Part shown: one piece after another, positions 1-32,000 of the stretch
How positions within the stretch are numbered: position 1 is the stretch's first letter
How the letters are laid out: every line of letters begins with the position of its first letter
From: Candidatus Baldrarchaeota archaeon
GTDB lineage: Archaea > Asgardarchaeota > Baldrarchaeia > Baldrarchaeales > DXJG01
NCBI GenBank assembly: GCA_019056805.1
Contig: DXJG01000001.1
Location: forward strand, 30,001-62,000
Direction of reading: 5' to 3'
Length of the DNA stretch: 32,000 nucleotides
Program-made: the position numbers and the translations under genes
The notes under the pieces: model-generated
Told to the model about the DNA's origin: nothing
Databases searched by the model: none
What the model saw: the letters and a program-made list of their open reading frames with translations, nothing else

Positions 1-494
1 TTTACGTTAACTTGTTCTAGTGCTTTTTTAAATTCTGCAATTACTTTAGGAGCGTTATCAGTGCCTATGTGTCTTTGCGGTATAGGTACAAATTCTATTC
101 CTACGGCTGCGGCTTTTCTCATTAAGCTTTCTACTTGATCTGTGTTTGCTCTGTATATTTTTGAAGGTGCTCCGTATTTTAGAAAAACTTTATCCACTTC
201 TTTCACGAGTTCCCATGCTTCATCTCTACTTACAAATTCTTCAAGATTCCCTCCAATATCAGGTCTTAAATTTAAAAGTCCACTTGAAAGAGTCCCGGCT
301 CCTCCTACTCCACACATTATTTTACAGGGACTACATTTGCTGCAATAGGAATATATCATGGCTGGACATTTTCTTTTCGCTACATCAGGTCCCCAATCAA
401 TTACAGTAATTTTCAGATTAGATTTAGTTGCCAATTCATGTGCAGCAAACATGCCTGCGGGCCCTGCACCTACTATTACTACGTCAGTTTTCAT
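1..494 (-). CDS. Uncharacterised FAD-dependent dehydrogenase/oxidoreductase (COG2509-like), N-terminal part, runs off the window edge
   Basis: Manual translation from ATG at 494: MKTDVVIVGAGPAGMFAA (Rossmann GxGxxG), Cys cluster CPAMIYSYCSKCSPC, then GVGGAGTLSSG and QRHIGTD. Open to the window edge. Absent from the ORF track. Confidence 0.85.
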   Translation of the reverse strand, partial: MKTDVVIVGAGPAGMFAAHELATKSNLKITVIDWGPDVAKRKCPAMIYSYCSKCSPCKIMCGVGGAGTLSSGLLNLRPDIGGNLEEFVSRDEAWELVKEVDKVFLKYGAPSKIYRANTDQVESLMRKAAAVGIEFVPIPQRHIGTDNAPKVIAEFKKALEQVNV

Positions 495-705
495 TTTGCA
501 CTCCCTCAGAAATTAAAGCCTTAATATTTGTGAGTTAAGATGATTTAACTGTTACGTAGCATAACCTCTGTAAATTTCGTTTTTGTTAAGTATTCCTAAA
601 ACACTATATGTGAACGTTTAAAGAGGTATATTAATCGAAAATGTAATTGATATTTCCTATTTTTAGGCTGGTCAACTATTTACAATATTTTATAGTTTGA
701 TTTTC

Positions 706-1548
706 TTATAGGAATTCTTTTCTTCGTAGAGAATCTAATTTTCCAAGGTATGTGCCATCTAAAAGATATATCTCTGTGTTCGATGGTTTTATGCAGTTTG
801 ATTTAAATAAGGGCCCTAATAGTTGCTGTGTCGTATTAATTGGAATTCCTCCCAGCATTTTATTGTATGCTGGCATGATAATTATCTTTGTCATCGGAAT
901 TATTACTCCAAAGAGTCTTTCGAATTGTTGAATCGGATCTCTCGATGCTTTAATTTTTTTGTATTTTAGGTATGCTTTTGCTACACAGTTTCTATCCCAC
1001 GTCGCTTTGATCCAAATTGGTTGTGTTATTTTGAATCCTGTTCCTGTGGTTAATTGAATCAATGGATGTGTATGGGCCATGATTAAAGAATTTGATCCTA
1101 GAAGTTTAGCATCTGGCCATGCATGACCGTGAATAAGTCCGATTGTTTTTTCATCTTCTTTTAAAATTACGCCTCGAGGTGAATATATTTTTACTTGAGG
1201 TGGAGTTATGGCCTTTAATTGTCCGTCATGATTGCCTGGTATTATTTCCACTTGAACCTCTTCGGAAAGGCTTAAAAGAAAATCGTAGATGCGAGTCGTT
1301 TCTTGATATCGAATGGTTGCAATTTCATGTTTTACATCTCCAAGTATTATCAATCGAGAAGGAGAAAGATTTTTTATTAATCGTTGAATGGAATTTAGAA
1401 GATTTTGTGTTTGAGATGGGATTTTAATTCCTGATTTTTCAAGTTCTTTTTCAAAACCTAAGTGTAGGTCTGCTATGCAAAGTATTTTTTCATTTTTTAG
1501 CTGTATTTGAAGAGCTGGGATGTTTGGAATAATTCTTATTTCTGTCAT
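706..1548 (-). CDS. ICC-like metallophosphoesterase (COG1407-type)
   Basis: Motifs IADLH, LGD, GNHD, HGH, HTHP. Confidence 0.9.
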   Translation of the reverse strand: MTEIRIIPNIPALQIQLKNEKILCIADLHLGFEKELEKSGIKIPSQTQNLLNSIQRLIKNLSPSRLIILGDVKHEIATIRYQETTRIYDFLLSLSEEVQVEIIPGNHDGQLKAITPPQVKIYSPRGVILKEDEKTIGLIHGHAWPDAKLLGSNSLIMAHTHPLIQLTTGTGFKITQPIWIKATWDRNCVAKAYLKYKKIKASRDPIQQFERLFGVIIPMTKIIIMPAYNKMLGGIPINTTQQLLGPLFKSNCIKPSNTEIYLLDGTYLGKLDSLRRKEFL

Positions 1549-1590
1549 TTCATTACTATTACATGAGTTCGTGCATTATAAATTTGCGAT

Positions 1591-2031
1591 GTGAATTTAG
1601 GAAGTGTCGTTAGATTGTGGGAAGACGACTTGCTGATTAAGGAACTTGAAAGAAAAGGTGTCCTATCGGAAAGTTTGTTGGAACGGTTTGCTTTAAAATA
1701 TGGTAAGTTGTTTTGGCGAGCTATTAAGGCTGTTGAGGAAAAACGTATTTTGAAATATGTTTTTGAACCTAGTGGAAAATATTTGTGGATTGTTATAGGG
1801 AAAACAAGAAAGTATTTGGTTATACCAGATTTTTATTGCAGTTGTGATGATTTTTATTTTAATGTAGTTACTAGAAGAAAGAGGCAATTATGTTATCATA
1901 TACTTGCTAGGAGAATTGCTGAAATATTGGGATTATACGAAACAATTCGTGTTAGTGATACTCTCTATAAAGATCTTTTGAACGAAATTAAGTTATACAA
2001 GATAAGAAAAGATAAATTTACTGTATCTTAG
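1591..2031 (+). CDS. SWIM zinc-finger protein
   Basis: CSC...CYH SWIM motif (FYCSCDDF...LCYHILA). Confidence 0.85.
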   Translation: MNLGSVVRLWEDDLLIKELERKGVLSESLLERFALKYGKLFWRAIKAVEEKRILKYVFEPSGKYLWIVIGKTRKYLVIPDFYCSCDDFYFNVVTRRKRQLCYHILARRIAEILGLYETIRVSDTLYKDLLNEIKLYKIRKDKFTVS

Positions 2032-2063
2032 GCAGTAAGTGTTAGGGTTATGGCTTCTAAAAA

Positions 2064-2071
2064 TTTAAATA
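2064..2071 (+). promoter_or_regulatory. Probable TATA box with A-rich BRE for the small-ORF/lhr/engB transcript
   Basis: AAAAA overlapping TTTAAATA upstream of ORF 2146. Confidence 0.45.
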
Positions 2072-2145
2072 AGGGATGATGTCGTTGGATTTGTAAGACA
2101 TTTCATGGAATACACTTTTAGTAACTGTTGCATGGAGGAAAGAAT

Positions 2146-2250
2146 ATGGAAATGGATATGGCAAGGATAGTATTTGATATAAACGTTGCTCTTGGAATAG
2201 TAATTTTAATACTAATATTGGCATATATTGTTCTTGCGAAAGAAGAATAA
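2146..2250 (+). CDS. Small single-pass membrane protein (34 aa)
   Basis: MEMDMARIVFDINVALGIVILILILAYIVLAKEE; GGAGGA Shine-Dalgarno just upstream; co-oriented with the downstream operon. Confidence 0.6.
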   Translation: MEMDMARIVFDINVALGIVILILILAYIVLAKEE

Positions 2251-2265
2251 TTGTAGTGATTAGCC

Positions 2266-2526
2266 ATGACTTTCTCTTTGGAACATCTTGTTAACATGGT
2301 TTTAGAAGAAGCTAGACCGTATATTTCTGAAATAAATTGGACACGAGAAAAGATTGACAAAATAGTGAAAAAGGTAAGTCAAATAGATGAATTTATAACA
2401 GTATTGGAGAAAGAAATAGAAAAGGCAGCTTCCACGAGAAAAACGGACCTAAAAATTTTTCTTACTTATTTTCAAAAGAGAGTGAAAAATGTTGCACGTG
2501 AAAGGAACACAGGAAGAAAATTTTGA
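2266..2526 (+). CDS. Hypothetical protein (86 aa, helical)
   Basis: Plausible composition; overlaps the lhr start as in an operon. Confidence 0.65.
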   Translation: MTFSLEHLVNMVLEEARPYISEINWTREKIDKIVKKVSQIDEFITVLEKEIEKAASTRKTDLKIFLTYFQKRVKNVARERNTGRKF

Positions 2527-5371
2527 TGAAACTTTTCGACTTTTACATGAAAGGATAAGAGAGAAATTAATAGAGTTAGGATTGGTTGAAGCTACTGAAC
2601 CACAGAAGAAAGCCATACCGGAAATTTTAGCTGGAAAAAACGTGCTTTTAATTTCTCCTACAGGTTCAGGTAAGACTGAAGCTGCCTTATTGCCTATATT
2701 CAGCTTGTATTTAAATTATTCCGAAAAAAATCTGACTAAACCAATATCAATTTTATATATAACGCCATTGAGAGCTTTGAACAGGGATATTTTCCGAAGA
2801 ATATTGAATTTAGCTGAAAGCCTAGGTATTAAAGTTGAAATTAGACATGGTGACACCACTTCTTCGGTTAGAAGAAGACAAGCTTTACATCCCCCTGATA
2901 TGTTAATAACTACTCCTGAAACTTTACAGGCAATTTTACCTGGGCTAAGGTTAAGAGAATGGCTTAGGAATGTTAGATGGGTTGTTGTAGATGAAATTCA
3001 TGAAATTGTGACTGAAAAACGAGGTGTTCAATTAACTGTCGCGCTTGAAAGGTTACGAAATCTGGTTGGAAGAGATTTTCAACGTATAGGTCTTTCTGCT
3101 ACAATAGGTAGCCCAGAAATTGTAGCTAAGTTTCTTGTTGGGATTAAAAGACCTGTTAAAATAATCAAAGTTCCTGTCATCAAAAATGTTGACATAAAAG
3201 TTGTATGTCCTTCTCCTCGGGCGGAAGATTTTAAGATAAGTAAAAAAATTTTTAGTACTCCTGAGACTGCTGCAAGGATTCGGGTATTGGTTGAGTTATT
3301 AGAAAAGAGCCGCTCTATGCTTACTTTTGTAAACACTCGTGAAATAGCTGAGATACTAGCTTCTAGGCTTCACTTATACGATCCTAATCTAAGTATTGAT
3401 GTGCATCATGGTTCATTGAGTAGAGATGTTCGTATAGAAGTTGAAAGGTTATTTAAAGACGGTGAGTTGAAAGGTCTTATTTGTACATCATCTATGGAGT
3501 TAGGGATTGATGTAGGAACCGTTGATTTAGTTGTCCAATATATGTCTCCCAGACAAGTTACTCGTTTGGTTCAAAGAGTTGGAAGAAGTGGGCATAAGAT
3601 TGGGAAAACTTCAAGAGGTGTTATTATAGCTCTGGATGATATGGATGATATTTTGGAATCTGCTGTGATTGCTTTTAAAGCTGTAAGAGAGGAATTAGAA
3701 CTAATAGTTATTCATGAACTGGCTTTTGATGTTTTATGTCATCAAATCGCTGGGTTGGTTCTTGATGAAGGAAATTTAACTGTAGATAAGATATTTGATG
3801 TTGTTAGGAAAGCATACCCATATAGAAATTTAAATAGAGACAAATTAATGGAATTACTAAGATTAATGGACTATTTGGATATTATAAAGTTAACAGGTAA
3901 TAACATTGTCAGAAGAAGTTGGAAAACAAGAAAATACTATTATGAATCCATTTCAACAATACCAGATGTAAAGAAGTTCGAAGTTATTGATTCGGCAACT
4001 AATAAAAGGATTGGCACTTTAGATGAAAAGTTTGTAATTAAACATGGAGATATTAACACTACTTTCATAATGAAGGGATCTGCTTGGAAAATTTTGCAAA
4101 TAAATGAAGGAAAAGTTTTTGTATCCGGTGTAGAGGATCCTAAAGGTGTAATTCCAAGTTGGGAAGGTGAACAAATACCTGTATTATATCAGGTAGCTTC
4201 TGAAGTTGGTAAAATGAGGGGAAAAATCGGAAAAGCATTAGAAAAAAGTAGAGATTCATTAAAGATTCTTTTAGATAGATTGCCTTTAACTGTCGAGGCA
4301 GCTCAGAAGGTAGTGGAAACTATTAAAAAACAACTTGATCGAGGAATACCTATTCCCACAGATAGGTTAATATTGATTGAAATCTTAGATGATGTCTTAG
4401 TTCTTCATACGTGTTTTGGAAACTTAATTAACGAAACATTGGGTAGAGTGCTTGCTGCCCTTTTAAGCGCTAGGTGGGGAGCTGATATTAGTTTAAATGT
4501 TGACGCTTATAGAATAATACTCAGAGCGCCGGTAAGAATACGCTCTAAAGACGTCTTAGATATTTTGCAGAAAGAATTAACTACTGAACATTTAGAAGAT
4601 TTACTTAAAATAATTTTACGTAATTCCAGTTTATTGGCATGGAGAATATTTCACGTCGCTAGAAGATTTGGCGTTGTAAGTAGAGACGTAGATTTTAGTT
4701 CCCATTTAGCATGGAGACTTATGGATGTTTACAGGGATACTTTAATCTTCGAGGAAGCTATTCGAGAAGCTTTGGCCGTGGATCTCAATGTTGCTCTCAC
4801 CAAGGAAATGTTGAATAAAATAAGAAGGAAAGAAATCACCCTTGTGGTTAAGTCGCTGGTTGAACCTTCTCCAATTGCTCTTAACGCGCTGGCTAGGTTT
4901 TATCCTTCCGATTATGTTCTTGTGGGTAAGCCTAAGGTTGAAATGGCAAAGCTCATTAAAGAAAGGCTTTGCAATGAAAAAATAAGGCTTGTTTGCATGA
5001 ATTGTGCATCTTGGGAATCTATAAGAACCGTTAAAACTTTACCAGACTTAATTAAATGCCCAAGGTGCGGGTCTGTATTAATTGGTGTTACTTATCCTAA
5101 ACAGATGAATACTACAAAAATATTAAGGAAGTATAAGCTTGGTCAAAAATTGACGGATGAAGAAAGGAAGTTAATTGATAAACTTTGGAAAACGGCTAAT
5201 TTGCTTGTTGCAAATGGTAAACAAGCCGTAATGGTTTTAGCAGCTAGGGGTGTAGGACCTGAGACAGCAGCAAAAATCTTAAGTAGGAGGTATAGTGATG
5301 AAAACGATTTTTATATTGAAATTTTGAATGCCGAGAGAGAATATATACGAACGCGAGCTTTCTGGGACTAA
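2489..5371 (+). CDS. lhr: Lhr-family DEAD/DEAH SF2 helicase with C-terminal Zn finger
   Basis: PTGSGKT, DEIH, SAT, HHGSLS, QRVGRSGH motifs; C-terminal CxxC...CPRCG. Confidence 0.93.
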   Translation: MLHVKGTQEENFDETFRLLHERIREKLIELGLVEATEPQKKAIPEILAGKNVLLISPTGSGKTEAALLPIFSLYLNYSEKNLTKPISILYITPLRALNRDIFRRILNLAESLGIKVEIRHGDTTSSVRRRQALHPPDMLITTPETLQAILPGLRLREWLRNVRWVVVDEIHEIVTEKRGVQLTVALERLRNLVGRDFQRIGLSATIGSPEIVAKFLVGIKRPVKIIKVPVIKNVDIKVVCPSPRAEDFKISKKIFSTPETAARIRVLVELLEKSRSMLTFVNTREIAEILASRLHLYDPNLSIDVHHGSLSRDVRIEVERLFKDGELKGLICTSSMELGIDVGTVDLVVQYMSPRQVTRLVQRVGRSGHKIGKTSRGVIIALDDMDDILESAVIAFKAVREELELIVIHELAFDVLCHQIAGLVLDEGNLTVDKIFDVVRKAYPYRNLNRDKLMELLRLMDYLDIIKLTGNNIVRRSWKTRKYYYESISTIPDVKKFEVIDSATNKRIGTLDEKFVIKHGDINTTFIMKGSAWKILQINEGKVFVSGVEDPKGVIPSWEGEQIPVLYQVASEVGKMRGKIGKALEKSRDSLKILLDRLPLTVEAAQKVVETIKKQLDRGIPIPTDRLILIEILDDVLVLHTCFGNLINETLGRVLAALLSARWGADISLNVDAYRIILRAPVRIRSKDVLDILQKELTTEHLEDLLKIILRNSSLLAWRIFHVARRFGVVSRDVDFSSHLAWRLMDVYRDTLIFEEAIREALAVDLNVALTKEMLNKIRRKEITLVVKSLVEPSPIALNALARFYPSDYVLVGKPKVEMAKLIKERLCNEKIRLVCMNCASWESIRTVKTLPDLIKCPRCGSVLIGVTYPKQMNTTKILRKYKLGQKLTDEERKLIDKLWKTANLLVANGKQAVMVLAARGVGPETAAKILSRRYSDENDFYIEILNAEREYIRTRAFWD

Positions 5372-5414
5372 AAATGTGATTTTAGAACTATATGTTATAA
5401 TTTTGGTGGAATTG

Positions 5415-6089
5415 ATGGAAAAATGGTTGAAAAAAGTAAAATTCGAAACCCGGATTTCTAAAAATCAGTTACAAAAGGAAAAAATCATATTTGTGGGGCG
5501 CAGTAATGTTGGTAAAAGTAGTTTAATCAAACTACTAACAGGTGTAAAAATCAGAATAGGAAAACGTCCTGGAACAACTGTTTTGCCATTTAAAGTAAAA
5601 TTTGAAAGATTAGACATTGTAGATATGCCTGGTTCCGGTTTTATGGAAGGAAAAACAAAGAGTATACAGGAGAAAATAAAGGATTTCATTATTTGGTATA
5701 TAGAAGAAAATAAGAATGAAATTCTTTTCGCAGTAGAAGTTTTAGATGCTAAGATGTTTTTGGAAATTGTGCAAAGGTGGGAAAGGAGGGGAGAAAATCC
5801 TATTGACATCGAGTTTTTTAACTTCTTATCGGAGTTAGAGTTAGATCCAATAGTAGCTGTAAATAAAATCGATAAAATTTCAGTAAATAAGCGGTCATTT
5901 ATACTAGATCAAATATGTGAAAAACTTGGGTTCTCATGGCCCTGGAAGCAATGGAGAGATATTATTGTTCCAATATCAGCTAAGACGGGAGAAGGATTTG
6001 AAGATTTGTGGAGAAATATATTTAATAGGTTAAAGAGAAAAGGAAGGTCTGATTTAATCAAATATTTTAGGAAGACCCCATACTTATAA
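5415..6089 (+). CDS. engB: GTP-binding protein EngB/YihA
   Basis: GRSNVGKS, DMPG, NKID, SAK motifs. Start chosen at ATG 5415 behind GGTGGA; the ORF is open from 5328. Confidence 0.9.
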   Translation: MEKWLKKVKFETRISKNQLQKEKIIFVGRSNVGKSSLIKLLTGVKIRIGKRPGTTVLPFKVKFERLDIVDMPGSGFMEGKTKSIQEKIKDFIIWYIEENKNEILFAVEVLDAKMFLEIVQRWERRGENPIDIEFFNFLSELELDPIVAVNKIDKISVNKRSFILDQICEKLGFSWPWKQWRDIIVPISAKTGEGFEDLWRNIFNRLKRKGRSDLIKYFRKTPYL

Positions 6090-6281
6090 CTAAACCTCAT
6101 CTTGCAGCAGTAAAAATTACCATTATTTAAGGTTCATAAACTTCAAAAAGTATAGAATTTTATAGTTCCGAATTTTTGGAAATTTATATATTGAATTTCG
6201 TATATCTCTCATATGACTGTAATTATGTCAAAAGGAAGATAACTAAATTGTTTTACAACGTTTTTCTGTGAGAGTGGGTGC

Positions 6282-8012
6282 ATGGTTGATTTGAGCTTTG
6301 AAGAAATAATTGAGAAGATTATGTTTGAGAAGAAAATATCTAGATGGAAATTATTGGAGTTAATTGAGAAGAAGAAAGCTGAGTTGGGAGGATTAATTAC
6401 AGATAAGAGTGCTGCTATGCTTGTTGCGAAAGAATTAGGTTTAAATTTCTTTAATAAGTTTATATCGGAAGAAAAAATAAATATAAGTAAATTGAAGCCC
6501 GGTATGCGTAATGTTACTCTTATTGGAAGGGTTTCACATATTTTTCCAGTAAGAGAATTCACAGTGAATAATAAAAAGAATGAAGTTGTATCATTAATTC
6601 TCTACGATGGAACTGGGGAAATACGTGTTGTTTTATGGGATACTAATCATATAAAATTAATAAAAGAAGGAGTAATAAAAAGAGACTGTGTACTACGTGT
6701 AATTGGCGCAGATGTCCGTGAGGGACGAGATAAAAACACAGAGGTACATGTGGGAAGCAAAGGGAACATTATTGTAAATCCCGAAGATGTAGATTTGGAA
6801 AAGATACCGAAAATACCGAAAAGAAGGTTAAAGATAAGAGAATTAGATGCAAACATGTACAATATAGTTGTATGTGGTGTTGTAAAGAGGATCGGCCCCT
6901 TAACGAGTTTTGAATGGAAAGATAGACCTGGAAAAATTCTAAGTTTAATTCTCGGCGATGAAACCGGTGAAATTAGAGTTGTTTTTTGGAATGAAAAAGC
7001 AGAAGAAGCTACGAATTTAAAAGAAGGGGATGTCATTGAATTAAGTGGTGTTTATACTAAACTTGGCAGAACAGAAAATATAGAGATTCACGTAGACTCT
7101 GAGAGTGGAATTAGGGTTCTCCAACCAGAAGAAGTTAGTGAAGAATTATCTTCACTTAGTCATATAACTGAAGATAAATTTATGTCCATCACCAATTTAA
7201 CGGAAAGTTCTGATGTGAATGTCGAAGGTATTGTTGCTAGGATTGAATCTTTAAGGGAATTTGTTCGTGAGGATGGAAGTATAGGAAAACGTTTAACATT
7301 TGTACTTTCTGATGAAAATGGAAACACTATAAGAGTTGTAGCGTGGAATGATGCAGCTGAGCAACTTAGTAGTATTTCGGAAGGAGACGCTCTTCAAATA
7401 TTTCACGGATACGTAAAAAGAGGATTATCAGGGAATTTAGAGGTACATATAGGTAAACTTTCAACTATAAACGTGATAAAGGGAAAGTTTCCCAGCATAG
7501 CCGAACAGGTGGAGAAAAAACCACATTTAGCTGACTTCCGTAGGGTAAAGCTTCAAAATGTAAGAGAAAATGAAAGAATAGAGGTTAAAGCTTCCGTGAC
7601 ATATTTTTTTGATAAACCTTTGATGTATGATGCTTGTCCTGACTGTTTAAGAAAAGTGGAGTTAAAGGAAAATGTTTGGATATGCCACAGGTGTGGTAAA
7701 GAAATAACTTCTCCCATACCCAGGCTTACATTAACTTGCATTATCGACGACGGTTCAGATACTATTATTGCTAAATGTTGGAACAATGTTGCTGCCAAAC
7801 TTCTTAATCTAGAAGATGATTTAAGCCAAGTTACTCACGAAGAACTTTTATCAAAAATTAACGATATCCTAGGTAGAGAATTCATTTTTCGGGGAAATAT
7901 CGTCTATAACGATGTCTCAAATCGATTAGAACTAAATGTGCTCGAAGTCGAAAACGTCGATCCCGTGAAAGAAGCAGAAAAACTATTAGAGAAAATAAAG
8001 AAAGCCCTTTAA
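6282..8012 (+). CDS. rpa: Replication protein A (multiple OB folds plus Zn finger)
   Basis: Repeated OB motifs (D.TGEIRVV.W); C-terminal ACPDC...CHRCG. Confidence 0.9.
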   Translation: MVDLSFEEIIEKIMFEKKISRWKLLELIEKKKAELGGLITDKSAAMLVAKELGLNFFNKFISEEKINISKLKPGMRNVTLIGRVSHIFPVREFTVNNKKNEVVSLILYDGTGEIRVVLWDTNHIKLIKEGVIKRDCVLRVIGADVREGRDKNTEVHVGSKGNIIVNPEDVDLEKIPKIPKRRLKIRELDANMYNIVVCGVVKRIGPLTSFEWKDRPGKILSLILGDETGEIRVVFWNEKAEEATNLKEGDVIELSGVYTKLGRTENIEIHVDSESGIRVLQPEEVSEELSSLSHITEDKFMSITNLTESSDVNVEGIVARIESLREFVREDGSIGKRLTFVLSDENGNTIRVVAWNDAAEQLSSISEGDALQIFHGYVKRGLSGNLEVHIGKLSTINVIKGKFPSIAEQVEKKPHLADFRRVKLQNVRENERIEVKASVTYFFDKPLMYDACPDCLRKVELKENVWICHRCGKEITSPIPRLTLTCIIDDGSDTIIAKCWNNVAAKLLNLEDDLSQVTHEELLSKINDILGREFIFRGNIVYNDVSNRLELNVLEVENVDPVKEAEKLLEKIKKAL

Positions 8013-8032
8013 TGTAGTTTTTCATATATATG

Positions 8033-8341
8033 CTAACTTATTATCTTACCTAACTCTTCTTGTATTTCTTCCTCGGTTCTCTCCGTTTCCAGTAGTTGAT
8101 ACTCCGCAAATCCTGGCTTTTTGTTCTTTAATTCTTTACATTGAAGCTCTATAGCTCGTTTTTGAGGGTGAGTTTTTACTATAACATATGCTCTAACTAT
8201 GTTTGCAATGCTTGCTTCTTGTAAAACTAGAGTTTGACCAGCTTTAAGCTCGATTACACATCGATAATGTTTATGTCCTTTTGGTATGCCTATAAGAACT
8301 CTTTTTATGTCTCTGTTTCGAATTATAAGAATATTCTTCAT
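8033..8341 (-). CDS. Conserved archaeal hypothetical protein
   Basis: 102 aa ORF with a GIPKGHKH...LQEA..ANIVRAY...KTHP pattern and an SD-like GAGGTG. Confidence 0.75.
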   Translation of the reverse strand: MKNILIIRNRDIKRVLIGIPKGHKHYRCVIELKAGQTLVLQEASIANIVRAYVIVKTHPQKRAIELQCKELKNKKPGFAEYQLLETERTEEEIQEELGKIIS

Positions 8342-8434
8342 TTTTACACCTCATATGTTCTACGTCATTTTGGGTGGTAAGTTTAAATTTGAAATATTTG
8401 AGAATTACCTAGAACTAACGGAACGGTGAAAATC

Positions 8435-8683
8435 ATGGGTAGAAGGAGAAGAAGAAAGAAAGTCATTAGGAGAGTGATTAGAAGACTTCCGAGTATATTT
8501 GAATGTCCTAGCTGCGGAGCTCAAGCTATTAGAATAGAGATGAAAAAAGAAGAGGGTATAGCTACTATTCAATGCGGTAGTTGTGGTTTAACAGATACTA
8601 TTAGAATAACGCCTCTATCTGAGCCTGTGGATGTTTATGGAGAATTCATAGACAAGTACTATGCTACGATAGAAAACGAATAA
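8435..8683 (+). CDS. elf1: Transcription elongation factor Elf1
   Basis: MGRRRRRK...LPSIFECPSCG...CGSCG...EPVDVY..FID. Confidence 0.92.
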   Translation: MGRRRRRKKVIRRVIRRLPSIFECPSCGAQAIRIEMKKEEGIATIQCGSCGLTDTIRITPLSEPVDVYGEFIDKYYATIENE

Positions 8684-8759
8684 CTTGTGTTTTAACTTTT
8701 TAATTTACATAAAAGAAAAAGGTTTGAGATTGTACTAGACTCTTAGGTTTGTTATCCCA

Positions 8760-9584
8760 TTAAATGTTTAGATATAGAAGCATAGCTATTAGTGCTCCTA
8801 GAGCGGTTGATATAAAGTTAACAGTATTATTTTCTATGAGTTCGTATCCTCTTAGATGTTTTGTTTTTTGTCCGCAGTGAATTCTTTTTTCAGTTATTTT
8901 TCCGCACACTTGGCAACGATATAATACTTGAACAGTTGCTCCTAGGATACTGTCAAATGTACAGCCAAGAAATCCGGCAATAACTGGTAAAATCAGTATT
9001 TTTAGCCCCCAATTCACATTGAGAAAACCGGTGACTTGAAGAATTAATGCCACAGTACCAATTATAAAAGCGCCGAAAAAGGTTGCAAATTCTCCTAAAG
9101 GAGTAATTCCTCCAGAGGTTCCAGGTTCAACCTTTTTCTTAAGATTAACTATTAATCTGGGTTTTCCTGGATAAAGAAGCCCGATTTCTGTTGCCAATGT
9201 ATCAGCAGTGGCCGTACTTATCGCGCCGAGAAAGCCAGCGAAAAATATATCTCCGCCGAATTTTCCATAACCTTCAAGAATAGCTAGAAGCATAGCTATG
9301 CCTCCATTGGCAAACACATTGTACCATGCACGTGCTCCTCCTTTTTCTTCCGCTGCTCCCCTTCTTCTTTTAATTTCGTATTTATACTTTGTAAATTGAG
9401 CGGCTATTAAATGAAATACCAAGACTATTAGAAACCATTGCCAACCACCAAGTACCCAAATAGATAAGCCAACGACGAAACCCGCAATAAAACCGGTCTT
9501 GTCAACTGCTTTCTTTTTTATGGAAAGTAAGCCAAGTAGGCCTACTATGATAATTCCTGATATTAATTGGAACAAATTAAGCAA
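8760..9584 (-). CDS. DUF92/TMEM19 family membrane protein
   Basis: Multiple TM segments; NVFANGG, ADTLATEIG, GTSGGIT, DSILGATVQ. Confidence 0.9.
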   Translation of the reverse strand: MLNLFQLISGIIIVGLLGLLSIKKKAVDKTGFIAGFVVGLSIWVLGGWQWFLIVLVFHLIAAQFTKYKYEIKRRRGAAEEKGGARAWYNVFANGGIAMLLAILEGYGKFGGDIFFAGFLGAISTATADTLATEIGLLYPGKPRLIVNLKKKVEPGTSGGITPLGEFATFFGAFIIGTVALILQVTGFLNVNWGLKILILPVIAGFLGCTFDSILGATVQVLYRCQVCGKITEKRIHCGQKTKHLRGYELIENNTVNFISTALGALIAMLLYLNI

Positions 9585-9821
9585 ATTGTTTCACCACCAA
9601 GGTTTACTGCAATAAATTGCATTTTGCACGAAGTAGCCAAATATTTTATCGACAAATAATAGGCTTGTATAATGCTTGTTTGAATATATTTTCGCTTCAC
9701 GTCTCACATAAAAATATTACTATGAAATTCGATATATTTATTCGGCAAGTGACGAAAAAATAAGGATGTGTTTTCACGAGTCGGTAGCATTAAAAGTTTC
9801 ACATTGTAAGCGCTTATTACC

Positions 9822-10823
9822 CTATTTTCTTGCTTTTAATAATTTGTAAGTAAGAAAGGAAGCGACTCCAAGAAGTAAGATTATGCCTCCTGCTAATAGA
9901 AAGTAGTTTGAAACATCGACCGGATTAGGGGTTGGAGTTAGCCATTTAATGATGTTATACCATAGTATCTTGTTGTTTTCTGCATCTATCCATGGAATAT
10001 CAAGTCTTTTTACATTTAAATCACTAAACATTATTGTAGATCCGCATAGAACGATTCTAAATCCATTATTCTCGTATGCAACTAGCCAGGGGGGCTTTGT
10101 TCCCGTTTGATATGTAAAATTACCATTTGGTGTCATTGCATAGGACTCGTTATCTCCCGTTGCAACAATGTATTTATTATCTTTAACGATCAAACTAGAA
10201 GAAAAAACCAAAACCCTTTGTATATTATCAGATATTCTTGTTTCGTTGTTAAATTCAGTGCTGTTTACATATACAAAATAGGGTCGGCGAATCACGCTAT
10301 GATTTTCGTCGAAAATGGCGTCACCAAAGGAATTATTGTGTGAAAATAAAACTGAAGATATGTTTAATTTCGTTAATATTTTATTTAATTCTGTAGGGTT
10401 TCCATTTTCACCATATACAGTTTCATTAAGTTGAGGGTCACACATTAAAAATAATCCACCGCCATTTTCGACGAAAGTTTTTATTGTATCAAGTTCGTTT
10501 TCGTTGAAAGATGCATTTCGGCCTGGGTTTCCTATGATTAGTATATCAATGCCCTCGAGTGTTGAGGAATTAAATGTAGAGTTGGATGGTAAGAGTCGTA
10601 CAATGTATTTTGCGTATCGTCCTGGTCTATATTCCAGTACAGTTTCATTAAGAGCATCGATAGCCTTAGTAAAATTCCCGAGAGTATATGTTAGATTTTG
10701 AGCATGAGCCTCATCGAAGAGAACTACAACTTGTTCCTCAAGTATCGCCACACTTTTCGGAACAGATGCAAATAACATTATCAGAAGCATTACAATGAAC
10801 GTAATACTCTTCTTTTTTCTCAT
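9822..10823 (-). CDS. Secreted, C-terminally anchored protein with a DUF4350/GIFT (GATase-like) domain
   Basis: Signal peptide, VLFDEAH, FVENGGGLFL, C-terminal TM helix, many N-x-S/T sequons. Confidence 0.75.
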   Translation of the reverse strand: MRKKKSITFIVMLLIMLFASVPKSVAILEEQVVVLFDEAHAQNLTYTLGNFTKAIDALNETVLEYRPGRYAKYIVRLLPSNSTFNSSTLEGIDILIIGNPGRNASFNENELDTIKTFVENGGGLFLMCDPQLNETVYGENGNPTELNKILTKLNISSVLFSHNNSFGDAIFDENHSVIRRPYFVYVNSTEFNNETRISDNIQRVLVFSSSLIVKDNKYIVATGDNESYAMTPNGNFTYQTGTKPPWLVAYENNGFRIVLCGSTIMFSDLNVKRLDIPWIDAENNKILWYNIIKWLTPTPNPVDVSNYFLLAGGIILLLGVASFLTYKLLKARK

Positions 10824-11152
10824 TTACTATCACCACGATAAAGGAAGACGTATATTTTCAGGATTTAGACTTATTACTCATTTTCATGTGTAACATTTAT
10901 CTCTATTATAAATTCGGATGTATGTGTTCCGATGTGCGATCAGCTTCAGTTTCTCATGGGATTTAAACACTTTTTATATCAGTTTTGCTTGGTAATTTAT
11001 GGTTTGTAATGTTGTCTATTTTATCTTTGTCATGAGTTTAAAATAGTTTCGATAGGCATTTATGTTCTAAGTTGGAGTTAAAGATTAGGAAAACCAACAT
11101 ATCATTTGTTAAAATGTCAGGACCAGTGTACCTGAATGTTTTCTAAGGGTAT

Positions 11153-11485
11153 ATGAAGTGGGGGGTATACTTGATGTTGGAAAAGAAAGGTTACATAGAT
11201 CCGCTTGCTCGATTATCTAAAATTAGGAACATGAAACGTGGATTAATTATGCGAACCATCATACTAGAAAGACTTAGACAGGCAGAACAGACAGGAAAAA
11301 CCATTAAAGAGATAAGTAATGAAACTGGTCTTGGTTATAATATTGTGTTGCATCATCTTAGAATGTTAGAAAAGGAAAAAATTGTAACAAGAAAAGGAAA
11401 AAGACCGTACAAATGGTTGTTAACAGGAATCGGGCAACGATTAATTGATAAATATTTGGAAATTAAATCTCCAACAATGCTTTAA
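11153..11485 (+). CDS. ArsR-like winged-helix DNA-binding protein
   Basis: TIKEISNETGLGYNIVLHHLRMLEKEKIV; the true start may be ATG 11174. Confidence 0.8.
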   Translation: MKWGVYLMLEKKGYIDPLARLSKIRNMKRGLIMRTIILERLRQAEQTGKTIKEISNETGLGYNIVLHHLRMLEKEKIVTRKGKRPYKWLLTGIGQRLIDKYLEIKSPTML

Positions 11486-12302
11486 GCAGATTAGCATCTG
11501 TTATCATTCCAACTAGGTCTCCTTTAGCATTTACTACAGGAAACTGGTCAATATCGTATTTTCTCATCATTTTGGCGCACTCACTTACAGATACTTGTTC
11601 GGCTACGCTGATAACGTTGCTCACCATAACTTGGCTAACAGGTTTCTCAGGTAGTTTTAGCTTCTTTTTAGCTATGTAGATATAGGTAGATGCATCCCAT
11701 GACCATTTTGTTCCTTCGCTGGCAGCTGACATTTCAGAAACTTTACTTTCATCAACTACTTCGCTAAGAGAGATGAAATCGGTATCTGTAATGATTCCAA
11801 CGAGTTGTCCGTTAGCACCAAGGACAGGTAGTGCTTGTACATCGGCAAGTCGCATAACTATATAAGCAACGGGTAGGGGAGTTCCCTCCCAAACAGCAGT
11901 AATTTTTCTTTGCACATAGGGTTTAATAGGCTTATCAATGTTCATGCGAGAAATTGCTTTCCAAACAATATCTGCAACTGTTATGATACCAACAAGTTCT
12001 CCATTTTCAACAACAGGTAATCTACGAATATTTTTTTCGAGTAAAATCCTTGCAACCTCCTTAATATCCGTGTCTGGTGTGGTTACTATGGGATCTCGAG
12101 TCATAAGCATGGCGATTTGTTCTTCATCTGGTTTTAACATCAAATCGGTACGGGTGACTATCCCGACTAGCTCTTTAGTTCCCTTTTTCACTACGGGTAG
12201 TCCCATAACTTGGTGTTTATTCATTAACTCTAGTATATGCTCTCTGTTTCCTGGAACTTCGGCATATACTACGTTTCTGGTCATGACATTGCTGACTTTC
12301 AT
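11463..12302 (-). CDS. CBS-domain protein (four CBS repeats)
   Basis: Repeated LPVV...LVGI.T..D motifs. Confidence 0.9.
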   Translation of the reverse strand: MKVSNVMTRNVVYAEVPGNREHILELMNKHQVMGLPVVKKGTKELVGIVTRTDLMLKPDEEQIAMLMTRDPIVTTPDTDIKEVARILLEKNIRRLPVVENGELVGIITVADIVWKAISRMNIDKPIKPYVQRKITAVWEGTPLPVAYIVMRLADVQALPVLGANGQLVGIITDTDFISLSEVVDESKVSEMSAASEGTKWSWDASTYIYIAKKKLKLPEKPVSQVMVSNVISVAEQVSVSECAKMMRKYDIDQFPVVNAKGDLVGMITDANLLKALLEI

Positions 12303-12494
12303 AATTTTGCCTCCTGAAACAACTTTGAGAATAACAAATGTGGTGTATGCAACCCTTCATTAAAACTCTACAAAAATAAATGAAACAACACTTATAAAAT
12401 TTAACTCTTGACAAACATATTGTTATGTCGATGGTTTCTTTAGCATTTCAGTCGAGATAGTATAGAAACTAAACGGCGCCAAAATCGTAGAGTA

Positions 12495-12803
12495 TTATTC
12501 GACTGGACAACAGCAGGGTTTTTCTCCACACTTTGGACAGACTCCGTGATATTTTTCCGTGGCGGATTCTTCTAAATCTATGCCTAGAACATTACATAGA
12601 CTAGCAAGCCAGGCAAAAACGTCTCCGATTTCCTCTTTTACGCTTTTTTTATCACCATCTAATAGAGCTCTACTAAGTTCTCCGATTTCTTGTACAAGCC
12701 AGGCAAAGGTCTTGAACGGGCCACGCTTAGAATCTCTACGAAAATATAATTCTTTCATTAATTTTTGGAATTCTTTAATGTGCAATAGGCTGCCTCCAAA
12801 CAT
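12495..12803 (-). CDS. MazG-like nucleotide pyrophosphohydrolase
   Basis: QEIGEL...EEIGDVFAWL; C-terminal CPKCG..PCCC. Confidence 0.88.
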   Translation of the reverse strand: MFGGSLLHIKEFQKLMKELYFRRDSKRGPFKTFAWLVQEIGELSRALLDGDKKSVKEEIGDVFAWLASLCNVLGIDLEESATEKYHGVCPKCGEKPCCCPVE

Positions 12804-12882
12804 TTACTCCAAATTTATTGTTCAGTGAGTCTTTATGAATTATTGGCAACTGCTAAGTTTTACTGTTAAAAAATATAAAGTG

Positions 12883-14315
12883 TTATTTTTTAAGACTACA
12901 GTATTCTCGAATATTAATGTACTCGTAGGCATCGGTTAGACTATCGAAACAGTAGTGAACTTTTTGGAAGGCTTTTCTAAATTCGACAACATCTTTAGCA
13001 ACATCTTTGGGATTCTCTTCATTAAATACGATTCTTTTAATAAATTCTGCTATTTCCTCCATGTCGGATTCTTTCATTCCTAATCTAGTAACTTCACTAA
13101 CTCCTAGACGAATACCTCCAGGTCGTTTATAATCTCTTCCAACTCTTTTGTCCCATGGAAGCAAATTCCGATTAATTATAATGTTGGCTTCCTCTAATTT
13201 TTTCTCAACTGTCATACCGTCCTTCAGCGGTGTTTCACTAATGTCTACGAGAATCGTATGTGATTCCGTAAATCCTTTATGTTCAGCGAGAACCTTAAAC
13301 CCTCTTTCGTACAAGGCTTGGCCTAAGGCTTTAGCGTTTTTAATGATTTGACCGGCATACTCGCTACCAAAAGCAAGCATCTCTGCAAAGGCTACAGCTT
13401 TTGGTAGCAGCAGAATTATCTGCTGCTATTCCCAGCAACTAGGTGCAAATGATGATTGCTCATGGTAGACGGGAAAGCTGCTTTTTTGAGTTCCTCAGCA
13501 TATTTGCTATGCGAGAGGACCGTTCCTCCTTGTGGTCCTGGCAATGTTTTGTGTGTACTTATCGTGAAAACGTCCGCCCCTTCTCTTAAGGGGTCTTGGA
13601 ATTTTCCACCGGCAATAAGTCCTGCAACGTGTGCTCCATCGAAGTGTATATATGCACCGATTTCATCTGCAATTTCTCTAATTTCTTTTACTGGTTCTGG
13701 AAATAGAAATACGCTGGCTCCCATTATGAATAATTTTATATGTTTTCCTTCCTTTGCGAGTTTTTTAACTCGTTTTGCTGTTCCATCTACATCGATGTTC
13801 ATTTCTTTCTCGTCAAAGGCAAAATAGTGTACTTTTAAGCCCCTGACTTTCCCCGCCGTGCCCCAGAGTTTTTTCTTTGCATAGCTTATGTGGCCGCCCG
13901 AGGGAATTGAAATACTCATTATATGATCTCCAGGTTCGGTAAAAGCTGAATATACTATTAAATTTGCAATCACTCCGCTTATGGCGCGGACATCAGCAAA
14001 TTCTGCTTTAAATAATTTTTTAGCTAACTCAATAGCTATTTCTTCTACTTGATCTATATAGATACATCCAGCATAAACGCGTTCGCCGGGCCAACCTTAC
14101 CGGTCCCAGTTTAACTGGGACTTTCGGCGTATCTGTTTCCGAAATCGCTGCATAAACATTCTCGAACTGCTGGACTTGGAATGTTTTTCCGACCCAGCCT
14201 TCTATGCTGGGTTTTCGGAAGCTATTAGTGGAATTGTGCTTCGGAACCACTGATGATGTTCTTTTAATAGTTCAAATATTTTATCGTAGTATTTCTTTGC
14301 TTCTTGTTCTTCCAT
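12883..14315 (-). CDS. glyA: Serine hydroxymethyltransferase; 4 exons (14315-14214, 14185-14123, 14096-13429, 13399-12883), 449 aa after splicing
   Basis: LIASEN, RYAEGWPG, GGHIS, DGAHVAGL, STHKTLPGPQGG, SNHHLH, GIRLG. 1433 nt minus 83 nt of introns = 1350 nt. SD GGAGGG upstream of ATG 14315. Confidence 0.93.
13400..13428 (-). other. Relaxed BHB intron 3 of glyA (29 nt)
   Basis: 9-bp stem AGCAGCAGA/TCTGCTGCT, helix TGGG/ACCA with one G.A mismatch; excision gives GGG AA|A GCT (AGKA). Confidence 0.8.
14097..14122 (-). other. BHB intron 2 of glyA (26 nt)
   Basis: Helix GCCG/CGGU, bulges AAA/AAG, 7-bp stem GTCCCAG/CTGGGAC; excision gives GCC GAA|GGT TGG (YAEGW). Confidence 0.9.
14186..14213 (-). 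other. BHB intron 1 of glyA (28 nt)
   Basis: Helix TCCG/CGGA, bulges AAA/AAA, 7-bp stem ACCCAGC/GCTGGGT; excision gives TCC GAA|AAC ATT (SENI). Confidence 0.9.
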
Positions 14316-14725
14316 TTCTTTCCCTCCTGGTATAATTATGTTAAAATTATTTCTTGAACTTATCAATATGTTTGTTTTAGCGGTAGTTAAATTCTTGGTC
14401 CCGTGGTTTATATAAGCTATCCTTTGCTATTTTTAAAGGGAAACTCATTTGTATATGCCTCTTTCTCTCTACGTATTTGTTCAATTATAAATTTAAGTAA
14501 TGAAGCAATTTGTAGGCCTTTTTGTGGATATTATTAGGTGATTGGTTTTGTGGTTAGGTCGATTTACAAAACTTAAGATGATTCTGGTATAGTTTCTTTC
14601 TCTCTTTATGTTACAATCTTAGTTTATGCGTGTACAAAGAACCCTGCTTGTTGTGTTAAAAGAAAGATTAATATTTTGAATTAATTTAATAATTTTGACA
14701 ATTTAAGTATTTGAGGTGTAATTTA

Positions 14726-14920
14726 ATGTCTCGCAAATCTAAGAAGAGAAAGAAAGAAGGCCCTATGCCTGTAACTGGTGCTGGTTTGATCAGGTTCTTT
14801 CAAGATGAAACTAGAGGTATAAAAGTAGGTCCACTTGCAGTTATTATCCTTTCGTTCTTCTTAGTTATTCTTGTGGGACTAGCTTGGTTAAGGTCTTATG
14901 GATTAATACCGTTTCCATAA
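14726..14920 (+). CDS. sec61b: Preprotein translocase Sec61-beta subunit
   Basis: GAGLIRFFQDE..GIKVGP followed by one TM helix. Confidence 0.9.
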   Translation: MSRKSKKRKKEGPMPVTGAGLIRFFQDETRGIKVGPLAVIILSFFLVILVGLAWLRSYGLIPFP

Positions 14921-15534
14921 GTCTCGTTATTTTCTCGCTTGAATGATTTAACTGGTATTATTATTAAGCCGGTTTTCAATTTTTTTATTTCATCCTCGGT
15001 AAGTTTTTCTTTTAGAACTTTATCTTTCCGTGAATGTACTATTGCACTGTTTCCGAATGGATCTTCAATTATTACTGTGACCCTTTCTTTTCCAATTTTT
15101 ACGTTTTCTATTGTGTTCAGGATTTTGTCACATTTCTTTTGTTTGATCTTTTCTGTTGACCATCTTTTAGCCATTTCGACGACGTTCTTTATTCTTTCTA
15201 GTACGCCTTCGATATTCGTTATGAAGGGAGTGGATGCCGGTCCGGGTTCTACTTTGACTCCTAGTTCAGGAACTCTTATAGTGGCTGTTGAAGACTTAAT
15301 TACCTTTGCGTATAAGTCTTGAGGTGTTTCTACTTTTAGGGAATATCGTGAGGGGCCCCTTTCTGATGTGCAAATTACATCACTATGTTTAAATCCGCAG
15401 GATTTACATTGAAGGGTCAATAATAAGACTTCTCCGAAGTGAGGAACTGTAGTTGTTGTTATCCTTTCTATTAGTGTTTTTCTACTGCAGATCGGGCATT
15501 TAGAAACATTAACTTTAAGTGTATTTTCTGTCAT
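14896..15534 (-). CDS. ZPR1 zinc-finger domain protein
   Basis: CPIC...PHFGEV...CKSCGFKHSDV; TNIEGVL; DPFGNS. Confidence 0.92.
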   Translation of the reverse strand: MTENTLKVNVSKCPICSRKTLIERITTTTVPHFGEVLLLTLQCKSCGFKHSDVICTSERGPSRYSLKVETPQDLYAKVIKSSTATIRVPELGVKVEPGPASTPFITNIEGVLERIKNVVEMAKRWSTEKIKQKKCDKILNTIENVKIGKERVTVIIEDPFGNSAIVHSRKDKVLKEKLTEDEIKKLKTGLIIIPVKSFKRENNETYGNGINP

Positions 15535-15582
15535 TTTACTTTACACCATTTACCTATTACAACTCTAACTTCATTGTGAAGC

Positions 15583-17445
15583 TTGGAGGATACAAGTTTG
15601 AGTAAGGTTGAAGAAATTGTAAAGATTTATGGCAAACTTTTCGCCATACCAAGTATGGGAAGGCTTTTAATTGTTAGCTTAGCTGTGAGTATTTTTGTTG
15701 CTTTTTTACCTAATGTTTCATTTTACTTTAAAACCTCTGAGTTAATAGTACTTTTATTTATTTTGTATGAAGGTATTGCAGTAGTGTGGGGCTCATTAGT
15801 TATTTCAGCGTTCATTAGCTTGCCTATAGTTAAAAGAAAAACTCGTATTCTAAATTTTAGGAGACTTATCGCATTAAATCTTTTTTCTGTAATTCTTTTA
15901 TATGCTGTCTATGGTTTGCCAATTTTAGTAACGATTGGTAATTATCGTGTTGCTATAATTTCTCTTTTAATTGGTGTAGCTATAGCTTTCTCTTTTAGAA
16001 TAATAGCATGTTACTCCATTTCACAGCTATCTTTTATGGAATCTGTTATTGTTTCTCTTATTCAGCCATTGCTTCTCTTGTTTTTAAGAGAAGAGTTGTT
16101 AATTTTCTTTTTCCCTTCTAGTTCTCCGATTCCGATAATTAGACCCTATGTTATTCCTCTATTCATAATTTTGATTATTTTCCTATTCTCAACGATCATG
16201 TATCTTAGAACCGTAAATAATAGTGTAAAATCGTCTCTGGGTATTGGCGGTCTAGAATTTCTTAGAGCCTTTATTGCCGAATGGACCGAACAAGAAGGAA
16301 AAACTATGGAAACACTTTTAACTAAGATTGGTGAGGAAAGAAATTTGCCTGTAGCAATTATTTCTTTTAAAAACTTGAAAAACCAAATAAAAGCTATTTT
16401 ACTGGTTCCAGCAATTCACCCTGGACCATTTAAAACGATTGGTAGTAGCATTTTACCCTACTTCTTGGCTAGAGAACTAAAACAAAGAATGGGCGCAGAA
16501 GTGCTTGTTCTCCATGGGCCATGTGATCACTCCCTTAATTTAACATCAAAGACACAGCTTCAATACGTGTTAGATGAAATTATAAAGAATTTAAGCGATA
16601 TTAACTATGTGGATGGAGCAACTCCATTAGTATGCGTCAAGAAAGAAGATGTAACTGTAAAGACTCAAACTTTTGGTGATCTCGCTTTAATCATTGCAAC
16701 TCGCTCACCTCTACCAATGGACGATGTAACTCTTGGTGTGGGACTTTTAGCCTGTGAGATTGCCGAAAAAGAAGGAATCAAAAAAGCCTTTTTTGTTGAT
16801 GCTCATAACTGTATAGGTGAAACCTTCGAAGATGTATTAATTGGTTCTGAACTTGCTGAAAAAATTATTTCAACAGCTCAAGAAAGTATAAAACAAATGC
16901 TGCGTGTAAATGTGAGTCCATTAAAGATAGGAGTCGCAAAAGGTAGAGATATAGACATTTCGTTAGAGGAAGGATTGGGGAGTGATGGTGTATCTATTTT
17001 ACTTATGGAGATCAAAGACGATAGGTATGCTTACGTTATCTTTGATAGCAATAATTTAGATATTGGTCTTAGAGAAGAAATTATTGATCGTTTAAAGAAG
17101 AATTACAAAATAAGAGAAGTAGAGGTTATGACCACCGATACTCATGAAGTGAATGCCGTATCCCCAAGTAAAGGGGGATATATTCCGCTGGGAAAAGAAA
17201 CAGACCATGAAAAAATAATTTCGTATGTAGTCAATCTAGTAAAGCAGGCAGAGGAAAACCTGGAAGCAGTAAAAATAGGAACAAAGATAATAAAGATACA
17301 AAAACTAAAAGTCATAGGGGAAAATCAGGTATCAGTATTAACATCGGCTGTCTCAACTGGATATACAATAGCGAAGAATAGCGCGCTTGCTGTGTTTATT
17401 CCAACACTTATAGCTTCCATGCTACTCGCCATGTTCTTTATCTAG
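15583..17445 (+). CDS. DUF2070 family membrane protein
   Basis: N-terminal TMs; HPGPF, LHGPCDH, DAHNC, DSNN, TTDTH. Confidence 0.88.
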   Translation: MEDTSLSKVEEIVKIYGKLFAIPSMGRLLIVSLAVSIFVAFLPNVSFYFKTSELIVLLFILYEGIAVVWGSLVISAFISLPIVKRKTRILNFRRLIALNLFSVILLYAVYGLPILVTIGNYRVAIISLLIGVAIAFSFRIIACYSISQLSFMESVIVSLIQPLLLLFLREELLIFFFPSSSPIPIIRPYVIPLFIILIIFLFSTIMYLRTVNNSVKSSLGIGGLEFLRAFIAEWTEQEGKTMETLLTKIGEERNLPVAIISFKNLKNQIKAILLVPAIHPGPFKTIGSSILPYFLARELKQRMGAEVLVLHGPCDHSLNLTSKTQLQYVLDEIIKNLSDINYVDGATPLVCVKKEDVTVKTQTFGDLALIIATRSPLPMDDVTLGVGLLACEIAEKEGIKKAFFVDAHNCIGETFEDVLIGSELAEKIISTAQESIKQMLRVNVSPLKIGVAKGRDIDISLEEGLGSDGVSILLMEIKDDRYAYVIFDSNNLDIGLREEIIDRLKKNYKIREVEVMTTDTHEVNAVSPSKGGYIPLGKETDHEKIISYVVNLVKQAEENLEAVKIGTKIIKIQKLKVIGENQVSVLTSAVSTGYTIAKNSALAVFIPTLIASMLLAMFFI

Positions 17446-18903
17446 GGGCGAGATATTTGAAGTTAATTTATTGTACTTCTTAAGATATAGATAATACTTG
17501 TAAGAAGCATATAAAACGTCAATGGCTCTTTCAGGTGTTGGATAACATGGTATTCCTAATTCTTCAACTTTTTGAACATCTTCCATCACGTATTCGCCTA
17601 AGGGGACACAGAAAACCAACGGTTTAGGTGTTTTTACATCCTCTAATATTTCAGCTACCGCCTTACCTACTTCAATGACTTTAAGAGCTGGCACTATTAA
17701 GGAAATACCATTAACCGTTTCAGTTCTCATCAGCATTCTGGCACTTTCAACATACTGTTCTGTTGTAACTAGAAAGCTTAAATCGAGTGGATTAAAGTTA
17801 CTTGTCCATGGAAAAGCGATTCCTTTAAGTTTTTTTAAGGTCATATTTGGAAGTTTAGCTATCTCTAATCCAAGTAAAACCGCTCTATCCACGGATAAAA
17901 CTCCCATGGATCCGGCATAAGTTACAACGGCGAGACCTTTATCTTTCATTAAGGGTTGTAAAGCAAAAAATCTGACGAAATCAAATAATTGCTCCAAGCT
18001 CTCAGCTCTTATGGCCCCACTTTGTTTGAAAGCAGCATCATAGATTTCCACGTTTCCAGCTAGACTTGCAGTATGAGAAGTGACTGCTCTCTTCCCTTCT
18101 TCGGTTCTTCCGCCTTTTAATATCACAATAGGTTTCTTCAAGGCGGCTTTTTTAAGTGTTCTTAAAAACTTTCTGCCGTTACTCACGCCTTCAAGGTACA
18201 TTCCTATAACTTTAGTATCGGGATCATCTGCAAGATATTCTATTGTATCTGCTTCATCTACATCAACTTTATTTCCGATTGTAACAACTTTGCTAATCCC
18301 CCATCTAGGACCGTATATCTCTAGCATGCCGGCTGCAAAAATGCCAGCTTGCGTTATGAAACTTATACCTCCTTTTTTAAGATTCTTAACTTTTGCGAAG
18401 GTTGTTATAAGATTTCTGTGGGTATTTACTACTCCTGCACAGTTTGGACCAATAATTCTAATGTTGTTTTCTTTAACGATTTCGCGTATTTTTTTCTGAA
18501 GTTCTGCTCCCTCTCCTCCTATTTCAGCAAATCCACCGGCTTCAATAATAACAGCTTTAACATTTTTATTAACGCATTCCATCAAGATCTTAGGAATGAT
18601 TTTTGCTGGAACAATAAGTACGGCAAGGTCAACTTCATCTGGAATGTCTAAAATGGACTTATAACATTTTAATCCTAATATTTCATTTAAATTTGGATTA
18701 ACAGGATAGATTTTCCCTTGAAATCTTCCTTCAACAAGATTAAGTAGGACATTATATCCAAGCTTGCCTGGTGTTGCGGACGCTCCAATTACTGCAACAG
18801 ATTTAGGCTCAAAAAAGTATTTTATGCTTTCATACACCGCTACGCCTTCACGTTTAAATGTTTCAGCCTCATGTCCTATTTCGACGGAAGATATGTCGAC
18901 CAT
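17422..18903 (-). CDS. acdA: ADP-forming acyl-CoA synthetase alpha subunit
   Basis: PKSVAVIGAS, YPVNP, GPNC, SHTASLAG (phospho-His motif). Confidence 0.9.
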   Translation of the reverse strand: MVDISSVEIGHEAETFKREGVAVYESIKYFFEPKSVAVIGASATPGKLGYNVLLNLVEGRFQGKIYPVNPNLNEILGLKCYKSILDIPDEVDLAVLIVPAKIIPKILMECVNKNVKAVIIEAGGFAEIGGEGAELQKKIREIVKENNIRIIGPNCAGVVNTHRNLITTFAKVKNLKKGGISFITQAGIFAAGMLEIYGPRWGISKVVTIGNKVDVDEADTIEYLADDPDTKVIGMYLEGVSNGRKFLRTLKKAALKKPIVILKGGRTEEGKRAVTSHTASLAGNVEIYDAAFKQSGAIRAESLEQLFDFVRFFALQPLMKDKGLAVVTYAGSMGVLSVDRAVLLGLEIAKLPNMTLKKLKGIAFPWTSNFNPLDLSFLVTTEQYVESARMLMRTETVNGISLIVPALKVIEVGKAVAEILEDVKTPKPLVFCVPLGEYVMEDVQKVEELGIPCYPTPERAIDVLYASYKYYLYLKKYNKLTSNISPLDKEHGE

Positions 18904-19331
18904 GAGCTTCCCTCCGAATTTAGCAAGGAGGGAAACAAGAACAAGAAATATAAATTTTTCATAGATAGATATTTACATCTACGTTGGAAAAGATGACATA
19001 AAACTACATAAATTATTAAATCTATCTAACATTTGTAAAAATATTTTTTGTAAAAGAAAATATTTTATTATATTTCCAAAATATAGTGCAAGTTTCAAGA
19101 ACTTAACTCGTAACAAAGTGATTGATAAAAATCGACTAACTTCAAATCTCTGAATAGCCAATATAAGATAAAAATCTAGCAAATATCAATAAAAACATCT
19201 AGAAACAATAGAATAAAGATCCAACGTCGCAACTTCCATTTTTTTTAACCCAATAAATATAAATAAACACGTATAGTACAACATATCAACAAGAACTTAA
19301 ATGAGAAAAAACGTCTAAAGAGGGAAAAAGA

Positions 19332-19942
19332 ATGAAGGAGAAAGGAAAAATAATAGAAATACGAAGTCATGGTCGAGGTGGACAAGGTGTGGTTATTTTT
19401 TCTGAACTCTTGGCAAAAGCTGCATATTTAGATGGCTATATGGCGCAGTCGTTCCCATTTTTCGGCGCAGAAAAGGCAGTTCTTCTCTGAAAGGACTGCC
19501 TCTGCAGAGGCGTGGAGCCCCCTTAATGGCTTTCACACGAATTAGTGATAAAGAGATTTTGTTAAGAAGCCAAGTTTATAATCCTGATATCGTTGTTGTT
19601 TTGGACCCAGTTATCTTAGAGCTAGTAAATGTCACTGATGGATTAAAAGCTGATGGATGGTTGATTGCAAACACTCCAAAGAAACCAGAAGAACTTGGTT
19701 TAAACGGGTCTTTTAAAATCGCAACCGTTGATGCTACCGGCATTGCATTGGAATTAAATCTAAAAGTTGCAGGTTTCGCTGTAGTCAACACACCGATGTT
19801 AGGAGCGTTTTCCAAGGCTACGAAATTAGTGTCACTTGAATCGGTCAAAAGAGTTATTTTAGAGGAATGGAAAGGTGAACTAGCGGAGCTAAATGCCAAA
19901 GCAGCTGAGCTAGCCTTCGAAAAAACTATTGTAAAAGTTTAG
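19332..19942 (+). CDS. porG: 2-oxoacid (pyruvate-type):ferredoxin oxidoreductase gamma subunit; 2 exons (19332-19472, 19508-19942), 191 aa spliced
   Basis: HGRGGQG, FGAE|RRGAP, NTPMLGA. 611 nt minus 35 nt = 576 nt. Confidence 0.92.
19473..19507 (+). other. Canonical BHB intron of porG (35 nt)
   Basis: Helix GCAG/CTGC, bulges AAA/AGA, 11-bp stem; excision gives GCA GAA|AGG CGT (AERR). Confidence 0.92.
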
Positions 19943-19984
19943 TTACTTTTCTTTATTTTGTTAAATATTGAGGTGGGCTAGCAT

Positions 19985-20647
19985 TTGAAAGTAGTTTGCG
20001 TCATTCCTGCTTTTAACGAAGAGCAGTACATCTGCGACGTCGTTAAAGGAGCCAAGCAATTTGTTGATGTCGTAGTGGTTGTAGATGACGGTAGTATAGA
20101 TAACACCTACAATAAAGCTAAAGAATGTGGAGCTGTCGTACTTAAGCATGAGAAAAATTTAGGCAAGGGTGCTGCTTTGAGGACTGGTTTTCAATATGCA
20201 ATGGAGAATGGCGCCGATGTTATTGTGACATTAGATGGAGATATGCAACATAACCCGCTTGAAATACCTAAGTTTCTTGAAAAAATTAGAGAAGAAGCAG
20301 ATCTTGTCATTGGCTCTCGTTTTCTGGAAAAAGTTAAAGGAATGCCTTTGCAGAGACGATTAAGTAATTTCATTACTACTAAGATTTTAAATAAAGTTTT
20401 CAACGTTCCTGTGACGGATTCTCAAAGCGGTTTTAGAGCTTTTAAAAGAAAAGTTTTGGAGAAAGTTACATTTAAGGATAATAGGTATGGTGCGGAAACG
20501 GAGATTCTTATAGAGGCCAAGAGAAAGGGATTTAATATAGTTGAAGTTCCTATTTCTGTGAGATATGAGGGACAAAAATCTAAGATCCGTCCTGTGAGAG
20601 AGACTTTTAGTTGGATTTGGTTAATTATTAAAAAATGTTTTGATTAA
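19985..20647 (+). CDS. Glycosyltransferase family 2 (polyprenol-P sugar synthase-like)
   Basis: IPAFNEE, VDDGS, GKGAAL, DGDMQH, DSQSGFR. Confidence 0.92.
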   Translation: MKVVCVIPAFNEEQYICDVVKGAKQFVDVVVVVDDGSIDNTYNKAKECGAVVLKHEKNLGKGAALRTGFQYAMENGADVIVTLDGDMQHNPLEIPKFLEKIREEADLVIGSRFLEKVKGMPLQRRLSNFITTKILNKVFNVPVTDSQSGFRAFKRKVLEKVTFKDNRYGAETEILIEAKRKGFNIVEVPISVRYEGQKSKIRPVRETFSWIWLIIKKCFD

Positions 20648-20659
20648 TGTAGGTTTATT

Positions 20660-21589
20660 TTACTCTGTCTCTATCATTTTTGCTATGTTTTTCCAGTTTT
20701 CATCTACCCACCTTTGGATTTCTTCTATATCTTTGTCTGTCAATCCTCTGAATCTTCCTTGAAGTTTTAAGTATTCTTCAACCGGTTTTCTCTTGCTGGG
20801 ATCTAGGAATCTTTTACTTGGACCTGATAGTTTGAATTTTCCATGATCAATCTCATATAGTATCCATAGACCTGTTTCTACTGCAAGTTTAGACATCTTT
20901 ATTGTTAGTTTTGAGTCATATCGCCATCCAGGTGGACAGGGTGATAGTATATGTATGTATCGTGTGCCTTCTCCTTTCATCTCTTTAGCCCTTCTTACTT
21001 TTTCATATAGATCCTTTGGGTATCCCGGAGTTGCTGTTGCAACGTATGGTATGTGATGAGCTGCCATAATCATTGGCATGTCTTTTTTATGTTCTTTTTT
21101 ACCTAGTATTGGGGTGGTTGTTGTTATTGCTCCATATGGCGTTGCCCCGCTTCGTTGGATCCCAGTGTTCATGTACGCTTCGTTGTCGTAACATATGTAT
21201 ATGAAGTCTGTTTTTCTTTCTGCTGCTCCTGAAAGGGCTTGGATTCCTATATCTGCTGTTCCTCCGTCTCCAGCCCATCCTACAACTGTGATATCCTTTT
21301 TTCCTCTAGCTTTTAGTGCTGCTACCACGCCCGAAGCTGCAGCCCCGGTTGCTTCAAAAGCCATATTTAACACTGGTACACCTATGCCTGATCTTGGATA
21401 CAGTCCTTGGATAACTGCTGTGCAGCATGCTGGTATAACTAGTACTGTTTTCTTTCCTAGAGCTTTTAGTACATGTCTTAATGATAGTATTGCTCCACAT
21501 CCTGGACAGGCTGCATTTCCCGACATTACATATTCTTCTTCAGGTAGACCTAGTATTGTCACGTTTATCACCTCACTAATCCATACCAT
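20660..21589 (-). CDS. porB: 2-oxoacid:ferredoxin oxidoreductase beta subunit
   Basis: ACPGCG, GDGG (TPP binding), DNEAYMNTG, SPCP; the start may be GTG 21562. Confidence 0.92.
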   Translation of the reverse strand: MVWISEVINVTILGLPEEEYVMSGNAACPGCGAILSLRHVLKALGKKTVLVIPACCTAVIQGLYPRSGIGVPVLNMAFEATGAAASGVVAALKARGKKDITVVGWAGDGGTADIGIQALSGAAERKTDFIYICYDNEAYMNTGIQRSGATPYGAITTTTPILGKKEHKKDMPMIMAAHHIPYVATATPGYPKDLYEKVRRAKEMKGEGTRYIHILSPCPPGWRYDSKLTIKMSKLAVETGLWILYEIDHGKFKLSGPSKRFLDPSKRKPVEEYLKLQGRFRGLTDKDIEEIQRWVDENWKNIAKMIETE

Positions 21590-22770
21590 TCGGCTTCTTT
21601 TTCTAGTTGACCTGTTTCTATAATGTTGAATGCTGCTTCTATCATTTTTCTCTGGTCTTCTGGTTTAACGTCTCGTCCTCCGATTCCCATTATGAAGTTT
21701 AGTATTATTGGTCTTTTTTCAAGCTGGTATAGGGCTGATTCTATTTCTGTGGCGCTTATTCCTTTGTATCCGTAGCTGATGTTTCTATCTGCAACGACTA
21801 AAGCTTTCAGTCTCTTTGCGACCTCTCTAATTTCCTCGTCTGGGAACGGTCTAAACACTCTTAGCTTTATGGCGCCTACGCGGTATCCTTCCTCACGCAT
21901 TAAATCAACGACATACTTAGCTTGGGCAGCTAGTGCTCCCATGGAAACTATTGCAACCTCGGCATCGTCAACTTTATATTTTTCAATTAGGTCTCCATGG
22001 TTTCTACCGAATTTCTTTTCAAATTCTTTTGTAACCTCTTTGATTTTTCTTTTGGCGTTAAGGAGGGCTTGATGCATTAAATAACGAAATTCCATGTAGC
22101 CCACGGAGGCGTCTCCTCGAGGTTCTGGCCATACGATATTTCCATGTGTAACTGGATGATCCACATCTGTGATGTCAAAAGGTGGTTCATAGGGTGGTAG
22201 AAAGTCTTCGACCTCCTCTTCGCTTAAAACTTCTAATGGTTGTGATGTATGGCTTAGGATAAAAGCATCGCTACAAATCATTGCTGGCATTTTTACCTCG
22301 GGGTCCTCGGCAACTCTGTAAGCTTGTATAATTGTATCAAATATTTCTTGGTTGCTTTCCGCGTAAAACTGCATCCACCCTGTGTCACGTTGTGAAAGAC
22401 TATCTACATGATCAGACCATATGTTCCACGGTGGACCCATTGCTCTATTTACTACAGCCATGACTATGGGTGCTCTAGTTGCAGATGCCCAATGAAGCAT
22501 TTCATGCATTAAAGTTAGTCCGTGAGCTGATGTTGCTGTGAACGCCCTTGCTCCAGCCACTGACGCCCCTATACACGCCGCCATTGCGCTATGTTCGCTT
22601 TCAACCCTGATATATTCAGCTTTCATTTCCCCTCTCTCAATGAATTCAGAAATTTTTTCTATTATTGATGTTTGAGGCGTTATAGGGTATGCTGCAACCA
22701 CATCAACTTTTGCTGCTTTTGCAGCGTAAGCTGCGGAATAATTACCGGTTGTAATAATTATTTTGCTCAC
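21568..22770 (-). CDS. porA: 2-oxoacid:ferredoxin oxidoreductase alpha subunit
   Basis: YPITPQT, ESEHSA, LRVFRPFP. Confidence 0.93.
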   Translation of the reverse strand: MSKIIITTGNYSAAYAAKAAKVDVVAAYPITPQTSIIEKISEFIERGEMKAEYIRVESEHSAMAACIGASVAGARAFTATSAHGLTLMHEMLHWASATRAPIVMAVVNRAMGPPWNIWSDHVDSLSQRDTGWMQFYAESNQEIFDTIIQAYRVAEDPEVKMPAMICSDAFILSHTSQPLEVLSEEEVEDFLPPYEPPFDITDVDHPVTHGNIVWPEPRGDASVGYMEFRYLMHQALLNAKRKIKEVTKEFEKKFGRNHGDLIEKYKVDDAEVAIVSMGALAAQAKYVVDLMREEGYRVGAIKLRVFRPFPDEEIREVAKRLKALVVADRNISYGYKGISATEIESALYQLEKRPIILNFIMGIGGRDVKPEDQRKMIEAAFNIIETGQLEKEAEWYGLVR

Positions 22771-22789
22771 ATGCTCACCTCATTTTAGT

Positions 22790-23071
22790 TTAAAATTCTC
22801 TAACCATCTCTATGGCTTTTGCAGGACATTCTTCGGCGCAAATGCCACATCCTTTGCAGTAAACATAATCTATTTTTGGGCCTTCTTCCTTTGTGAATGT
22901 TATAGTCGCTTCTGGACAATATAACCAGCAAAGTCCACATTTAGTACATTTGTTTAAGTCAATTACCGGTTTTAGAGTTCTCCATGTTCCTGTTTTTCCC
23001 ATAGCACCTTTTGCTGGCTTTGATAGTGGAGTTGGTGGTATTTTTTTCAAAATACTCGTGTTTGACTGCAT
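22790..23071 (-). CDS. porD: 2-oxoacid:ferredoxin oxidoreductase delta subunit (2x 4Fe-4S)
   Basis: TGTWRT.KP, CTKCGLC..YCP, CKGCGICAEECP. Confidence 0.92.
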   Translation of the reverse strand: MQSNTSILKKIPPTPLSKPAKGAMGKTGTWRTLKPVIDLNKCTKCGLCWLYCPEATITFTKEEGPKIDYVYCKGCGICAEECPAKAIEMVREF

Positions 23072-23388
23072 TTCCCTCACTTCCAAGCGTATAAATAGCT
23101 TTTGCAATTGTCACAATATCTATTTATCTTTAAAACCTTACTATTTATATTTCATGAATATAGTCCCTCGAACATCTCTTTAGAAGCTGGTAGAACTTTA
23201 AAATAATCGAAGGTAGTTGTGAAATATAAATTAACATCAAAAAGCCCGTAACGGGTTACATACTCACGTTGTTTCCCTAATTGACATAATATATTGTTAT
23301 CACAAATTTTTTAAGTAATAATATACTTAACCTTTTAAGTCACCGGTCAACTGACCGGAGTCAGAGAACAATGAGAGAGGTGTTCTAA

Positions 23389-23673
23389 GTGTCTGAAGAA
23401 AACGTAGTTTTTATAGGAAACAAACCCGTGATGAACTATGTGCTTGCCGCTGTAACGCAATTGAATAGCGGAGCAGAAGAGGTAGTTCTTAAGGCTAGAG
23501 GGAGAGCTATTAGTAGAGCTGTCGATGTAGCAGAAATTCTAAGAAACAGATTCATGACGGGATTAGAGGTTAAAGACATAAAAATAGGTACAGAAACTAT
23601 TGAAACATCTGAAGGAAATGCAGCTAACGTATCAGCTATAGAAATAGTGTTATCAAAAGCAAAGAAAAAGTAA
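23389..23673 (+). CDS. albA: Chromatin protein Alba
   Basis: [12 protein letters not shown]...[15 protein letters not shown]. Confidence 0.95.
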
Positions 23674-23706
23674 ATATTTCCCTCCTCTTTTCTTTTATTA
23701 AAATGA

Positions 23707-24216
23707 TTATTGAATAACATAGCCCAGTTTTTTAACCAATTCTCTTCTTTCAAGTTTTTCGTCTTCATTTTCAATCTTTGTGGCTGAAGTTCCATCTACA
23801 ATACCAAGTACAGCGGTACCAAGACTAGTTTCTGCAACAATAGCCTGTACTGGATTTCCTGTAGCTGCAAACACGCGGCAGACTCCTGGATGATTTTTTA
23901 TAGCATTTAGTACATTTATAGGAAATGCTCCTTTAAGAGCCACTACGAAAATGTGCCCACCGCCAAGTTTTAGACATGCTTCTGAAGCTATTTTTTCTAG
24001 CTCCTTATCGTTTCCGGTTACACGTGTCAATCTAGGTTTAGCTTCATTCATAGCTACCGCGCATTTAATATTTGGAGCACATGTCAAGATAGTTTTATAT
24101 AAGTCGTCTGTAGTCCATACCGAAAAATTTCCCTGGCCAATTACTAATTGATACTCCTCCTTAGGATCCCCTAAATCAACTAATTTAATCTTAACATCCA
24201 CTCTACACACCTCCAC
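23707..24216 (-). CDS. Adenosine-specific kinase family (DUF355) protein
   Basis: IGQGNF, AMNEA, FPINVLNAIK, ATGNP, LGIVDG. Confidence 0.85.
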   Translation of the reverse strand: MEVCRVDVKIKLVDLGDPKEEYQLVIGQGNFSVWTTDDLYKTILTCAPNIKCAVAMNEAKPRLTRVTGNDKELEKIASEACLKLGGGHIFVVALKGAFPINVLNAIKNHPGVCRVFAATGNPVQAIVAETSLGTAVLGIVDGTSATKIENEDEKLERRELVKKLGYVIQ

Positions 24217-24485
24217 TCAAAGACTACAAAGTTAATTAAAATACATAGTTTATAGTTTTTAAAAGTGGCTTCACTTTAATACAACTATTGCATGTATATA
24301 CTTAACAAAATTATAGGATTACTGTAAATTCCTATGACGTAAGTACACTAATTCTGTTTCAAATGTTTCCAAAAGTTATAATTCTTAATGAATAACATTA
24401 GTATTAGGTTACACATTATAGTCGAAAGTTAGATAAGAAACTAGCCCAAAAAATATTTTGTTCTAAATCTTAAAAAGGTGAGAAA

Positions 24486-25838
24486 ATGACTGAGAAAAAA
24501 GTTCCTAAAATAGTAGTTACACCACCAGGACCAAAAGCAAAAGAGTTACTAGCTAAAGATGAAAGATATATATCACCCTCTTATGTTCGCTGGTACCCAC
24601 TCGTAGCAAAGGAAGGAAAAGGCTGTATAATAAAAGATGTAGATGGTAATGAGTACATAGATTTCAACAGCGGGCTAGCTGTCATGAACGTCGGTCACTG
24701 CCACCCCAAAGTTTTGGAAGCCATTAGAAAACAATCTGAAGAACTCCTACATTACAGCAACACAGACTTCTACTACCAAGTTGTAATAGATTTAGCCGAA
24801 AAAATCTCAGAAATTACACCTGGAACATTTGAGAAAAAAGCATACTTCGGTAACAGCGGAGCTGAAAGCATAGAAGCTGCAATCAAAATGGTTAGATGGC
24901 ACACGAGAAGACCAAGAATTCTAGCCTTTATAGGAGCATTTCACGGACGAACCTATGGAGCTATGAGTTTAACATCTAGTAAACCCGTACAAAGAAGATA
25001 TTTCTTCCCACTAGTACCAGGGGTAACCCATGTACCATACCCATATTGCTACAGGTGTCCCTTTAAACTAGAATATCCAGACTGTGACTACTGGTGCATT
25101 GACTTCATAGATGAATGGGTCTTTCATAAATATATTCCACCAGAAGAGGTAGGAGCAATTATAATTGAACCGATACAGGGTGAAGGTGGCTACATAGTAC
25201 CCCCACCAGAATACCACCAGAAGTTAAAGAAACTAGCAGATAAATACGGTATTCTTTTTGTCGACGATGAAGTACAAGCTGGCATGGGGAGAACCGGAAG
25301 ATGGTTCGCAATAGAACACTGGAATGTTGAACCTGATATAATATGTATTGCAAAGGGAATCGCTTCAGGGCTCCCATTGGGTGTAACCGTAGCAAAAGCT
25401 GAGGTTATGGACTGGGAAGGTGGTGCTCACGCATCAACTTTTGGTGGCAATCCAGTCTCATGTGCAGCTGCCCTCGCAGTAATTGATATCATTAAAGAAG
25501 AAAACTTACTAGAAAACGCTGAAACACAAGGGAACTACATAATGGAACGTTTTAGAGAAATGCAGGAAAAATACGAACTCATAGGAGACATTAGAGGAAA
25601 AGGACTTATGATAGGCGTGGAACTCGTGAGAGATAGAAAAACAAAAGAGCCAGCGAAAAAAGAAGCTCAGGAAATCATGTTTAGATCTTGGAAAAGAGGT
25701 GTAGCGCTGATAACAGCAGGCATCTCAGCCATCAGAATAGCCCCACCCCTAATAATAACCGAAGATCTAATAGACGCCGCATTAGAAATAATAGAAAAAT
25801 CCATTGCCGAAGTAGAAAAAGAATATCTGAAGAAATAA
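24486..25838 (+). CDS. Class III PLP aminotransferase (4-aminobutyrate/ornithine type)
   Basis: NSGAES, FHGRT, EPIQGEGG, DEVQAGMGRTG, AKGIASG. Confidence 0.92.
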   Translation: MTEKKVPKIVVTPPGPKAKELLAKDERYISPSYVRWYPLVAKEGKGCIIKDVDGNEYIDFNSGLAVMNVGHCHPKVLEAIRKQSEELLHYSNTDFYYQVVIDLAEKISEITPGTFEKKAYFGNSGAESIEAAIKMVRWHTRRPRILAFIGAFHGRTYGAMSLTSSKPVQRRYFFPLVPGVTHVPYPYCYRCPFKLEYPDCDYWCIDFIDEWVFHKYIPPEEVGAIIIEPIQGEGGYIVPPPEYHQKLKKLADKYGILFVDDEVQAGMGRTGRWFAIEHWNVEPDIICIAKGIASGLPLGVTVAKAEVMDWEGGAHASTFGGNPVSCAAALAVIDIIKEENLLENAETQGNYIMERFREMQEKYELIGDIRGKGLMIGVELVRDRKTKEPAKKEAQEIMFRSWKRGVALITAGISAIRIAPPLIITEDLIDAALEIIEKSIAEVEKEYLKK

Positions 25839-25890
25839 CCTTTAAAACCATCTTTTATTTATTTTTGACCTTCACGCACCATGGTTAGGA

Positions 25891-25921
25891 ATATTAATCT
25901 TCTTGTTACAAAGGAAACAAG
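25891..25921 (+). repeat. 31-bp perfect inverted repeat, left copy
   Basis: ATATTAATCTTCTTGTTACAAAGGAAACAAG; its exact reverse complement is at 29400-29430. Confidence 0.9.
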
Positions 25922-25955
25922 TAAGGGACAGTATATTGTTATTGAGGTAACAAGA

Positions 25956-28278
25956 CTATCTATATTCCGCGGCAACAGCGGTTGTTTGTCCTGCTGAAAT
26001 CCCTCCATCTCCAGGAGGGAGTATTCTATGTGAAATAAATTTTAATCCTTGTCTCTCGACTTCTTTTCTAATGGTTTTTGTAATGGCTTCATTATATGCG
26101 ACTCCACCTGTAAAGCCGATTACTTTTATTCCTTCCTCCATAGCAATGTTAATTGCGGCGTTGGCTAATCCTTTTGCTAAGGCTTCTTGAGCAGCTGCGG
26201 CTACGTGTTCTTTTCTAATTCTTTTAGATTCTTCAAGTACATCGAGAAGAATATTAGTGGTGTTGATTATGTAGGTGTTGCCGACTTGCTCAATATTAGT
26301 GGTAATTTTTGCCTTTAAAGGGTCACCAAGGGCCGCAACAGACTCTAATCTCATAGCAGGTTCGCCTTCATAAGTTCTCTCAAAACATATACCCAAAAGA
26401 GCAGATATCGCGTCCAGTACTCTTCCAGCACTAGTAGTCTCAGTTAAGTTGATTTTTTTGGAGATTTGAGAAAGAACGATGTTTAATTCTAATTCACCCT
26501 TCTTAAATCCATTTATACATTTGTTAAGAAGAATCTCTTTCAACTCCTCCGTGGACAGTACCTTACTTAAAATGCCAGCAACCATTCTTGCAGGATATTT
26601 TGCGGCCAAATCTCCACCAGGCATTGGTTGGGGTTCTAAATGTCCTCTTCTTTCAAACCAATCGTAGGATCCTATGAAAATCTCCCCACCCCAGGGCTTG
26701 CCATCTAAACCGTAACCCACTCCGTCAGCAACAATGCATATCACATTTTCGCCGAGAGGAATATTATGTTCAACGAGAAGTTTAACCATATGTGCAAAAT
26801 GATGTTGAATTTTAATAACATCAACATTCCATTGTTCAGCGAACTCCTTTGCAAGCTTAGTTGTTAGAAATAGTGGATGTAGATCGCATGCTATAACATC
26901 GGGTTTACTCACCTTGGTAAGTTTCATCATGTGGAGAAGGCTTTCTTTAAGAAAATCAAGAGTCTCAAGAATCTCAACGTCGCCAATGTGTTGAGTTAGA
27001 AAACATTTATCTTCTAGAAGAACAGCTCCAGTAACTCTTAGCTCGGGTCCTGTACCTAAAACAATATTACTAGATCTAAAAGGTAGGTTTATGGGTTCAG
27101 GAACATAACCACGAGATCTTCTTAAGAATTTGGGCAGCCCATCAACAACCCTTACAACGCTATCATCACATCTTTGATAAATACGTCTATTATGCAAAAT
27201 GAAATAATCAACAATGTTTCTAAGCCTTTTCAAAGCATCTTCATTGGTAATAGCCATAGGTTCCCTAGGGAGATTTCCACTAGTCATAATAACAGCAGGT
27301 TCCTTAGTATACTTAAAAAGCATATAATGAAAACCACTATAAGGCAACATAACTCCTATAGTATGGAGTCTTGGAGAAATCCACTCACTAAGATAATAAT
27401 CCTCAGATTTCTTCAAAGCAACAATAGGCCGCCTAAAAGAAGTTAGAAGTTCCTCCTCTACTTTTGAAACCTCAGCAAATCCTCTAACCACATCTATATC
27501 TGGAGACATTATGGCAAATGGTTGCCAAGGTCTTCTTCTTCTCTTACGAAGTTCAAGTACAGGATCATCCTCAGTAGTCTTAACAGCAACATGAGTTCCA
27601 CCAATACCTCTAATAGCAAGAATATATCCCTCATCAATAAGTTTACCAGCAGTTTTTAACGGCTCTTTATCATCAATAATCTCCCCACTCTTATCGCATA
27701 AAAACATTTTAGGTCCACAAACAGGACATGCAATAACTTGAGCGTGAAATCGCCTATCTAAGGGATCTTCATATTCCCGAGCACACTTAGGGCAAAGCGG
27801 GAAATCTACCATTGTGGTTTTGTCTCGGTCATAAGGAAGATCAAAAATGATTGTAAAACGTGGACCACAATGAGAACATGCAATAAAAGGGTATAGATAT
27901 CTTCTATCATTTGGATCAAAGAGCTCATGTAAACAGTCTTTACAAATAGCTATATCTGGAGGAATATACGATATCTTAGTTTTTTTGACTTTTCTCTTAC
28001 TCTTTTTAATTTCAAAAACCTGAAACTCTCCCTTATAATCTGTCCATTTCACATCCATGCTAGTATATATCGAAATGGGAGGTTTGTCGTTTTTTAGAGC
28101 CTCTAGAAAGTCGTTAATAGTTTCTCTTTCCCCTTCAACAACGATCTTAACACTACCATCTCCCTGGTTGAAAACGTATCCTTTTAAACCTCTTTTAACT
28201 GCTATTCTATAAACGAAAGGGACGGAAACCTACTCCCTGAACAATACCAGACACATAAATTTCTGCTCTAACCTTCAT
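25956..28278 (-). CDS. hypF: Hydrogenase maturation carbamoyltransferase HypF, with a 1-nt frameshift near 28215-28221
   Basis: Acylphosphatase domain GIVQGVGFRP(F), Zn fingers, YrdC and Kae1-like domains, QHHFAH, DGGISAGQ. One extra base gives TAG at 28209-28207. Confidence 0.88.
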
Positions 28279-28518
28279 CTACCTCACCGTAAGAACATTT
28301 TATAACTTGAAGATTGTGGCAGAAAAATAAGAAGAATAGCAAATTTAACAATTACGCTAGATATCTAAATACTGATAAACAATGAGATAAGATATTTCAC
28401 AGACAGCCCTTTATAGGTATTACATATACGATAAATGACATATTATGAACACGTAAACTTAATTTCCAAAAAGACATAATATAATAGTATGTAATAGGTT
28501 TGTTAGGGAGGATACCCC

Positions 28519-29097
28519 TTGGCCTTACTACCAAGTCCCGAAGACATCAAAAGACTAAGGAAAAAGGTCGGACTTACTCAAACAGAACTAGCTAAACTCG
28601 CAGGGGTAAGTCAATCATTAATAGCTAGAATAGAGAAAGGAACCGTGGATCCTAGACTTTCAACACTTAAAAGAATACTTGAAGCAATAAAACTTGTTGA
28701 AATGAGAGCAAAAACAGCAAAAACAGCTAGAGACGTTATGTATAGTCCCGTAATAACCATCAAACATAAAGAAAAAGTGAAAAAAGCTATAGAACTCATG
28801 GAAAAATACGCAATCTCCCAACTTCCCGTCGTAAACGACAATGATATTCCTATCGGAAGTATAACCGAATCAACAGTTCTTAAAAAAATACTCACAGAAG
28901 ATCCGGAAAAAATATTCCAATTAAGAGTAGAGGAAATTATGGAAGAAAGCTTCCCTACAATCACACCATCAACAAACATAAAAGATATTCAAGAATTAAT
29001 TCTAAAAAAATATCCAGCAGTTCTAGTTATGGAAAAAGGAAAAATAGTCGGAATAATAACAAAAATAGATCTAATAACAACTGCCGTAGGGAAGTAA
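28519..29097 (+). CDS. XRE-type HTH plus CBS domain transcriptional regulator
   Basis: LTQTELAKLAGVSQSLIARIEKGTVDPRLST, then a CBS pair. Confidence 0.92.
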   Translation: MALLPSPEDIKRLRKKVGLTQTELAKLAGVSQSLIARIEKGTVDPRLSTLKRILEAIKLVEMRAKTAKTARDVMYSPVITIKHKEKVKKAIELMEKYAISQLPVVNDNDIPIGSITESTVLKKILTEDPEKIFQLRVEEIMEESFPTITPSTNIKDIQELILKKYPAVLVMEKGKIVGIITKIDLITTAVGK

Positions 29098-29132
29098 CTT
29101 CTTGTTACAATGGAAACAATATCACCCACATA

Positions 29133-29152
29133 CCCCTTCATTTCCTGTGGAA
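29133..29152 (-). promoter_or_regulatory. Origin recognition box (ORB)
   Basis: Minus strand TTCCACAGGAAATGAAGGGG. Confidence 0.85.
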
Positions 29153-29323
29153 ACAATTAGTAATTGTTACTATCTTTACTTATGTAAAATTAGTAATCTC
29201 CCATATAAGATGGATTTTCATATAATTTAATCTTCCTATAAAAATAACTTGACCAGGTTATCATTTCGAGTTGAGGATCTAGTTACGTTAGTAACAAGAA
29301 ATCTCTTTCTTCTTCTTTTCACT

Positions 29324-29343
29324 TTCCAAATGAAGTTAAGGGG
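29324..29343 (+). promoter_or_regulatory. ORB-like element with G-string
   Basis: TTCCAAATGAAGTTAAGGGG. Confidence 0.65.
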
Positions 29344-29399
29344 TAGGAGGTCTTTCTTGTTACGAAGTTAACAATAGAATTTTTACATATGACTTGTTT

Positions 29400-29430
29400 C
29401 TTGTTTCCTTTGTAACAAGAAGATTAATAT
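29400..29430 (-). repeat. 31-bp perfect inverted repeat, right copy
   Basis: Reverse complement of 25891-25921. Confidence 0.9.
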
Positions 29431-29476
29431 GCTCAAATGCGGTATTGTGTGTATGATTATGTTGTGATGTTGAGAG

Positions 29477-29935
29477 GTGGGGTGTATGGTTGTTCCTCTT
29501 GTTGTGTTCTGTTTTGACTTTAGTAAGAAGCCTGAGGATGTGGAAGATTATCGGAGATGGGCTAGACGTAAAACGGTCTTTTATAGGAAATTATATGGAG
29601 CAGATGTGAAGAATGTTAAGCGAAGAGTTGATGGATCCTTTTTGGAAGCTGTTTATCATGTTCACGGTTTAACTGATGTTATTCCTTGTTTAAGACTTGA
29701 TAGAAGTGTTTTTGCTATTAGACCTGAAGATCTTCCCCGTGTTATCAAGTTTTTCGAAAAGTTTCCTGAGGTTGAGTACAGGTTTTTCTTAGGTATTTTT
29801 GATGAGAAAGAAGTTAAAAATGAAATGTTATCTTCTGTTATTTCTAAGGAAGATCTCACATTGCTTGAGAGGATATATAGGGAAATTACTAGTATTGGAA
29901 ATAAAAGTAGAGATTTTGTTGATGATAATTTATAA
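29477..29935 (+). CDS. Hypothetical protein, possibly Cas2/VapD/PaaX-CTD-like ferredoxin fold
   Basis: 152 aa ORF with SD GAGGTG; pattern FDF...FYRKLYG...RL..SVF; fold is inferred. Confidence 0.6.
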   Translation: MGCMVVPLVVFCFDFSKKPEDVEDYRRWARRKTVFYRKLYGADVKNVKRRVDGSFLEAVYHVHGLTDVIPCLRLDRSVFAIRPEDLPRVIKFFEKFPEVEYRFFLGIFDEKEVKNEMLSSVISKEDLTLLERIYREITSIGNKSRDFVDDNL

Positions 29936-29971
29936 TTATTGTAGAGGGCGCTGGCTTAATAATGGTCTTAT

Positions 29972-30205
29972 TTAAGAAACTACTTCATAGTATACTTTTG
30001 GCCTGCCTCTGCCGTCACCCTTCACTGGAACTTTTCGGACCTTGCCCTTTAGAACTAGTTTGATAAGCTTGTCGTAGAGAGTCGTTCGGGGCACTCCAGT
30101 TATTTTCATTAACTCAGTTCTCGTAAGGGGCCCCTTCTCTTTGAGTATTTGAATTAATTCTTCTTCCTGAATTCCCTTTTTAATATTGGTTGTGTCTTTG
30201 GTCAT
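29972..30205 (-). CDS. Small winged-helix DNA-binding protein (TrmB/ArsR-like)
   Basis: LTRTELMKITGVPRTTLYDKLIKL...GRGRPKVYY. Confidence 0.85.
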   Translation of the reverse strand: MTKDTTNIKKGIQEEELIQILKEKGPLTRTELMKITGVPRTTLYDKLIKLVLKGKVRKVPVKGDGRGRPKVYYEVVS

Positions 30206-30307
30206 TTGTATCGCCTCTCAGAAGTAGAAATATGCTTTATTTATAACTTTTTCTAAACACGGTTAATTCAAAAGATAGGTTATTTGAAAAATTCGTAAGA
30301 GATTTTA

Positions 30308-30745
30308 TTAAGGAATTTCTTTTTCTAAAGCTTTTTCAACTACTCTGTATTCTCTTTTTGATCTTTCTCCACGTCTGTCGAGTAATCCACTGTTGTATAG
30401 CCTTGCTAGGTATGTTGAGACTGTACTAGGGTTTATTGGTTCTCCAAACTGTCTTTGGTATTCTTCTTTTATGTCTGTTGACCTGAACCATCCGTATTTG
30501 AAGTTGTTTCTAATGATCCACCAAAGTTTTTCTTTTATTGATAATGAGTTTAGGTCTAGATATATAACTTCATCTGAACGTAGCTCTCTCTTTTCTTGTT
30601 TTGCTTTCGAGAGAATTGCATCAATGTATCCTTGAATTTGTTCCTTATCCAGTGCGGCTTTTCCTCTGACTATCAGTTTTATTTCTCCTTTTCCTGGTAT
30701 TTTAAGCTTTATTTCCACTTCTGCGTTGCTTTCCACTGTTTTCAC
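30308..30745 (-). CDS. Protein with a C-terminal winged-helix domain
   Basis: FRSTDIKEEY...INPSTVSTYLARLYNSGLLDRRG. Confidence 0.8.
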   Translation of the reverse strand: MKTVESNAEVEIKLKIPGKGEIKLIVRGKAALDKEQIQGYIDAILSKAKQEKRELRSDEVIYLDLNSLSIKEKLWWIIRNNFKYGWFRSTDIKEEYQRQFGEPINPSTVSTYLARLYNSGLLDRRGERSKREYRVVEKALEKEIP

Positions 30746-30764
30746 CAGTATTCACTATTCACAG

Positions 30765-30788
30765 TGTGAAGTGTATATACACTTCACA
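30765..30788. promoter_or_regulatory. 24-bp perfect palindrome (probable operator)
   Basis: TGTGAAGTGTAT/ATACACTTCACA, between a TTTAAA box (about 30810-30815) and the start of ORF 30745. Confidence 0.7.
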
Positions 30789-31033
30789 TGTAAATGTGTG
30801 GTGAATGTGTTTAAAGGTTTGTATATTACCTTTGAAGGTGGGCGCCATGATAACAATATTGAATCTATTTTTAGATTTTTAATACTTCAGGTTCACTTGG
30901 AAGTTACTTGAGTATCTGAGTTTTTTATCAGCATTTTATCACTTTTTGAGGGAAGATTGCATTTTATTCTTTTTTCACTTTATTCACATTTTGTTTTTTT
31001 GGTTTTTTAAGTCTAGGGGGACCAGTAGATATC

Positions 31034-31053
31034 TTCCACTGGAAACAAAGGGG
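31034..31053 (+). promoter_or_regulatory. Origin recognition box (ORB) upstream of cdc6
   Basis: TTCCACTGGAAACAAAGGGG, preceded by a T-rich tract at about 30920-31010. Confidence 0.88.
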
Positions 31054-31442
31054 TCGATAATTATACACCAATTATCAAAATGATAGTGGCACAATACGAA
31101 TAATGTTTATTTTTGACAGACTTCTTGGATTATGCATTTCACAATCACATAGCGCCAAACGTCAAGTAGTTAACAAAATCACAAGATGTGAAGTGAAAGA
31201 GTTAAAAGAGAAGCAACATAACATTATAATTTGCTGCAATGATGTGTTTAATATTACCGAGTTTAATGACGATGTGACAGGCCGCTGAGCAACATATATT
31301 TTCAATTAACAATAGGATCCTGGTCCCTTTCTCCTAAAGAACTGTTTTGCAACGTCTTTAGACGTATTTGTGAGGGTTTACATTTTTGTTCCGATAAAGT
31401 TATAACCCTTATTTCGTGTGGAGTATTGTTGGGGGTTTGGGA

Positions 31443-32000
31443 GTGTCAAAAGAAAAGCCACTAGACAGCATATTTAAGCGTTTTCTGACTGCACCAAAGA
31501 TATTTAAAAATAGAGATGTTCTTAGACCGACCTATGTGCCAGATGAGCTTCCTCACAGGGAAAAACAAATAGCAAAGGTCGGTATGATTCTTGCATCTGC
31601 TCTTAGAGGGGGAACGCCTTCTAATATTTTTCTTTACGGCAAAACTGGCACTGGTAAAACCGTTGTTGCTCAATACGTTTTAAAGCATTTAAAAGAAAAA
31701 TGTATAGAGTTCGAAGTCCCCGTACCTATTACCTCTTACGTTAATTGTCGCATCGTTGATACTAGCTATCGTGTTTTAGCTCACTTATGTAACGATGTTG
31801 GTGTTAGTGTTCCCATTACAGGTTTGCCAACTGACACAGTTTATGATAAGTTTAGAAGGGGCCTAGATTCTAAAGGTCAACTTATGATTATTGTTTTAGA
31901 CGAAATAGATCAACTTGTTAGAAAAAATCGTGAGAGCGCGAACGATGTACTTTACGATTTAACGAGAATCAATTCGAGCTTAGAGAATTCTAAAGTAAGT
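31443..32000 (+). CDS. cdc6: Orc1/Cdc6 replication initiator, N-terminal part (runs off the window edge)
   Basis: Manual translation from GTG 31443: IFKNRDVLRPTYVPDELPHREKQ, YGKTGTGKT, YVNC, VLDEIDQL, LYDLTRIN. Absent from the ORF track. Confidence 0.93.
   Translation, partial: MSKEKPLDSIFKRFLTAPKIFKNRDVLRPTYVPDELPHREKQIAKVGMILASALRGGTPSNIFLYGKTGTGKTVVAQYVLKHLKEKCIEFEVPVPITSYVNCRIVDTSYRVLAHLCNDVGVSVPITGLPTDTVYDKFRRGLDSKGQLMIIVLDEIDQLVRKNRESANDVLYDLTRINSSLENSKVS

Follow-up and report, generated by a model that had tools for sequence, protein, structure and literature searches.

Putative BHB introns in the glyA and porG mRNAs of an Asgard archaeon

Two housekeeping genes of a Candidatus Baldrarchaeota archaeon, glyA and porG, are interrupted by short inserts, three in the former and one in the latter, within a window of 32,000 nucleotides (contig DXJG01000001.1, positions 30,001 to 62,000). 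Are these genes broken, or are the inserts taken out of the transcript, and if so by which enzymes? Based on the sequence analysis described below, we consider, with a probability of about 0.88, that the inserts are BHB introns in mRNA, removed by the tRNA-splicing EndA and by RtcB. All four share a common layout, H1 (4 nt)-B1 (3 nt)-stem/loop/stem-H2 (4 nt)-B2 (3 nt), in which H1 and H2 are the strands of the central helix and B1 and B2 the bulges. The nearest public MAGs to this Asgard archaeon bear the labels Ca. Baldrarchaeota and Ca. Odinarchaeota. The features, numbered from the first letter of the window, are as follows.

glyA, 12883..14315, minus strand: serine hydroxymethyltransferase (SHMT); spliced ORF of 449 aa, 14315..12883
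glyA exons, minus strand: 14315-14214, 14185-14123, 14096-13429 and 13399-12883 (including the stop)
glyA candidate intron 1, 14213-14186, minus strand: 28 nt, phase 0 (..LIASE / NIPSP..)
Its elements: H1 UCCG 14219-14216, B1 AAA 14215-14213, H2 CGGA 14191-14188, B2 AAA 14187-14185; hairpin with 7-bp stem ACCCAGC/GCUGGGU and loop 14205-14199, in-frame UAG within the loop
glyA candidate intron 2, 14122-14097, minus strand: 26 nt, phase 0 (..RYAE / GWPGE..), in-frame UAA
Its elements: H1 GCCG 14128-14125, B1 AAA 14124-14122, H2 CGGU 14102-14099, B2 AAG 14098-14096; hairpin with 7-bp stem GUCCCAG/CUGGGAC and loop UUAAA
glyA candidate intron 3, 13428-13400, minus strand: 29 nt, phase 2, splitting the Lys codon of ..HLVAG-K-AVAF.., in-frame UAA
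Its elements: H1 UGGG 13434-13431, B1 AAU 13430-13428, H2 ACCA 13405-13402, B2 AAA 13401-13399; hairpin with 8-bp stem AGCAGCAG/CUGCUGCU and loop AUAAUU
porG, 19332..19942, plus strand: 2-oxoacid:ferredoxin oxidoreductase gamma subunit; spliced ORF of 191 aa
porG exons, plus strand: 19332-19472 and 19508-19942
porG candidate intron, 19473-19507, plus strand: 35 nt, phase 0 (..FFGAE / RRGAP..), in-frame UGA
Its elements: H1 GCAG 19467-19470, B1 AAA 19471-19473, H2 CUGC 19502-19505, B2 AGA 19506-19508; hairpin with 7-bp stem AGGCAGU/ACUGCCU and 14-nt loop
porD-porA-porB, 23107-20660, minus strand: convergent with porG

Removal of the four inserts (28, 26 and 29 nt in glyA, 35 nt in porG) yields single ORFs of 449 and 191 aa, and the junctions proposed in the initial annotation, TCCGAA/AACATT, GCCGAA/GGTTGG, GGGAA/AGCTGT and GCAGAA/AGGCGT, proved correct. 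The single rule that it put forward, a cut after the second nucleotide of each 3-nt bulge, restores in silico both the frame and the invariant motifs at all four sites (LIASE/N, RYAE/GWPGERVYAGC, HLVAG/K and FFGAE/RRGAP). In alignments with uninterrupted Asgard orthologues, zero gaps were found at the three junctions of spliced glyA (13 orthologues) and at that of spliced porG (11 orthologues). The Pfam profile of POR is contiguous over the porG junction, positions 1-32 reaching the final residue encoded by exon 1 and positions 33-173 taking over with the opening residue of exon 2, and exons 3 and 4 of spliced glyA match positions 51-283 and 299-399 of the SHMT profile.

The RNA geometry was as the initial annotation described it in most respects, including bulges of 3 nt at all four inserts. 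The central helix shows four of four pairs in porG and in glyA introns 1 and 2 (one pair of intron 2 being G-U), whereas the claimed 4-bp helix did not hold for glyA intron 3, which has three of four pairs and a G.A mismatch, unchanging in nine sequences. Every insert has an inner helix h' of 7-8 bp and an outer exon-exon helix h of no more than 1-2 bp. The short outer helix makes all four HBh'-like, relaxed structures and not strict hBHBh' motifs; each falls within the relaxed BHB definition and outside the strict one, the 3' bulge being left unclosed. In the minimum-energy folds from RNAfold, the central helix, the 5' bulge and the intron stem are all present for glyA intron 1 and porG, the register is off by one nucleotide with three central pairs for glyA intron 3, and for glyA intron 2 H1 is paired not with H2 but with exon sequence farther downstream. 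The z-scores of the folds were -4.1 for glyA intron 1 and -3.4 for intron 3, and modest for intron 2 (-2.75) and porG (-1.76). The inserts, called GC-rich at the outset, are so only in the sense that their G+C of 41-54% lies above the 35% of the genome. Scanning the whole genome for strict BHB motifs returned 336 candidates on 3.85 Mb of strand, so that a strict motif in the sole register which restores the protein is very unlikely at any given break; this coincidence happens at four breaks out of four.

The genome carries two tRNA_int_endo genes for EndA alpha and beta, of 184 and 178 aa, with EndA on contig 9, and one gene for RtcB. By eye, the 184-aa subunit shows the Tyr/His/Lys pattern and the 178-aa subunit is without the His. 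In the primary transcript, 4 nucleotides at the end of the exon preceding each insert would pair with 4 nucleotides near the insert's 3' end to form the central helix, and the stable intron hairpin of 7-8 bp would stack on this helix, leaving two 3-nt bulges. Heterotetrameric (alpha-beta)2 EndA would cut after the second nucleotide of each bulge, RtcB would ligate the exons, and the intron would probably leave as a small circle; cleavage, ligation and the enzymes responsible are what we infer. Full-length SHMT or PorG would then be made from spliced mRNA only, translation of the unspliced mRNA ending at the stop inside each intron. Because H1 and two of the bulge nucleotides belong to the coding sequence, protein and RNA structure constrain the same bases.

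The best surviving alternative, itself improbable, is that the inserts leave the RNA by another structure-specific nuclease and ligase, or that EndA acts on only a subset of the four. The near absence of the outer helix and the imperfect central helix of intron 3 are in its favor. Against it, the protein-restoring cuts coincide in every case exactly with the canonical EndA sites, and the two-subunit (alpha-beta)2 EndA of Asgard and TACK archaea, the type encoded here together with RtcB, has been described as accepting relaxed motifs (PMC5829648).

The conservation of the inserts bears on whether they are removed from RNA at all. Inserts at identical sites of glyA and porG were found in two genomes of the same genus, G001 and G003, as well as in six JGI metagenome contigs; in the other families searched, the genes are uninterrupted at the four sites. 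The glyA intron 1 site is occupied in 8 other sequences by 27 or 28 nt, with a varying loop and the helices kept. For glyA intron 2, 26 or 27 nt long among relatives, stem pair 2 is UA, CG or UG, and 100% of the cells in the alignment are paired, compared with 12-60% after sliding the partners. The helices of glyA intron 3 are invariant among nine sequences with four loop variants, and the central helix is invariant across all relatives. Compensatory changes amount to one in glyA intron 2 (UA to CG) and three pairs in the stem of porG, counts kept small by the low number and close kinship of the relatives. Among the nine glyA sequences, variable positions were 3 of 52 for paired intron bases, 1 of 9 for intronic bulges and 15 of 22 for loops, compared with 312 of 449 third codon positions and 91 of 898 first and second positions of the exons. 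The loops vary like synonymous sites and the helices are nearly invariant, a sequence pattern indicating selection on RNA structure.

Translational recoding, slightly less probable still, would leave the mRNA unspliced, the ribosome either undergoing a programmed frameshift at the inserts or hopping over them (bypassing), as on phage T4 gene 60. The inserts do resemble the gene 60 gap in being stable hairpins in which the break is shortly followed by an in-frame stop. No single frameshift fits, however, because insert lengths vary (35, 33 and 34 nt for porG in three congeners, and differences of 1 nt among the glyA inserts). For bypassing, the porG take-off codon GAA is mismatched with the last intron triplet, CAG or CAU, and landing on the downstream GAA at glyA intron 1 would be out of frame. 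Bypassing also leaves unexplained the conserved 4-bp exon-intron helix and the two 3-nt bulges, here and in about ten other genes. Lengths that vary while the exon junctions stay fixed would be tolerated only by excision at structure-defined sites.

A very improbable reading is that glyA and porG are pseudogenes broken by small palindromic insertions, their functions being supplied by paralogues. Paralogues do exist, an intact SHMT-like gene of 388 aa on contig 9 (L002:1495-2661) and a second gamma-type gene (G000:C9:312639-313034). These are old, about 50% identical, and present also in Asgards with uninterrupted main copies. The pseudogene reading is contradicted by the selection analysis, in which dN/dS of spliced glyA was 0.016-0.024 at dS 0.5-2.2, with constraint in every exon (dN/dS 0.02, dS near-saturated in each); even exon 2, of 63 nt, showed 6-9 synonymous and 0 non-synonymous changes. 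The sequences thus indicate strong purifying selection on the exons of spliced glyA. The initial annotation had asked about an intact second copy with decay of the interrupted one: the old SHMT-like paralogue is there, and the intron-bearing copy is free of further lesions in nine sequences. The inserts themselves are conserved with the compensatory changes given above, and are single-copy without any repeat family.

Least probable of all is an assembly or sequencing artefact, considered since the window belongs to a metagenome-assembled genome, for which no supporting evidence was found and which is contradicted by contigs of other samples, studies and relatives, namely the diverged versions at the same sites in the two other genomes and the six JGI contigs and, answering the same doubt in the initial annotation, the inserts found with 0 differences in other DNA contigs, all four in X2 (another sample, likely of the source study) and glyA introns 1 and 2 and the porG intron in X3 and X4 (two other studies, whose contigs covered three of the four inserts, with glyA intron 3 outside their coverage). 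No intron-less form of the DNA was seen among the X2, X3 and X4 contigs.

BHB splicing by EndA and RtcB, as we read the glyA and porG inserts, would not be confined to these two genes. In our own genome scan, the same motif restored aIF5B, pcm, pyrG, rpoN, atpD and a GTPase-like gene, with Pfam profiles contiguous over the junction in pcm (3-59 and 61-208) and pyrG (1-40 and 42-265). By sequence, detectable mRNA introns would number about a dozen in the genome of ~1.9 Mb and would involve about ten other protein genes. The initial proposal of a multi-gene system is in agreement with these genes, although its word "routinely" was generous for about a dozen introns. The genome-wide scan that it suggested recovered individual genes, while the overall count of frame restorations showed no excess over shifted-cut controls, so that the genome-wide claim rests on individually verified cases and not on a statistic. 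Of only 18 tRNAs found by ARAGORN, 12 contain introns, as would suit a lineage that uses introns heavily.

In the sister-family genome G004, porG carries a BHB intron of 28 nt at another site and none at the equivalent of 19473-19507. We suggest tentatively, as an unlikely extension, that in this Asgard lineage mRNA splicing by EndA and RtcB is a standing layer of expression, with introns gained and lost at differing sites between sister families and with splicing perhaps serving to check or switch the production of core enzymes. Such a checkpoint, coupling for example enzyme synthesis to the state of the tRNA-processing machinery, may be reflected in the in-frame stops, which are conserved, and in the siting of introns within the most conserved motifs. 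If introns do turn over between sister families, glyA and the others would be the first protein genes of archaea to have several introns.

Asgard archaea are the closest prokaryotic relatives of eukaryotes. If the splicing reading is true, four introns in two neighboring housekeeping genes, part of about a dozen, would extend archaeal pre-mRNA splicing beyond one gene (cbf5) in one phylum. The tRNA-splicing machinery could then maintain interrupted protein genes while their introns turn over between related families, a point relevant to how intron-tolerant expression could have arisen ahead of the spliceosome and to the origins of eukaryotic mRNA processing that depends on RtcB and TSEN. In practice, gene callers would give fragments or pseudogenes for intron-bearing genes, and metabolic reconstructions and completeness estimates of MAGs would lose SHMT, POR gamma, aIF5B, CTP synthase and RNA polymerase subunit N. 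As the substrates are short and well defined and the genome has two EndA genes, the claim is directly testable in vitro.

Three known systems can be compared. In Crenarchaeota (Aeropyrum, Sulfolobus and others), the cbf5 pre-mRNA reportedly contains a BHB intron, as Watanabe in 2002 and Yoshinari in 2006 are said to have described. The likeness lies in a lineage with hetero-oligomeric EndA and in a gene misread as frameshifted by automatic gene calling. Archaeal pre-mRNA splicing had, by the account of Yokobori 2009 (PMC2738675), been confirmed for no gene but cbf5. The present case differs in the genes (glyA, porG and about ten more), in the host (Asgard, not Crenarchaeota), and in having several genes per genome, three introns in one gene and differing sites in sister families. 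Splicing of cbf5 has been confirmed by experiment, whereas that of glyA and porG is predicted from sequence.

With the BHB introns of archaeal tRNA and rRNA, the inserts share the motif, the cut positions and the presumed enzymes, and in both the gains appear repeated and site-variable. Multiple, non-canonical tRNA introns occur in Thermoproteales and Asgard archaea (bioRxiv 10.64898/2026.10.13.758758), and in the present genome tRNA genes are heavily interrupted as well. In contrast to those introns, the host RNA here is an mRNA, and each intron holds an in-frame stop.

Eukaryotic HAC1/XBP1 mRNA is spliced in the cytoplasm, by Ire1 cleavage and, in metazoa, RtcB ligation. As with the candidate introns of glyA and porG, a short mRNA intron is removed independently of the spliceosome, its sites are defined by stem-loops, the exons are joined by tRNA ligase or RtcB, and the frame is changed. 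The nuclease there is Ire1, not EndA/TSEN, acting at twin 7-nt loops instead of a BHB, and HAC1/XBP1 splicing is a regulated stress response, whereas the glyA/porG system shows no sign of regulation.

In the open reading frame list of window positions 12000-21000, the SHMT gene appears in four pieces on the minus strand, and the POR gamma-subunit gene in two pieces on the plus strand.

Features of the two interrupted genes
14315..12883, minus strand: glyA (SHMT), a single 449-aa ORF once the three inserts are deleted
14213-14186, minus strand: glyA intron 1, 28 nt
14122-14097, minus strand: glyA intron 2, 26 nt
13428-13400, minus strand: glyA intron 3, 29 nt
19332..19942, plus strand: porG, a 191-aa ORF once the insert is deleted
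19473-19507, plus strand: porG intron, 35 nt

The insert sizes proposed in the initial annotation (28, 26, 29 and 35 nt), and the positions they imply, were reproduced by scripted deletion, which gave an intact SHMT of 449 aa and an intact PorG of 191 aa, and the four predicted junctions, TCCGAA^AACATT, GCCGAA^GGTTGG, GGGAA^AGCTGT and GCAGAA^AGGCGT (caret, junction), all matched this deletion. The porG gene, followed by a glycosyltransferase gene, is convergent with the minus-strand porD-porA-porB genes and does not head that operon (window 19332-23107). A pair of overlapping ORFs on the minus strand (23436-24216), upstream of porD, was considered as another disrupted gamma gene and rejected: one of them lies antisense to an Alba-like gene, and its partner is unrelated.

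The spliced SHMT was gap-free at each junction when aligned with 13 uninterrupted Asgard orthologues, regaining the motifs LIASE^N, RYAE^GWPGERVYAGC and NHHLH.VAG^, and the spliced PorG was gap-free at its junction against 11 orthologues, regaining FFGAE^RRGAP. In PorG, the Pfam POR match to profile positions 1-32 stops at exon 1's final residue, and the match to 33-173 sets in with the opening residue of exon 2; Pfam SHMT matches exons 3 and then 4, in order. The gapless alignments and the contiguous POR profile agree with the earlier claim that frame and conserved motifs are restored in all four cases.

On the coding strand, each site reads as a four-nucleotide exon segment (H1), then a 3-nt bulge, a hairpin of 7-8 bp, a four-nucleotide intron segment (H2) that complements H1, and a second 3-nt bulge; the first bulge consists of two exon nucleotides and one intron nucleotide, and the second ends in one exon nucleotide. 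The central helices are UCCG/CGGA (intron 1), GCCG/CGGU (intron 2), UGGG/ACCA (intron 3) and GCAG/CUGC (porG). This register corresponds to the archaeal bulge-helix-bulge (BHB) motif, with predicted cleavage after the second nucleotide of each bulge. The geometry initially described holds at all four sites for the 3-nt bulges, the central helix and the cut sites, but the central helix of intron 3 forms only three of its four pairs, and the exon-exon helix meant to close the 3' bulge is just 1-2 bp at every site, so that the motifs are of a relaxed (HBh'-like) type. RNAfold was applied to segments of about 55-63 nt spanning each site. The minimum-energy folds of intron 1 and the porG intron consist of the central helix, the 5' bulge and the hairpin; the same elements form in intron 3, but with the register off by one nucleotide, and in intron 2 the H1 strand pairs instead with a downstream exon segment. 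The fold z-scores were −4.1, −2.75 and −3.35 for glyA introns 1 to 3 and −1.76 for porG. Since strict BHB candidates are sparse genome-wide (336 on 3.85 Mb of strand) and the protein-repairing register is found at all four breaks, a chance occurrence is very unlikely. A scan-flagged pairing of 9-10 bp just 3' of intron 3 (ACCAAAAGC with GCUUUUGGU, window ~13406-13360) is absent in congeners and was treated as chance. Rfam and ARAGORN gave no matches in the window.

Reading on from the preceding exon, each of the four introns presents an in-frame stop codon (UAG, UAA and UAA in glyA introns 1 to 3, UGA in porG), which is retained in congeners despite divergence of the surrounding loops in the alignments of the glyA and porG introns. 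Unspliced mRNA would thus always yield a truncated product. From sequence evidence, we put the probability that the four inserts are spliced BHB introns at roughly 0.88.

The genome holding the window is a 1.92-Mb MAG of an Asgard archaeon, in 18 contigs and 91% complete. Two same-genus genomes have the full set of four inserts, three in glyA and one in porG, at identical sites, and the three glyA inserts also occur in six JGI metagenome contigs, retrieved via an exon-2 peptide pattern, one of which carries porG with its insert. In a genome of the same order but another family (G004, contig 56), porG lacks an intron at the window's site and carries a 28-nt BHB intron at VLN^TPM (extracted piece L119, 1474-1501, minus strand). 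Once that intron is removed, the gene reads as a full-length ORF with 67% identity to the window PorG; the different codon indicates turnover of intron positions within the order. In all other families of the phylum searched, glyA and porG are uninterrupted. Among nine glyA sequences, variable positions amounted to 3/52 in paired, 1/9 in bulge and 15/22 in loop regions of the introns, and to 312/449 third and 91/898 first plus second codon positions of the exons. By this comparison, constraint on the intron helices matches that on amino-acid-determining positions, and the loops change as freely as synonymous sites do. Three compensatory pair changes separate the porG stems of congeners (AGGCAGU/ACUGCCU versus AGGCGAC/GUCGCCU), and one stem pair of glyA intron 2 is UA, CG or UG, with 100% of cells paired. 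The observed covariation scores were reached by 31/500 and 168/500 shuffles, a weak control with just 4-6 distinct sequences.

If glyA and porG were pseudogenes, another gene might supply the function, and an intact 388-aa SHMT-like paralogue is indeed present (contig C9:421945-423111; extracted piece L002:1495-2661), with the PLP-lysine motif and a divergent N-terminal motif, HRYVNPHNVYGG instead of RYAEGWPGERVYAG. This paralogue is, however, ~50% identical, with similar second copies in other Asgard genomes, and the spliced glyA shows a dN/dS of 0.016-0.024 at dS 0.5-2.2, with constraint in every exon including the 21-codon exon 2. The pseudogene reading is contradicted by this selection, and decay of glyA beside an intact copy, a concern raised in the initial annotation, is not what is observed. 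That the inserts are assembly artefacts is likewise contradicted: Logan contigs from a different sample of the probable source study span all four with 0 differences, those from two other studies span the porG intron and the first two glyA introns, again with 0 differences (glyA intron 3 being outside coverage), no contig joining across an insert was found among them, and diverged relatives carry the inserts too. The samples containing the organism come from hydrothermal or subsurface sediment. Against translation through the inserts, by frameshifting or by ribosomal bypass, stand the variation of insert length among relatives (porG 35/33/34 nt, glyA intron 1 28/27, intron 2 26/27, with exon junctions unmoved), take-off and landing codons that do not match, and conservation of the exon-intron helix. 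Each intron being single-copy in the genome, a family of repeated mobile hairpins was rejected.

As candidate machinery for splicing such BHB introns, the genome encodes two tRNA-intron endonucleases, one of 184 aa, in which visual inspection shows the catalytic Tyr/His/Lys pattern, and one of 178 aa, without the His, together with one RtcB ligase. Both endonuclease genes lie on contig C9 (197.9 kb and 13.8 kb). The difference in the catalytic pattern suggests an alpha and a beta subunit; Asgard archaea are assigned an (alpha-beta)2 EndA, whose loop confers tolerance of relaxed motifs (PMC5829648). ARAGORN recognized only 18 tRNA genes in this 91% complete genome, 12 of them with introns; interruptions probably keep the majority of tRNA genes from being recognized. 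This agrees with the heavily interrupted tRNA genes reported in some Asgard lineages (bioRxiv 10.64898/2026.10.13.758758).

Candidate BHB introns were also detected elsewhere in the genome.

Further candidate introns, with the peptide restored by canonical removal
C10:39163-39195, 33 nt: aIF5B, EAGGI^TQHIGA
C17:48225-48255, 31 nt: pcm, QTISAP^HMVA
C9:155043-155012, 32 nt: pyrG, KIDP-Y-LNVDPGT
C10:32511-32551, 41 nt: rpoN, IIPVR^CFTCGK
C6:168431-168466, 36 nt: atpD, VPPTR^MELL
C17:158971-158950, 22 nt: GTPase-like gene, MGAAGRD^FHNFN

Pfam profiles are continuous over the junction in pcm (3-59, 61-208) and pyrG (1-40, 42-265), and the structure scan flagged two further hairpins (C17:208556 and C17:208921). 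Genome-wide, BHB candidates were counted if canonical excision brought two coding-like frames together, and the count was compared with shifted-cut controls. With loose motifs the signal was swamped by background (~10,000 and ~2,500 matches in every control), and strict motifs gave 6-14 frame-joining candidates against 2-17 in controls, which were contaminated by adjacent genes of the same orientation and by true introns read in alternative registers. In view of this lack of excess, the additional introns were assessed case by case and no enrichment statistic is claimed. The coding-score filter missed glyA introns 1 and 2 because their exons are short, indicating that the frame-based census undercounts multi-intron genes. 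The individually verified cases support a predicted multi-gene system of about a dozen introns in ~10 genes; the initial proposal of routine mRNA splicing is thus supported as to several genes beyond glyA and porG, but this number falls short of "routine".

A 67-nt candidate (C10:44562-44628) links two coding-like frames (U173/D84); its central helix is CUAG/CUAG and both bulges are AAA, and it may represent either a longer intron or a pair of neighbouring genes. Outside the window, CTAG is found in the stem or central helix of many of the genome's introns (for example UCUAGCCAGA, CAGCUAGCA, CGGCUAGAG, CUAGCAGCUA and the central helix CUAG/CUAG), at C10:39163, C17:48225, C9:155043, C17:208556, C9:4557, C6:168431 and C10:44562. 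The introns of glyA, porG, aIF5B, pcm, pyrG and rpoN fall within the most conserved peptide motifs of the proteins (LIASEN, RYAEGW, FFGAERRG, EAGGITQHIG, QTISAPHM, KIDPYLNVD and an RpoN Zn-ligand Cys), and GAA closes three of the window's four 5' exons, with an A-rich bulge after it. Motif placement and GAA ends could reflect a preference for certain insertion sites, persistence of introns where the exon-encoded strand of the helix is not free to drift, or a bias in detection.

In the searchable literature, only the cbf5 intron of some Crenarchaeota is an archaeal pre-mRNA BHB intron with experimental support, and the initial annotation gives it as the well-known mRNA example; introns were predicted in other archaeal pre-mRNAs, none confirmed (PMC2738675). 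For Asgard or Baldrarchaeota mRNA introns, our search, with subscription journals outside its coverage, found only work on tRNA introns. The present case would thus represent the same mechanism in a new phylum and new genes. Compared with the cbf5 intron, the predicted mechanism is alike, whereas here several genes are affected and three introns lie in one gene.

What the first reader, a model, noticed from the sequence alone, without database searches (positions are those of the whole stretch)
14186..14213. glyA intron 1: 28-nt canonical BHB inside the ASEN motif
Minus-strand RNA: GCU-UCCG-AA^A-ACCCAGC-AUAGAAG-GCUGGGU-CGGA-AA^A-AC. The 4-bp helix and 7-bp stem are perfect. Splicing gives A-S-E-N-I-P-S-P-A-V-R, the conserved SHMT N-terminal motif. 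Unspliced, translation stops at TAG after 37 codons.
Basis: seen in the sequence. Interest (0 to 1): 0.85.

Follow-up and report, generated by a model that had tools for sequence, protein, structure and literature searches.

The report
tRNA-type mini-intron inside archaeal glyA
The serine hydroxymethyltransferase gene of this Asgard (Baldrarchaeia) archaeon is interrupted by a conserved 28-base hairpin shaped like a tRNA intron (one of three in the gene), so its messenger RNA very probably has to be cut and rejoined by the tRNA-splicing enzymes before a working enzyme can be made, which is known for only two other archaeal mRNAs.

Summary
On the minus strand, 14186-14213 is a 28-nt insert in glyA, with a perfect 4-bp helix (UCCG/CGGA), an AAA bulge and a perfect 7-bp stem. 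Removing it and two similar inserts (14097-14122, 26 nt; 13400-13428, 29 nt) gives a clean 449-codon SHMT. That protein aligns without gaps to uninterrupted orthologues.

Six diverged lineages of the same genus keep all three inserts at the same sites:
- Exons have no indels, and dN/dS is 0.01-0.03 with dS up to about 1.9.
- Helices are conserved far above neutral sites.
- Loops vary and carry 1-nt indels.
- The stems of introns 2 and 3 show compensatory pair changes.

Independent DNA contigs carry the inserts. The genome encodes a two-subunit EndA and RtcB.

The best reading is a BHB intron of class HBh' (there is no outer exon helix), spliced at the RNA level. No RNA data exist, and a slipped register would cut out of frame.

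This scan had already noted the same phenomenon on other DNA of this genome (pyrG, fbp, pcm, infB). My own scan independently recovered seven such genes. The papers I could search describe only cbf5 and HVO_1309 as endonuclease-spliced archaeal mRNAs.

The parts
14214..14315 (-). glyA exon 1 (ATG 14315-14313; 34 codons, ends ...I-A-S-E). A GGAGG Shine-Dalgarno-like site lies at 14323-14327.
   Evidence: sequence read directly
14216..14219 (-). 5' strand of the 4-bp central helix (UCCG). It is exonic: the Ser codon UCC plus the G of the Glu codon.
   Evidence: invariant in six lineages
14213..14215 (-). 5' bulge AAA. The predicted cut is between 14214 and 14213.
14186..14213 (-). Intron 1, 28 nt. 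It comprises the third nucleotide of the 5' bulge (14213), stem ACCCAGC (14206-14212), loop AUAGAAG (14199-14205), stem GCUGGGU (14192-14198), helix strand CGGA (14188-14191) and the first two nucleotides of the 3' AAA (14186-14187).
14185..14187 (-). 3' AAA, a 'bulge' not closed by an exon helix. The predicted cut is between 14186 and 14185.
14123..14185 (-). glyA exon 2 (21 codons, N-I-P-S-P-A-V-R-E...R-Y-A-E)
14097..14122 (-). Intron 2, 26 nt (helix GCCG/CGGU, bulges AAA and AAG, 8-bp stem). Its removal joins ...RYAE to GWPGE...
13429..14096 (-). glyA exon 3 (222 codons plus 2 nt). It matches Pfam SHMT at E = 7.8e-41.
13400..13428 (-). Intron 3, 29 nt (helix UGGG/ACCA with one G.A mismatch, bulges AAU and AAA, 9-bp stem). 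Its removal gives ...VAGKAVAF...
12883..13399 (-). glyA exon 4 including the stop codon. It matches Pfam SHMT at E = 1.1e-19.

Best explanation
Window 14186-14213 (minus strand) is a 28-nt archaeal bulge-helix-bulge-type intron of class HBh'. It sits in the pre-mRNA of glyA (serine hydroxymethyltransferase) of a Baldrarchaeia (Asgard) archaeon, and is the first of three such micro-introns in the gene.

Proposed mechanism: the transcript folds so that the exon bases UCCG pair with the intron bases CGGA. A 3-nt AAA lies on each strand, and a 7-bp intron hairpin stacks on the helix. The heterotetrameric (alpha-beta)2 splicing endonuclease cuts after the second A of each AAA, and RtcB joins the exons. 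The junction GAA|AAC restores the motif A-S-E-N-I-P-S-P-A-V-R. Without splicing, only a 37-residue peptide can be made.

Shown here: the structure, its exact fit to the frame and to the orthologues, its conservation pattern, selection on the spliced frame, and the presence of the enzymes. Inferred: that cleavage and ligation actually happen, and at these positions.
For: (1) Removing 14186-14213, 14097-14122 and 13400-13428 turns four out-of-frame pieces into one 449-codon ORF. That ORF is 55-73% identical over its full length to uninterrupted SHMTs and has no gap at any junction.

(2) All three inserts have the same build: a 4-bp helix between four exon nucleotides and intron nucleotides, 3-nt bulges and an intron hairpin. 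This matches the published definition (bioRxiv 10.64898/2026.10.13.758758 section 4.8; PMC5829648).

(3) Six distinct lineages keep all three inserts in place: own, G001, G003 and metagenome contigs L215/L222, L209 and L201. Their glyA DNA, introns included, is 81-98% identical. The spliced CDS has no exon indels, dN/dS is 0.012-0.032 and dS reaches about 1.9.

(4) In intron 1, 20 of 21 non-loop intronic positions are invariant, against 36 of 142 four-fold sites (Fisher p = 6e-10). The loop keeps only 3 of 7 positions and has a 1-nt deletion in L215/L222. The one stem change is A-U to G.U.

(5) The sister introns show compensatory changes. Intron 2 pair 2 is U-A, U.G or C-G, and intron 3 pair 9 is A-U or C-G. 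Intron 2 is 26 or 27 nt long.

(6) Contigs of independent runs and studies carry the inserts unchanged, and none shows an intron-less joint.

(7) The genome has two EndA paralogues of 184 and 178 aa, each with both Pfam EndA domains, and an RtcB. Asgard archaea are reported to have the broad-specificity (alpha-beta)2 type (PMC5829648).

(8) Of the 10 motifs of this quality in the genome, 7 lie in conserved genes and restore frame and motif: glyA, a porG-like gene, pyrG, aIF5B, rpoN, pcm and fbp.

(9) glyA of other archaea carries BHB introns of unrelated sequence. A Bathyarchaeia MAG has one at exactly the intron-2 site. Another Bathyarchaeia MAG and three Asgard genomes of another family have one inside the Glu60 codon.
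Against: No RNA evidence was available.

The outer exon helix h is missing (at most 1 bp), so the 3' cut site is not in a closed bulge.

The run of A's allows a slipped register, which is the MFE and 1.1 kcal/mol more stable. It would excise 26 nt and shift the frame.

Intron 1 itself shows no double-sided compensatory change. Its helices simply never vary, which also fits sequence-level constraint.

The genome has a second, uninterrupted SHMT paralogue with 39% identity, so this copy is not necessarily the only source of the activity.

The six lineages are close kin, so they are not independent.
Confidence: 0.86

Rival explanations
1. Translational bypass (hopping), as in T4 gene 60 or the 'byp' elements of yeast mitochondria. 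The ribosome takes off at a codon before the hairpin and lands on a matching triplet after it, so the mRNA is never spliced.
For: These are short GC-rich hairpins in an AT-rich genome (35% GC), with an in-frame stop soon after the take-off region. For intron 1, an AAC take-off codon (Asn35) and an AAC landing triplet just before AUU would give the right protein (sequence).
Against: No matching take-off and landing triplets exist for intron 2 (GAA against UAA before GGU) or intron 3 (GGG or AAU against CCA or AAA), although all three share the same build. The conserved feature is the 4-bp exon-intron helix with 3-nt bulges, which bypassing does not need. The same build occurs in heavily interrupted tRNA genes of related Asgard lineages (PMC11291895).
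Confidence: 0.04
2. glyA is a decaying pseudogene that picked up hairpin insertions, and the uninterrupted SHMT paralogue on another contig does the work.
For: Unspliced, the gene is broken by stops and frameshifts. A second SHMT-family gene is intact.
Against: dN/dS is 0.012-0.032 over dS up to about 1.9, with no exon indel and no stop in eight spliced sequences. The only indels lie inside the inserts. The inserts are single copy in the genome.
Confidence: 0.02
3. The endonuclease cuts the mRNA at these sites without productive ligation, as in tRNA-endonuclease-initiated decay in yeast. The elements would then be degradation switches rather than introns.
For: Endonuclease-initiated mRNA decay exists in yeast (PMC10485636). 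Three sites in one mRNA would make an efficient off-switch.
Against: The unspliced frame cannot encode SHMT, yet the spliced frame is strongly selected. A joined product must therefore be made. RtcB is present.
Confidence: 0.03
4. The insert is removed at the RNA level by some other, unknown activity, or in the slipped register with later correction, rather than by EndA/RtcB at the proposed positions.
For: There is no outer helix, and the MFE register differs from the in-frame one.
Against: The geometry fits the EndA ruler in all three introns and in six other genes. In relatives the first two 3'-bulge nucleotides of intron 3 vary (AA or AG), while the third always completes a Lys codon (AAA or AAG) under the canonical cut.
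Confidence: 0.05

Closest known systems
cbf5 pre-mRNA intron of Crenarchaeota (Aeropyrum, Sulfolobus; Watanabe 2002, Yoshinari 2006, Yokobori 2009 = PMC2738675)
   Same: It is a short BHB-type intron inside a protein-coding sequence, often with a relaxed motif. It occurs in organisms with a hetero-oligomeric splicing endonuclease, and splicing is needed to restore the reading frame.
   Different: The gene differs (glyA, not cbf5) and so does the phylum (Asgard/Baldrarchaeia). There are three introns in one gene rather than one, and it is one of several interrupted housekeeping genes in the genome. There is no experimental proof here.
HVO_1309 mRNA of Haloferax volcanii (PMC7714728; PMC10485636)
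   Same: It is an mRNA substrate of the archaeal splicing endonuclease with BHB sites.
   Different: That intron lies in the 5' UTR and is cut by a homodimeric alpha2 enzyme. The glyA introns interrupt the coding sequence itself.
Non-canonical tRNA introns of Asgard archaea (Atabeyarchaeia, Freyarchaeia, Jordiarchaeia; PMC11291895; bioRxiv 10.64898/2026.10.13.758758)
   Same: They have the same motif classes (hBHBh', HBh'), the same size range and the same presumed enzymes, and occur in lineages with many introns per gene. ARAGORN calls introns in 22 of 31 tRNA genes here, which is a rough figure.
   Different: The host RNA is a messenger, so the exonic half of the motif must also encode conserved amino acids (Ser-Glu-Asn of the ASEN motif).
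IRE1/RtcB splicing of XBP1/HAC1 mRNA in eukaryotes (my own knowledge; PMC13149111 mentions it)
   Same: It is spliceosome-independent excision of a 26-nt (XBP1) intron from an mRNA by a protein endonuclease plus RtcB-type ligation, and it changes the reading frame.
   Different: The endonuclease (IRE1) and the recognition motif (twin stem-loops) differ. It is a regulated stress switch, and no regulation is shown here.

Membership tests
Archaeal BHB intron (Marck & Grosjean classes hBHBh' / HBh' / hBH) | [quoted passage not shown] | tested here: met
   UCCG (14216-14219) pairs with CGGA (14188-14191), all Watson-Crick, and is invariant in six lineages.
Archaeal BHB intron (Marck & Grosjean classes hBHBh' / HBh' / hBH) | Two 3-nt bulges on opposite strands that carry the cut sites | tested here: inconclusive
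   The 5' AAA bulge is closed on both sides. The 3' AAA follows the helix but is not closed by an exon helix. A slipped register is also possible.
Archaeal BHB intron (Marck & Grosjean classes hBHBh' / HBh' / hBH) | A flanking helix of at least 2 bp: intron helix h' and/or exon helix h | tested here: met
   h' is a perfect 7-bp stem. h is absent (1 possible U-A pair), so the class is HBh' and not the full hBHBh'.
Archaeal BHB intron (Marck & Grosjean classes hBHBh' / HBh' / hBH) | Cutting after the 2nd nucleotide of each bulge yields the functional mature RNA | tested here: met
   The 28-nt excision restores the frame and the ASENIPSPAVRE motif, with no gap against 13 intact orthologues. The same rule works for introns 2 and 3 and in all relatives.
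Archaeal BHB intron (Marck & Grosjean classes hBHBh' / HBh' / hBH) | A splicing endonuclease able to cut relaxed motifs, plus an RNA ligase, encoded by the host | tested here: met
   There are two EndA paralogues. The 184-aa one carries the Tyr/His/Lys pattern. The 178-aa one appears, by eye, to lack the His; neither residue pattern was checked against an alignment. Both match PF01974 and PF02778. RtcB matches at E = 3.7e-183. The specificity of the enzyme itself was not tested.
Archaeal BHB intron (Marck & Grosjean classes hBHBh' / HBh' / hBH) | Excision and exon ligation seen in RNA | not testable with these tools
   No RNA run holding this sequence was listed.
Translational bypass elements (T4 gene 60, mitochondrial byps) | A matching take-off codon and landing triplet flanking the bypassed segment | tested here: not met
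   A match is possible for intron 1 only (AAC...AAC). It is absent for introns 2 and 3, which have the same architecture.
Self-splicing group I / group II introns | A ribozyme core of hundreds of nucleotides, recognisable by Rfam models | tested here: not met
   The insert is 28 nt, and Rfam gave no hit in the window.

The most novel reading that the evidence does not exclude
Asgard archaea of this genus run an obligatory, genome-wide layer of endonuclease/RtcB-dependent mRNA splicing. At least seven housekeeping genes are affected, with up to three micro-introns per gene. glyA has gained BHB introns repeatedly, even at the very same codon boundary, in Asgard and in Bathyarchaeia. On this reading, protein genes of the closest prokaryotic relatives of eukaryotes can be multi-intron genes, and their expression depends on, and might be tuned by, the tRNA-splicing machinery.
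Probability: 0.55. Interest if true: 0.88.

Novelty: new member of a known kind. Interest (0 to 1): 0.78.

Why it matters
In the papers I could search, only two archaeal mRNAs are described as splicing-endonuclease substrates: cbf5 (coding region, Crenarchaeota) and HVO_1309 (5' UTR, Haloferax) (PMC7714728, PMC10485636). A central-metabolism gene with three such introns, in an Asgard archaeon, extends protein-enzyme mRNA splicing to a new phylum. It also shows that a prokaryotic protein gene can carry several introns.

There are practical consequences. Gene callers split or truncate these genes: glyA appears here as four ORF fragments. Metabolic reconstructions of such MAGs will therefore wrongly score them as missing or as pseudogenes.

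The finding also gives a clean test case for several questions:
- how BHB introns are gained, since the same glyA site is occupied by unrelated introns in different phyla;
- how coding constraints and RNA-structure constraints coexist in the exonic half of the motif;
- whether splicing is used for regulation.

Tried and rejected
RNA evidence: two searches for public runs were made. No RNA holder was listed, so nothing can be said on expression.

DNA runs: contigs were laid to exclude an assembly artefact. No joint and no difference was found.

Rfam on the whole window gave no family, and ARAGORN found no tRNA in the window.

My first genome-wide scanner timed out. The loose versions gave mostly chance hits.

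The 'mirrored genome' control for structural counts turned out to be uninformative. A Watson-Crick BHB on one strand is its own mirror on the other strand. Real and mirrored counts are therefore nearly equal (5389 against 5334; 11 against 10), and I do not use them. The frame-restoring counts on the reversed genome (41 against 6) are only a rough guide.

The second was too loose: 119 loci, of which only 6 are glyA.

Considered and rejected:
- Mobile repeat family: the introns are single copy.
- Target-site duplication: the flanking similarity is only the A-rich bulges.
- Split gene translated in pieces: exons 1 and 2 are 34 and 21 codons, and exon 2 has no start signal.
- Programmed DNA elimination: there are no intron-less DNA joints.

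No structure prediction or complex prediction was needed.

Full report
WHAT IS THERE. On the minus strand of the window a serine hydroxymethyltransferase gene (glyA) starts at ATG 14315, seven bases after a GGAGG, and ends at a stop at 12883-12885. As raw sequence it falls into four out-of-frame ORF pieces. The two large pieces match Pfam SHMT (PF00464) at E = 7.8e-41 (profile 51-283) and E = 1.1e-19 (profile 299-399). The breaks are three short inserts: 14186-14213 (28 nt, the finding), 14097-14122 (26 nt) and 13400-13428 (29 nt). Deleting exactly these gives a 1350-nt ORF of 449 codons.

THE OBSERVATION. The elements are:
- exon UCCG (14216-14219), pairing with intron CGGA (14188-14191);
- AAA (14213-14215);
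- a perfect 7-bp stem, ACCCAGC/GCUGGGU, around the loop AUAGAAG;
- a second AAA (14185-14187).

Unspliced translation reads 37 codons and stops at TAG. Cutting after the second A of each AAA removes 28 nt and joins GAA|AAC, giving ...LIASENIPSPAVRE....

In a protein alignment with 13 uninterrupted orthologues and the genome's own SHMT paralogue, the orthologues show no gap or extra residue at this junction or at the intron-2 junction; the paralogue has a 3-residue deletion just after the latter. The boundaries predicted from RNA geometry are therefore the boundaries that homology demands.

The hairpin region folds at -17.8 kcal/mol, with z = -4.0 and 0 of 200 shuffles as good. Motifs of this quality are defined as a 4 Watson-Crick-bp helix with at least 3 G-C pairs, a stem of at least 7 bp, and length 24-60 nt. 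They occur only 10 times in the 1.92-Mb genome, or 0.0029 per kb of strand. One at the exact frame-restoring place in a 1.4-kb gene is not chance.

TWO CORRECTIONS TO 'CANONICAL'. First, there is no outer exon-exon helix. Only one U-A pair could form beyond the 3' AAA. By the Marck-Grosjean classes, as restated in bioRxiv 10.64898/2026.10.13.758758 (section 4.8), this is HBh' and not hBHBh'. Relaxed forms of this kind are reported to be cut only by (alpha-beta)2 and epsilon2 endonucleases (PMC5829648).

Second, the run of A's allows the hairpin's last U to pair one step further out. That slipped register is the MFE (-17.8 against -16.7 kcal/mol). It would place the bulges so that 26 nt are removed, which is out of frame. 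Only experiment can say how the enzyme chooses.

WHO IT IS. The genome (18 contigs, 1.92 Mb, about 35% GC, 91% complete) belongs to a genus whose other members are deposited as 'Candidatus Baldrarchaeota archaeon Yap30.bin4.67' and 'Candidatus Odinarchaeota archaeon AUK032'. It is therefore an Asgard archaeon of the Baldrarchaeia. DNA holders are subsurface, marine and hydrothermal metagenomes.

COMPARATIVE EVIDENCE. Two same-genus genomes (G001, G003) and four further metagenome contigs (L215, L222, L209, L201) carry the same glyA with all three inserts at the same positions. That makes six distinct lineages, whose glyA DNA (introns included) is 81-98% identical.
- After removing the inserts, every full-length sequence is a clean 449-codon ORF with no exon indel.
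- Pairwise dN/dS is 0.012-0.032, while dS reaches about 1.9. The spliced frame has thus been under strong purifying selection for as long as synonymous sites needed to saturate. This excludes a pseudogene.
- Only 36 of 142 four-fold degenerate sites are invariant across the six lineages, but 20 of 21 non-loop intronic positions of intron 1 are (Fisher p = 6e-10). The loop keeps 3 of 7 positions and has lost one base in L215/L222.
- An indel in the middle of a 'coding' region that is harmless, next to helices that never change, is the signature of a structured RNA that is removed.
- Intron 1 shows only a one-sided change (A-U to G.U in G003). Its sisters give the double-sided ones: intron 2 pair 2 is U-A, U.G (L209) or C-G (L201), and intron 3 pair 9 is A-U (own) or C-G (all others). 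Intron 2 is 26 or 27 nt long.
- In intron 3 the first two 3'-bulge bases vary (AA or AG). The third always completes a Lys codon (AAA or AAG) when the cut is placed after the second bulge base.

NOT AN ARTEFACT, NOT A REPEAT. Contigs of other runs carry the inserts letter for letter, with no joint that skips them. These are X2 from a second sample, X4 from another study covering introns 1 and 2, and X6 from another study covering intron 3. The intron sequences are single copy in the genome.

THE MACHINERY. The genome encodes two EndA-family proteins. The 184-aa one has the Tyr...His...Lys pattern of a catalytic alpha subunit. The 178-aa one seems, by eye, to lack the His and fits a structural beta subunit; I did not check either reading against an alignment. 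Both have the N- and C-terminal Pfam EndA domains. An RtcB ligase is also encoded (E = 3.7e-183). This fits the (alpha-beta)2 type reported for Asgard archaea (PMC5829648; the 2026 preprint, section 2.6).

IT IS ONE OF A SYSTEM. Of the 10 intron-1-grade motifs in the genome, 7 sit in conserved genes and restore frame and a recognisable motif when cut by the same rule:
- glyA;
- a porG-like gene (window 19473-19507, FFGAE|RRGAP);
- pyrG (KIDP|YLNVDPGT);
- aIF5B (EAGGI|TQHIGA);
- rpoN/Rpo10 (MIIPVR|CFTCGK);
- pcm (QTISAPH|MVA);
- fbp.

The family names are my reading of the motifs and were not scanned, except for glyA. Earlier notes of this scan had already flagged pyrG, fbp, pcm, infB, atpD and the glyA/porG set in this genome. 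My scan recovered most of them independently.

One of the 10 motifs lies in frame inside the intact SHMT paralogue, where excision would break the frame. This shows that the motif alone is not proof.

glyA ELSEWHERE. Most orthologues are uninterrupted at all three sites. These come from other Asgard families, Nitrososphaeria, Bathyarchaeia and Hadarchaeia. Intron 1 was found only in this genus among the genomes searched. There are other glyA introns, however:
- One Bathyarchaeia MAG (L120:1469-1500) has a 32-nt BHB intron of unrelated sequence at exactly the intron-2 boundary (Glu55|Gly56). Its exon half of the helix is GCGG and its intron half CCGC. Here the halves are GCCG and CGGU, so the Ala codon's third base covaries with the intron.
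- Another Bathyarchaeia MAG (L066:833-864) has 32 nt inside the Glu60 codon, with helix CUGG/CCAG.
- Three Asgard genomes of another family (L030, L032, L029) have 38-41 nt at that same Glu60 position, with the same helix. Two of these genomes are single 2.8-Mb contigs and may be Atabeyarchaeia. That is an inference from genome size only.

Either these sites are hot spots for gain, or introns travelled with the gene.

RIVALS.
- Translational bypass could give the right protein for intron 1 (AAC take-off and landing). It has no matching triplets for introns 2 and 3 and does not explain the conserved 4-bp exon-intron helix.
- The pseudogene reading is excluded by selection.
- Cleavage without ligation cannot produce the selected protein.
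- An unknown excision activity cannot be excluded, but the geometry fits EndA in every case.

WHAT IS KNOWN. In the library searched, BHB introns in mRNAs are described for cbf5 of Crenarchaeota (PMC2738675) and the 5' UTR of HVO_1309 in Haloferax (PMC7714728). [quoted passage not shown] Heavy tRNA interruption in Asgard archaea is published (PMC11291895; the 2026 preprint), but neither paper mentions mRNA introns. No paper combined Baldrarchaeota with introns.

I therefore file the finding as a new member of a known kind. The mechanism is as for cbf5. The gene and phylum are new, and three introns in one gene is unprecedented in the papers I could search.

VERDICT. Confidence is about 0.86 that this is an EndA/RtcB-spliced mRNA intron. 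The missing piece is RNA or biochemical proof, including which cutting register is used.

Noticed in passing
window 19473-19507 (+): A 35-nt BHB insert (helix GCAG/CUGC, bulges AAA and AGA, 9-10-bp GC-rich stem) lies in a porG-like gene (pyruvate:ferredoxin oxidoreductase gamma). Cutting by the same rule joins ...FFGAE to RRGAPLMAF... and restores the frame.
   Followed up: partly
G000 C9:421951-423012 (L002:1501-2634): There is a second, uninterrupted SHMT-family paralogue, 39% identical to the spliced glyA and lacking the GWPG motif. It contains an intron-grade BHB-like motif at C9:422542-422594 that is in-frame coding sequence. Excision there would break the frame, so this is a likely chance hit and a warning against motif-only calls.
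   Followed up: partly
L120:1469-1500; L066:833-864; L030:1467-1504; L032:1473-1513; L029:2514-2554 (-): glyA of two Bathyarchaeia MAGs and of three Asgard genomes from another family carries BHB introns of unrelated sequence. One is at exactly the intron-2 site of this window. The other four are inside the Glu60 codon, five codons downstream.
   Followed up: partly
G000 C9:155012-155043 (-), C10:39163-39195 (+), C10:32511-32551 (+), C17:48225-48255 (+), C17:208921-208969 (+): High-grade BHB micro-introns of 31-49 nt restore frame and conserved motifs in pyrG, aIF5B, rpoN/Rpo10, pcm and fbp. The gene names come from the motifs I recognised and were not scanned against Pfam.
   Followed up: partly
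window 14341-14370 (-): A block upstream of the glyA start (ACATATTGATAAGTTCAAGAAATAATTTTAA) is almost unchanged in the same-genus genomes, while flanking intergenic DNA is not alignable. It is likely the promoter (A/T-rich box) or a regulatory site.
   Followed up: no
whole genome G000: ARAGORN calls only 31 tRNA genes, 22 of them with an intron, and several calls are implausible (tRNA-Stop, odd anticodons). This suggests many tRNA genes with multiple or non-canonical introns that the program cannot resolve.
   Followed up: no
L054:2474-2493: A Nitrososphaerota long-read MAG shows a frameshift near residue 385 of its glyA with no hairpin insert. This is probably a sequencing error rather than an intron.
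   Followed up: no

What the first reader, a model, noticed from the sequence alone, without database searches (positions are those of the whole stretch)
14097..14122. glyA intron 2: 26-nt BHB inside YAEG, creating a 63-nt micro-exon
RNA: AC-GCCG-AA^A-GUCCCAG-UUAAA-CUGGGAC-CGGU-AA^G-GU. Splicing restores R-Y-A-E-G-W-P-G. Only 63 nt (14185-14123, 21 codons) separate it from intron 1, so the two BHBs must be processed side by side; skipping this exon would keep the frame (inference).
Basis: seen in the sequence. Interest (0 to 1): 0.85.

Follow-up and report, generated by a model that had tools for sequence, protein, structure and literature searches.

The report
tRNA-type intron inside Asgard glyA
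The serine hydroxymethyltransferase gene of this Asgard (Baldrarchaeia-like) archaeon is broken by three tiny hairpin introns of the kind normally cut out of tRNAs; the one examined here leaves a 63-base internal exon, so the mRNA very probably must be cut and rejoined several times, which published work reports for only one archaeal coding sequence (cbf5).

Summary
Observation confirmed. Window 14122-14097 (minus strand, 26 nt) interrupts glyA between Glu55 and Gly56 (RYAE|GWPG). With its flanks it forms the canonical archaeal bulge-helix-bulge: helix GCCG/CGGU, bulges AAA and AAG, a 7-8 bp intron stem and a 2-bp outer helix. Cutting after the second nucleotide of each bulge restores a gap-free 449-aa SHMT. 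It is one of three such introns (28, 26, 29 nt); exon 2 is 63 nt.

Eight related sequences carry all three introns. Intron 2 is 26 or 27 nt, its loop varies freely, two stem pairs covary, and the BHB core is invariant. The spliced frame has dN/dS 0.02 at dS about 2. The genome encodes EndA alpha and beta subunits and RtcB. An independent DNA data set holds the same sequence.

No RNA data were available, so splicing is inferred. Exon-2 skipping is arithmetically in frame but untested.

New here: the identical nucleotide site carries an unrelated 32-nt BHB intron in a Bathyarchaeia clade. A second site five codons downstream is shared by Atabeyarchaeia and another Bathyarchaeia MAG. The gene tree rejects common descent of the carriers.

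This scan has already noted similar mRNA introns in this genome and in other Asgard genomes. I found no paper describing them.

The parts
14214..14315 (-). glyA exon 1 (ATG at 14315; 34 codons, ends ...LIASE)
   Evidence: gap-free alignment to uninterrupted homologues
14186..14213 (-). glyA intron 1, 28 nt, BHB: UCCG-AAA-ACCCAGC...GCUGGGU-CGGA-AAA
   Evidence: same site in 8 relatives, 27-28 nt. A second register (26 nt) also folds but does not restore SHMT
14123..14185 (-). glyA exon 2, 63-nt internal micro-exon (NIPSPAVRECLCSDFGNRYAE)
   Evidence: the 21 residues are identical in G000, G001 and G003 despite synonymous changes
14097..14122 (-). glyA intron 2, 26 nt: the finding
14094..14130 (-). 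Complete BHB motif of intron 2: outer helix AC/GU (14130-14129 with 14095-14094), central helix GCCG/CGGU (14128-14125 with 14102-14099), bulge AAA (14124-14122), intron stem GUCCCAG/CUGGGAC (14121-14115 with 14109-14103), loop UUAAA (14114-14110), bulge AAG (14098-14096)
   Evidence: read from the sequence; fold in the 131-nt context forms both BHB cores; 100% of cells paired in 6 distinct sequences
13429..14096 (-). glyA exon 3 (668 nt; Pfam SHMT profile positions 51-283)
13400..13428 (-). glyA intron 3, 29 nt, BHB with a G.A mismatch in the central helix (UGGG/ACCA); bulges AAU and AAA
   Evidence: restores HLVAG|KAVAF
12883..13399 (-). glyA exon 4 with stop codon (Pfam SHMT profile positions 299-399)

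Best explanation
[quoted passage not shown] After transcription, the last exon-2 nucleotides (GCCG) pair with the intron's 3' end (CGGU). This gives a 4-bp helix flanked on opposite strands by two 3-nt bulges, and it stacks on the 7-8 bp intron hairpin. The heterotetrameric (alpha-beta)2 splicing endonuclease cuts after the second nucleotide of each bulge (GCCGAA^A and CGGUAA^G). RtcB then joins the 2',3'-cyclic phosphate of exon 2 to the 5'-OH of exon 3, giving ...GCC GAA|GGU UGG... and releasing a 26-nt intron. The same happens at intron 1 (63 nt upstream) and intron 3, so exon 2 needs two ligations. Shown here: the geometry, exact restoration of the protein, conservation with covariation, purifying selection on the spliced frame, and the presence of the enzymes. 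Inferred: the cleavage and ligation themselves, their order and their efficiency.
For: (1) Geometry and exact frame and motif restoration. The spliced 449-aa product aligns without gaps to 18 uninterrupted homologues across LIASEN|IPSPAV and NRYAE|GWPGERVYAG. The exon pieces hit consecutive parts of Pfam SHMT.
(2) Two congeneric genomes and six metagenome contigs (92-94% aa identity) carry the intron at the same nucleotide. Its length is 26 or 27 nt and the loop is unalignable. Stem pair 2 is U-A, U.G or C-G. Stem pair 6 is A-U in G000 and U-A in G003. The central helix and bulges are invariant.
(3) dN/dS is 0.023-0.024 at dS about 2 between G000 and G001 or G003.
(4) The four degenerate codons that build the exonic half of the BHB (TAC, GCC, GAA | GGT) are codon-invariant in all 9 sequences, against 27.7% gene-wide. 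The same holds for 4 of 4 at intron 1.
(5) The genome encodes an EndA paralogue with the Tyr/His/Lys motif and a second one lacking the His, both with Pfam endonuclease N and C domains, plus RtcB. Asgard (alpha-beta)2 EndA with the L1 loop is reported to have broad specificity (PMC5829648).
(6) A DNA contig of an independent study covers 14056-14400 with no differences.
(7) Other BHB interruptions in the same genome restore known motifs: porG in this window, and infB, pcm and pyrG. ARAGORN finds only 12 uninterrupted tRNA genes.
(8) BHB geometry this good occurs at 5.7e-6 per position.
Against: There is no RNA evidence. In G000 the local minimum-free-energy fold pairs exon-2 CGCCG with exon-3 CGGCG instead of the intron's CGGU: -21.7 against -15.2 kcal/mol for the BHB at 37 C, and -5.7 against -4.5 at 75 C. 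The outer exon-exon helix is only 2 bp, a relaxed motif. Covariation rests on two stem positions in six distinct, closely related sequences, and the shuffle control is not significant (159 of 500). How a free 63-nt exon with two reactive ends would be kept from circularising or being skipped is unknown.
Confidence: 0.87

Rival explanations
1. The interrupted glyA is a decaying pseudogene and the divergent SHMT paralogue elsewhere in the genome does the work; the hairpin inserts are junk.
For: A second SHMT-like gene exists at G000:C9:~422,000 and is uninterrupted.
Against: dN/dS is 0.02 at saturated dS over all four exons, with no stop or frameshift in any exon in 9 sequences. The paralogue is only 40% identical and lacks the YAEGWPGE motif. 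The inserts keep an exact BHB while their loops drift.
Confidence: 0.02
2. The insert is skipped by the ribosome (programmed translational bypass, as in phage T4 gene 60) or handled by some other recoding, not by RNA splicing.
For: It is a short insert with a stable hairpin next to the take-off point and an in-frame stop four codons in.
Against: There are no matching take-off and landing codons: GAA before the insert, and GUAA, not GAA, at its end. Three inserts of 26-29 nt in one gene all fit BHB cut sites exactly. The constraint extends to the CGGU and AAG elements, which bypassing would not need. The enzymes for BHB splicing are present.
Confidence: 0.03
3. EndA cuts the BHBs but the pieces are not rejoined. 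The motifs would then be processing or decay sites that lower glyA expression, as proposed for the 5'-UTR BHB of Haloferax HVO_1309.
For: The outer exon-exon helices that could hold the exons together are weak: 1-2 bp. A BHB in a non-tRNA, non-coding mRNA region is known (PMC7714728).
Against: Without ligation no full SHMT could be made. Yet all four exons are under strong purifying selection in one continuous spliced frame, and the cut sites are exactly those that restore it.
Confidence: 0.05
4. Assembly or sequencing artefact, or a small mobile DNA repeat inserted in one assembly.
For: The window comes from a metagenome-assembled genome.
Against: Identical sequence is present in contigs of two samples of one study and in a contig of another study. 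Homologous introns are present in 8 other assemblies. The intron sequences have no other copy in the genome.
Confidence: 0.01

Closest known systems
cbf5 pre-mRNA intron of Crenarchaeota (Aeropyrum, Sulfolobus; Watanabe 2002, Yoshinari 2006, Yokobori 2009 = PMC2738675)
   Same: A short BHB-type intron inside a protein-coding sequence, in a lineage with a hetero-oligomeric splicing endonuclease. It is present in some relatives and absent in others.
   Different: A different gene (glyA) and a different phylum (Asgard). There are three introns in one gene and an internal 63-nt exon that needs two ligations, whereas cbf5 has one intron. Splicing of cbf5 was shown by RT-PCR and in vitro; here it is inferred.
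Multi-intron tRNA genes of Thermoproteales and of Asgard Atabeyarchaeia/Freyarchaeia (PMC11291895; bioRxiv 10.64898/2026.10.13.758758)
   Same: Several BHB introns in one transcript, very short internal exons, non-canonical positions and relaxed motifs. This genome also has mostly interrupted tRNA genes.
   Different: In tRNA the mature fold holds the exons together. In an mRNA nothing comparable is known, and the reading frame adds a constraint of single-nucleotide precision.
BHB intron in the 5' UTR of Haloferax volcanii HVO_1309 (PMC7714728)
   Same: EndA acts on an mRNA.
   Different: That intron lies in the untranslated leader, so it does not interrupt a coding frame.
HAC1/XBP1 unconventional mRNA splicing (Ire1 cleavage, RtcB or Trl1 ligation)
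   Same: Spliceosome-independent cut-and-ligate splicing of a coding mRNA through 2',3'-cyclic phosphate and 5'-OH ends. The XBP1 intron is also 26 nt.
   Different: The endonuclease is Ire1, which recognises twin stem-loops, not EndA on a BHB. That splicing is regulatory, whereas the intron here looks constitutive.

Membership tests
Archaeal BHB (EndA-type) intron | [quoted passage not shown] | tested here: met
   GCCG/CGGU between AAA and AAG. Read from the sequence; all pairs kept in 6 distinct sequences.
Archaeal BHB (EndA-type) intron | Flanking helices h (exon side) and h' (intron side) | tested here: met
   h' is 7-8 bp (GUCCCAG/CUGGGAC). h is only 2 bp (AC/GU), so this is the relaxed form.
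Archaeal BHB (EndA-type) intron | Cutting after the second nucleotide of each bulge gives the functional product | tested here: met
   The join GCCGAA|GGTTGG restores a gap-free SHMT. The cut rule was derived from the canonical 37/38 tRNA intron (established knowledge).
Archaeal BHB (EndA-type) intron | Structure, not sequence, is conserved: covariation, free loop, indels | tested here: met
   Stem pair 2 is U-A, U.G or C-G. Stem pair 6 is A-U or U-A. The loop is unalignable and the length is 26 or 27 nt. The sample is small and the shuffle control is not significant.
Archaeal BHB (EndA-type) intron | Splicing endonuclease and RtcB ligase encoded by the host | tested here: met
   EndA alpha-like and beta-like genes and RtcB all score above the Pfam cut-offs. 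Catalytic Tyr/His/Lys were read by eye in one paralogue only.
Archaeal BHB (EndA-type) intron | Removal from the RNA observed (junction reads, circular intron, in vitro cleavage) | not testable with these tools
   No RNA run was listed for this DNA.
Programmed translational bypass (T4 gene 60 type) | Matching take-off and landing codons flanking the gap | tested here: not met
   The take-off codon is GAA. The insert ends ...CGGUAA and no GAA precedes GGU.
Serine hydroxymethyltransferase (Pfam PF00464) | Full-length match to the family profile with the conserved motifs | tested here: met
   Exon 3 matches profile positions 51-283 (E 8e-41) and exon 4 matches 299-399 (E 1e-19). SEN...YAEG...THKT motifs are seen in the spliced product.

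The most novel reading that the evidence does not exclude
glyA intron 2 marks a recurrent insertion site. The same nucleotide position (Glu55|Gly56) holds an unrelated 32-nt BHB intron in a Bathyarchaeia clade. A second position five codons downstream (inside the Glu60 codon) is occupied both in Atabeyarchaeia and in another Bathyarchaeia MAG. The gene tree rejects common descent of the carriers in both cases. This points to a site-selective way of gaining BHB introns in mRNAs, for example reverse action of the endonuclease and ligase at proto-BHB sites followed by reverse transcription, or transfer between co-resident archaea. It would operate in Asgard and TACK archaea whose housekeeping genes carry many such introns, including multi-intron genes with micro-exons.
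Probability: 0.35. Interest if true: 0.9.

Novelty: new variant of a known kind. Interest (0 to 1): 0.78.

Why it matters
In the papers I could search, tRNA-type splicing of an archaeal coding sequence is described for only one gene, cbf5, with a single intron.

Here a central one-carbon-metabolism gene of an Asgard archaeon, the group closest to eukaryotes, needs three such splicing events and has a 63-nt internal exon. It sits in a genome where several other housekeeping genes and most tRNA genes are interrupted in the same way.

If confirmed by RNA data, three things follow:
- Split genes with internal exons and obligatory mRNA splicing exist in archaea.
- Gene callers systematically truncate such genes. 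They see a 226-aa fragment here.
- Reuse of the same insertion site in unrelated lineages gives a concrete handle on how BHB introns are gained, which is an open question.

Tried and rejected
RNA evidence: no RNA holder was listed for this DNA in either search. The one read-laying run could therefore use only DNA contigs. These showed the intron-containing form and no joined form.

Rfam and ARAGORN found nothing in the window.

Genome-wide census by 'BHB geometry plus ORF restored after removal': it had no power. Controls that removed L+1, L-1, L+2 or L-2 nt passed as often as the true cut. One cause is that hairpins between adjacent same-strand genes also merge ORFs. The other is that micro-exons fail length thresholds. 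Only a short list of strong cases could be read by eye, so I give no total number of introns.

Mobile-repeat idea: the three introns have no other copy in the genome.

Cross-pairing of intron 1's 5' half with intron 2's 3' half, which could drive exon skipping: the stems share CCCAG/CUGGG in G000, but the register leaves unequal bulges. The similarity is also absent in the relatives. Rejected as a canonical BHB.

L181 looked like an intron at codon 60/61, but it is a 1-nt frameshift in an A run.

Full report
**What is there.** The gene on the minus strand from 14315 to 12883 is a serine hydroxymethyltransferase (glyA) broken into four open pieces. In RNA the region reads AC-GCCG-AAA-GUCCCAG-UUAAA-CUGGGAC-CGGU-AAG-GU. 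The helix GCCG/CGGU is 4 bp. The two 3-nt bulges lie 3' of each strand of that helix, on opposite strands. The intron hairpin stacks on one side and a 2-bp exon-exon helix (AC/GU) on the other. This has the handedness and spacing of the canonical archaeal bulge-helix-bulge. In a 37/38 tRNA intron, nucleotides 32-35 form the central helix, 36-37 plus the first intron base form bulge 1, and the last two intron bases plus 38 form bulge 2, so both cuts fall after the second bulge nucleotide (established knowledge). Applying that rule removes 14122-14097 and joins GCC GAA to GGT TGG.

**The whole gene.** Two more inserts obey the same rule. One is 14213-14186: 28 nt, UCCG-AAA...CGGA-AAA. The other is 13428-13400: 29 nt, with a central helix UGGG/ACCA that contains one G.A mismatch. 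Removing all three gives a 1350-nt frame of 449 codons without stops. Exon 2 is 63 nt, and introns 1 and 2 are both phase 0. The spliced protein aligns without a single gap to 18 uninterrupted archaeal SHMTs across LIASEN|IPSPAV, NRYAE|GWPGERVYAG and HLVAG|KAVAF. Exons 3 and 4 match consecutive parts of Pfam SHMT. In a 131-nt fold, both BHB cores of introns 1 and 2 form independently, about 50 nt apart.

**Is it more than chance?** I scanned both strands of the 1.92-Mb genome for the BHB geometry. Motifs at least as good as intron 2 occur 22 times in 3.85 million positions, real introns included. Here such a motif lies on the single position that restores the frame, and this happens three times in one gene.

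**Organism and enzymes.**
- The window is contig C6:30001-62000 of a 91%-complete genome.
- Its two congeners are deposited as 'Candidatus Baldrarchaeota Yap30.bin4.67' and 'Candidatus Odinarchaeota AUK032', so this is an Asgard archaeon.
- The genome has two EndA-family genes, each with the Pfam N and C endonuclease domains. One carries the Tyr/His/Lys catalytic residues and the other lacks the His, both read by eye. This fits the (alpha-beta)2 enzyme reported for Asgard and TACK archaea, which has broad substrate range (PMC5829648).
- RtcB is present.
- ARAGORN finds only 12 uninterrupted tRNA genes, as in the intron-rich Atabeyarchaeia (PMC11291895).

**Comparative evidence.** Both congeners and six metagenome contigs (92-94% protein identity) carry all three introns at the same nucleotides.
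- For intron 2 the central helix, both bulges and the base of the stem are invariant.
- The loop cannot be aligned, and the length is 26 or 27 nt, a difference no translated sequence could tolerate.
- Stem pair 2 is U-A, U.G or C-G, and stem pair 6 is A-U in G000 and U-A in G003.
- With only six distinct sequences, the shuffle control is not significant (159 of 500). The slide control is clean: 100% paired against 12-60%.
- The spliced frame has dN/dS 0.023-0.024 at dS about 2 between G000 and the congeners. The 21 residues of exon 2 are identical despite synonymous changes.
- Only 27.7% of conserved degenerate codons are codon-invariant in the nine sequences. Yet all four codons that build the exonic half of BHB 2 (TAC, GCC, GAA | GGT) are invariant, as are four of four at intron 1. 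This is the signature of an RNA-level constraint on top of the protein-level one.

**Not an artefact, not a repeat, not a pseudogene.** DNA contigs from two samples of one study cover the region without differences. A contig from another study covers 14056-14400, including introns 1 and 2, also without differences. The introns have no other copy in the genome. A second SHMT-like gene exists, but it is 40% identical and lacks the YAEGWPGE motif. The interrupted gene is therefore the canonical orthologue.

**Weak points.**
- There is no RNA evidence.
- In G000 the local minimum-free-energy fold prefers pairing exon-2 CGCCG with exon-3 CGGCG over the 4-bp central helix: -21.7 against -15.2 kcal/mol at 37 C, nearly equal at 75 C. 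In the relatives this competitor is weaker (CGCC/GGUG).
- After intron removal, that same helix would close a loop of about 10 nt holding the two exon ends, which resembles an anticodon arm. It might help ligation, but that is speculation.
- The outer helix is only 2 bp.
- How a free 63-nt exon escapes circularisation or skipping is unknown. Skipping would stay in frame but would delete the conserved SPAVRE...NRYAE segment.

**Wider context found on the way.**
- The window holds a fourth BHB intron in porG (19473-19507), which restores FGAE|RRGAP.
- Strong BHB motifs elsewhere in the genome restore GGI|TQHIGA (infB), TISAP|HMVA (pcm) and KIDP|YLNVDPGT (pyrG). The motif identities there are from my own knowledge.
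- Searching all fetched glyA loci for breaks showed that the very same site, Glu55|Gly56, carries a 32-nt BHB intron (GCGG-AAA-stem-CCGC-AUG) in a Bathyarchaeia clade: CAZSNM010000014.1 and four metagenome contigs. Its stem is unrelated, and it has a compensatory G-C for C-G in the central helix.
- A second site, after the first base of the Glu60 codon (CUGG-AGA...CCAG), is occupied in Atabeyarchaeia (CP147780.1 and relatives) and in Bathyarchaeia MAG JAWCNH010000136.1, whose sister lacks it.
- I built a glyA tree from the residues downstream of the sites. On it, carriers of each site fall in two separate well-supported clades. Forcing them together is rejected: p-AU 1.5e-5 and 4.5e-4. The groups were named after seeing the tree. 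Parallel gain at identical nucleotides, or many losses of very old introns, is needed.

**Literature.** The searchable literature describes a coding-sequence BHB intron only for crenarchaeal cbf5, plus a 5'-UTR case in Haloferax (PMC2738675, PMC7714728). Abundant tRNA introns in Asgard archaea are described (PMC11291895; bioRxiv 10.64898/2026.10.13.758758). I found nothing on Asgard mRNA introns or on Baldrarchaeia introns. Earlier notes of this scan report similar introns in this genome (pyrG, fbp, atpD, pcm, infB) and in other Asgard genomes. These are unchecked AI notes, not independent support.

**Verdict.** This is very probably (about 0.87) an EndA/RtcB-spliced intron. It is a new variant of the cbf5 kind: three introns in one mRNA, an internal micro-exon, and a site that has been colonised independently in another phylum.

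Noticed in passing
window 19473-19507 (+): A 35-nt BHB intron (GCAG-AAA-11-bp stem-CUGC-AGA) interrupts the pyruvate:ferredoxin oxidoreductase gamma-subunit gene. Removing it restores ...SFPFFGAE|RRGAPLMAF.
   Followed up: partly
L108:1468-1500 (CAZSNM010000014.1, Bathyarchaeia MAG); also L122, L124, L125, L127: glyA of a Bathyarchaeia clade carries a 31-32-nt BHB intron at exactly the same nucleotide as the window's intron 2 (YAE|GWPG), with an unrelated stem. The gene tree and AU test reject a common clade with the Baldrarchaeia carriers.
   Followed up: yes
L009:~1475-1520 (CP147780.1, Atabeyarchaeum), L010, L011, L195; L054:~833-864 (JAWCNH010000136.1): A second glyA intron site, after the first base of the Glu60 codon (WPGE|RVYAG; CUGG-AGA...CCAG), is occupied in Atabeyarchaeia and in one Bathyarchaeia MAG whose sister (L205) lacks it.
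   Followed up: partly
window 14186-14213 (-): Intron 1 can fold in two BHB registers because of the A runs: UCCG/CGGA (28 nt) or CCGA/UCGG (26 nt). Only the 28-nt register restores SHMT. The 26-nt register gives a frame that happens to stay open for 52 codons.
   Followed up: partly
window 14125-14129 with 14084-14088 (-): Exon-2 CGCCG can pair with exon-3 CGGCG (GGUG in relatives). This competes with the BHB before cleavage. After cleavage it would close a loop of about 10 nt that holds the two exon ends, like an anticodon arm.
   Followed up: partly
G000 whole genome: ARAGORN finds only 12 uninterrupted tRNA genes, and 31 when introns are allowed, so most tRNA genes seem to be interrupted. 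Strong BHB motifs also restore conserved motifs in infB (C10:39157), pcm (C17:48219) and pyrG (C9:155049).
   Followed up: partly
G000:C9:~421,950-423,090 (+): An uninterrupted SHMT-like paralogue, 40% identical to glyA, has HRYVNP---HNVYGG in place of NRYAEGWPGERVYAG. Its function is unclear.
   Followed up: partly
L042 (~2474-2493) and L181 (~1195-1205): Two further breaks in glyA homologues. L181 is a 1-nt frameshift in an A run, not an intron. The L042 break near residue 385 was not examined.
   Followed up: partly

Follow-up and report, generated by a model that had tools for sequence, protein, structure and literature searches.

Minus-strand positions 13428-13400 of the 32,000-nt stretch of Candidatus Baldrarchaeota DNA analysed here (the window) probably constitute a 29-nt archaeal bulge-helix-bulge (BHB) intron in the serine hydroxymethyltransferase (SHMT) gene glyA that would be cut by a broad-specificity splicing endonuclease, EndA, an alternative 31-nt fold at the same site being incidental. 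Splicing and the choice of register at this site, called intron 3 in the following, we infer from what the genome contains, that is the motif, the reading frame it restores, a pattern of conservation and selection, and the genes for the enzymes.

Three hairpin inserts in glyA

The glyA gene runs on the minus strand from 14315 to 12883 and is interrupted by three short hairpin inserts. Removal of 28, 26 and 29 nt together in silico yields an uninterrupted SHMT of 449 residues (...HHLHLVAGKAVAFAEM...) that is colinear with intron-less homologues. The nearest named homologues belong to Asgard lineages. All three inserts match the BHB fold, and the predicted cuts recover the frame. The elements of the gene referred to below are, in the direction of transcription:

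14186-14213, minus strand: intron 1, 28 nt, with a near-isoenergetic 26-nt register of its own
14097-14122, minus strand: intron 2, 26 nt (27 nt in the congener G001), a BHB fold with a frame-restoring cut
13429-14096, minus strand: exon 3, whose last bases before the 5' splice site are ...GGG AA; Pfam SHMT 8e-27, profile positions 98-285; 93% identical in congeners
13435-13436, minus strand: 5' strand GC of the outer helix h of intron 3, partner 13397-13398; on either strand this GC belongs to an Ala codon
13431-13434, minus strand: 5' strand UGGG of the central helix H of intron 3, exonic; U13434 and G13431 are four-fold degenerate and both conserved
13399-13429, minus strand: intron 3 in its alternative 31-nt register, a non-productive slip isomer that shifts the frame
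13400-13428, minus strand: intron 3 in its productive 29-nt register; predicted excision gives the frame and the consensus Lys; congeners share 25 of 29 positions
13406-13427, minus strand: inner hairpin h' of intron 3, a 9-bp stem (13427-13419 with 13414-13406) and a UAAU loop; congeners differ at the apex on both sides
13402-13405, minus strand: strand ACCA (H') of the central helix of intron 3, intronic; A13405 is in the G.A pair (productive) or in a U:A pair (alternative)
12883-13399, minus strand: exon 4, stop codon included; Pfam SHMT profile positions 300-399; dN/dS 0.017-0.025 against congeners

How would the frame be restored at intron 3? In the folded pre-mRNA the exonic UGGG would pair with the intronic ACCA, giving a central helix U13434 G G G13431 / A13405 C C A13402 with the pairs U:A, G:C, G:C and G.A. 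This helix is flanked by a 5' bulge of A13430 A13429 U13428 and a 3' bulge of A13401 A13400 A13399, and on the minus strand the outer pairs are G13436:C13397 and C13435:G13398. An (alpha-beta)2 endonuclease would cut each 3-nt bulge behind its second base (AA|U and AA|A), which would remove the 29 nt from 13428 to 13400 and thereby restore the frame, and RtcB would ligate the exons to GGG-AAA-GCU, encoding Gly-Lys-Ala. With three canonical central pairs and an outer helix of 2 bp the productive motif belongs to the relaxed and not to the strict BHB class. The features by which an archaeal BHB intron is recognised in fold and host, namely bulges, helices, cut rule, endonuclease and RtcB, are all found. 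That something other than EndA and RtcB excises the insert from the RNA is scarcely credible, since 29 nt is far below the size of group I or group II introns, Rfam, like ARAGORN, returned no match in the window, and the insert agrees with BHB geometry and the cut rule down to the single nucleotide. A mobile repeat in the form of a MITE-like hairpin was also considered and rejected, because blastn-short with the intron 3 sequence returned its own locus alone in the genome, as expected of a single-copy sequence.

Four independent lines, all of them comparisons of sequences, point to the 29-nt register as the one likely to be used. 1) The spliced product is colinear with intron-less homologues and carries Lys at the junction, the residue found there in 73 of 107 such homologues (the others have Leu in 26, Val in 5, Ile in 2 and Asn in 1 case; Arg does not occur). 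2) Two congeneric genomes (G001 and G003) share intron 3, as does one metagenome contig (L035, a close relative from the metagenome scan with an intron matching that of G003). The 3' bulge of the congeners reads AGA, removing the ambiguity that the A-run causes in the window, and there Lys results only if cutting follows the prediction (AA|U, AG|A), a 29-nt excision placed 1-2 bases upstream giving Arg. 3) Against congeners about 72% of the synonymous sites in exon 4 are changed at the low dN/dS listed above, and this purifying selection implies that translation continues in the frame that is given only by an excision of 2 modulo 3. 4) Despite saturated synonymous sites, 25 of the 29 intron bases are identical in the congeners, and the four changes fall on the apical pair, which is replaced on both sides (A:U here, C:G in G001, G003 and L035), on one base in the loop and on the 3' bulge at its middle base. 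Moreover, U13434 and G13431 are unchanged in the congeners, whereas nearly every other synonymous site nearby has changed. Since only two independent lineages carry intron 3, conservation cannot tell the registers apart.

Could the insert instead be retained in the RNA, either because glyA is a decaying pseudogene or because the ribosome frameshifts or bypasses it? The genome does contain a second, intron-less gene of the SHMT family, but we regard retention as very improbable. An exon 4 dN/dS of about 0.02 rejects a pseudogene, three inserts fit the BHB fold with predicted cuts that restore the frame, and the exons stay colinear across a 1-nt length difference of intron 2 in G001. In addition, read-through would add about 10 residues that are present in 0 of 107 homologues. 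A programmed frameshift or bypass at intron 3 was rejected specifically, as TAG at 13428-13426 closes the downstream frame and TAA at 13418-13416 the upstream frame, and no slippery heptamer of the type X XXY YYZ occurs in 13425-13419, the sole interval between the two. The insert itself occurs in DNA contigs of two origins, one being an independent sample within the source study and the other a second study, and in the DNA contigs of four runs no contig joined across it in the manner of an intron-less allele. A search of the protein collection for a spliced or intron-less near-identical protein of at least 301 residues gave a best match of 76% identity, from other lineages.

The length of intron 2 varies within the genus, with 27 nt in G001 (L007:1340-1375) and 26 nt in the genome of the window (G000; window 14097-14122), in G003 and in L035. 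The difference is a 1-nt indel at the hairpin apex; the exon frames shift accordingly and the spliced exons remain colinear, a change that would be tolerable only with removal of the insert at the RNA level.

The second gene of the SHMT family is divergent and encodes 388 residues (G000 contig 9, 421945-423111; L129:646-1812), scoring 126 bits with Pfam SHMT and 300 bits with NCBIfam PRK00011, which is under the 335-bit cut-off. Given this intron-less paralogue, a partial loss of the glyA product might be tolerated.

Splicing enzymes and comparable sites in the genome

Two EndA genes, each with both Pfam domains, are present in the genome, at 197.9 kb and 13.8 kb of G000 contig 9. EndA alpha (184 aa) has its nearest match in the catalytic alpha subunit of Aeropyrum pernix (3P1Z_B, 1e-44) and retains the Tyr/His/Lys triad. 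Its K39 occupies the alignment position of Lys44 in the Crenarchaea-specific loop of Aeropyrum EndA, a residue that confers broad substrate specificity (Hirata 2011, PMC3241643). In EndA beta (178 aa) the catalytic His is replaced by Val. Judged by these genes, the host EndA is of the (alpha-beta)2, broad-specificity type with two subunits, an architecture that a preprint infers for 44 of 60 Asgard genomes. RtcB is intact (608 bits).

The tRNA genes of the same genome offer a view of what this endonuclease would have to accept. The genes for tRNA-Met(CAU) (G000 contig 1, 6778-6882) and tRNA-Arg(CCU) (G000 contig 17, 160258-160357) carry introns at the canonical position, with central helices paired at 3 of 4 positions (the mismatches being C.A and C.U) and outer helices of 5 bp, and splicing them in silico gives standard tRNAs. 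If these two tRNAs are functional, EndA must tolerate a mismatch in the central helix. They are the two clean cases among ARAGORN intron calls that are noisy for multi-intron tRNAs, 22 of 31 tRNA genes being called as intron-containing and many of the boundaries being doubtful.

Is the motif at intron 3 a chance match? The 66-nt region folds better than 200 of 200 shuffled sequences (z = -3.1), and only some 22 sites in the 1.92-Mb genome show a comparable geometry, defined as a 9-bp or longer inner stem that includes 5 or more G:C pairs, a central helix with at least 3 of 4 pairs and one or more outer pairs. The rarity of the geometry together with the shuffling result argues that the productive motif did not arise by chance. 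Six of the approximately 22 sites are inserts in conserved genes (porG, glyA intron 3, pyrG, an EF-Tu-type GTPase, PCMT and fbp), five of them frame-breaking and one, that in fbp, in frame. This census is a sample, as strict scans overlook introns with short stems and introns with short flanking exons. Candidates that found no confirmation by Pfam were set aside: L118, L119, L122, L123, a hairpin upstream of radA (L121), a GH114 gene (L120) and cysS (L127).

In pyrG (32 nt; G000 contig 9, L115) and PCMT (31 nt; G000 contig 17, L117) a strict BHB hairpin splits the gene and the Pfam profile coordinates run on across the break. The hairpin in the EF-Tu-type GTPase (33 nt; G000 contig 10, L116) is likewise a strict BHB, and here the profile has a gap, covering 4-27 and then 67-185. 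The insert in fbp (G000 contig 17, 208549-208590; L130:750-790) is a 30-nt BHB with the helix GGGC/GCCU and bulges AAA and AAA. It contains no stop codon, and unspliced fbp mRNA would encode a 10-residue insertion at GK|DDP.

Register slippage at intron 3 and at other introns

In the alternative register of intron 3, U13428:A13405 forms a tenth stem pair, and the central helix becomes CUGG/CCAA with a C.A mismatch of its own and a single outer pair. Excision of 31 nt (13429-13399) would shift the frame, which closes 13 codons later. This slip is possible because the innermost central pair of the productive fold is G.A, leaving A13405 free for U13428. Both folds had been given in the initial annotation, and all the elements it listed for the 29-nt fold (UGGG/ACCA with the G.A mismatch, 9-bp stem, GC/GC outer pairs) are in the sequence. 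The 10-bp stem and CUGG/CCAA helix of the frameshifting 31-nt fold are confirmed as well, though the C.A mismatch had gone unmentioned. A third slip register of 27 nt, with the helix GGGA/UACC, has 3 of 4 central pairs.

For the U13428:A13405 pair the free-RNA ensemble gives a probability of 0.93 at 37 C and of 0.76 at 80 C, and a core that lacks outer closure is 2.1 kcal/mol more stable in the alternative than in the productive form. As the alternative core is favoured in free RNA, the productive bulge must come from the enzyme or from the outer pairs. Forcing each register into a full BHB reverses the order, with -17.1 kcal/mol for the 29-nt, -15.0 kcal/mol for the 31-nt and -14.6 kcal/mol for the 27-nt form; the resulting margin of 2.1 kcal/mol for the productive register, the same in both congeners, is to be read as a nearest-neighbour energy that leaves G.A pairing and protein out of account. 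The outer helix of the free-RNA minimum-energy structure (UAGUU/AGCUG) was rejected, since the congeners do not retain it. At this base composition, and given a mismatch at the inner central position, the base set free has a chance of about 0.39 of pairing with the third base of the bulge. A second register taken alone is thus unremarkable and not improbable.

Slippage is also found outside intron 3. In all seven introns tested by forcing each register into a BHB, the productive register gave the best full BHB, with the following margins over the best slip:

porG (35 against 33 nt): 0.2 kcal/mol
glyA intron 1: 0.8 kcal/mol
glyA intron 3: 2.1 kcal/mol, mid-range
pyrG: 2.6 kcal/mol
PCMT: 2.6 kcal/mol
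glyA intron 2: 3.4 kcal/mol
EF-Tu-type GTPase: 4.4 kcal/mol

Register competition is closer at glyA intron 1 than at intron 3. The 28-nt productive form of intron 1 (UCCG/CGGA, -12.2 kcal/mol) is opposed by a 26-nt frameshifting form (CCGA/UCGG, -11.4 kcal/mol), both have 4 of 4 Watson-Crick central pairs, and their shares of the free-RNA ensemble are about 0.42 to 0.56. Slips are possible at most A-rich BHB introns of this genome and are a generic consequence of A-rich bulges beside A:U closing pairs. Intron 3 stands apart in its G.A pair, being the sole case among eight likely mRNA introns examined in which the central helix is not 4/4.

Do the two registers of intron 3 compete in the cell, such that the intron is spliced slowly or partly wrongly and thereby sets or regulates the yield of SHMT? 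A point in favour of such a competition is that the free-RNA ensemble prefers the 31-nt register's tenth stem pair (p = 0.76-0.93). The three canonical central pairs, fewer than in the seven other likely mRNA introns, speak for it as well, as does the fact that the slip-enabling bases are unchanged in the congeners. Yet with both bulges closed the energies favour the productive fold, and the smaller margins at glyA intron 1 and porG mark the feature as generic. A 3/4 alternative is often expected by chance, and conservation in two lineages only is also explained by the productive fold and by coding. Furthermore, no sensor element or condition-dependent feature was found. We consider regulation by competing registers unlikely. 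One could further picture intron 3 as a natural test of EndA fidelity, in which the enzyme melts the favoured U:A pair and accepts G.A to measure 4 bp. The share lost to the 31-nt product would then depend on temperature or enzyme level, and SHMT and one-carbon flux would be held back by how accurately splicing proceeds; this is a long shot.

In our reading the slip of this 29-nt intron most likely serves no regulation and is an incidental burden, with some truncated product from mis-splicing as the worst outcome. From the two folds the initial annotation had drawn a twofold interpretation, of which one part holds and the other does not. The need for a relaxed-specificity endonuclease agrees with a motif that is relaxed and a genome encoding the EndA type that cuts such motifs; the EndA subunit architecture, proposed there as a check, comes out as alpha plus beta genes, that is (alpha-beta)2, with the Lys of the specific loop kept. 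A rate-limiting or regulatory role, on the other hand, is supported by nothing in these data, the margin at intron 3 being mid-range and two other introns of the genome having closer registers.

Relation to known archaeal introns

According to a 2020 paper (PMC7714728), no BHB intron other than that of the cbf5 pre-mRNA had been reported within coding sequence of archaea; the paper adds a site in a 5'-UTR of Haloferax. A full-text literature search for BHB introns in Asgard protein genes found no paper on them and one paper on Asgard introns, which deals with tRNAs only. Intron 3 is of a kind already known from cbf5 and is a further case of it, in an Asgard protein gene. Like the cbf5 intron of Crenarchaeota (Watanabe 2002; Yoshinari 2006; Yokobori 2009, PMC2738675), it is short, lies in the coding sequence, restores the frame upon excision and belongs to a lineage with a hetero-oligomeric EndA. 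Unlike the cbf5 intron it is located in glyA, in the Asgard phylum, as one of three in its gene and with a G.A mismatch in the central helix, and its splicing is predicted only.

With the relaxed tRNA introns cut by (alpha-beta)2 EndA (Hirata 2011, PMC3241643) intron 3 shares the imperfect BHB, the weak outer helix and the loop lysine of the host enzyme (K39), but its substrate is an mRNA, without a tRNA body to help positioning. Similarly, it resembles the Haloferax site in that an mRNA is, here by prediction, the substrate of the tRNA splicing endonuclease; the Haloferax site lies in an untranslated leader in a host with a homodimeric EndA, whereas intron 3 lies within coding sequence. Comparable in form are the introns of the same genome (glyA introns 1 and 2 and those in porG, pyrG, the EF-Tu-type GTPase, PCMT and fbp), which are GC-rich hairpins of 26-35 nt with A-rich bulges and possible slips, and whose excision restores the frame or, in fbp, drops a 10-codon in-frame insert. 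Their central helices are fully paired (4 of 4), and intron 3 alone has a non-canonical pair.

Asgard archaea are the closest prokaryotic relatives of eukaryotes, and an Asgard housekeeping gene that would need three such splices, one of them via an imperfect motif, adds to the case for this route being routine in them. What intron 3 itself contributes is narrow and modest, namely register slippage as a general property of A-rich BHB introns. Together with glyA intron 1 and porG it provides short natural substrates for studying the choice of cut sites by a broad-specificity EndA.

A break in the glyA gene of another genome (G052) was considered as an intron and rejected, as it is a run of N. 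In another Asgard family, glyA carries a BHB-shaped insert at a different site, after WPGE, with the helix CUGG/CCAG and bulges AGA and AAA (L009:1340-1385, L016:1345-1390 and, on the minus strand, L018:2150-2200). Judged by these positions, glyA seems to have gained BHB-type introns more than once.

Follow-up and report, generated by a model that had tools for sequence, protein, structure and literature searches.

The pre-mRNA intron of the cbf5 gene of Crenarchaeota is 16–44 nt long and folds into a BHB or relaxed BHB motif (Watanabe 2002; Yokobori 2009, PMC2738675). Its variants of 33–39 nt leave the reading frame unchanged, and one was overlooked by genome annotation (Yokobori 2009, PMC2738675); in the cbf5 literature covered here, no analysis of in-frame stop codons in these introns was found. 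The tiny spliceosomal introns of ciliates, e.g., Paramecium, are rich in stop codons, and the enrichment is strongest at lengths that are multiples of 3 (PMC5014332, crediting its reference 20 for Paramecium).

The window analysed here, a 32,000-nt stretch of DNA from a Candidatus Baldrarchaeota archaeon, contains three hairpin inserts within the coding sequence of glyA, which encodes serine hydroxymethyltransferase (SHMT) on the minus strand. Exon 1 (14214..14315; 34 codons, with the ATG at 14315) is separated by intron 1 (14213–14186; 28 nt, canonical BHB, RNAfold z −4.0) from exon 2 (14123..14185; 21 codons, NIPSPAVRECLCSDFGNRYAE), which can be aligned to SHMT homologues in one frame only, the assigned one. 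The layout of intron 1, with arrows at the cleavage sites, is UCCG aa↓a ACCCAGC auagaag GCUGGGU CGGA aa↓a, and a short repeat, AAAAC, flanks it. Intron 2 (14122–14097; 26 nt, canonical BHB) has the layout GCCG aa↓a GUCCCAGU uaa ACUGGGAC CGGU aa↓g and is followed by exon 3 (13430..14096; 222 codons plus 1 nt), which matches positions 51–283 of the Pfam SHMT profile (E 7.8e-41). Intron 3 (13429–13401; 29 nt, relaxed BHB) combines a UGG/CCA central helix of 3 bp with a GAA bulge and a 10-bp stem capped by a UAAU loop, its 3′ cut falling in a 2x2 internal loop, and exon 4 (12883..13400), covering profile positions 299–399, ends at the stop codon. Without the introns, glyA encodes a complete SHMT of 449 aa with exons collinear on the Pfam profile. 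Tblastn chains from this product identified 80 archaeal glyA loci, 76 of which are uninterrupted. Gene callers split the gene of the window into four fragments.

The porG-type gene, encoding the gamma subunit of pyruvate/2-oxoacid:ferredoxin oxidoreductase on the plus strand, carries one hairpin insert. Its exon 1 (19332..19472; 47 codons) and exon 2 (19508..19942) match positions 1–32 and 33–173 of the Pfam POR profile, so that the profile coordinates are exactly contiguous over the junction, which is uninterrupted in 69 of 80 metagenomic homologues. The intron (19473–19507; 35 nt, canonical BHB) has the layout GCAG aa↓a AGGCAGUUCUU cucuga AAGGACUGCCU CUGC ag↓a.

The four inserts are 26–35 nt long, no length being a multiple of 3, and are best read as endonuclease-type (BHB) introns of the glyA and porG mRNAs, the splicing of which we infer from sequence. 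The first two glyA introns and the porG intron exactly fit the BHB motif of a 4-bp central helix (UCCG/CGGA, GCCG/CGGU and GCAG/CUGC, respectively) with one 3-nt bulge per strand, cleavage following the second bulge base in the register that gives the exon junction; glyA intron 3 fits it in a relaxed form, with a 3-bp helix. Excision of all four results in continuous conserved proteins, as judged by the SHMT and POR profiles. The genome encodes two tRNA_int_endo proteins (PF01974) in open frames of 189 and 203 aa, suggesting a two-subunit splicing endonuclease, and a single RtcB (PF01139, E 4e-183); the introns would presumably be excised by the former and the exons rejoined by the latter. DNA contigs of independent metagenomes contain the introns unchanged.

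Each of the four introns contains a stop codon in frame with the exon before it, and reading the exon frames confirmed all four positions proposed in an earlier, sequence-only reading: TAG at 14204–14202 in glyA intron 1 (...GAA AAC CCA GCA TAG), TAA at 14113–14111 in intron 2, where it forms the entire loop (...GCC GAA AGT CCC AGT TAA), TAA at 13418–13416 in intron 3 (...GGG AAT AGC AGC AGA TAA), and TGA at 19488–19490 in the porG intron (...GAA AAG GCA GTT CTT CTC TGA). RNAfold places all of them in terminal loops, as that reading had stated, the loops being of 3–7 nt (AUAGAAG, UAA, UAAU and CUCUGA) and not of 4–7 nt. When the loops were shuffled, an in-frame loop stop arose by chance with a probability of 0.28, 0.32 and 0.17 in the three glyA introns and 0.07 in porG; the product, ~1e-3, is post hoc, since the same four introns prompted the idea.

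Further mRNA introns were sought by homology-anchored screens, which replaced a structure-plus-ORF genome scan because gene junctions and chance hairpins dominated the output of the latter. The high-confidence set comprises 19 mRNA introns from the present genome, an Odin-like genome, and three other loci, and the hold-out is this set minus the four prompting introns (n=15). Alignment of at least 20 BLOSUM62 units was required on each flank, as a four-residue one-side span test gave many false positives in GC-rich loci; this cut-off was set after the data had been seen. The introns in kae1 (C9:297318), C11:183930, and C11:185315, probably genuine and with in-frame stops, stayed outside the set because of weak homology on short first exons. 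Two HSP-pair candidates (C17:88107 and C17:137496) proved to be adjacent genes, a third candidate (C17:239452) was a masked N run, and an rpoN intron at 30436 on the minus strand of C10 was rejected, the true site being at 32508 on the plus strand. In P-type ATPase genes (C3 and C2), two hairpins of 24 nt that keep the frame were candidate stopless introns but are coding, since they aligned gaplessly to the CopA and ZntA structures. No convincing mRNA introns were found in the 236 kb of G004 screened.

The earlier claim that every intron carries an in-frame stop holds within the window and fails genome-wide: among 12 homology-verified mRNA introns of the present genome, 10 have such a stop (5–6 in the loop), the exceptions being the 30-nt fbp-1, with a length divisible by 3, and the 49-nt fbp-2. 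Gene callers run fbp straight across its first intron. A frame-randomisation test conditioned on each intron's own sequence revealed a frame-0 stop in 17 of the 19 high-confidence introns versus 10.0 expected (P=3.4e-4), the other two frames having stops in 4 and 9 introns. The bias persists in the hold-out when stops anywhere in the intron are counted (13/15 versus 8.0 expected, P=0.004) and is seen in the independent genome G005 (4/4); it is absent in low-confidence, mostly spurious pipeline candidates (8/8/6 of 25 in G005). The stop density per codon is 10.1% in frame 0 and 3.7% and 6.4% in the other frames. In verified mRNA BHB introns, a stop is about twice as common in frame as out of frame. 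The comparison with tRNA introns suggested by the sequence-only reading points the same way, with 5.2% stop triplets per triplet position in those of the same genome. The first in-frame stop comes early, at a median of 3 codons past the 5′ splice site. Most mRNA BHB introns of the present lineage and some of its relatives contain one or more stops that are in frame with the preceding exon, as a rule no more than about 3 codons downstream of the 5′ splice site.

The loop as the site of the stop, true of the four window introns, did not generalise. In-frame loop stops were found in 5 of the 15 hold-out introns versus 3.0–3.3 expected, which is not significant (P 0.1–0.2), and in just one of the eight introns of the present genome remaining without the prompting four. 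Outside those four, it is stems (with CTAG motifs), the 5′ junction, or the 3′ bulge that contain the stops. Bathyarchaeia, an independent lineage, have two glyA introns with a loop TAA in frame, L149 (at the glyA-2 site) and L095.

All recovered orthologues of the four window introns retain an in-frame stop despite codon switches or relocation, although orthologues are non-independent samples. In glyA-1, four distinct orthologous sequences have it at the same codon, with TAA replacing TAG, and in glyA-2 it is shifted to TGA at offset 6 and/or to a terminal TAA in frame (27-nt variants). In glyA-3, TAA keeps its codon position amid changing loop bases (GAUAAUU to GCUAAGG/GCUAAAG). Six further distinct porG introns have TGA, TAA+TAG, or TAG at the same or the preceding codon (offset 15 or 12) and no stops in other frames; across the seven distinct porG sequences, the identity of the stop changes and the next codon is free to vary, the stop-to-stop switching requiring at least 2 substitutions, none of which yielded a sense codon. 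In the rpoN and G004 aIF5B introns the stop was relocated among orthologues, one always being kept, and the loop stop of atpD, which is out of frame, is not conserved. Stops are not universal: two orthologues of fbp-2 likewise lack one in frame, and of 17 distinct pcm-intron sequences sampled across the phylum, only 9 have an in-frame stop (6.3 expected, P ~0.055; each of the other frames has stops in 5), with a family of six genomes having no stop in any frame. The in-frame stop is therefore dispensable. Among sequences with a length that is a multiple of 3, 16 of 17 contain an in-frame stop, the screen having required a stronger structure for this length class; the sole exception, fbp-1, is absent in relatives and thus young.

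These data suggest that the in-frame stops are a fail-safe ending translation of unspliced messages. Archaeal ribosomes could load onto nascent, not yet spliced RNA, and an early in-frame stop would then terminate translation of the pre-mRNA at once, preventing proteins with an insert (for introns with a length that is a multiple of 3) or frameshifted tails and keeping ribosomes off exon 2 and the BHB's 3′ half. The loop would be the part of the hairpin with sequence free to accommodate a stop, and where a stop already lies in a stem or bulge (CTAG stems, TA↓A junctions, a UAA 3′ bulge), a loop stop would be unnecessary; stem stops may be held by base pairing rather than by selection for termination. 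The presumed benefit, release of ribosomes and fewer junk peptides, would be small for introns with a length that is not a multiple of 3, since a ribosome reading through them would in any case terminate at an out-of-frame stop no more than a few tens of codons on. Of the selection for immediate termination proposed in the sequence-only reading, the twofold excess of in-frame stops and their retention in orthologues speak for it, while the stop is not universal and the loop site was not replicated. Overall, we consider the odds about even that the stop bias reflects weak purifying selection for early termination on unspliced mRNA.

It is also possible, although we think it the less probable reading, that the in-frame excess results from chance, composition, and shared ancestry in a small, partly non-independent sample with post hoc thresholds. 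Stops are common in all frames, since the unpaired parts are A/T-rich and the introns interrelated (CTAG/TAGCAGC stems), and nearly half of the 19 introns have a stop in frame 2 as well. The present genome without the prompting four shows no significant bias (6/8 versus 4.7 expected, P=0.25), and its stem stops are unbiased (7/4/7 introns in a 15-intron list including three later assigned low confidence); the failed loop-specific hold-out test, the pcm panel, and the late confidence threshold point in the same direction. However, the hold-out bias was obtained by randomising frames on each intron's own sequence, G005 repeats it while the spurious candidates do not, and the switching of the porG stop among TGA, TAA, and TAG and the relocations in glyA-2 and rpoN are unexpected under neutrality.

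Another explanation, which we regard as unlikely, is that the stop is selected mainly for splicing: ribosomes halted in the 5′ half of the intron would leave the 3′ side of the BHB (arm, bulge, and exon-2 strand) unmelted, so that the endonuclease could recognise the motif, which requires pairing of exon bases from both sides, on a message under translation. The early position of the first stop agrees with this, as does the excess among high-confidence introns with a length that is not a multiple of 3 (15 of 16 with an in-frame stop), where avoidance of junk protein gains little. Nevertheless, a terminating ribosome covers ~12 nt downstream of the stop and would also melt most of a 26–35 nt hairpin, and fbp-2 and one pcm lineage do without a stop.

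It is very improbable that stop triplets are favoured in loops whatever their frame, be it because UAA/GAAA-type loops are stable or because the endonuclease or ligase recognises them. The loops UAA, UAAU, and UAAAACU do recur among the introns of the genome, but loop stops are in frame in 9 introns and in the other frames in 3 and 2, the tRNA introns have only a background density of stop triplets, and the loops of orthologues change freely, the stop excepted. We give hardly any credence to unspliced inserts, whether passed by translational bypassing, as in T4 gene 60, or marking pseudogenes: some inserts have short flanking repeats (as glyA intron 1 does) and the supposed take-off site has a stop close by, but the porG take-off and landing codons mismatch (GAA versus CAG), all four inserts are exactly or nearly in the BHB cleavage register and conserved in relatives with compensatory stem changes, and three breaks in an essential single-copy glyA restore the frame exactly each time.

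Selection for early termination, if true, would be the first sign that archaea must reconcile mRNA splicing with co-transcriptional translation, two processes whose conflict is a frequently given reason for their separation by the eukaryotic nucleus. A frame-0 stop would also be a simple signature separating real mRNA introns from coding hairpins. On the practical side, intron-bearing genes such as glyA and fbp are broken or misread by gene callers. More tentatively, and with somewhat less than even confidence, one could hypothesise that in Asgard and related archaea, translation-linked selection favours mRNA introns with an in-frame stop, which would give the closest archaeal relatives of eukaryotes an NMD-free prokaryotic counterpart of the premature-stop safeguard of tiny eukaryotic introns and possibly uncouple ribosomes from the splice substrate.

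One mark of ciliate-type fail-safe introns is stop enrichment, and it was found here in the full set and in the hold-out, not reaching significance in the hold-out of the present genome alone; in the length class in which the ciliate enrichment is strongest, multiples of 3, 16 of 17 sequences here have the stop. Unlike the BHB hairpins described here, which would be cut by a protein, ciliate introns are spliceosomal and were sampled in thousands against tens here, and degradation of their stop-containing unspliced mRNAs proceeds via nonsense-mediated decay (NMD), which is not known in archaea. In the HAC1/XBP1 system, IRE1 cuts stem-loops in the mRNA and RtcB or Trl1 ligates it, translation of the unspliced form being curtailed with a different product; the block in HAC1 is due to base pairing with the 5′ UTR and involves no in-frame loop stop. 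The two systems share a protein endonuclease acting on stem-loops of coding mRNA, a tRNA-type ligase and, should the stops act as proposed, curtailed translation of the unspliced form, but HAC1/XBP1 uses another endonuclease and other motifs and is a regulated stress switch, while the introns here appear constitutive. The cbf5 intron is likewise a short BHB intron in an archaeal coding sequence, too short to encode anything and cut out by the tRNA splicing endonuclease, a ligase joining the exons; it occupies one position in another phylum, whereas several genes are split here, glyA three times. What is new here is the stop bias.

The window (G000:C6:30001-62000) belongs to the 1.92 Mb genome of an Asgard archaeon of the Baldrarchaeia type, with a G+C content of 35%. 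It contains two broken genes, glyA (serine hydroxymethyltransferase, SHMT) in four open pieces on the minus strand and porG (POR-gamma-type) in two open pieces on the plus strand, with a short GC-rich hairpin at every break. In the canonical register of the bulge-helix-bulge (BHB) motif, the four exon bases preceding the 3-nt bulge pair with the four intron bases preceding the second 3-nt bulge, and cleavage takes place after the second base of the bulge. Textbook BHB motifs are present in glyA-1 (28 nt, minus strand; UCCG aa|a ... CGGA aa|a), glyA-2 (26 nt, minus strand; GCCG aa|a ... CGGU aa|g), and the porG intron (35 nt, plus strand; GCAG aa|a ... CUGC ag|a), while glyA-3 (29 nt, window positions 13401-13429, minus strand) has a relaxed motif with a 3-bp central helix and the 3' cut within a 2x2 internal loop.

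Excision of the inserts yields a complete 449-aa SHMT, and in the joined porG product the POR domain continues across the junction, from Pfam profile coordinates 1-32 to 33-173. In other archaea, 76 of 80 glyA loci are uninterrupted; at the porG junction, 69 of 80 metagenomic loci are continuous, five carry the intron, five differ solely by an indel of one codon at another place in the gene, and one is undecided. The introns are matched with zero differences by DNA contigs of independent metagenomes, and therefore the inserts are not assembly errors. The genome encodes RtcB and two tRNA_int_endo proteins, whose domains lie in two separate genes on contig C9 (C9:197884-198129 and C9:13779-14039), with open frames 189 and 203 aa long. 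Such a pair fits a splicing endonuclease of two subunits and broad specificity, an enzyme that would be well matched to the relaxed BHB of glyA-3. Translational bypassing was rejected, since porG lacks matching take-off and landing codons. From these sequence features, we infer that the glyA and porG inserts are spliced.

Continuing the frame of the upstream exon leads to TAG at 14204-14202 in glyA-1 (terminal loop AUAGAAG), TAA at 14113-14111 in glyA-2 (the terminal loop UAA itself), TAA at 13418-13416 in glyA-3 (loop UAAU), and TGA at 19488-19490 in the porG intron (loop CUCUGA). The sequence-only reading had placed an in-frame stop in the hairpin loop of every intron; its coordinates, frames, and loop locations were correct for these four, while the loop size of 4-7 nt was not, one loop having 3 nt.

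To compile a wider catalogue, two routes were used. In the first, tblastn with chaining of ungapped HSPs against the complete 1.42 Mb genome of an Odin-like relative (G005) identified exon pairs with an excess of 10-220 nt between them. In the second, canonical BHB hairpins were scanned, and the spliced peptide had to align gap-free across the junction to a homologue. An open frame was demanded only outside the intron, so that stops within introns had no influence on detection. High-confidence introns had at least 20 BLOSUM62 units aligned on each flank, a threshold set post hoc. The host set comprises 12 introns, ten passing this cut-off plus glyA-3 and fbp-2 (49 nt), found by homology alone. 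Besides these two, glyA-1, glyA-2, and the porG intron, it includes introns in pyrG (32 nt, C9:155043), aIF5B (33 nt, C10:39162), atpD (36 nt, C6:168430), pcm (31 nt, C17:48224), and rpoN (41 nt), fbp-1 (30 nt, a multiple of 3; C17:208555-208584, within the catalytic-lysine codon), and a 22-nt intron in a further gene (C17, minus strand, 179797). In the Odin-like genome (loci L001-L071), several protein genes contain BHB introns that change the frame and are supported by homology; the four introns passing the same flank cut-off (plus 630085, minus 565455, plus 827297, and plus 845089) all have an in-frame stop. Three further loci bring the high-confidence set to 19: two Bathyarchaeia glyA introns, one exactly at the glyA-2 site (L149:1168-1199) and one six codons downstream of it (L095:832-863), and an intron in a porG homologue at a site other than that in the window (L231:10290-10317). 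Finding introns in the same genes of other archaeal lineages points either to repeated gain or to ancient introns at favoured positions.

Two stopless 24-nt candidates in P-type ATPases were rejected as ordinary coding sequence. Three probable mRNA introns that follow short first exons, at C9:297320 (17 nt, probably kae1) and on the minus strand of C11 at 183932 and 185317, have weak homology support and were left uncounted; all three contain an exon-frame stop, which in two cases immediately follows the 5' splice site (|TAG, |TAA). The stems of the pyrG, aIF5B, pcm, fbp-1 (CTAGCAGCTA), atpD, and glyA-3 (TAGCAGCAGA) introns contain either palindromic CTAG or the string (C)TAGCAGC, a hint that several of the host's mRNA introns could be related copies of one hairpin family. 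A whole-genome ARAGORN search reported only 18 tRNA genes; introns were reported in 12, one of them 768 nt long. The tRNA genes of this genome probably contain many interruptions and are incompletely detected.

Across the host genome, a stop is present in frame 0 in 10 of 12 introns, and in the other two frames in three and seven; fbp-1 and fbp-2 have no in-frame stop. The pyrG, aIF5B, and pcm introns carry an in-frame TAG within the CTAG stem, with an additional TA|A formed at the 5' junction of pyrG, and atpD has an in-frame TAA within the 3' arm of its stem. A loop stop occurs in only 5-6 of the 12. The universality and loop location of the stops are thus properties of the window and not general rules.

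The frame bias was evaluated conditionally on each intron's sequence: with stops in k of the three frames, the exon frame has one with probability k/3. In-frame stops were found in 17 of the 19 high-confidence introns versus 10.0 expected (P=3.4e-4), and in 13 of 15 versus 8.0 (P=0.004) in the hold-out set lacking the four window introns that prompted the analysis. For the host genome the values were 10 of 12 versus 6.7 (P=0.03), and 6 of 8 versus 4.7 (P=0.25) without the prompting four. Loop shuffling, the check proposed by the sequence-only reading, gave nine in-frame loop stops versus 3.9 expected (P=0.001), but significance needs the prompting introns, the hold-out having five versus 3.0 (P=0.11). 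No frame was preferred among the low-confidence candidates of this pipeline, most of them spurious (Odin-like genome, 8/8/6 of 25; host, 8/6/3 of 18). The median stop lies 3 codons past the 5' splice site.

Orthologous introns were sampled from same-genus and same-order sequences and from metagenomic loci. In all seven distinct porG introns the exon frame contains a stop, either at the same codon or one earlier (intron offset 12 or 15), and the other frames contain none. The stop itself varies (TGA in two, TAA then TAG in one, TAG in four), the codon after it changes freely (AAA, GAG, TAG, AAG, CAA), and the stems show compensatory changes. In glyA-1 orthologues TAG is replaced by TAA; in those of glyA-3 TAA is kept although both flanking loop bases differ; in those of glyA-2 the loop TAA is lost and a TGA gained one codon earlier, and in 27-nt variants the 3'-bulge TAA comes into frame. 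Three relatives have TGA at offset 2 of the rpoN intron, where the host has TGG and two loop stops instead. The aIF5B intron of a same-order genome (G004) is 30 nt long, differs in sequence, and has two in-frame stops. The out-of-frame loop TAA of atpD is not conserved among orthologues, and all fbp-2 orthologues likewise lack a stop. Both fbp-1 and the 22-nt intron are absent from two same-genus genomes (G001, G003) and from G004, where the genes are continuous at both sites; they look like recent gains in the source species, or losses in the relatives, the absence of fbp-1 from all three pointing to a recent gain. Of the 32 distinct non-reference orthologues pooled together, which are not independent sequences, 30 contain an exon-frame stop; for the two remaining frames the counts are 12 and 10.

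The picture is less favourable for the pcm intron, which many Asgard families carry at one and the same codon, with 17 distinct introns among 30 phylum-wide loci. Here an in-frame stop is present in nine of 17 and stops in the other frames in five each (P about 0.055). In one family, comprising six genomes, all three frames are free of stops; the three 30-nt variants all have one in frame. Over everything scored, in-frame stops occur in 16 of 17 sequences with multiple-of-3 lengths versus roughly 36 of 47 others. Length differences of 1-2 nt between orthologous introns of close relatives switch them between frame-shifting and multiple-of-3 lengths (porG, 33 nt in L173 and L175; glyA-2, 27 nt in L073, L173, and L174), and every multiple-of-3 variant has an in-frame stop.

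These data agree better with weak, lineage-dependent selection for an early exon-frame stop than with pure chance, and we judge such selection about as likely as not. The selection for termination on unspliced mRNA proposed from the sequence finds partial support. The evidence comes from a small sample with some non-independent members and one threshold set post hoc. Chance, composition, and ancestry could together account for the in-frame stops, an explanation we regard as less likely. It is improbable that loops resembling stops are preferred for structural reasons, since loop stops favour frame 0 and tRNA introns show only background stop density: as the suggested comparison revealed, 5.2% per triplet position in the 12 tRNA introns of the host versus 10.1% per codon in frame 0 of the mRNA introns (the two remaining frames, 3.7% and 6.4%). 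Selection for early stops, if real, could limit aberrant protein, which would weigh most for multiple-of-3 introns, or could keep ribosomes off the BHB and let it fold. The data do not separate the two, but the early position of the stops and their presence in frame-shifting introns lean slightly towards ribosome exclusion.

The window introns are of the same kind as the BHB intron of crenarchaeal cbf5 mRNA, the first such case shown; the reports consulted on that intron mention in-frame variants ignored by annotation and do not examine in-frame stops (PMC2738675). Our literature search found no description of an in-frame-stop bias for archaeal introns. To our knowledge, archaea have no NMD-like pathway, and in this respect they differ from ciliates. 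The tiny introns of the latter are enriched in in-frame stops, resembling the bias found here, but that enrichment is tied to NMD (PMC5014332).

Follow-up and report, generated by a model that had tools for sequence, protein, structure and literature searches.

GAA exon ends at mRNA mini-introns of a Baldrarchaeia-type archaeon probably reflect a bulge-helix-bulge fold required for splicing

Two genes in a 32,000-nt stretch of a Candidatus Baldrarchaeota genome (contig DXJG01000001.1, positions 30,001 to 62,000; the window) are interrupted by short inserts: glyA, encoding SHMT on the minus strand, carries three and porG on the plus strand carries one. All four upstream exons end in GAA, which raises the question of whether GAA is a target for insertion, a trace of retention or a part of the splicing signal itself. 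The exon ends TCCGAA, GCCGAA, TGGGAA and GCAGAA and the intron ends AA, AA, AA and AG given by the initial annotation were confirmed in the sequence, as was the placement of three introns in phase 0 after a Glu GAA codon (glyA introns 1 and 2 and the porG intron); glyA intron 3 is in phase 2. The features and their predicted folds are as follows (↓, predicted cut):

glyA exon 1, 14214..14315, minus strand: 34 codons, ending in ...TCC GAA
glyA intron 1, 14186..14213, minus strand: 28 nt, after TCCGAA, ending in AA; helix TCCG/CGGA, 5' bulge AA↓A, 7-bp hairpin, 3' bulge AA↓A
glyA exon 2, 14123..14185, minus strand: 63-nt micro-exon (NIPSPAVRECLCSDFGNRYAE), ending in ...GCC GAA
glyA intron 2, 14097..14122, minus strand: 26 nt, after GCCGAA, ending in AA; helix GCCG/CGGT, 5' bulge AA↓A, 7-8-bp hairpin, 3' bulge AA↓G; z = -2.3
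glyA exon 3, 13429..14096, minus strand: 222 codons plus 2 nt, ending in ...GGG AA; Pfam SHMT profile positions 51-283
glyA intron 3, 13400..13428, minus strand: 29 nt, after TGGGAA, ending in AA; relaxed motif, helix TGGG/ACCA with 3/4 pairs, 5' bulge AA↓T, 9-bp hairpin, 3' bulge AA↓A
glyA exon 4, 12883..13399, minus strand: stop codon included; Pfam SHMT profile positions 299-399
porG (pyruvate:ferredoxin oxidoreductase gamma) exon 1, 19332..19472, plus strand: ending in ...GCA GAA; Pfam POR 1-32
porG intron, 19473..19507, plus strand: 35 nt, after GCAGAA, ending in AG; helix GCAG/CTGC, 5' bulge AA↓A, 11-bp hairpin, 3' bulge AG↓A
porG exon 2, 19508..19942, plus strand: Pfam POR 33-173, exactly contiguous with exon 1

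Excision in silico restored LIASE↓N, RYAE↓GWPG and VAG-K-AVA in glyA and FGAE↓RRGAP in porG, and fused glyA exons 1 and 2 aligned without gaps to the intron-free SHMT of the related genome G005. All four introns are kept in the genus (G000 compared with G001 and G003; three genomes), with no difference in the helix, in the bulges or over the final 8 bases of the exon, against an identity of just ~80% for the region. Between G000 and G001/G003, three double, fully compensatory pair changes separate the porG hairpins, and the changes in the glyA introns are confined to loops or are wobble-compatible: in intron 1, also present in G001 and G003, they are limited to the loop and one wobble pair, and in intron 3 a loop change adds a C-G pair. 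The glyA and porG introns are confined to this one genus; the open frame of glyA exon 3 is 226 aa only there and 438-460 aa in other families. The inserts might instead be assembly errors, decaying pseudogenes or programmed frameshift sites, since they are known here from DNA alone, the assembly is of MAG grade (18 contigs, 91% complete) and an uninterrupted SHMT paralogue lies at C9:422089-422703. We regard this as highly improbable: two further assemblies of the genus carry the same inserts at the same positions with compensatory changes, the protein of exon 3 is 93% identical against ~80% for the DNA of the gene region, which indicates purifying selection, excision restores invariant motifs exactly with contiguous Pfam coordinates, and the geometry is the same in all twelve cases, which are spread over nine genes.

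The four interruptions are probably bulge-helix-bulge (BHB) introns, predicted to be cut by the archaeal tRNA-splicing endonuclease (EndA) and to have their exons rejoined by RtcB. The genome encodes two EndA-family PF01974 genes, with open frames of 189 aa (110 bits) and 203 aa (84 bits), and a single RtcB (608 bits), and the two EndA paralogues may form an (alpha-beta)2 assembly. The same mRNA can be produced by six registers for glyA intron 1, three each for introns 2 and 3 and two for porG, and as the product alone fits several registers, the GAA↓ register was set by canonical BHB geometry, which places the cut behind the second base of each bulge. In this register all four central pairs form in glyA introns 1 and 2 and in porG, and three of four in glyA intron 3, and cutting both three-base bulges in this way gives in-frame products with the correct LIASEN, RYAEGWPG and FGAERRGAP. 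All four introns folded better than shuffled sequences (z = -2.0 to -4.0), and in three of them the minimum-energy fold contained the helix, a 3-nt bulge and the hairpin. glyA intron 1 is among these (z = -4.0); intron 3 gave z = -3.4, but its lowest-energy fold is in a different register. The intron helix h' is 7-11 bp long, and the outer exon helix just 1-2 bp. With this, the window introns class as relaxed HBh'-type motifs, inside the published definition (hBHBh', HBh', hBH) that we used (bioRxiv 10.64898/2026.10.13.758758, section 4.8; PMC6379350). EndA would be expected to cut the predicted sites in vivo.

A larger set of mRNA introns was assembled, comprising 12 from this genome (nine genes) and 4 from G005, 16 in all, with lengths of 22-49 nt and no coding capacity. 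Eleven of the 12 were validated by comparing the sequence spanning the junction with an intron-free relative or with Pfam; for the twelfth, in rpoN, the evidence is the motif and the fold. Complete (4/4) exon-intron central pairing was found in 15 of the 16, with hairpins of 6-13 bp and short outer exon-exon helices (0-4 bp). ORF-fusion filters alone, applied to 486,000 geometric BHB candidates, returned as many hits in the true register as in registers 1-3 nt away, since the signal was lost among gene-gene junctions; candidate fusions were screened by extending HSP ends without gaps and in a blastp run on a smaller scale. S24e (C10:44562), leuS (C17:165655), glyS (C9:203957), pop5 (C17:78620), C6:29444, C6:77953, C6:114510, C9:101342, C9:238626, C13:27137 and C15:64584 were rejected as introns, as the orthologue matched the unspliced frame or a start codon lay inside the supposed intron. 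Two of the rejected candidates had the appearance of GAA cases.

Exon ends in GAA were found at 7 of the 16 introns (5/12 in this genome, 2/4 in G005), and the others were CTA, ATA, CAA, CAG, CAC, GAC, GAT and TAT; the first seven of these belong to motifs no worse than the GAA ones. The idea of GAA as a signature shared by all upstream exons was thus not borne out beyond the window. Four out of four within the window is far above chance, yet these same introns gave rise to the hypothesis, and the introns outside it are therefore the relevant count: 3 of 12 (8 from this genome and 4 from G005; P = 0.0067), or 1 of 8 in this genome alone (P = 0.24). Possibly, the run in the window is a coincidence of register choice in an AT-rich, Glu-rich proteome, GAA being the second commonest coding trinucleotide of the genome (3.4%), the registers of all four introns being ambiguous and the count of 1/8 being what it is. 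We consider this quite unlikely, as the independent G005 introns bring the count to significance, position -2 is an A in 10 of the 12 independent ones (P = 0.0009), and the register was fixed by BHB geometry and not picked for GAA. The tendency for introns to follow GAA is real and enriched, but GAA is not a universal tag of introns. Nor did it prove usable as a search pattern, as had been suggested: S-AAA...AA combined with minimal BHB geometry gave 348 matches, nearly all spurious.

What recurs at the junctions is A in the bulges, on both sides of the cuts. Among the 12 introns of this genome, the 5' bulge has A at -2 in 10, at -1 in 8 and at intron +1 in 11, and the 3' bulge has A at intron -2 in 11, at intron -1 in 9 and at exon 2 +1 in 7. 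The bulge positions encoded by the intron are as A-rich as those encoded by the exon, and the signal is therefore not exon-specific. ARAGORN returned 18 tRNAs only, with unreliable intron placement, so the comparison with tRNA introns was picked by hand: in about a dozen likely tRNA introns chosen by eye, A is kept at the intron-encoded bulge positions and the exon-encoded ones vary (AT, GG, GC, TT, CC). A much weaker A enrichment was seen in 35 other BHB-shaped hairpins, a noisy set meant as a stand-in for tRNA introns and contaminated by tRNA arms. The exon 4-mer of the helix is unusually GC-rich, ranking at the 92nd percentile of its gene. EndA recognition is described as structural in the literature searched, where no published base preference in BHB bulges was found; the counts suggest a preference of the enzyme, or of the fold, for A-rich bulges.

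The reading we favor, with a probability of about 0.7, is that GAA and the AA at the intron end are mirror halves of one RNA structure, a fold required for splicing and not a target for insertion into DNA. The initial annotation had left the two unconnected. GAA↓ would be the exon-encoded half of the 5' cleavage site, with exon positions -6 to -3 pairing with the four intron bases before the 3' bulge to form the central helix, in which G at -3 would be the last pair. The 5' bulge would then consist of AA at -2 and -1 and the first intron base, nearly always A, with the cut after the second base, and the 3' bulge, its mirror image, of the intron-terminal AA and the first base of exon 2. To hold an intron of this kind, an mRNA would need a short GC-rich run with A-A behind it in its coding sequence, a combination that is rare in a genome of 35% GC, and its commonest spelling would be a small-residue codon followed by Glu GAA (Ser-Glu, Ala-Glu). 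The exon half of the fold would have to stay constant for splicing to continue. How a new intron gains four bases complementary to its host exon is left unexplained by structure alone.

Another possibility is that introns enter preferentially at (GC-rich)-G-A-A↓R, by pairing-guided reverse splicing or another targeted route, so that GAA is a proto-splice site. Several recurrences speak in its favor. One SHMT motif is interrupted in four lineages, including this genus, at two sites five codons apart and by introns of unrelated sequence: the GCSGAA↓ site is occupied in this genus and in the Bathyarchaeia MAG L196, whose 32-nt BHB intron, of unrelated sequence, lies at exactly the codon boundary of glyA intron 2, and the CTGGAG↓ site is occupied in G015/G025 and in the Bathyarchaeia MAG L142. 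NCCG-A sites recur (glyA introns 1 and 2, rpoN and one G005 intron, which shares the GCCG/CGGT helix with glyA intron 2). Introns at different sites can also be alike, such as glyA intron 3 and fbp intron 1, and a stem with CTAG is found in 4 of 12. Among 120 intron pairs, 5 reached P <= 0.01 against shuffles (1.2 expected), although the shuffle ignores hairpin symmetry and so overstates significance. GAR is present at the junction sites in all 88 of 88 intron-free orthologues, but this follows from the invariant Glu and is uninformative. Recurrence at one motif is also expected if few sites permit splicing, and a DNA target cannot explain why the intron-encoded bulge signal is equally strong. 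The introns, at 22-49 nt, encode nothing; we found neither an encoded mobility function nor an exon-only consensus, which would mark a mobile family, the A-rich consensus being equally intron-side. The preprint on Asgard tRNA introns gives no general arrival route (bioRxiv 10.64898/2026.10.13.758758). We therefore hold targeted entry to be doubtful as the source of GAA.

Junctions also tend to lie at conserved protein sites. Their mean within-gene percentile of local conservation was 0.77 (Wilcoxon P = 0.003), possibly inflated by validation through similarity across the junction, and 8 of 11 were above the 75th percentile. GC content explains little of this, as GC-matched sites in the same genes averaged 0.55 (P = 0.004). 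In an alignment of 14 intron-free SHMT orthologues, glyA junctions 1-3 stood at the 82nd, 99th and 57th percentiles, with invariant residues beside introns 1 and 2, and the porG junction stood at the 96th in a pairwise comparison. The initial annotation had placed all four introns in conserved motifs, which is correct for three and not for glyA intron 3. One explanation is that introns arise anywhere and persist in invariant motifs, where imprecise deletion would destroy the protein. The bias agrees with this, also against GC-matched sites, but glyA intron 3 and fbp intron 2 (52nd percentile) lie at average sites, detection by homology across the junction favors conserved ones, and the restriction of the glyA and porG introns to one genus suggests recent gain over long survival. 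Retention further leaves GAA, the GC-rich helix and the A-richness of the intron-encoded positions unaccounted for, and a constant exon half of the motif predicts the same bias. We rate it as possible though less likely than the fold requirement, and somewhat more credible than targeted entry. With the splicing fold as the preferred explanation, surviving introns would sit at invariant residues because the exon half must stay constant, and we infer the causal direction of the bias accordingly.

Taken together, neither the GAA bias nor the conservation bias was refuted in the larger set, and a splicing fold, to which the A-rich intron side points, appears more likely than the two explanations first offered for them, insertion target or retention. 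In the literature searched, coding-sequence BHB introns are documented for cbf5 alone, with no placement rules for mRNA; no junction consensus of A-rich bulges and GC-rich exon helix, no conserved-site bias and nothing on Asgard mRNA introns was found there. From the present set come the first rules of placement that can be put to the test: pairing of the intron with a GC-rich piece of exon, A-rich mirror bulges that lead to the GAA tendency, a preference for invariant protein sites and for the 5' end of genes, and recurrence at the SHMT motif across phyla. These rules explain why gene callers break the host genes, suggest that further mRNA BHB introns be sought by strong hairpin and helix instead of GAA, and make insertion target versus splicing constraint a decidable question.

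The closest known case is the cbf5 pre-mRNA BHB intron of Crenarchaeota, as described in PMC2738675 and cited as a pre-mRNA case in PMC6379350. Both are short, BHB-bounded introns in protein-coding genes, presumed to be EndA substrates and present in some lineages while absent from close relatives. The cbf5 hosts have a hetero-oligomeric endonuclease of broad specificity, and a similar assembly is suggested here by the two EndA paralogues. The differences are that at least nine housekeeping genes are affected in one genome, with three introns in one gene, and that the host is an Asgard archaeon (Baldrarchaeia-type MAGs).

Non-canonical tRNA introns are known from Asgard archaea and Thermoproteales (bioRxiv 10.64898/2026.10.13.758758, there citing Marck and Grosjean 2003). 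As in those, four exon bases pair with the intron, three-base bulges are each cut internally, and introns sit where the host sequence allows the motif, with recurring gains. In an mRNA host, however, the exon half is constrained by codons and not by tRNA structure, and among thousands of possible mRNA sites the occupied ones prefer A-A, whereas tRNA exon positions do not.

In eukaryotes, the proto-splice site is MAG↓R. It resembles the present case in being a short exon-side consensus at intron positions, for which insertion target and later selection are debated. The machineries are unrelated, as a protein endonuclease and a ligase would act here in place of a spliceosome, and the consensus described here is part of a base-paired RNA structure. 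A bolder and rather unlikely view is that mRNA mini-introns of Asgard archaea (and Bathyarchaeia) follow a true proto-splice-site rule, with repeated gain by pairing-guided reverse splicing at a GC-rich codon plus G-A-A↓R in invariant, mostly 5'-proximal motifs, the same motif being struck independently across phyla. If this were true, the debate on spliceosomal insertion sites would have a prokaryotic counterpart, and one found in the lineage most closely related to eukaryotes.

Four pieces of glyA (the SHMT gene) lie on the minus strand and two pieces of porG (pyruvate:ferredoxin oxidoreductase gamma) on the plus strand of the window, which belongs to an assembly of 1.92 Mb in 18 contigs with ~35% GC (contig C6, 30001-62000). 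Excision of the four inserts regained the motifs LIASE↓N, RYAE↓GWPG, VAG-K-AVA and FGAE↓RRGAP (↓, cut). The porG exons cover positions 1-32 and 33-173 of the Pfam POR profile with no gap between them, and glyA exons 3 and 4 cover positions 51-283 and 299-399 of Pfam SHMT. The initial annotation read the exon ends as GAA and the intron ends as AA, AA, AA and AG, with three of the four introns in phase 0 directly after a Glu GAA codon, and the junction sequences bear out both statements.

Introns of the window and their bulge-helix-bulge (BHB) elements
14186-14213, minus: glyA intron 1, 28 nt; exon end TCCGAA, intron end AA; helix TCCG/CGGA, 5' bulge AA↓A, 3' bulge AA↓A, hairpin 7 bp
14097-14122, minus: glyA intron 2, 26 nt; exon end GCCGAA, intron end AA; helix GCCG/CGGT, 5' bulge AA↓A, 3' bulge AA↓G, hairpin 8 bp
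13400-13428, minus: glyA intron 3, 29 nt; exon end TGGGAA, intron end AA; helix TGGG/ACCA (3/4 pairs), 5' bulge AA↓T, 3' bulge AA↓A, hairpin 9 bp
19473-19507, plus: porG intron, 35 nt; exon end GCAGAA, intron end AG; helix GCAG/CTGC, 5' bulge AA↓A, 3' bulge AG↓A, hairpin 11 bp

Because of repeated A's, each intron can be removed in several equivalent registers that yield an identical mRNA (6, 3, 3 and 2 for the four introns), and the register ending in GAA is the one set by canonical BHB geometry, where the helix joins four bases of the exon to the last four of the intron before the 3' bulge, and each three-base bulge is cut after base 2. This definition agrees with the published one (bioRxiv 10.64898/2026.10.13.758758, section 4.8; PMC6379350). 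Helix, three-base bulge and hairpin were present in the predicted folds of three introns, and the fold predicted for glyA intron 3 corresponds to another register. All four folded better than their shuffled versions (z = -2.0 to -4.0). The outer exon-exon helices comprise only 1-2 bp, and the elements are therefore relaxed motifs of the HBh' type.

When candidates were collected genome-wide, introns could not be told from gene-gene junctions by ORF logic alone, and therefore a related species with uninterrupted glyA (G005; complete genome, 1.42 Mb) was taken as protein reference, using split tblastn hits, extension of alignments across candidate junctions and blastp of fused peptides. The resulting set comprises 12 mRNA introns, spread over nine genes and with the four window introns included; the others lie in pyrG, aIF5B, fbp (two), pcm, a gene at C17:158950, atpD and rpoN, the last accepted solely on a motif of the MIIPVRCFTCGK type and a GC-rich hairpin of 11 bp. 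Eleven further candidates were dropped, either for an unspliced frame that agreed with the orthologue or for a start codon within the putative intron. The reciprocal search gave four introns in G005 (a number put elsewhere at at least three or four), in host genes that are uninterrupted in the genome of the window, and one of them shares its GCCG/CGGT helix and its AA↓A bulges with glyA intron 2.

BHB mRNA introns in G005
578646-578672, minus
630086-630116, plus
1251645-1251671, minus
852786-852814, minus

GAA ends five of the 12 exons, namely those before the window introns and that of atpD; the other ends are CTA, ATA, CAA, CAG, CAC, GAC and GAT, and those in G005 are CAA, GAA, GAA and TAT. 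Against a GAA share of 3.4% among coding trinucleotides, 3 of the 12 introns outside the window (those of G005 included), none of which had prompted the hypothesis, follow GAA (P = 0.0067) and 10 of these 12 have A at position -2 (P = 0.0009). Enrichment is thus real, though partial. At the 5' bulge of the 12 introns of the window's genome, A was counted 10 times at -2, 8 times at -1 and 11 times at intron +1, and at the 3' bulge 11 times at intron -2, 9 times at intron -1 and 7 times at exon 2 +1. From this symmetry it follows that GAA at the exon end and AA at the intron end belong to a single, mirror-symmetric RNA motif, of which each is one half. G or C occupies position -3 in 11/12, and for GC content the exon 4-mer of the helix ranks at the 92nd percentile of its own gene. 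GAA represents the exon's contribution to an A-rich BHB bulge together with a G-C closing pair, and is no universal tag.

CTAG palindromes (as GCTAG/CTAGC) occur in the hairpins of four of the 12 introns (pyrG, aIF5B, fbp first intron and pcm), and TAGCAGC..ATAAT..GCTGCTA is common to glyA intron 3 and fbp intron 1; these shared stretches hint that some introns may be copies of each other.

Placement was also biased towards conserved sites. In an alignment of 14 intron-free SHMT orthologues, local conservation at glyA junctions 1-3 ranks at the 82nd, 99th and 57th percentile. Within their genes, 11 junctions set against G005 had a mean percentile of 0.77 (Wilcoxon P = 0.003), an upper bound on the effect because validation by cross-junction similarity is itself biased towards conserved sites; equally GC-rich 4-mer positions elsewhere in the same genes averaged 0.55 (Mann-Whitney P = 0.004), and therefore little of this bias is due to GC content. 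The introns also cluster near the 5' ends of their genes, as glyA introns 1 and 2 do: in seven of 12 cases the intron falls within the initial 15% of the coding sequence (P = 0.0007 in a binomial test, same-gene introns being non-independent). Thus, the GAA and conservation biases claimed in the initial annotation both survive in a larger set, but its proposed search pattern does not: a GAA-type pattern gave 348 matches, nearly all spurious. Support for its interpretation is therefore partial.

Interrupted glyA and porG frames were found only within the genus (G001 and G003), and both genes are uninterrupted in at least 15 other families of the phylum. Within the genus, where DNA identity of the region is about 80%, the helix, the bulges and the final eight exon bases are invariant at the three glyA introns, with changes confined to loops, and the porG hairpin has three fully compensatory pair changes. 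In a genome of the same order (G004), a porG homologue (L221, G004:C56:105166-108456) is split at ~residue 94 of its exon 2 counterpart into two matches with open frames of 157 and 69 aa, an interruption different from that in the window. The genome of the window also holds a second, uninterrupted SHMT-like gene (C9:422089-422703, plus; 49% identity, open frame 389 aa), and beyond the genus the highest similarity of the interrupted glyA (68-74%) is to genes of Nitrososphaerota and Bathyarchaeia.

Among 109 SHMT loci 88 are uninterrupted, and four others have introns in the motif of glyA intron 2 (RYAE↓GWPGE↓R).

Unrelated introns in the SHMT motif
L196 (Bathyarchaeia MAG), 1168-1201: BHB intron of 32 nt, unrelated sequence, at the exact glyA intron 2 site, GCGGAA↓
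L009 and L010 (G025 and G015, same phylum), about 1465-1501: BHB-shaped introns, five codons downstream of that site, CTGGAG↓
L142 (second Bathyarchaeia MAG), about 835-866: BHB-shaped intron, five codons downstream of that site, CTGGAG↓

One invariant motif is thus occupied at two sites, in four lineages and two phyla, which reflects either parallel gain at the few sites permissive for splicing or a real target preference. In 88/88 intron-free orthologues the positions of glyA introns 1 and 2 read GAR (R, A or G), which is uninformative because the Glu is invariant. The searchable literature gave no description of these placement rules, nor of mRNA BHB introns in Asgard archaea.

Three elements of 79-99 nt outside obvious ORFs (C9:185819-185917, plus; C18:35013-35101, minus; C9:441627-441705, minus) have strong BHB-like borders, GGTG.AR↓A ... 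CRCC.AA↓A, and a C-rich tract, GTGTGAGTAGGTCTCCCCCCTCCTCCCCCT, lies in the interior that two or more of them have in common. They could belong to one family of RNAs that are excised or circular. ARAGORN called only 18 tRNA genes in this genome (91% complete), and its intron calls were often odd; this fits reports of heavily interrupted tRNA genes in Asgard archaea.

In about a dozen likely tRNA introns, chosen by eye, A is kept at the intron-encoded bulge positions and the exon-encoded ones vary. This pattern fits a preference of the fold or a presumed base preference of the enzyme, which mRNAs, with thousands of possible sites, could meet on the exon side too. The genome has two genes of the EndA family (tRNA-splicing endonuclease) and one for an RtcB ligase, and we infer that the interrupted mRNAs are spliced. 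Relaxed motifs need a hetero-oligomeric, broad-specificity endonuclease (PMC6379350), and the two EndA-family genes are consistent with such an enzyme.

Follow-up and report, generated by a model that had tools for sequence, protein, structure and literature searches.

A probable BHB intron within the coding sequence of porG in an Asgard archaeon of the class Baldrarchaeia

How can a subunit of a core energy-metabolism enzyme be made when its gene is read as two separate frames? The question is raised by porG in the window (the whole stretch of 32,000 nucleotides of Candidatus Baldrarchaeota DNA analyzed here, to which all positions given without a contig or locus name refer). The ATG at 19332 on the forward strand opens an ORF that encodes 47 gamma-subunit residues and then meets a UGA at 19488-19490, which limits the unspliced product to 52 aa, and the remainder of the family domain lies in a second ORF, in another frame, at 19526-19942. 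Once positions 19473-19507 are removed, a 190-aa protein is obtained with the junction GAA/AGG (a slash marks the junction here and below), and the motif F-G-A-E/R-R-G-A-P is restored. A first-pass annotation, made from the letters alone, had placed a 35-nt insert at these positions, and its coordinates and sequence are as described there. The features of the gene are as follows.

19320-19324, forward strand: putative SD-like GAGGG, read in the sequence, 7 nt before the porG start codon
19332-19472, forward strand: porG exon 1, 47 codons (M...FFGAE), dN/dS 0.03-0.13
19473-19507, forward strand: candidate 35-nt BHB intron, whose removal restores the frame and FGAERRGAP
19508-19942, forward strand: porG exon 2, 144 codons and a stop, ending in IVKV, dN/dS 0.03-0.10

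The family profiles locate the break to the residue. Exon 1 accounts for positions 1-32 of PF01558 and exon 2 for positions 33-173, and in TIGR02175, NF006321, NF040683 and NF010632 the break falls at 41/42 (exon 1 covering positions 1-41 of TIGR02175 and NF006321), with no position lost or repeated. Exon 2 alone (positions 42-175) scores 151 bits against TIGR02175, for which the cut-off is 81.1, and the two exons together span positions 1-175 of 177, which places the joined product within the PorC/KorC gamma family. The expected restoration of the motif is thus borne out both by the junction and by the continuity of the Pfam and NCBIfam profiles. By homology, porG is the gene for the gamma subunit of a four-subunit 2-oxoacid:ferredoxin oxidoreductase of the pyruvate/2-ketoisovalerate type. 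Upstream of it, the block TAAAGAGGGAA around GAGGG is identical in two genomes of the same genus.

The insert and its borders can be drawn as a bulge-helix-bulge (BHB) structure, the shape of a tRNA intron, in which the exon and the intron each contribute one strand of the central helix. Its parts, in the order of the transcript, are listed below.

19463-19466, forward strand: 5' strand of the outer exon-exon helix h, weak, pairing with 19509-19512
19467-19470, forward strand: 5' strand of the central helix H, GCAG, exonic, pairing with 19502-19505 at a probability of 0.98-0.99 and invariant in seven orthologues
19471-19473, forward strand: 5' bulge AAA, a 3-nt bulge in the minimum-energy fold, predicted cut between 19472 and 19473
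19474-19501, forward strand: inner hairpin h', 11 bp with one U.G pair (stem 19474-19484/19491-19501) and a 6-nt loop (19485-19490) that holds the in-frame UGA
19502-19505, forward strand: 3' strand of the central helix, CUGC, intronic, invariant in seven orthologues despite saturated synonymous sites
19506-19508, forward strand: 3' bulge AGA (AUA in relatives), predicted cut between 19507 and 19508; the codon formed is AGG (AGA in relatives), both Arg

The BHB cutting rule has no free parameter, since each 3-nt bulge is cut after its second nucleotide. The central helix consists of four Watson-Crick pairs, GCAG/CUGC, and the partition function gives both this helix and the inner stem a probability of about 0.99 and predicts a 3-nt bulge of A residues. 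Within the run of four A residues the register of the 5' bulge is ambiguous (0.38 versus 0.61), and the correct codon, GAA, arises only from the canonical register with its 4-bp helix. For the 71-nt region, the folding energy is -27.2 kcal/mol (z = -2.3), a value equaled in 3 of 200 shuffles. The outer helix, in turn, is made of two C-G pairs, one G-C pair and one G/G mismatch (G/A in relatives, where one of the C-G pairs is U.G); its probability in the thermodynamic ensemble is close to 0, and the exons are paired differently on this side in the minimum-energy fold. With this weakness, only the 5' site has the canonical form of the motif, and the 3' site is relaxed. Measured against the strict hBHBh' criterion, by which both flanking helices have at least 2 bp, h' has 11 bp and h is mismatched and nearly absent from the ensemble, and the porG motif therefore fits the relaxed rather than the strict BHB form. 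Sequence and fold both bear out the 4-bp helix and the 11-bp stem with one G.U pair that had been proposed, and the description of the motif as textbook holds for the drawing and for the 5' site, but not for the weak outer helix and the 3' site. Because both the outer helix and the exonic strand of the central helix encode protein, their invariance is uninformative on structure.

To judge how often such a motif would arise by chance, we scanned both strands of the genome, which comprises 1.92 Mb in 18 contigs and is 91% complete, under strict conditions: a central helix of 4 bp between bulges of 3 nt, 8 bp or more in the inner stem, no more than 8 nt in the loop and a degree of outer pairing. 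Across these 3.84 Mb, the scan returned 69 matches, or about 50 places after shifted registers were collapsed, most of them AT-rich and with many G.U pairs. With about 50 places genome-wide, a match at the exact nucleotide that repairs the motif is expected by chance at about 1e-5 per site. An error of assembly is ruled out: DNA contigs of two other studies span the insert without differences, and five metagenome contigs from relatives also have an insert at this site. The sequencing runs listed as containing this DNA are hydrothermal, subsurface and marine metagenomes, with no RNA run among them. A search with blastn-short found no second copy of the 35-nt insert in the genome, which rules out a repeat or MITE element.

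The same insert occurs at the identical site in seven distinct sequences of the genus (two genomes and five metagenome contigs, with 80-97% protein identity). Its length is 35, 34 or 33 nt, and each version carries an in-frame stop; the 33-nt inserts preserve the frame, yet stop it with a TAG or TAA. In all seven orthologues, including those with 33- and 34-nt introns, the canonical cuts produce E/RRGAP. Approximately 190 more distant homologues (at most 66% identity) have no insert here and are read in a single frame; they come from a set of 60 related genomes, 80 metagenome loci and 80 species-representative genomes. The presence of the insert in every sequence of the genus, together with its absence from the distant homologues, indicates that the intron is fixed in the genus and absent outside it. 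In a collection of 5.8 billion proteins, every relative with at least 80% identity (38 sequences in four clusters) is the 138-aa truncation, and no full-length relative above 66% identity, whether spliced or intron-less, was found in that collection, an absence that does not imply an absence of splicing.

The pairing is conserved as well as the site. In a structure alignment of the seven sequences, 92.9% of pair cells are standard, compared with 32-52% when the 3' partners are slid, and none of 500 shuffles reached the covariation score. In four pairs of the stem both partners have changed (A-U/G-C/U-A has become G-C/A-U/C-G, for example), and across the orthologues the paired cells amount to 97% in the inner stem and 75% in the outer helix. 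These compensatory changes go back to few independent events, in essence in two to three clades, and three of the four pairs involved lie side by side; the covariation is good evidence for the hairpin, not overwhelming evidence.

The exons evolve as parts of one working gene. Pairwise Nei-Gojobori estimates put dN/dS at 0.03-0.13, whether taken over exon 1, over exon 2 or over the whole gene, and dS between the two main clades is 1-2 or saturated. No further stop or frameshift was found in the exons of the seven orthologues, and RRGAPL, the six codons that separate the intron from the internal ATG (19526), have changed mostly at synonymous positions. This combination of purifying selection and a conserved RRGAPL argues against two other readings of the locus, a gene split into two polypeptides and a pseudogene.

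In the first of these, the 52-aa polypeptide and a 138-aa one begun at the ATG at 19526 would assemble without splicing, and the hairpin would be a terminator or a regulatory element. Both ORFs are open, the internal ATG has an SD-like GGAG 8 nt upstream, and public gene calls annotate exactly these two pieces. Such a division, however, would cut ERRGAP, the most conserved motif of the family, in two, and would leave RRGAPL untranslated, although it is conserved in the frame of exon 2. The internal ATG is a GTG in one relative, and the BHB geometry (a 4-bp helix, 3-nt bulges and frame-restoring cuts) at three different lengths would go unexplained. We therefore regard a split gene as improbable.

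Whether porG could be dispensable depends on the other oxidoreductase genes. Near it, on the opposite strand, lie three genes that most likely encode the rest of the same enzyme.

20660-21589, reverse strand: porB, beta subunit
21568-22770, reverse strand: porA, alpha subunit
22790-23107, reverse strand: porD, delta subunit

All three are full-length in Pfam and NCBIfam, in agreement with the first-pass statement that only the gamma subunit is interrupted. The porDAB cluster (20660-23107) is 0.7 kb from porG, with a glycosyltransferase gene between them. The genome encodes five POR_N alpha genes and five gamma genes; the other four gamma genes each lie within about 2 kb of an alpha gene of their own, and the porA described here is the only alpha gene that no other gamma gene adjoins. 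Since the other gammas are paired with their own alphas, the porDAB cluster has only the interrupted porG nearby, and it is most likely this gamma that serves the porDAB enzyme. The beta subunit scores above the PorB cut-off as well as the VorB-type one, so that the substrate may be either pyruvate or 2-ketoisovalerate.

These neighborhoods also bear on the possibility that a palindromic element inactivated porG and that its place in the porDAB enzyme is taken by another gamma paralogue. The genome does contain four intact ones, and the unspliced reading does end after 52 aa. Nevertheless, both exons have stayed open, with the low dN/dS given above maintained across lineages whose synonymous sites are saturated, and none of the seven orthologues has acquired a second lesion. 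The insert, having no other copy in the genome, does not belong to a repeat or MITE family. The paralogue scenario that the first-pass annotation had named, along with unspliced transcripts, as refuting its reading is made unlikely by the pairing of each paralogue with its own alpha gene, and a pseudogene is, in our judgment, very improbable.

The least credible alternative is translational recoding, in which ribosomes would bypass the 35 nt or shift frame without any cutting of RNA: a stable hairpin and an in-frame stop right after the take-off region resemble the layout of phage T4 gene 60, where ribosomes hop over a segment of the mRNA, yet the take-off codon GAA has no matching landing codon (CAG or CAU precedes AGG/AGA), the nearby GAG would be a landing site in the wrong frame, the gap varies between 33, 34 and 35 nt with the BHB geometry and not codon matching conserved, and frameshifting cannot remove 11-12 codons from a protein that matches its profile without extra residues.

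Removal at the RNA level is the reading that we prefer. It presupposes splicing enzymes, and in particular the weak closure on the 3' side means that the 3' site needs an endonuclease tolerant of relaxed motifs. The genome encodes two EndA paralogues. The best alignment of the first (184 aa) is to the alpha subunit of the Aeropyrum pernix heterotetramer (3p1z_B, E = 1e-44); it keeps the catalytic Tyr, His and Lys, and it aligns without a gap across what we take to be the Crenarchaea-specific loop region. The second (178 aa) is without the catalytic His, as expected of a structural beta subunit, which it appears to be. RtcB and archease are both encoded as well. Asgard archaea have been described to possess (alpha-beta)2 endonucleases with a loop that gives broad specificity (PMC5829648), and heteromeric endonucleases have been linked to relaxed cbf5 motifs (PMC2738675); the two EndA paralogues fit both the published Asgard enzyme and this link.

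Taken together, the exact repair of the profiles, the conservation of site and structure, the selection on both exons and the encoded enzymes lead us to infer excision, and we consider it highly probable that the 35 nt at 19473-19507 are a BHB intron of the porG pre-mRNA, removed at the RNA level. Synthesis of the enzyme very probably requires the porG mRNA to be cut and its pieces rejoined. As known from tRNA and cbf5 splicing, the transcript would fold so that the exonic GCAG pairs with the intronic CUGC between two flanking 3-nt bulges. A heterotetrameric (alpha-beta)2 endonuclease would then make one cut per bulge, leaving 2',3'-cyclic phosphate and 5'-OH ends, and RtcB, assisted by archease, would ligate the exons to GAA/AGG and would probably circularize the intron. 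The 190-aa protein would come solely from spliced mRNA, and unspliced mRNA would yield the 52-aa fragment. The intron itself would have been gained in the ancestor of this genus of Baldrarchaeia and retained since.

Other coding sequences of this genome contain similar candidates. The gene for SHMT, glyA, has a 26-nt BHB intron at 14097-14122 of the window on the reverse strand, with GCCG and CGGU as the central helix, AAA and AAG as the bulges and an 8-bp stem; the junction reads FGNRYAE/GWPGERVYAGC, and the downstream exon starts at position 51 of the SHMT profile. Three introns in glyA had also been proposed from the letters alone, as had the location of this gene on the strand opposite to porG; the BHB geometry and the Pfam exon coordinates confirm one of the three, on the reverse strand. 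A further candidate break in glyA lies near 13380-13416. In infB/aIF5B, a 33-nt BHB intron at C10:39163-39195 on the forward strand (equivalent to L203:264-296) separates the P-loop exon (positions 4-27 of the GTP_EFTU profile) from the sequence read as REAGGI/TQHIGA; the Pfam coordinates are consistent with it, and at minimum energy it folds into a clean hBHBh' whose outer helix has 3 bp. The strict scan also identified a 32-nt BHB intron in pyrG at C9:155012-155043 on the reverse strand, with the junction KIDP/YLNVDPGT. Common to porG, glyA, pyrG and infB are a GC-rich 4-bp helix, A-rich bulges that mostly end in A and a perfect stem of 8-11 bp.

How many such introns the genome holds is a different matter. 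A loose BHB motif combined with the merging of adjacent ORFs gave 698 matches genome-wide, compared with 649-699 when the cuts were shifted by 1-2 nt; showing no excess over the shifted cuts, this census is useless for counting, and we give no total. The strict GC-rich hairpins do stand out, with five matches versus one to two in the shifted controls. Additional candidate hairpins that are GC-rich and have BHB geometry are located at C8:26960-26990 (forward strand), C17:116257-116285 (reverse), C11:45511-45537 (reverse), C5:1042-1071 (forward) and C18:59863-59920 (forward).

The sister genus offers a second case in the same gene. In Candidatus Baldrarchaeum yapensis, which belongs to the same order, porG is intact at codon 47 and has a different BHB intron, of 28 nt, at about codon 141 (L097:1791-1818, junction PVLN/TPMLGAF), with CCUC and GGGG as the central helix, AAA and AUU as the bulges and a 9-bp stem. 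Two intron sites in sister genera indicate that porG gained introns twice.

The best-known counterpart of these introns is that of the cbf5 pre-mRNA in Crenarchaeota, found in Aeropyrum, Sulfolobus and Desulfurococcales (Watanabe 2002; Yoshinari 2006; Yokobori 2009, PMC2738675). Like the porG intron, it is a short BHB-type intron within a coding sequence, gained in particular lineages, often with a relaxed motif and in hosts with a heteromeric (alpha-beta)2 enzyme. The present case differs in its host gene, porG, in its phylum, Asgard (Baldrarchaeia), in that splicing is deduced here from DNA, and in the occurrence of several introns in one genome, with a second, independent porG site in the sister genus. 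The porG intron does not belong to the cbf5 intron lineage, as the host gene is another; it is the same kind of intron in another family. In this genome, cbf5 itself is uninterrupted, matching TIGR00425 positions 6-319 in one open frame at C10:25263-26207 on the forward strand.

BHB introns are very abundant in the tRNA genes of some Asgard classes (PMC11291895; bioRxiv 10.64898/2026.10.13.758758). These share with the porG intron a 4-bp helix between 3-nt bulges, half of which is built by the exon, as well as the size range and the presumed enzymes. The exon context is what sets porG apart: it is a translated mRNA, in which the frame must be restored and from which unspliced RNA gives a truncated product. 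With ARAGORN, only 18 tRNA genes were detected in this 91%-complete genome, 12 of the 18 with introns. So few detections suggest that numerous tRNA genes here are heavily interrupted, as has been published for other Asgard classes; probably, the majority have introns at non-canonical positions and hence go undetected.

In Haloferax volcanii, the 5' UTR of HVO_1309 contains a BHB intron whose processing was shown in vivo and in vitro, and the study of 2020 that reported it named cbf5 as the only coding example known (PMC7714728). Among the papers searched, too, cbf5 of Crenarchaeota is the one archaeal coding sequence reported to need splicing by the endonuclease, and HVO_1309 is the only other archaeal mRNA substrate (PMC7714728). 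It resembles porG as an mRNA substrate of the archaeal splicing endonuclease, and it is unlike porG in that the intron lies in the untranslated leader, the coding sequence is whole and the host enzyme is a homodimeric alpha'2. For Asgard archaea, Baldrarchaeota included, mRNA introns are not reported in the papers searched, which deal with tRNA introns only. By comparison with these systems, the porG intron would follow the mechanism of the cbf5 and tRNA introns, and it stands out for its Asgard lineage, its housekeeping host gene and the evidence for repeated gain. A looser parallel exists in eukaryotes, where the HAC1/XBP1 mRNA is cut by Ire1 and ligated by RtcB in animals or by Trl1, in the cytoplasm and under the regulation of stress. 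In outline, it is like porG a small mRNA intron bounded by stem-loops, with a protein endonuclease, a tRNA ligase and a change of frame; it is unlike porG in its nuclease, Ire1, in its recognition motif and in its regulation by stress.

Read in this way, the porG case would add a BHB intron that is obligatory and stable over evolution, in a gene of core energy metabolism from an Asgard archaeon. Together with glyA, pyrG and infB and with the second porG site in the sister genus, it suggests that mRNA splicing by the tRNA machinery may be routine in the closest prokaryotic relatives of eukaryotes, which bears on the origin of split genes and of the need to separate translation from RNA processing. 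A bolder proposal is that the introns of porG, glyA, pyrG and infB, genes of central metabolism and translation in which they all lie within roughly the first 50 codons, form a common post-transcriptional gate tying synthesis to EndA and RtcB; we hold this to be unlikely, and if it were true, translation must not outrun splicing in a close archaeal relative of eukaryotes. The four introns are found 33-56 codons past the upstream stop, near the 5' ends of their genes, a pattern that, with n = 4, may reflect chance or the bias of the filter.

Introns of this type also affect how genomes are annotated. Gene callers return porG as fragments of 52 and 138 aa, and metabolic reconstructions can therefore misscore such genes as missing or broken. 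In public collections, porG appears as two separate unnamed proteins of these lengths (19332-19487 and 19526-19939), and the 52-aa piece is clustered under a 1265-aa ENA protein as representative, apparently an oddity of gene calling.
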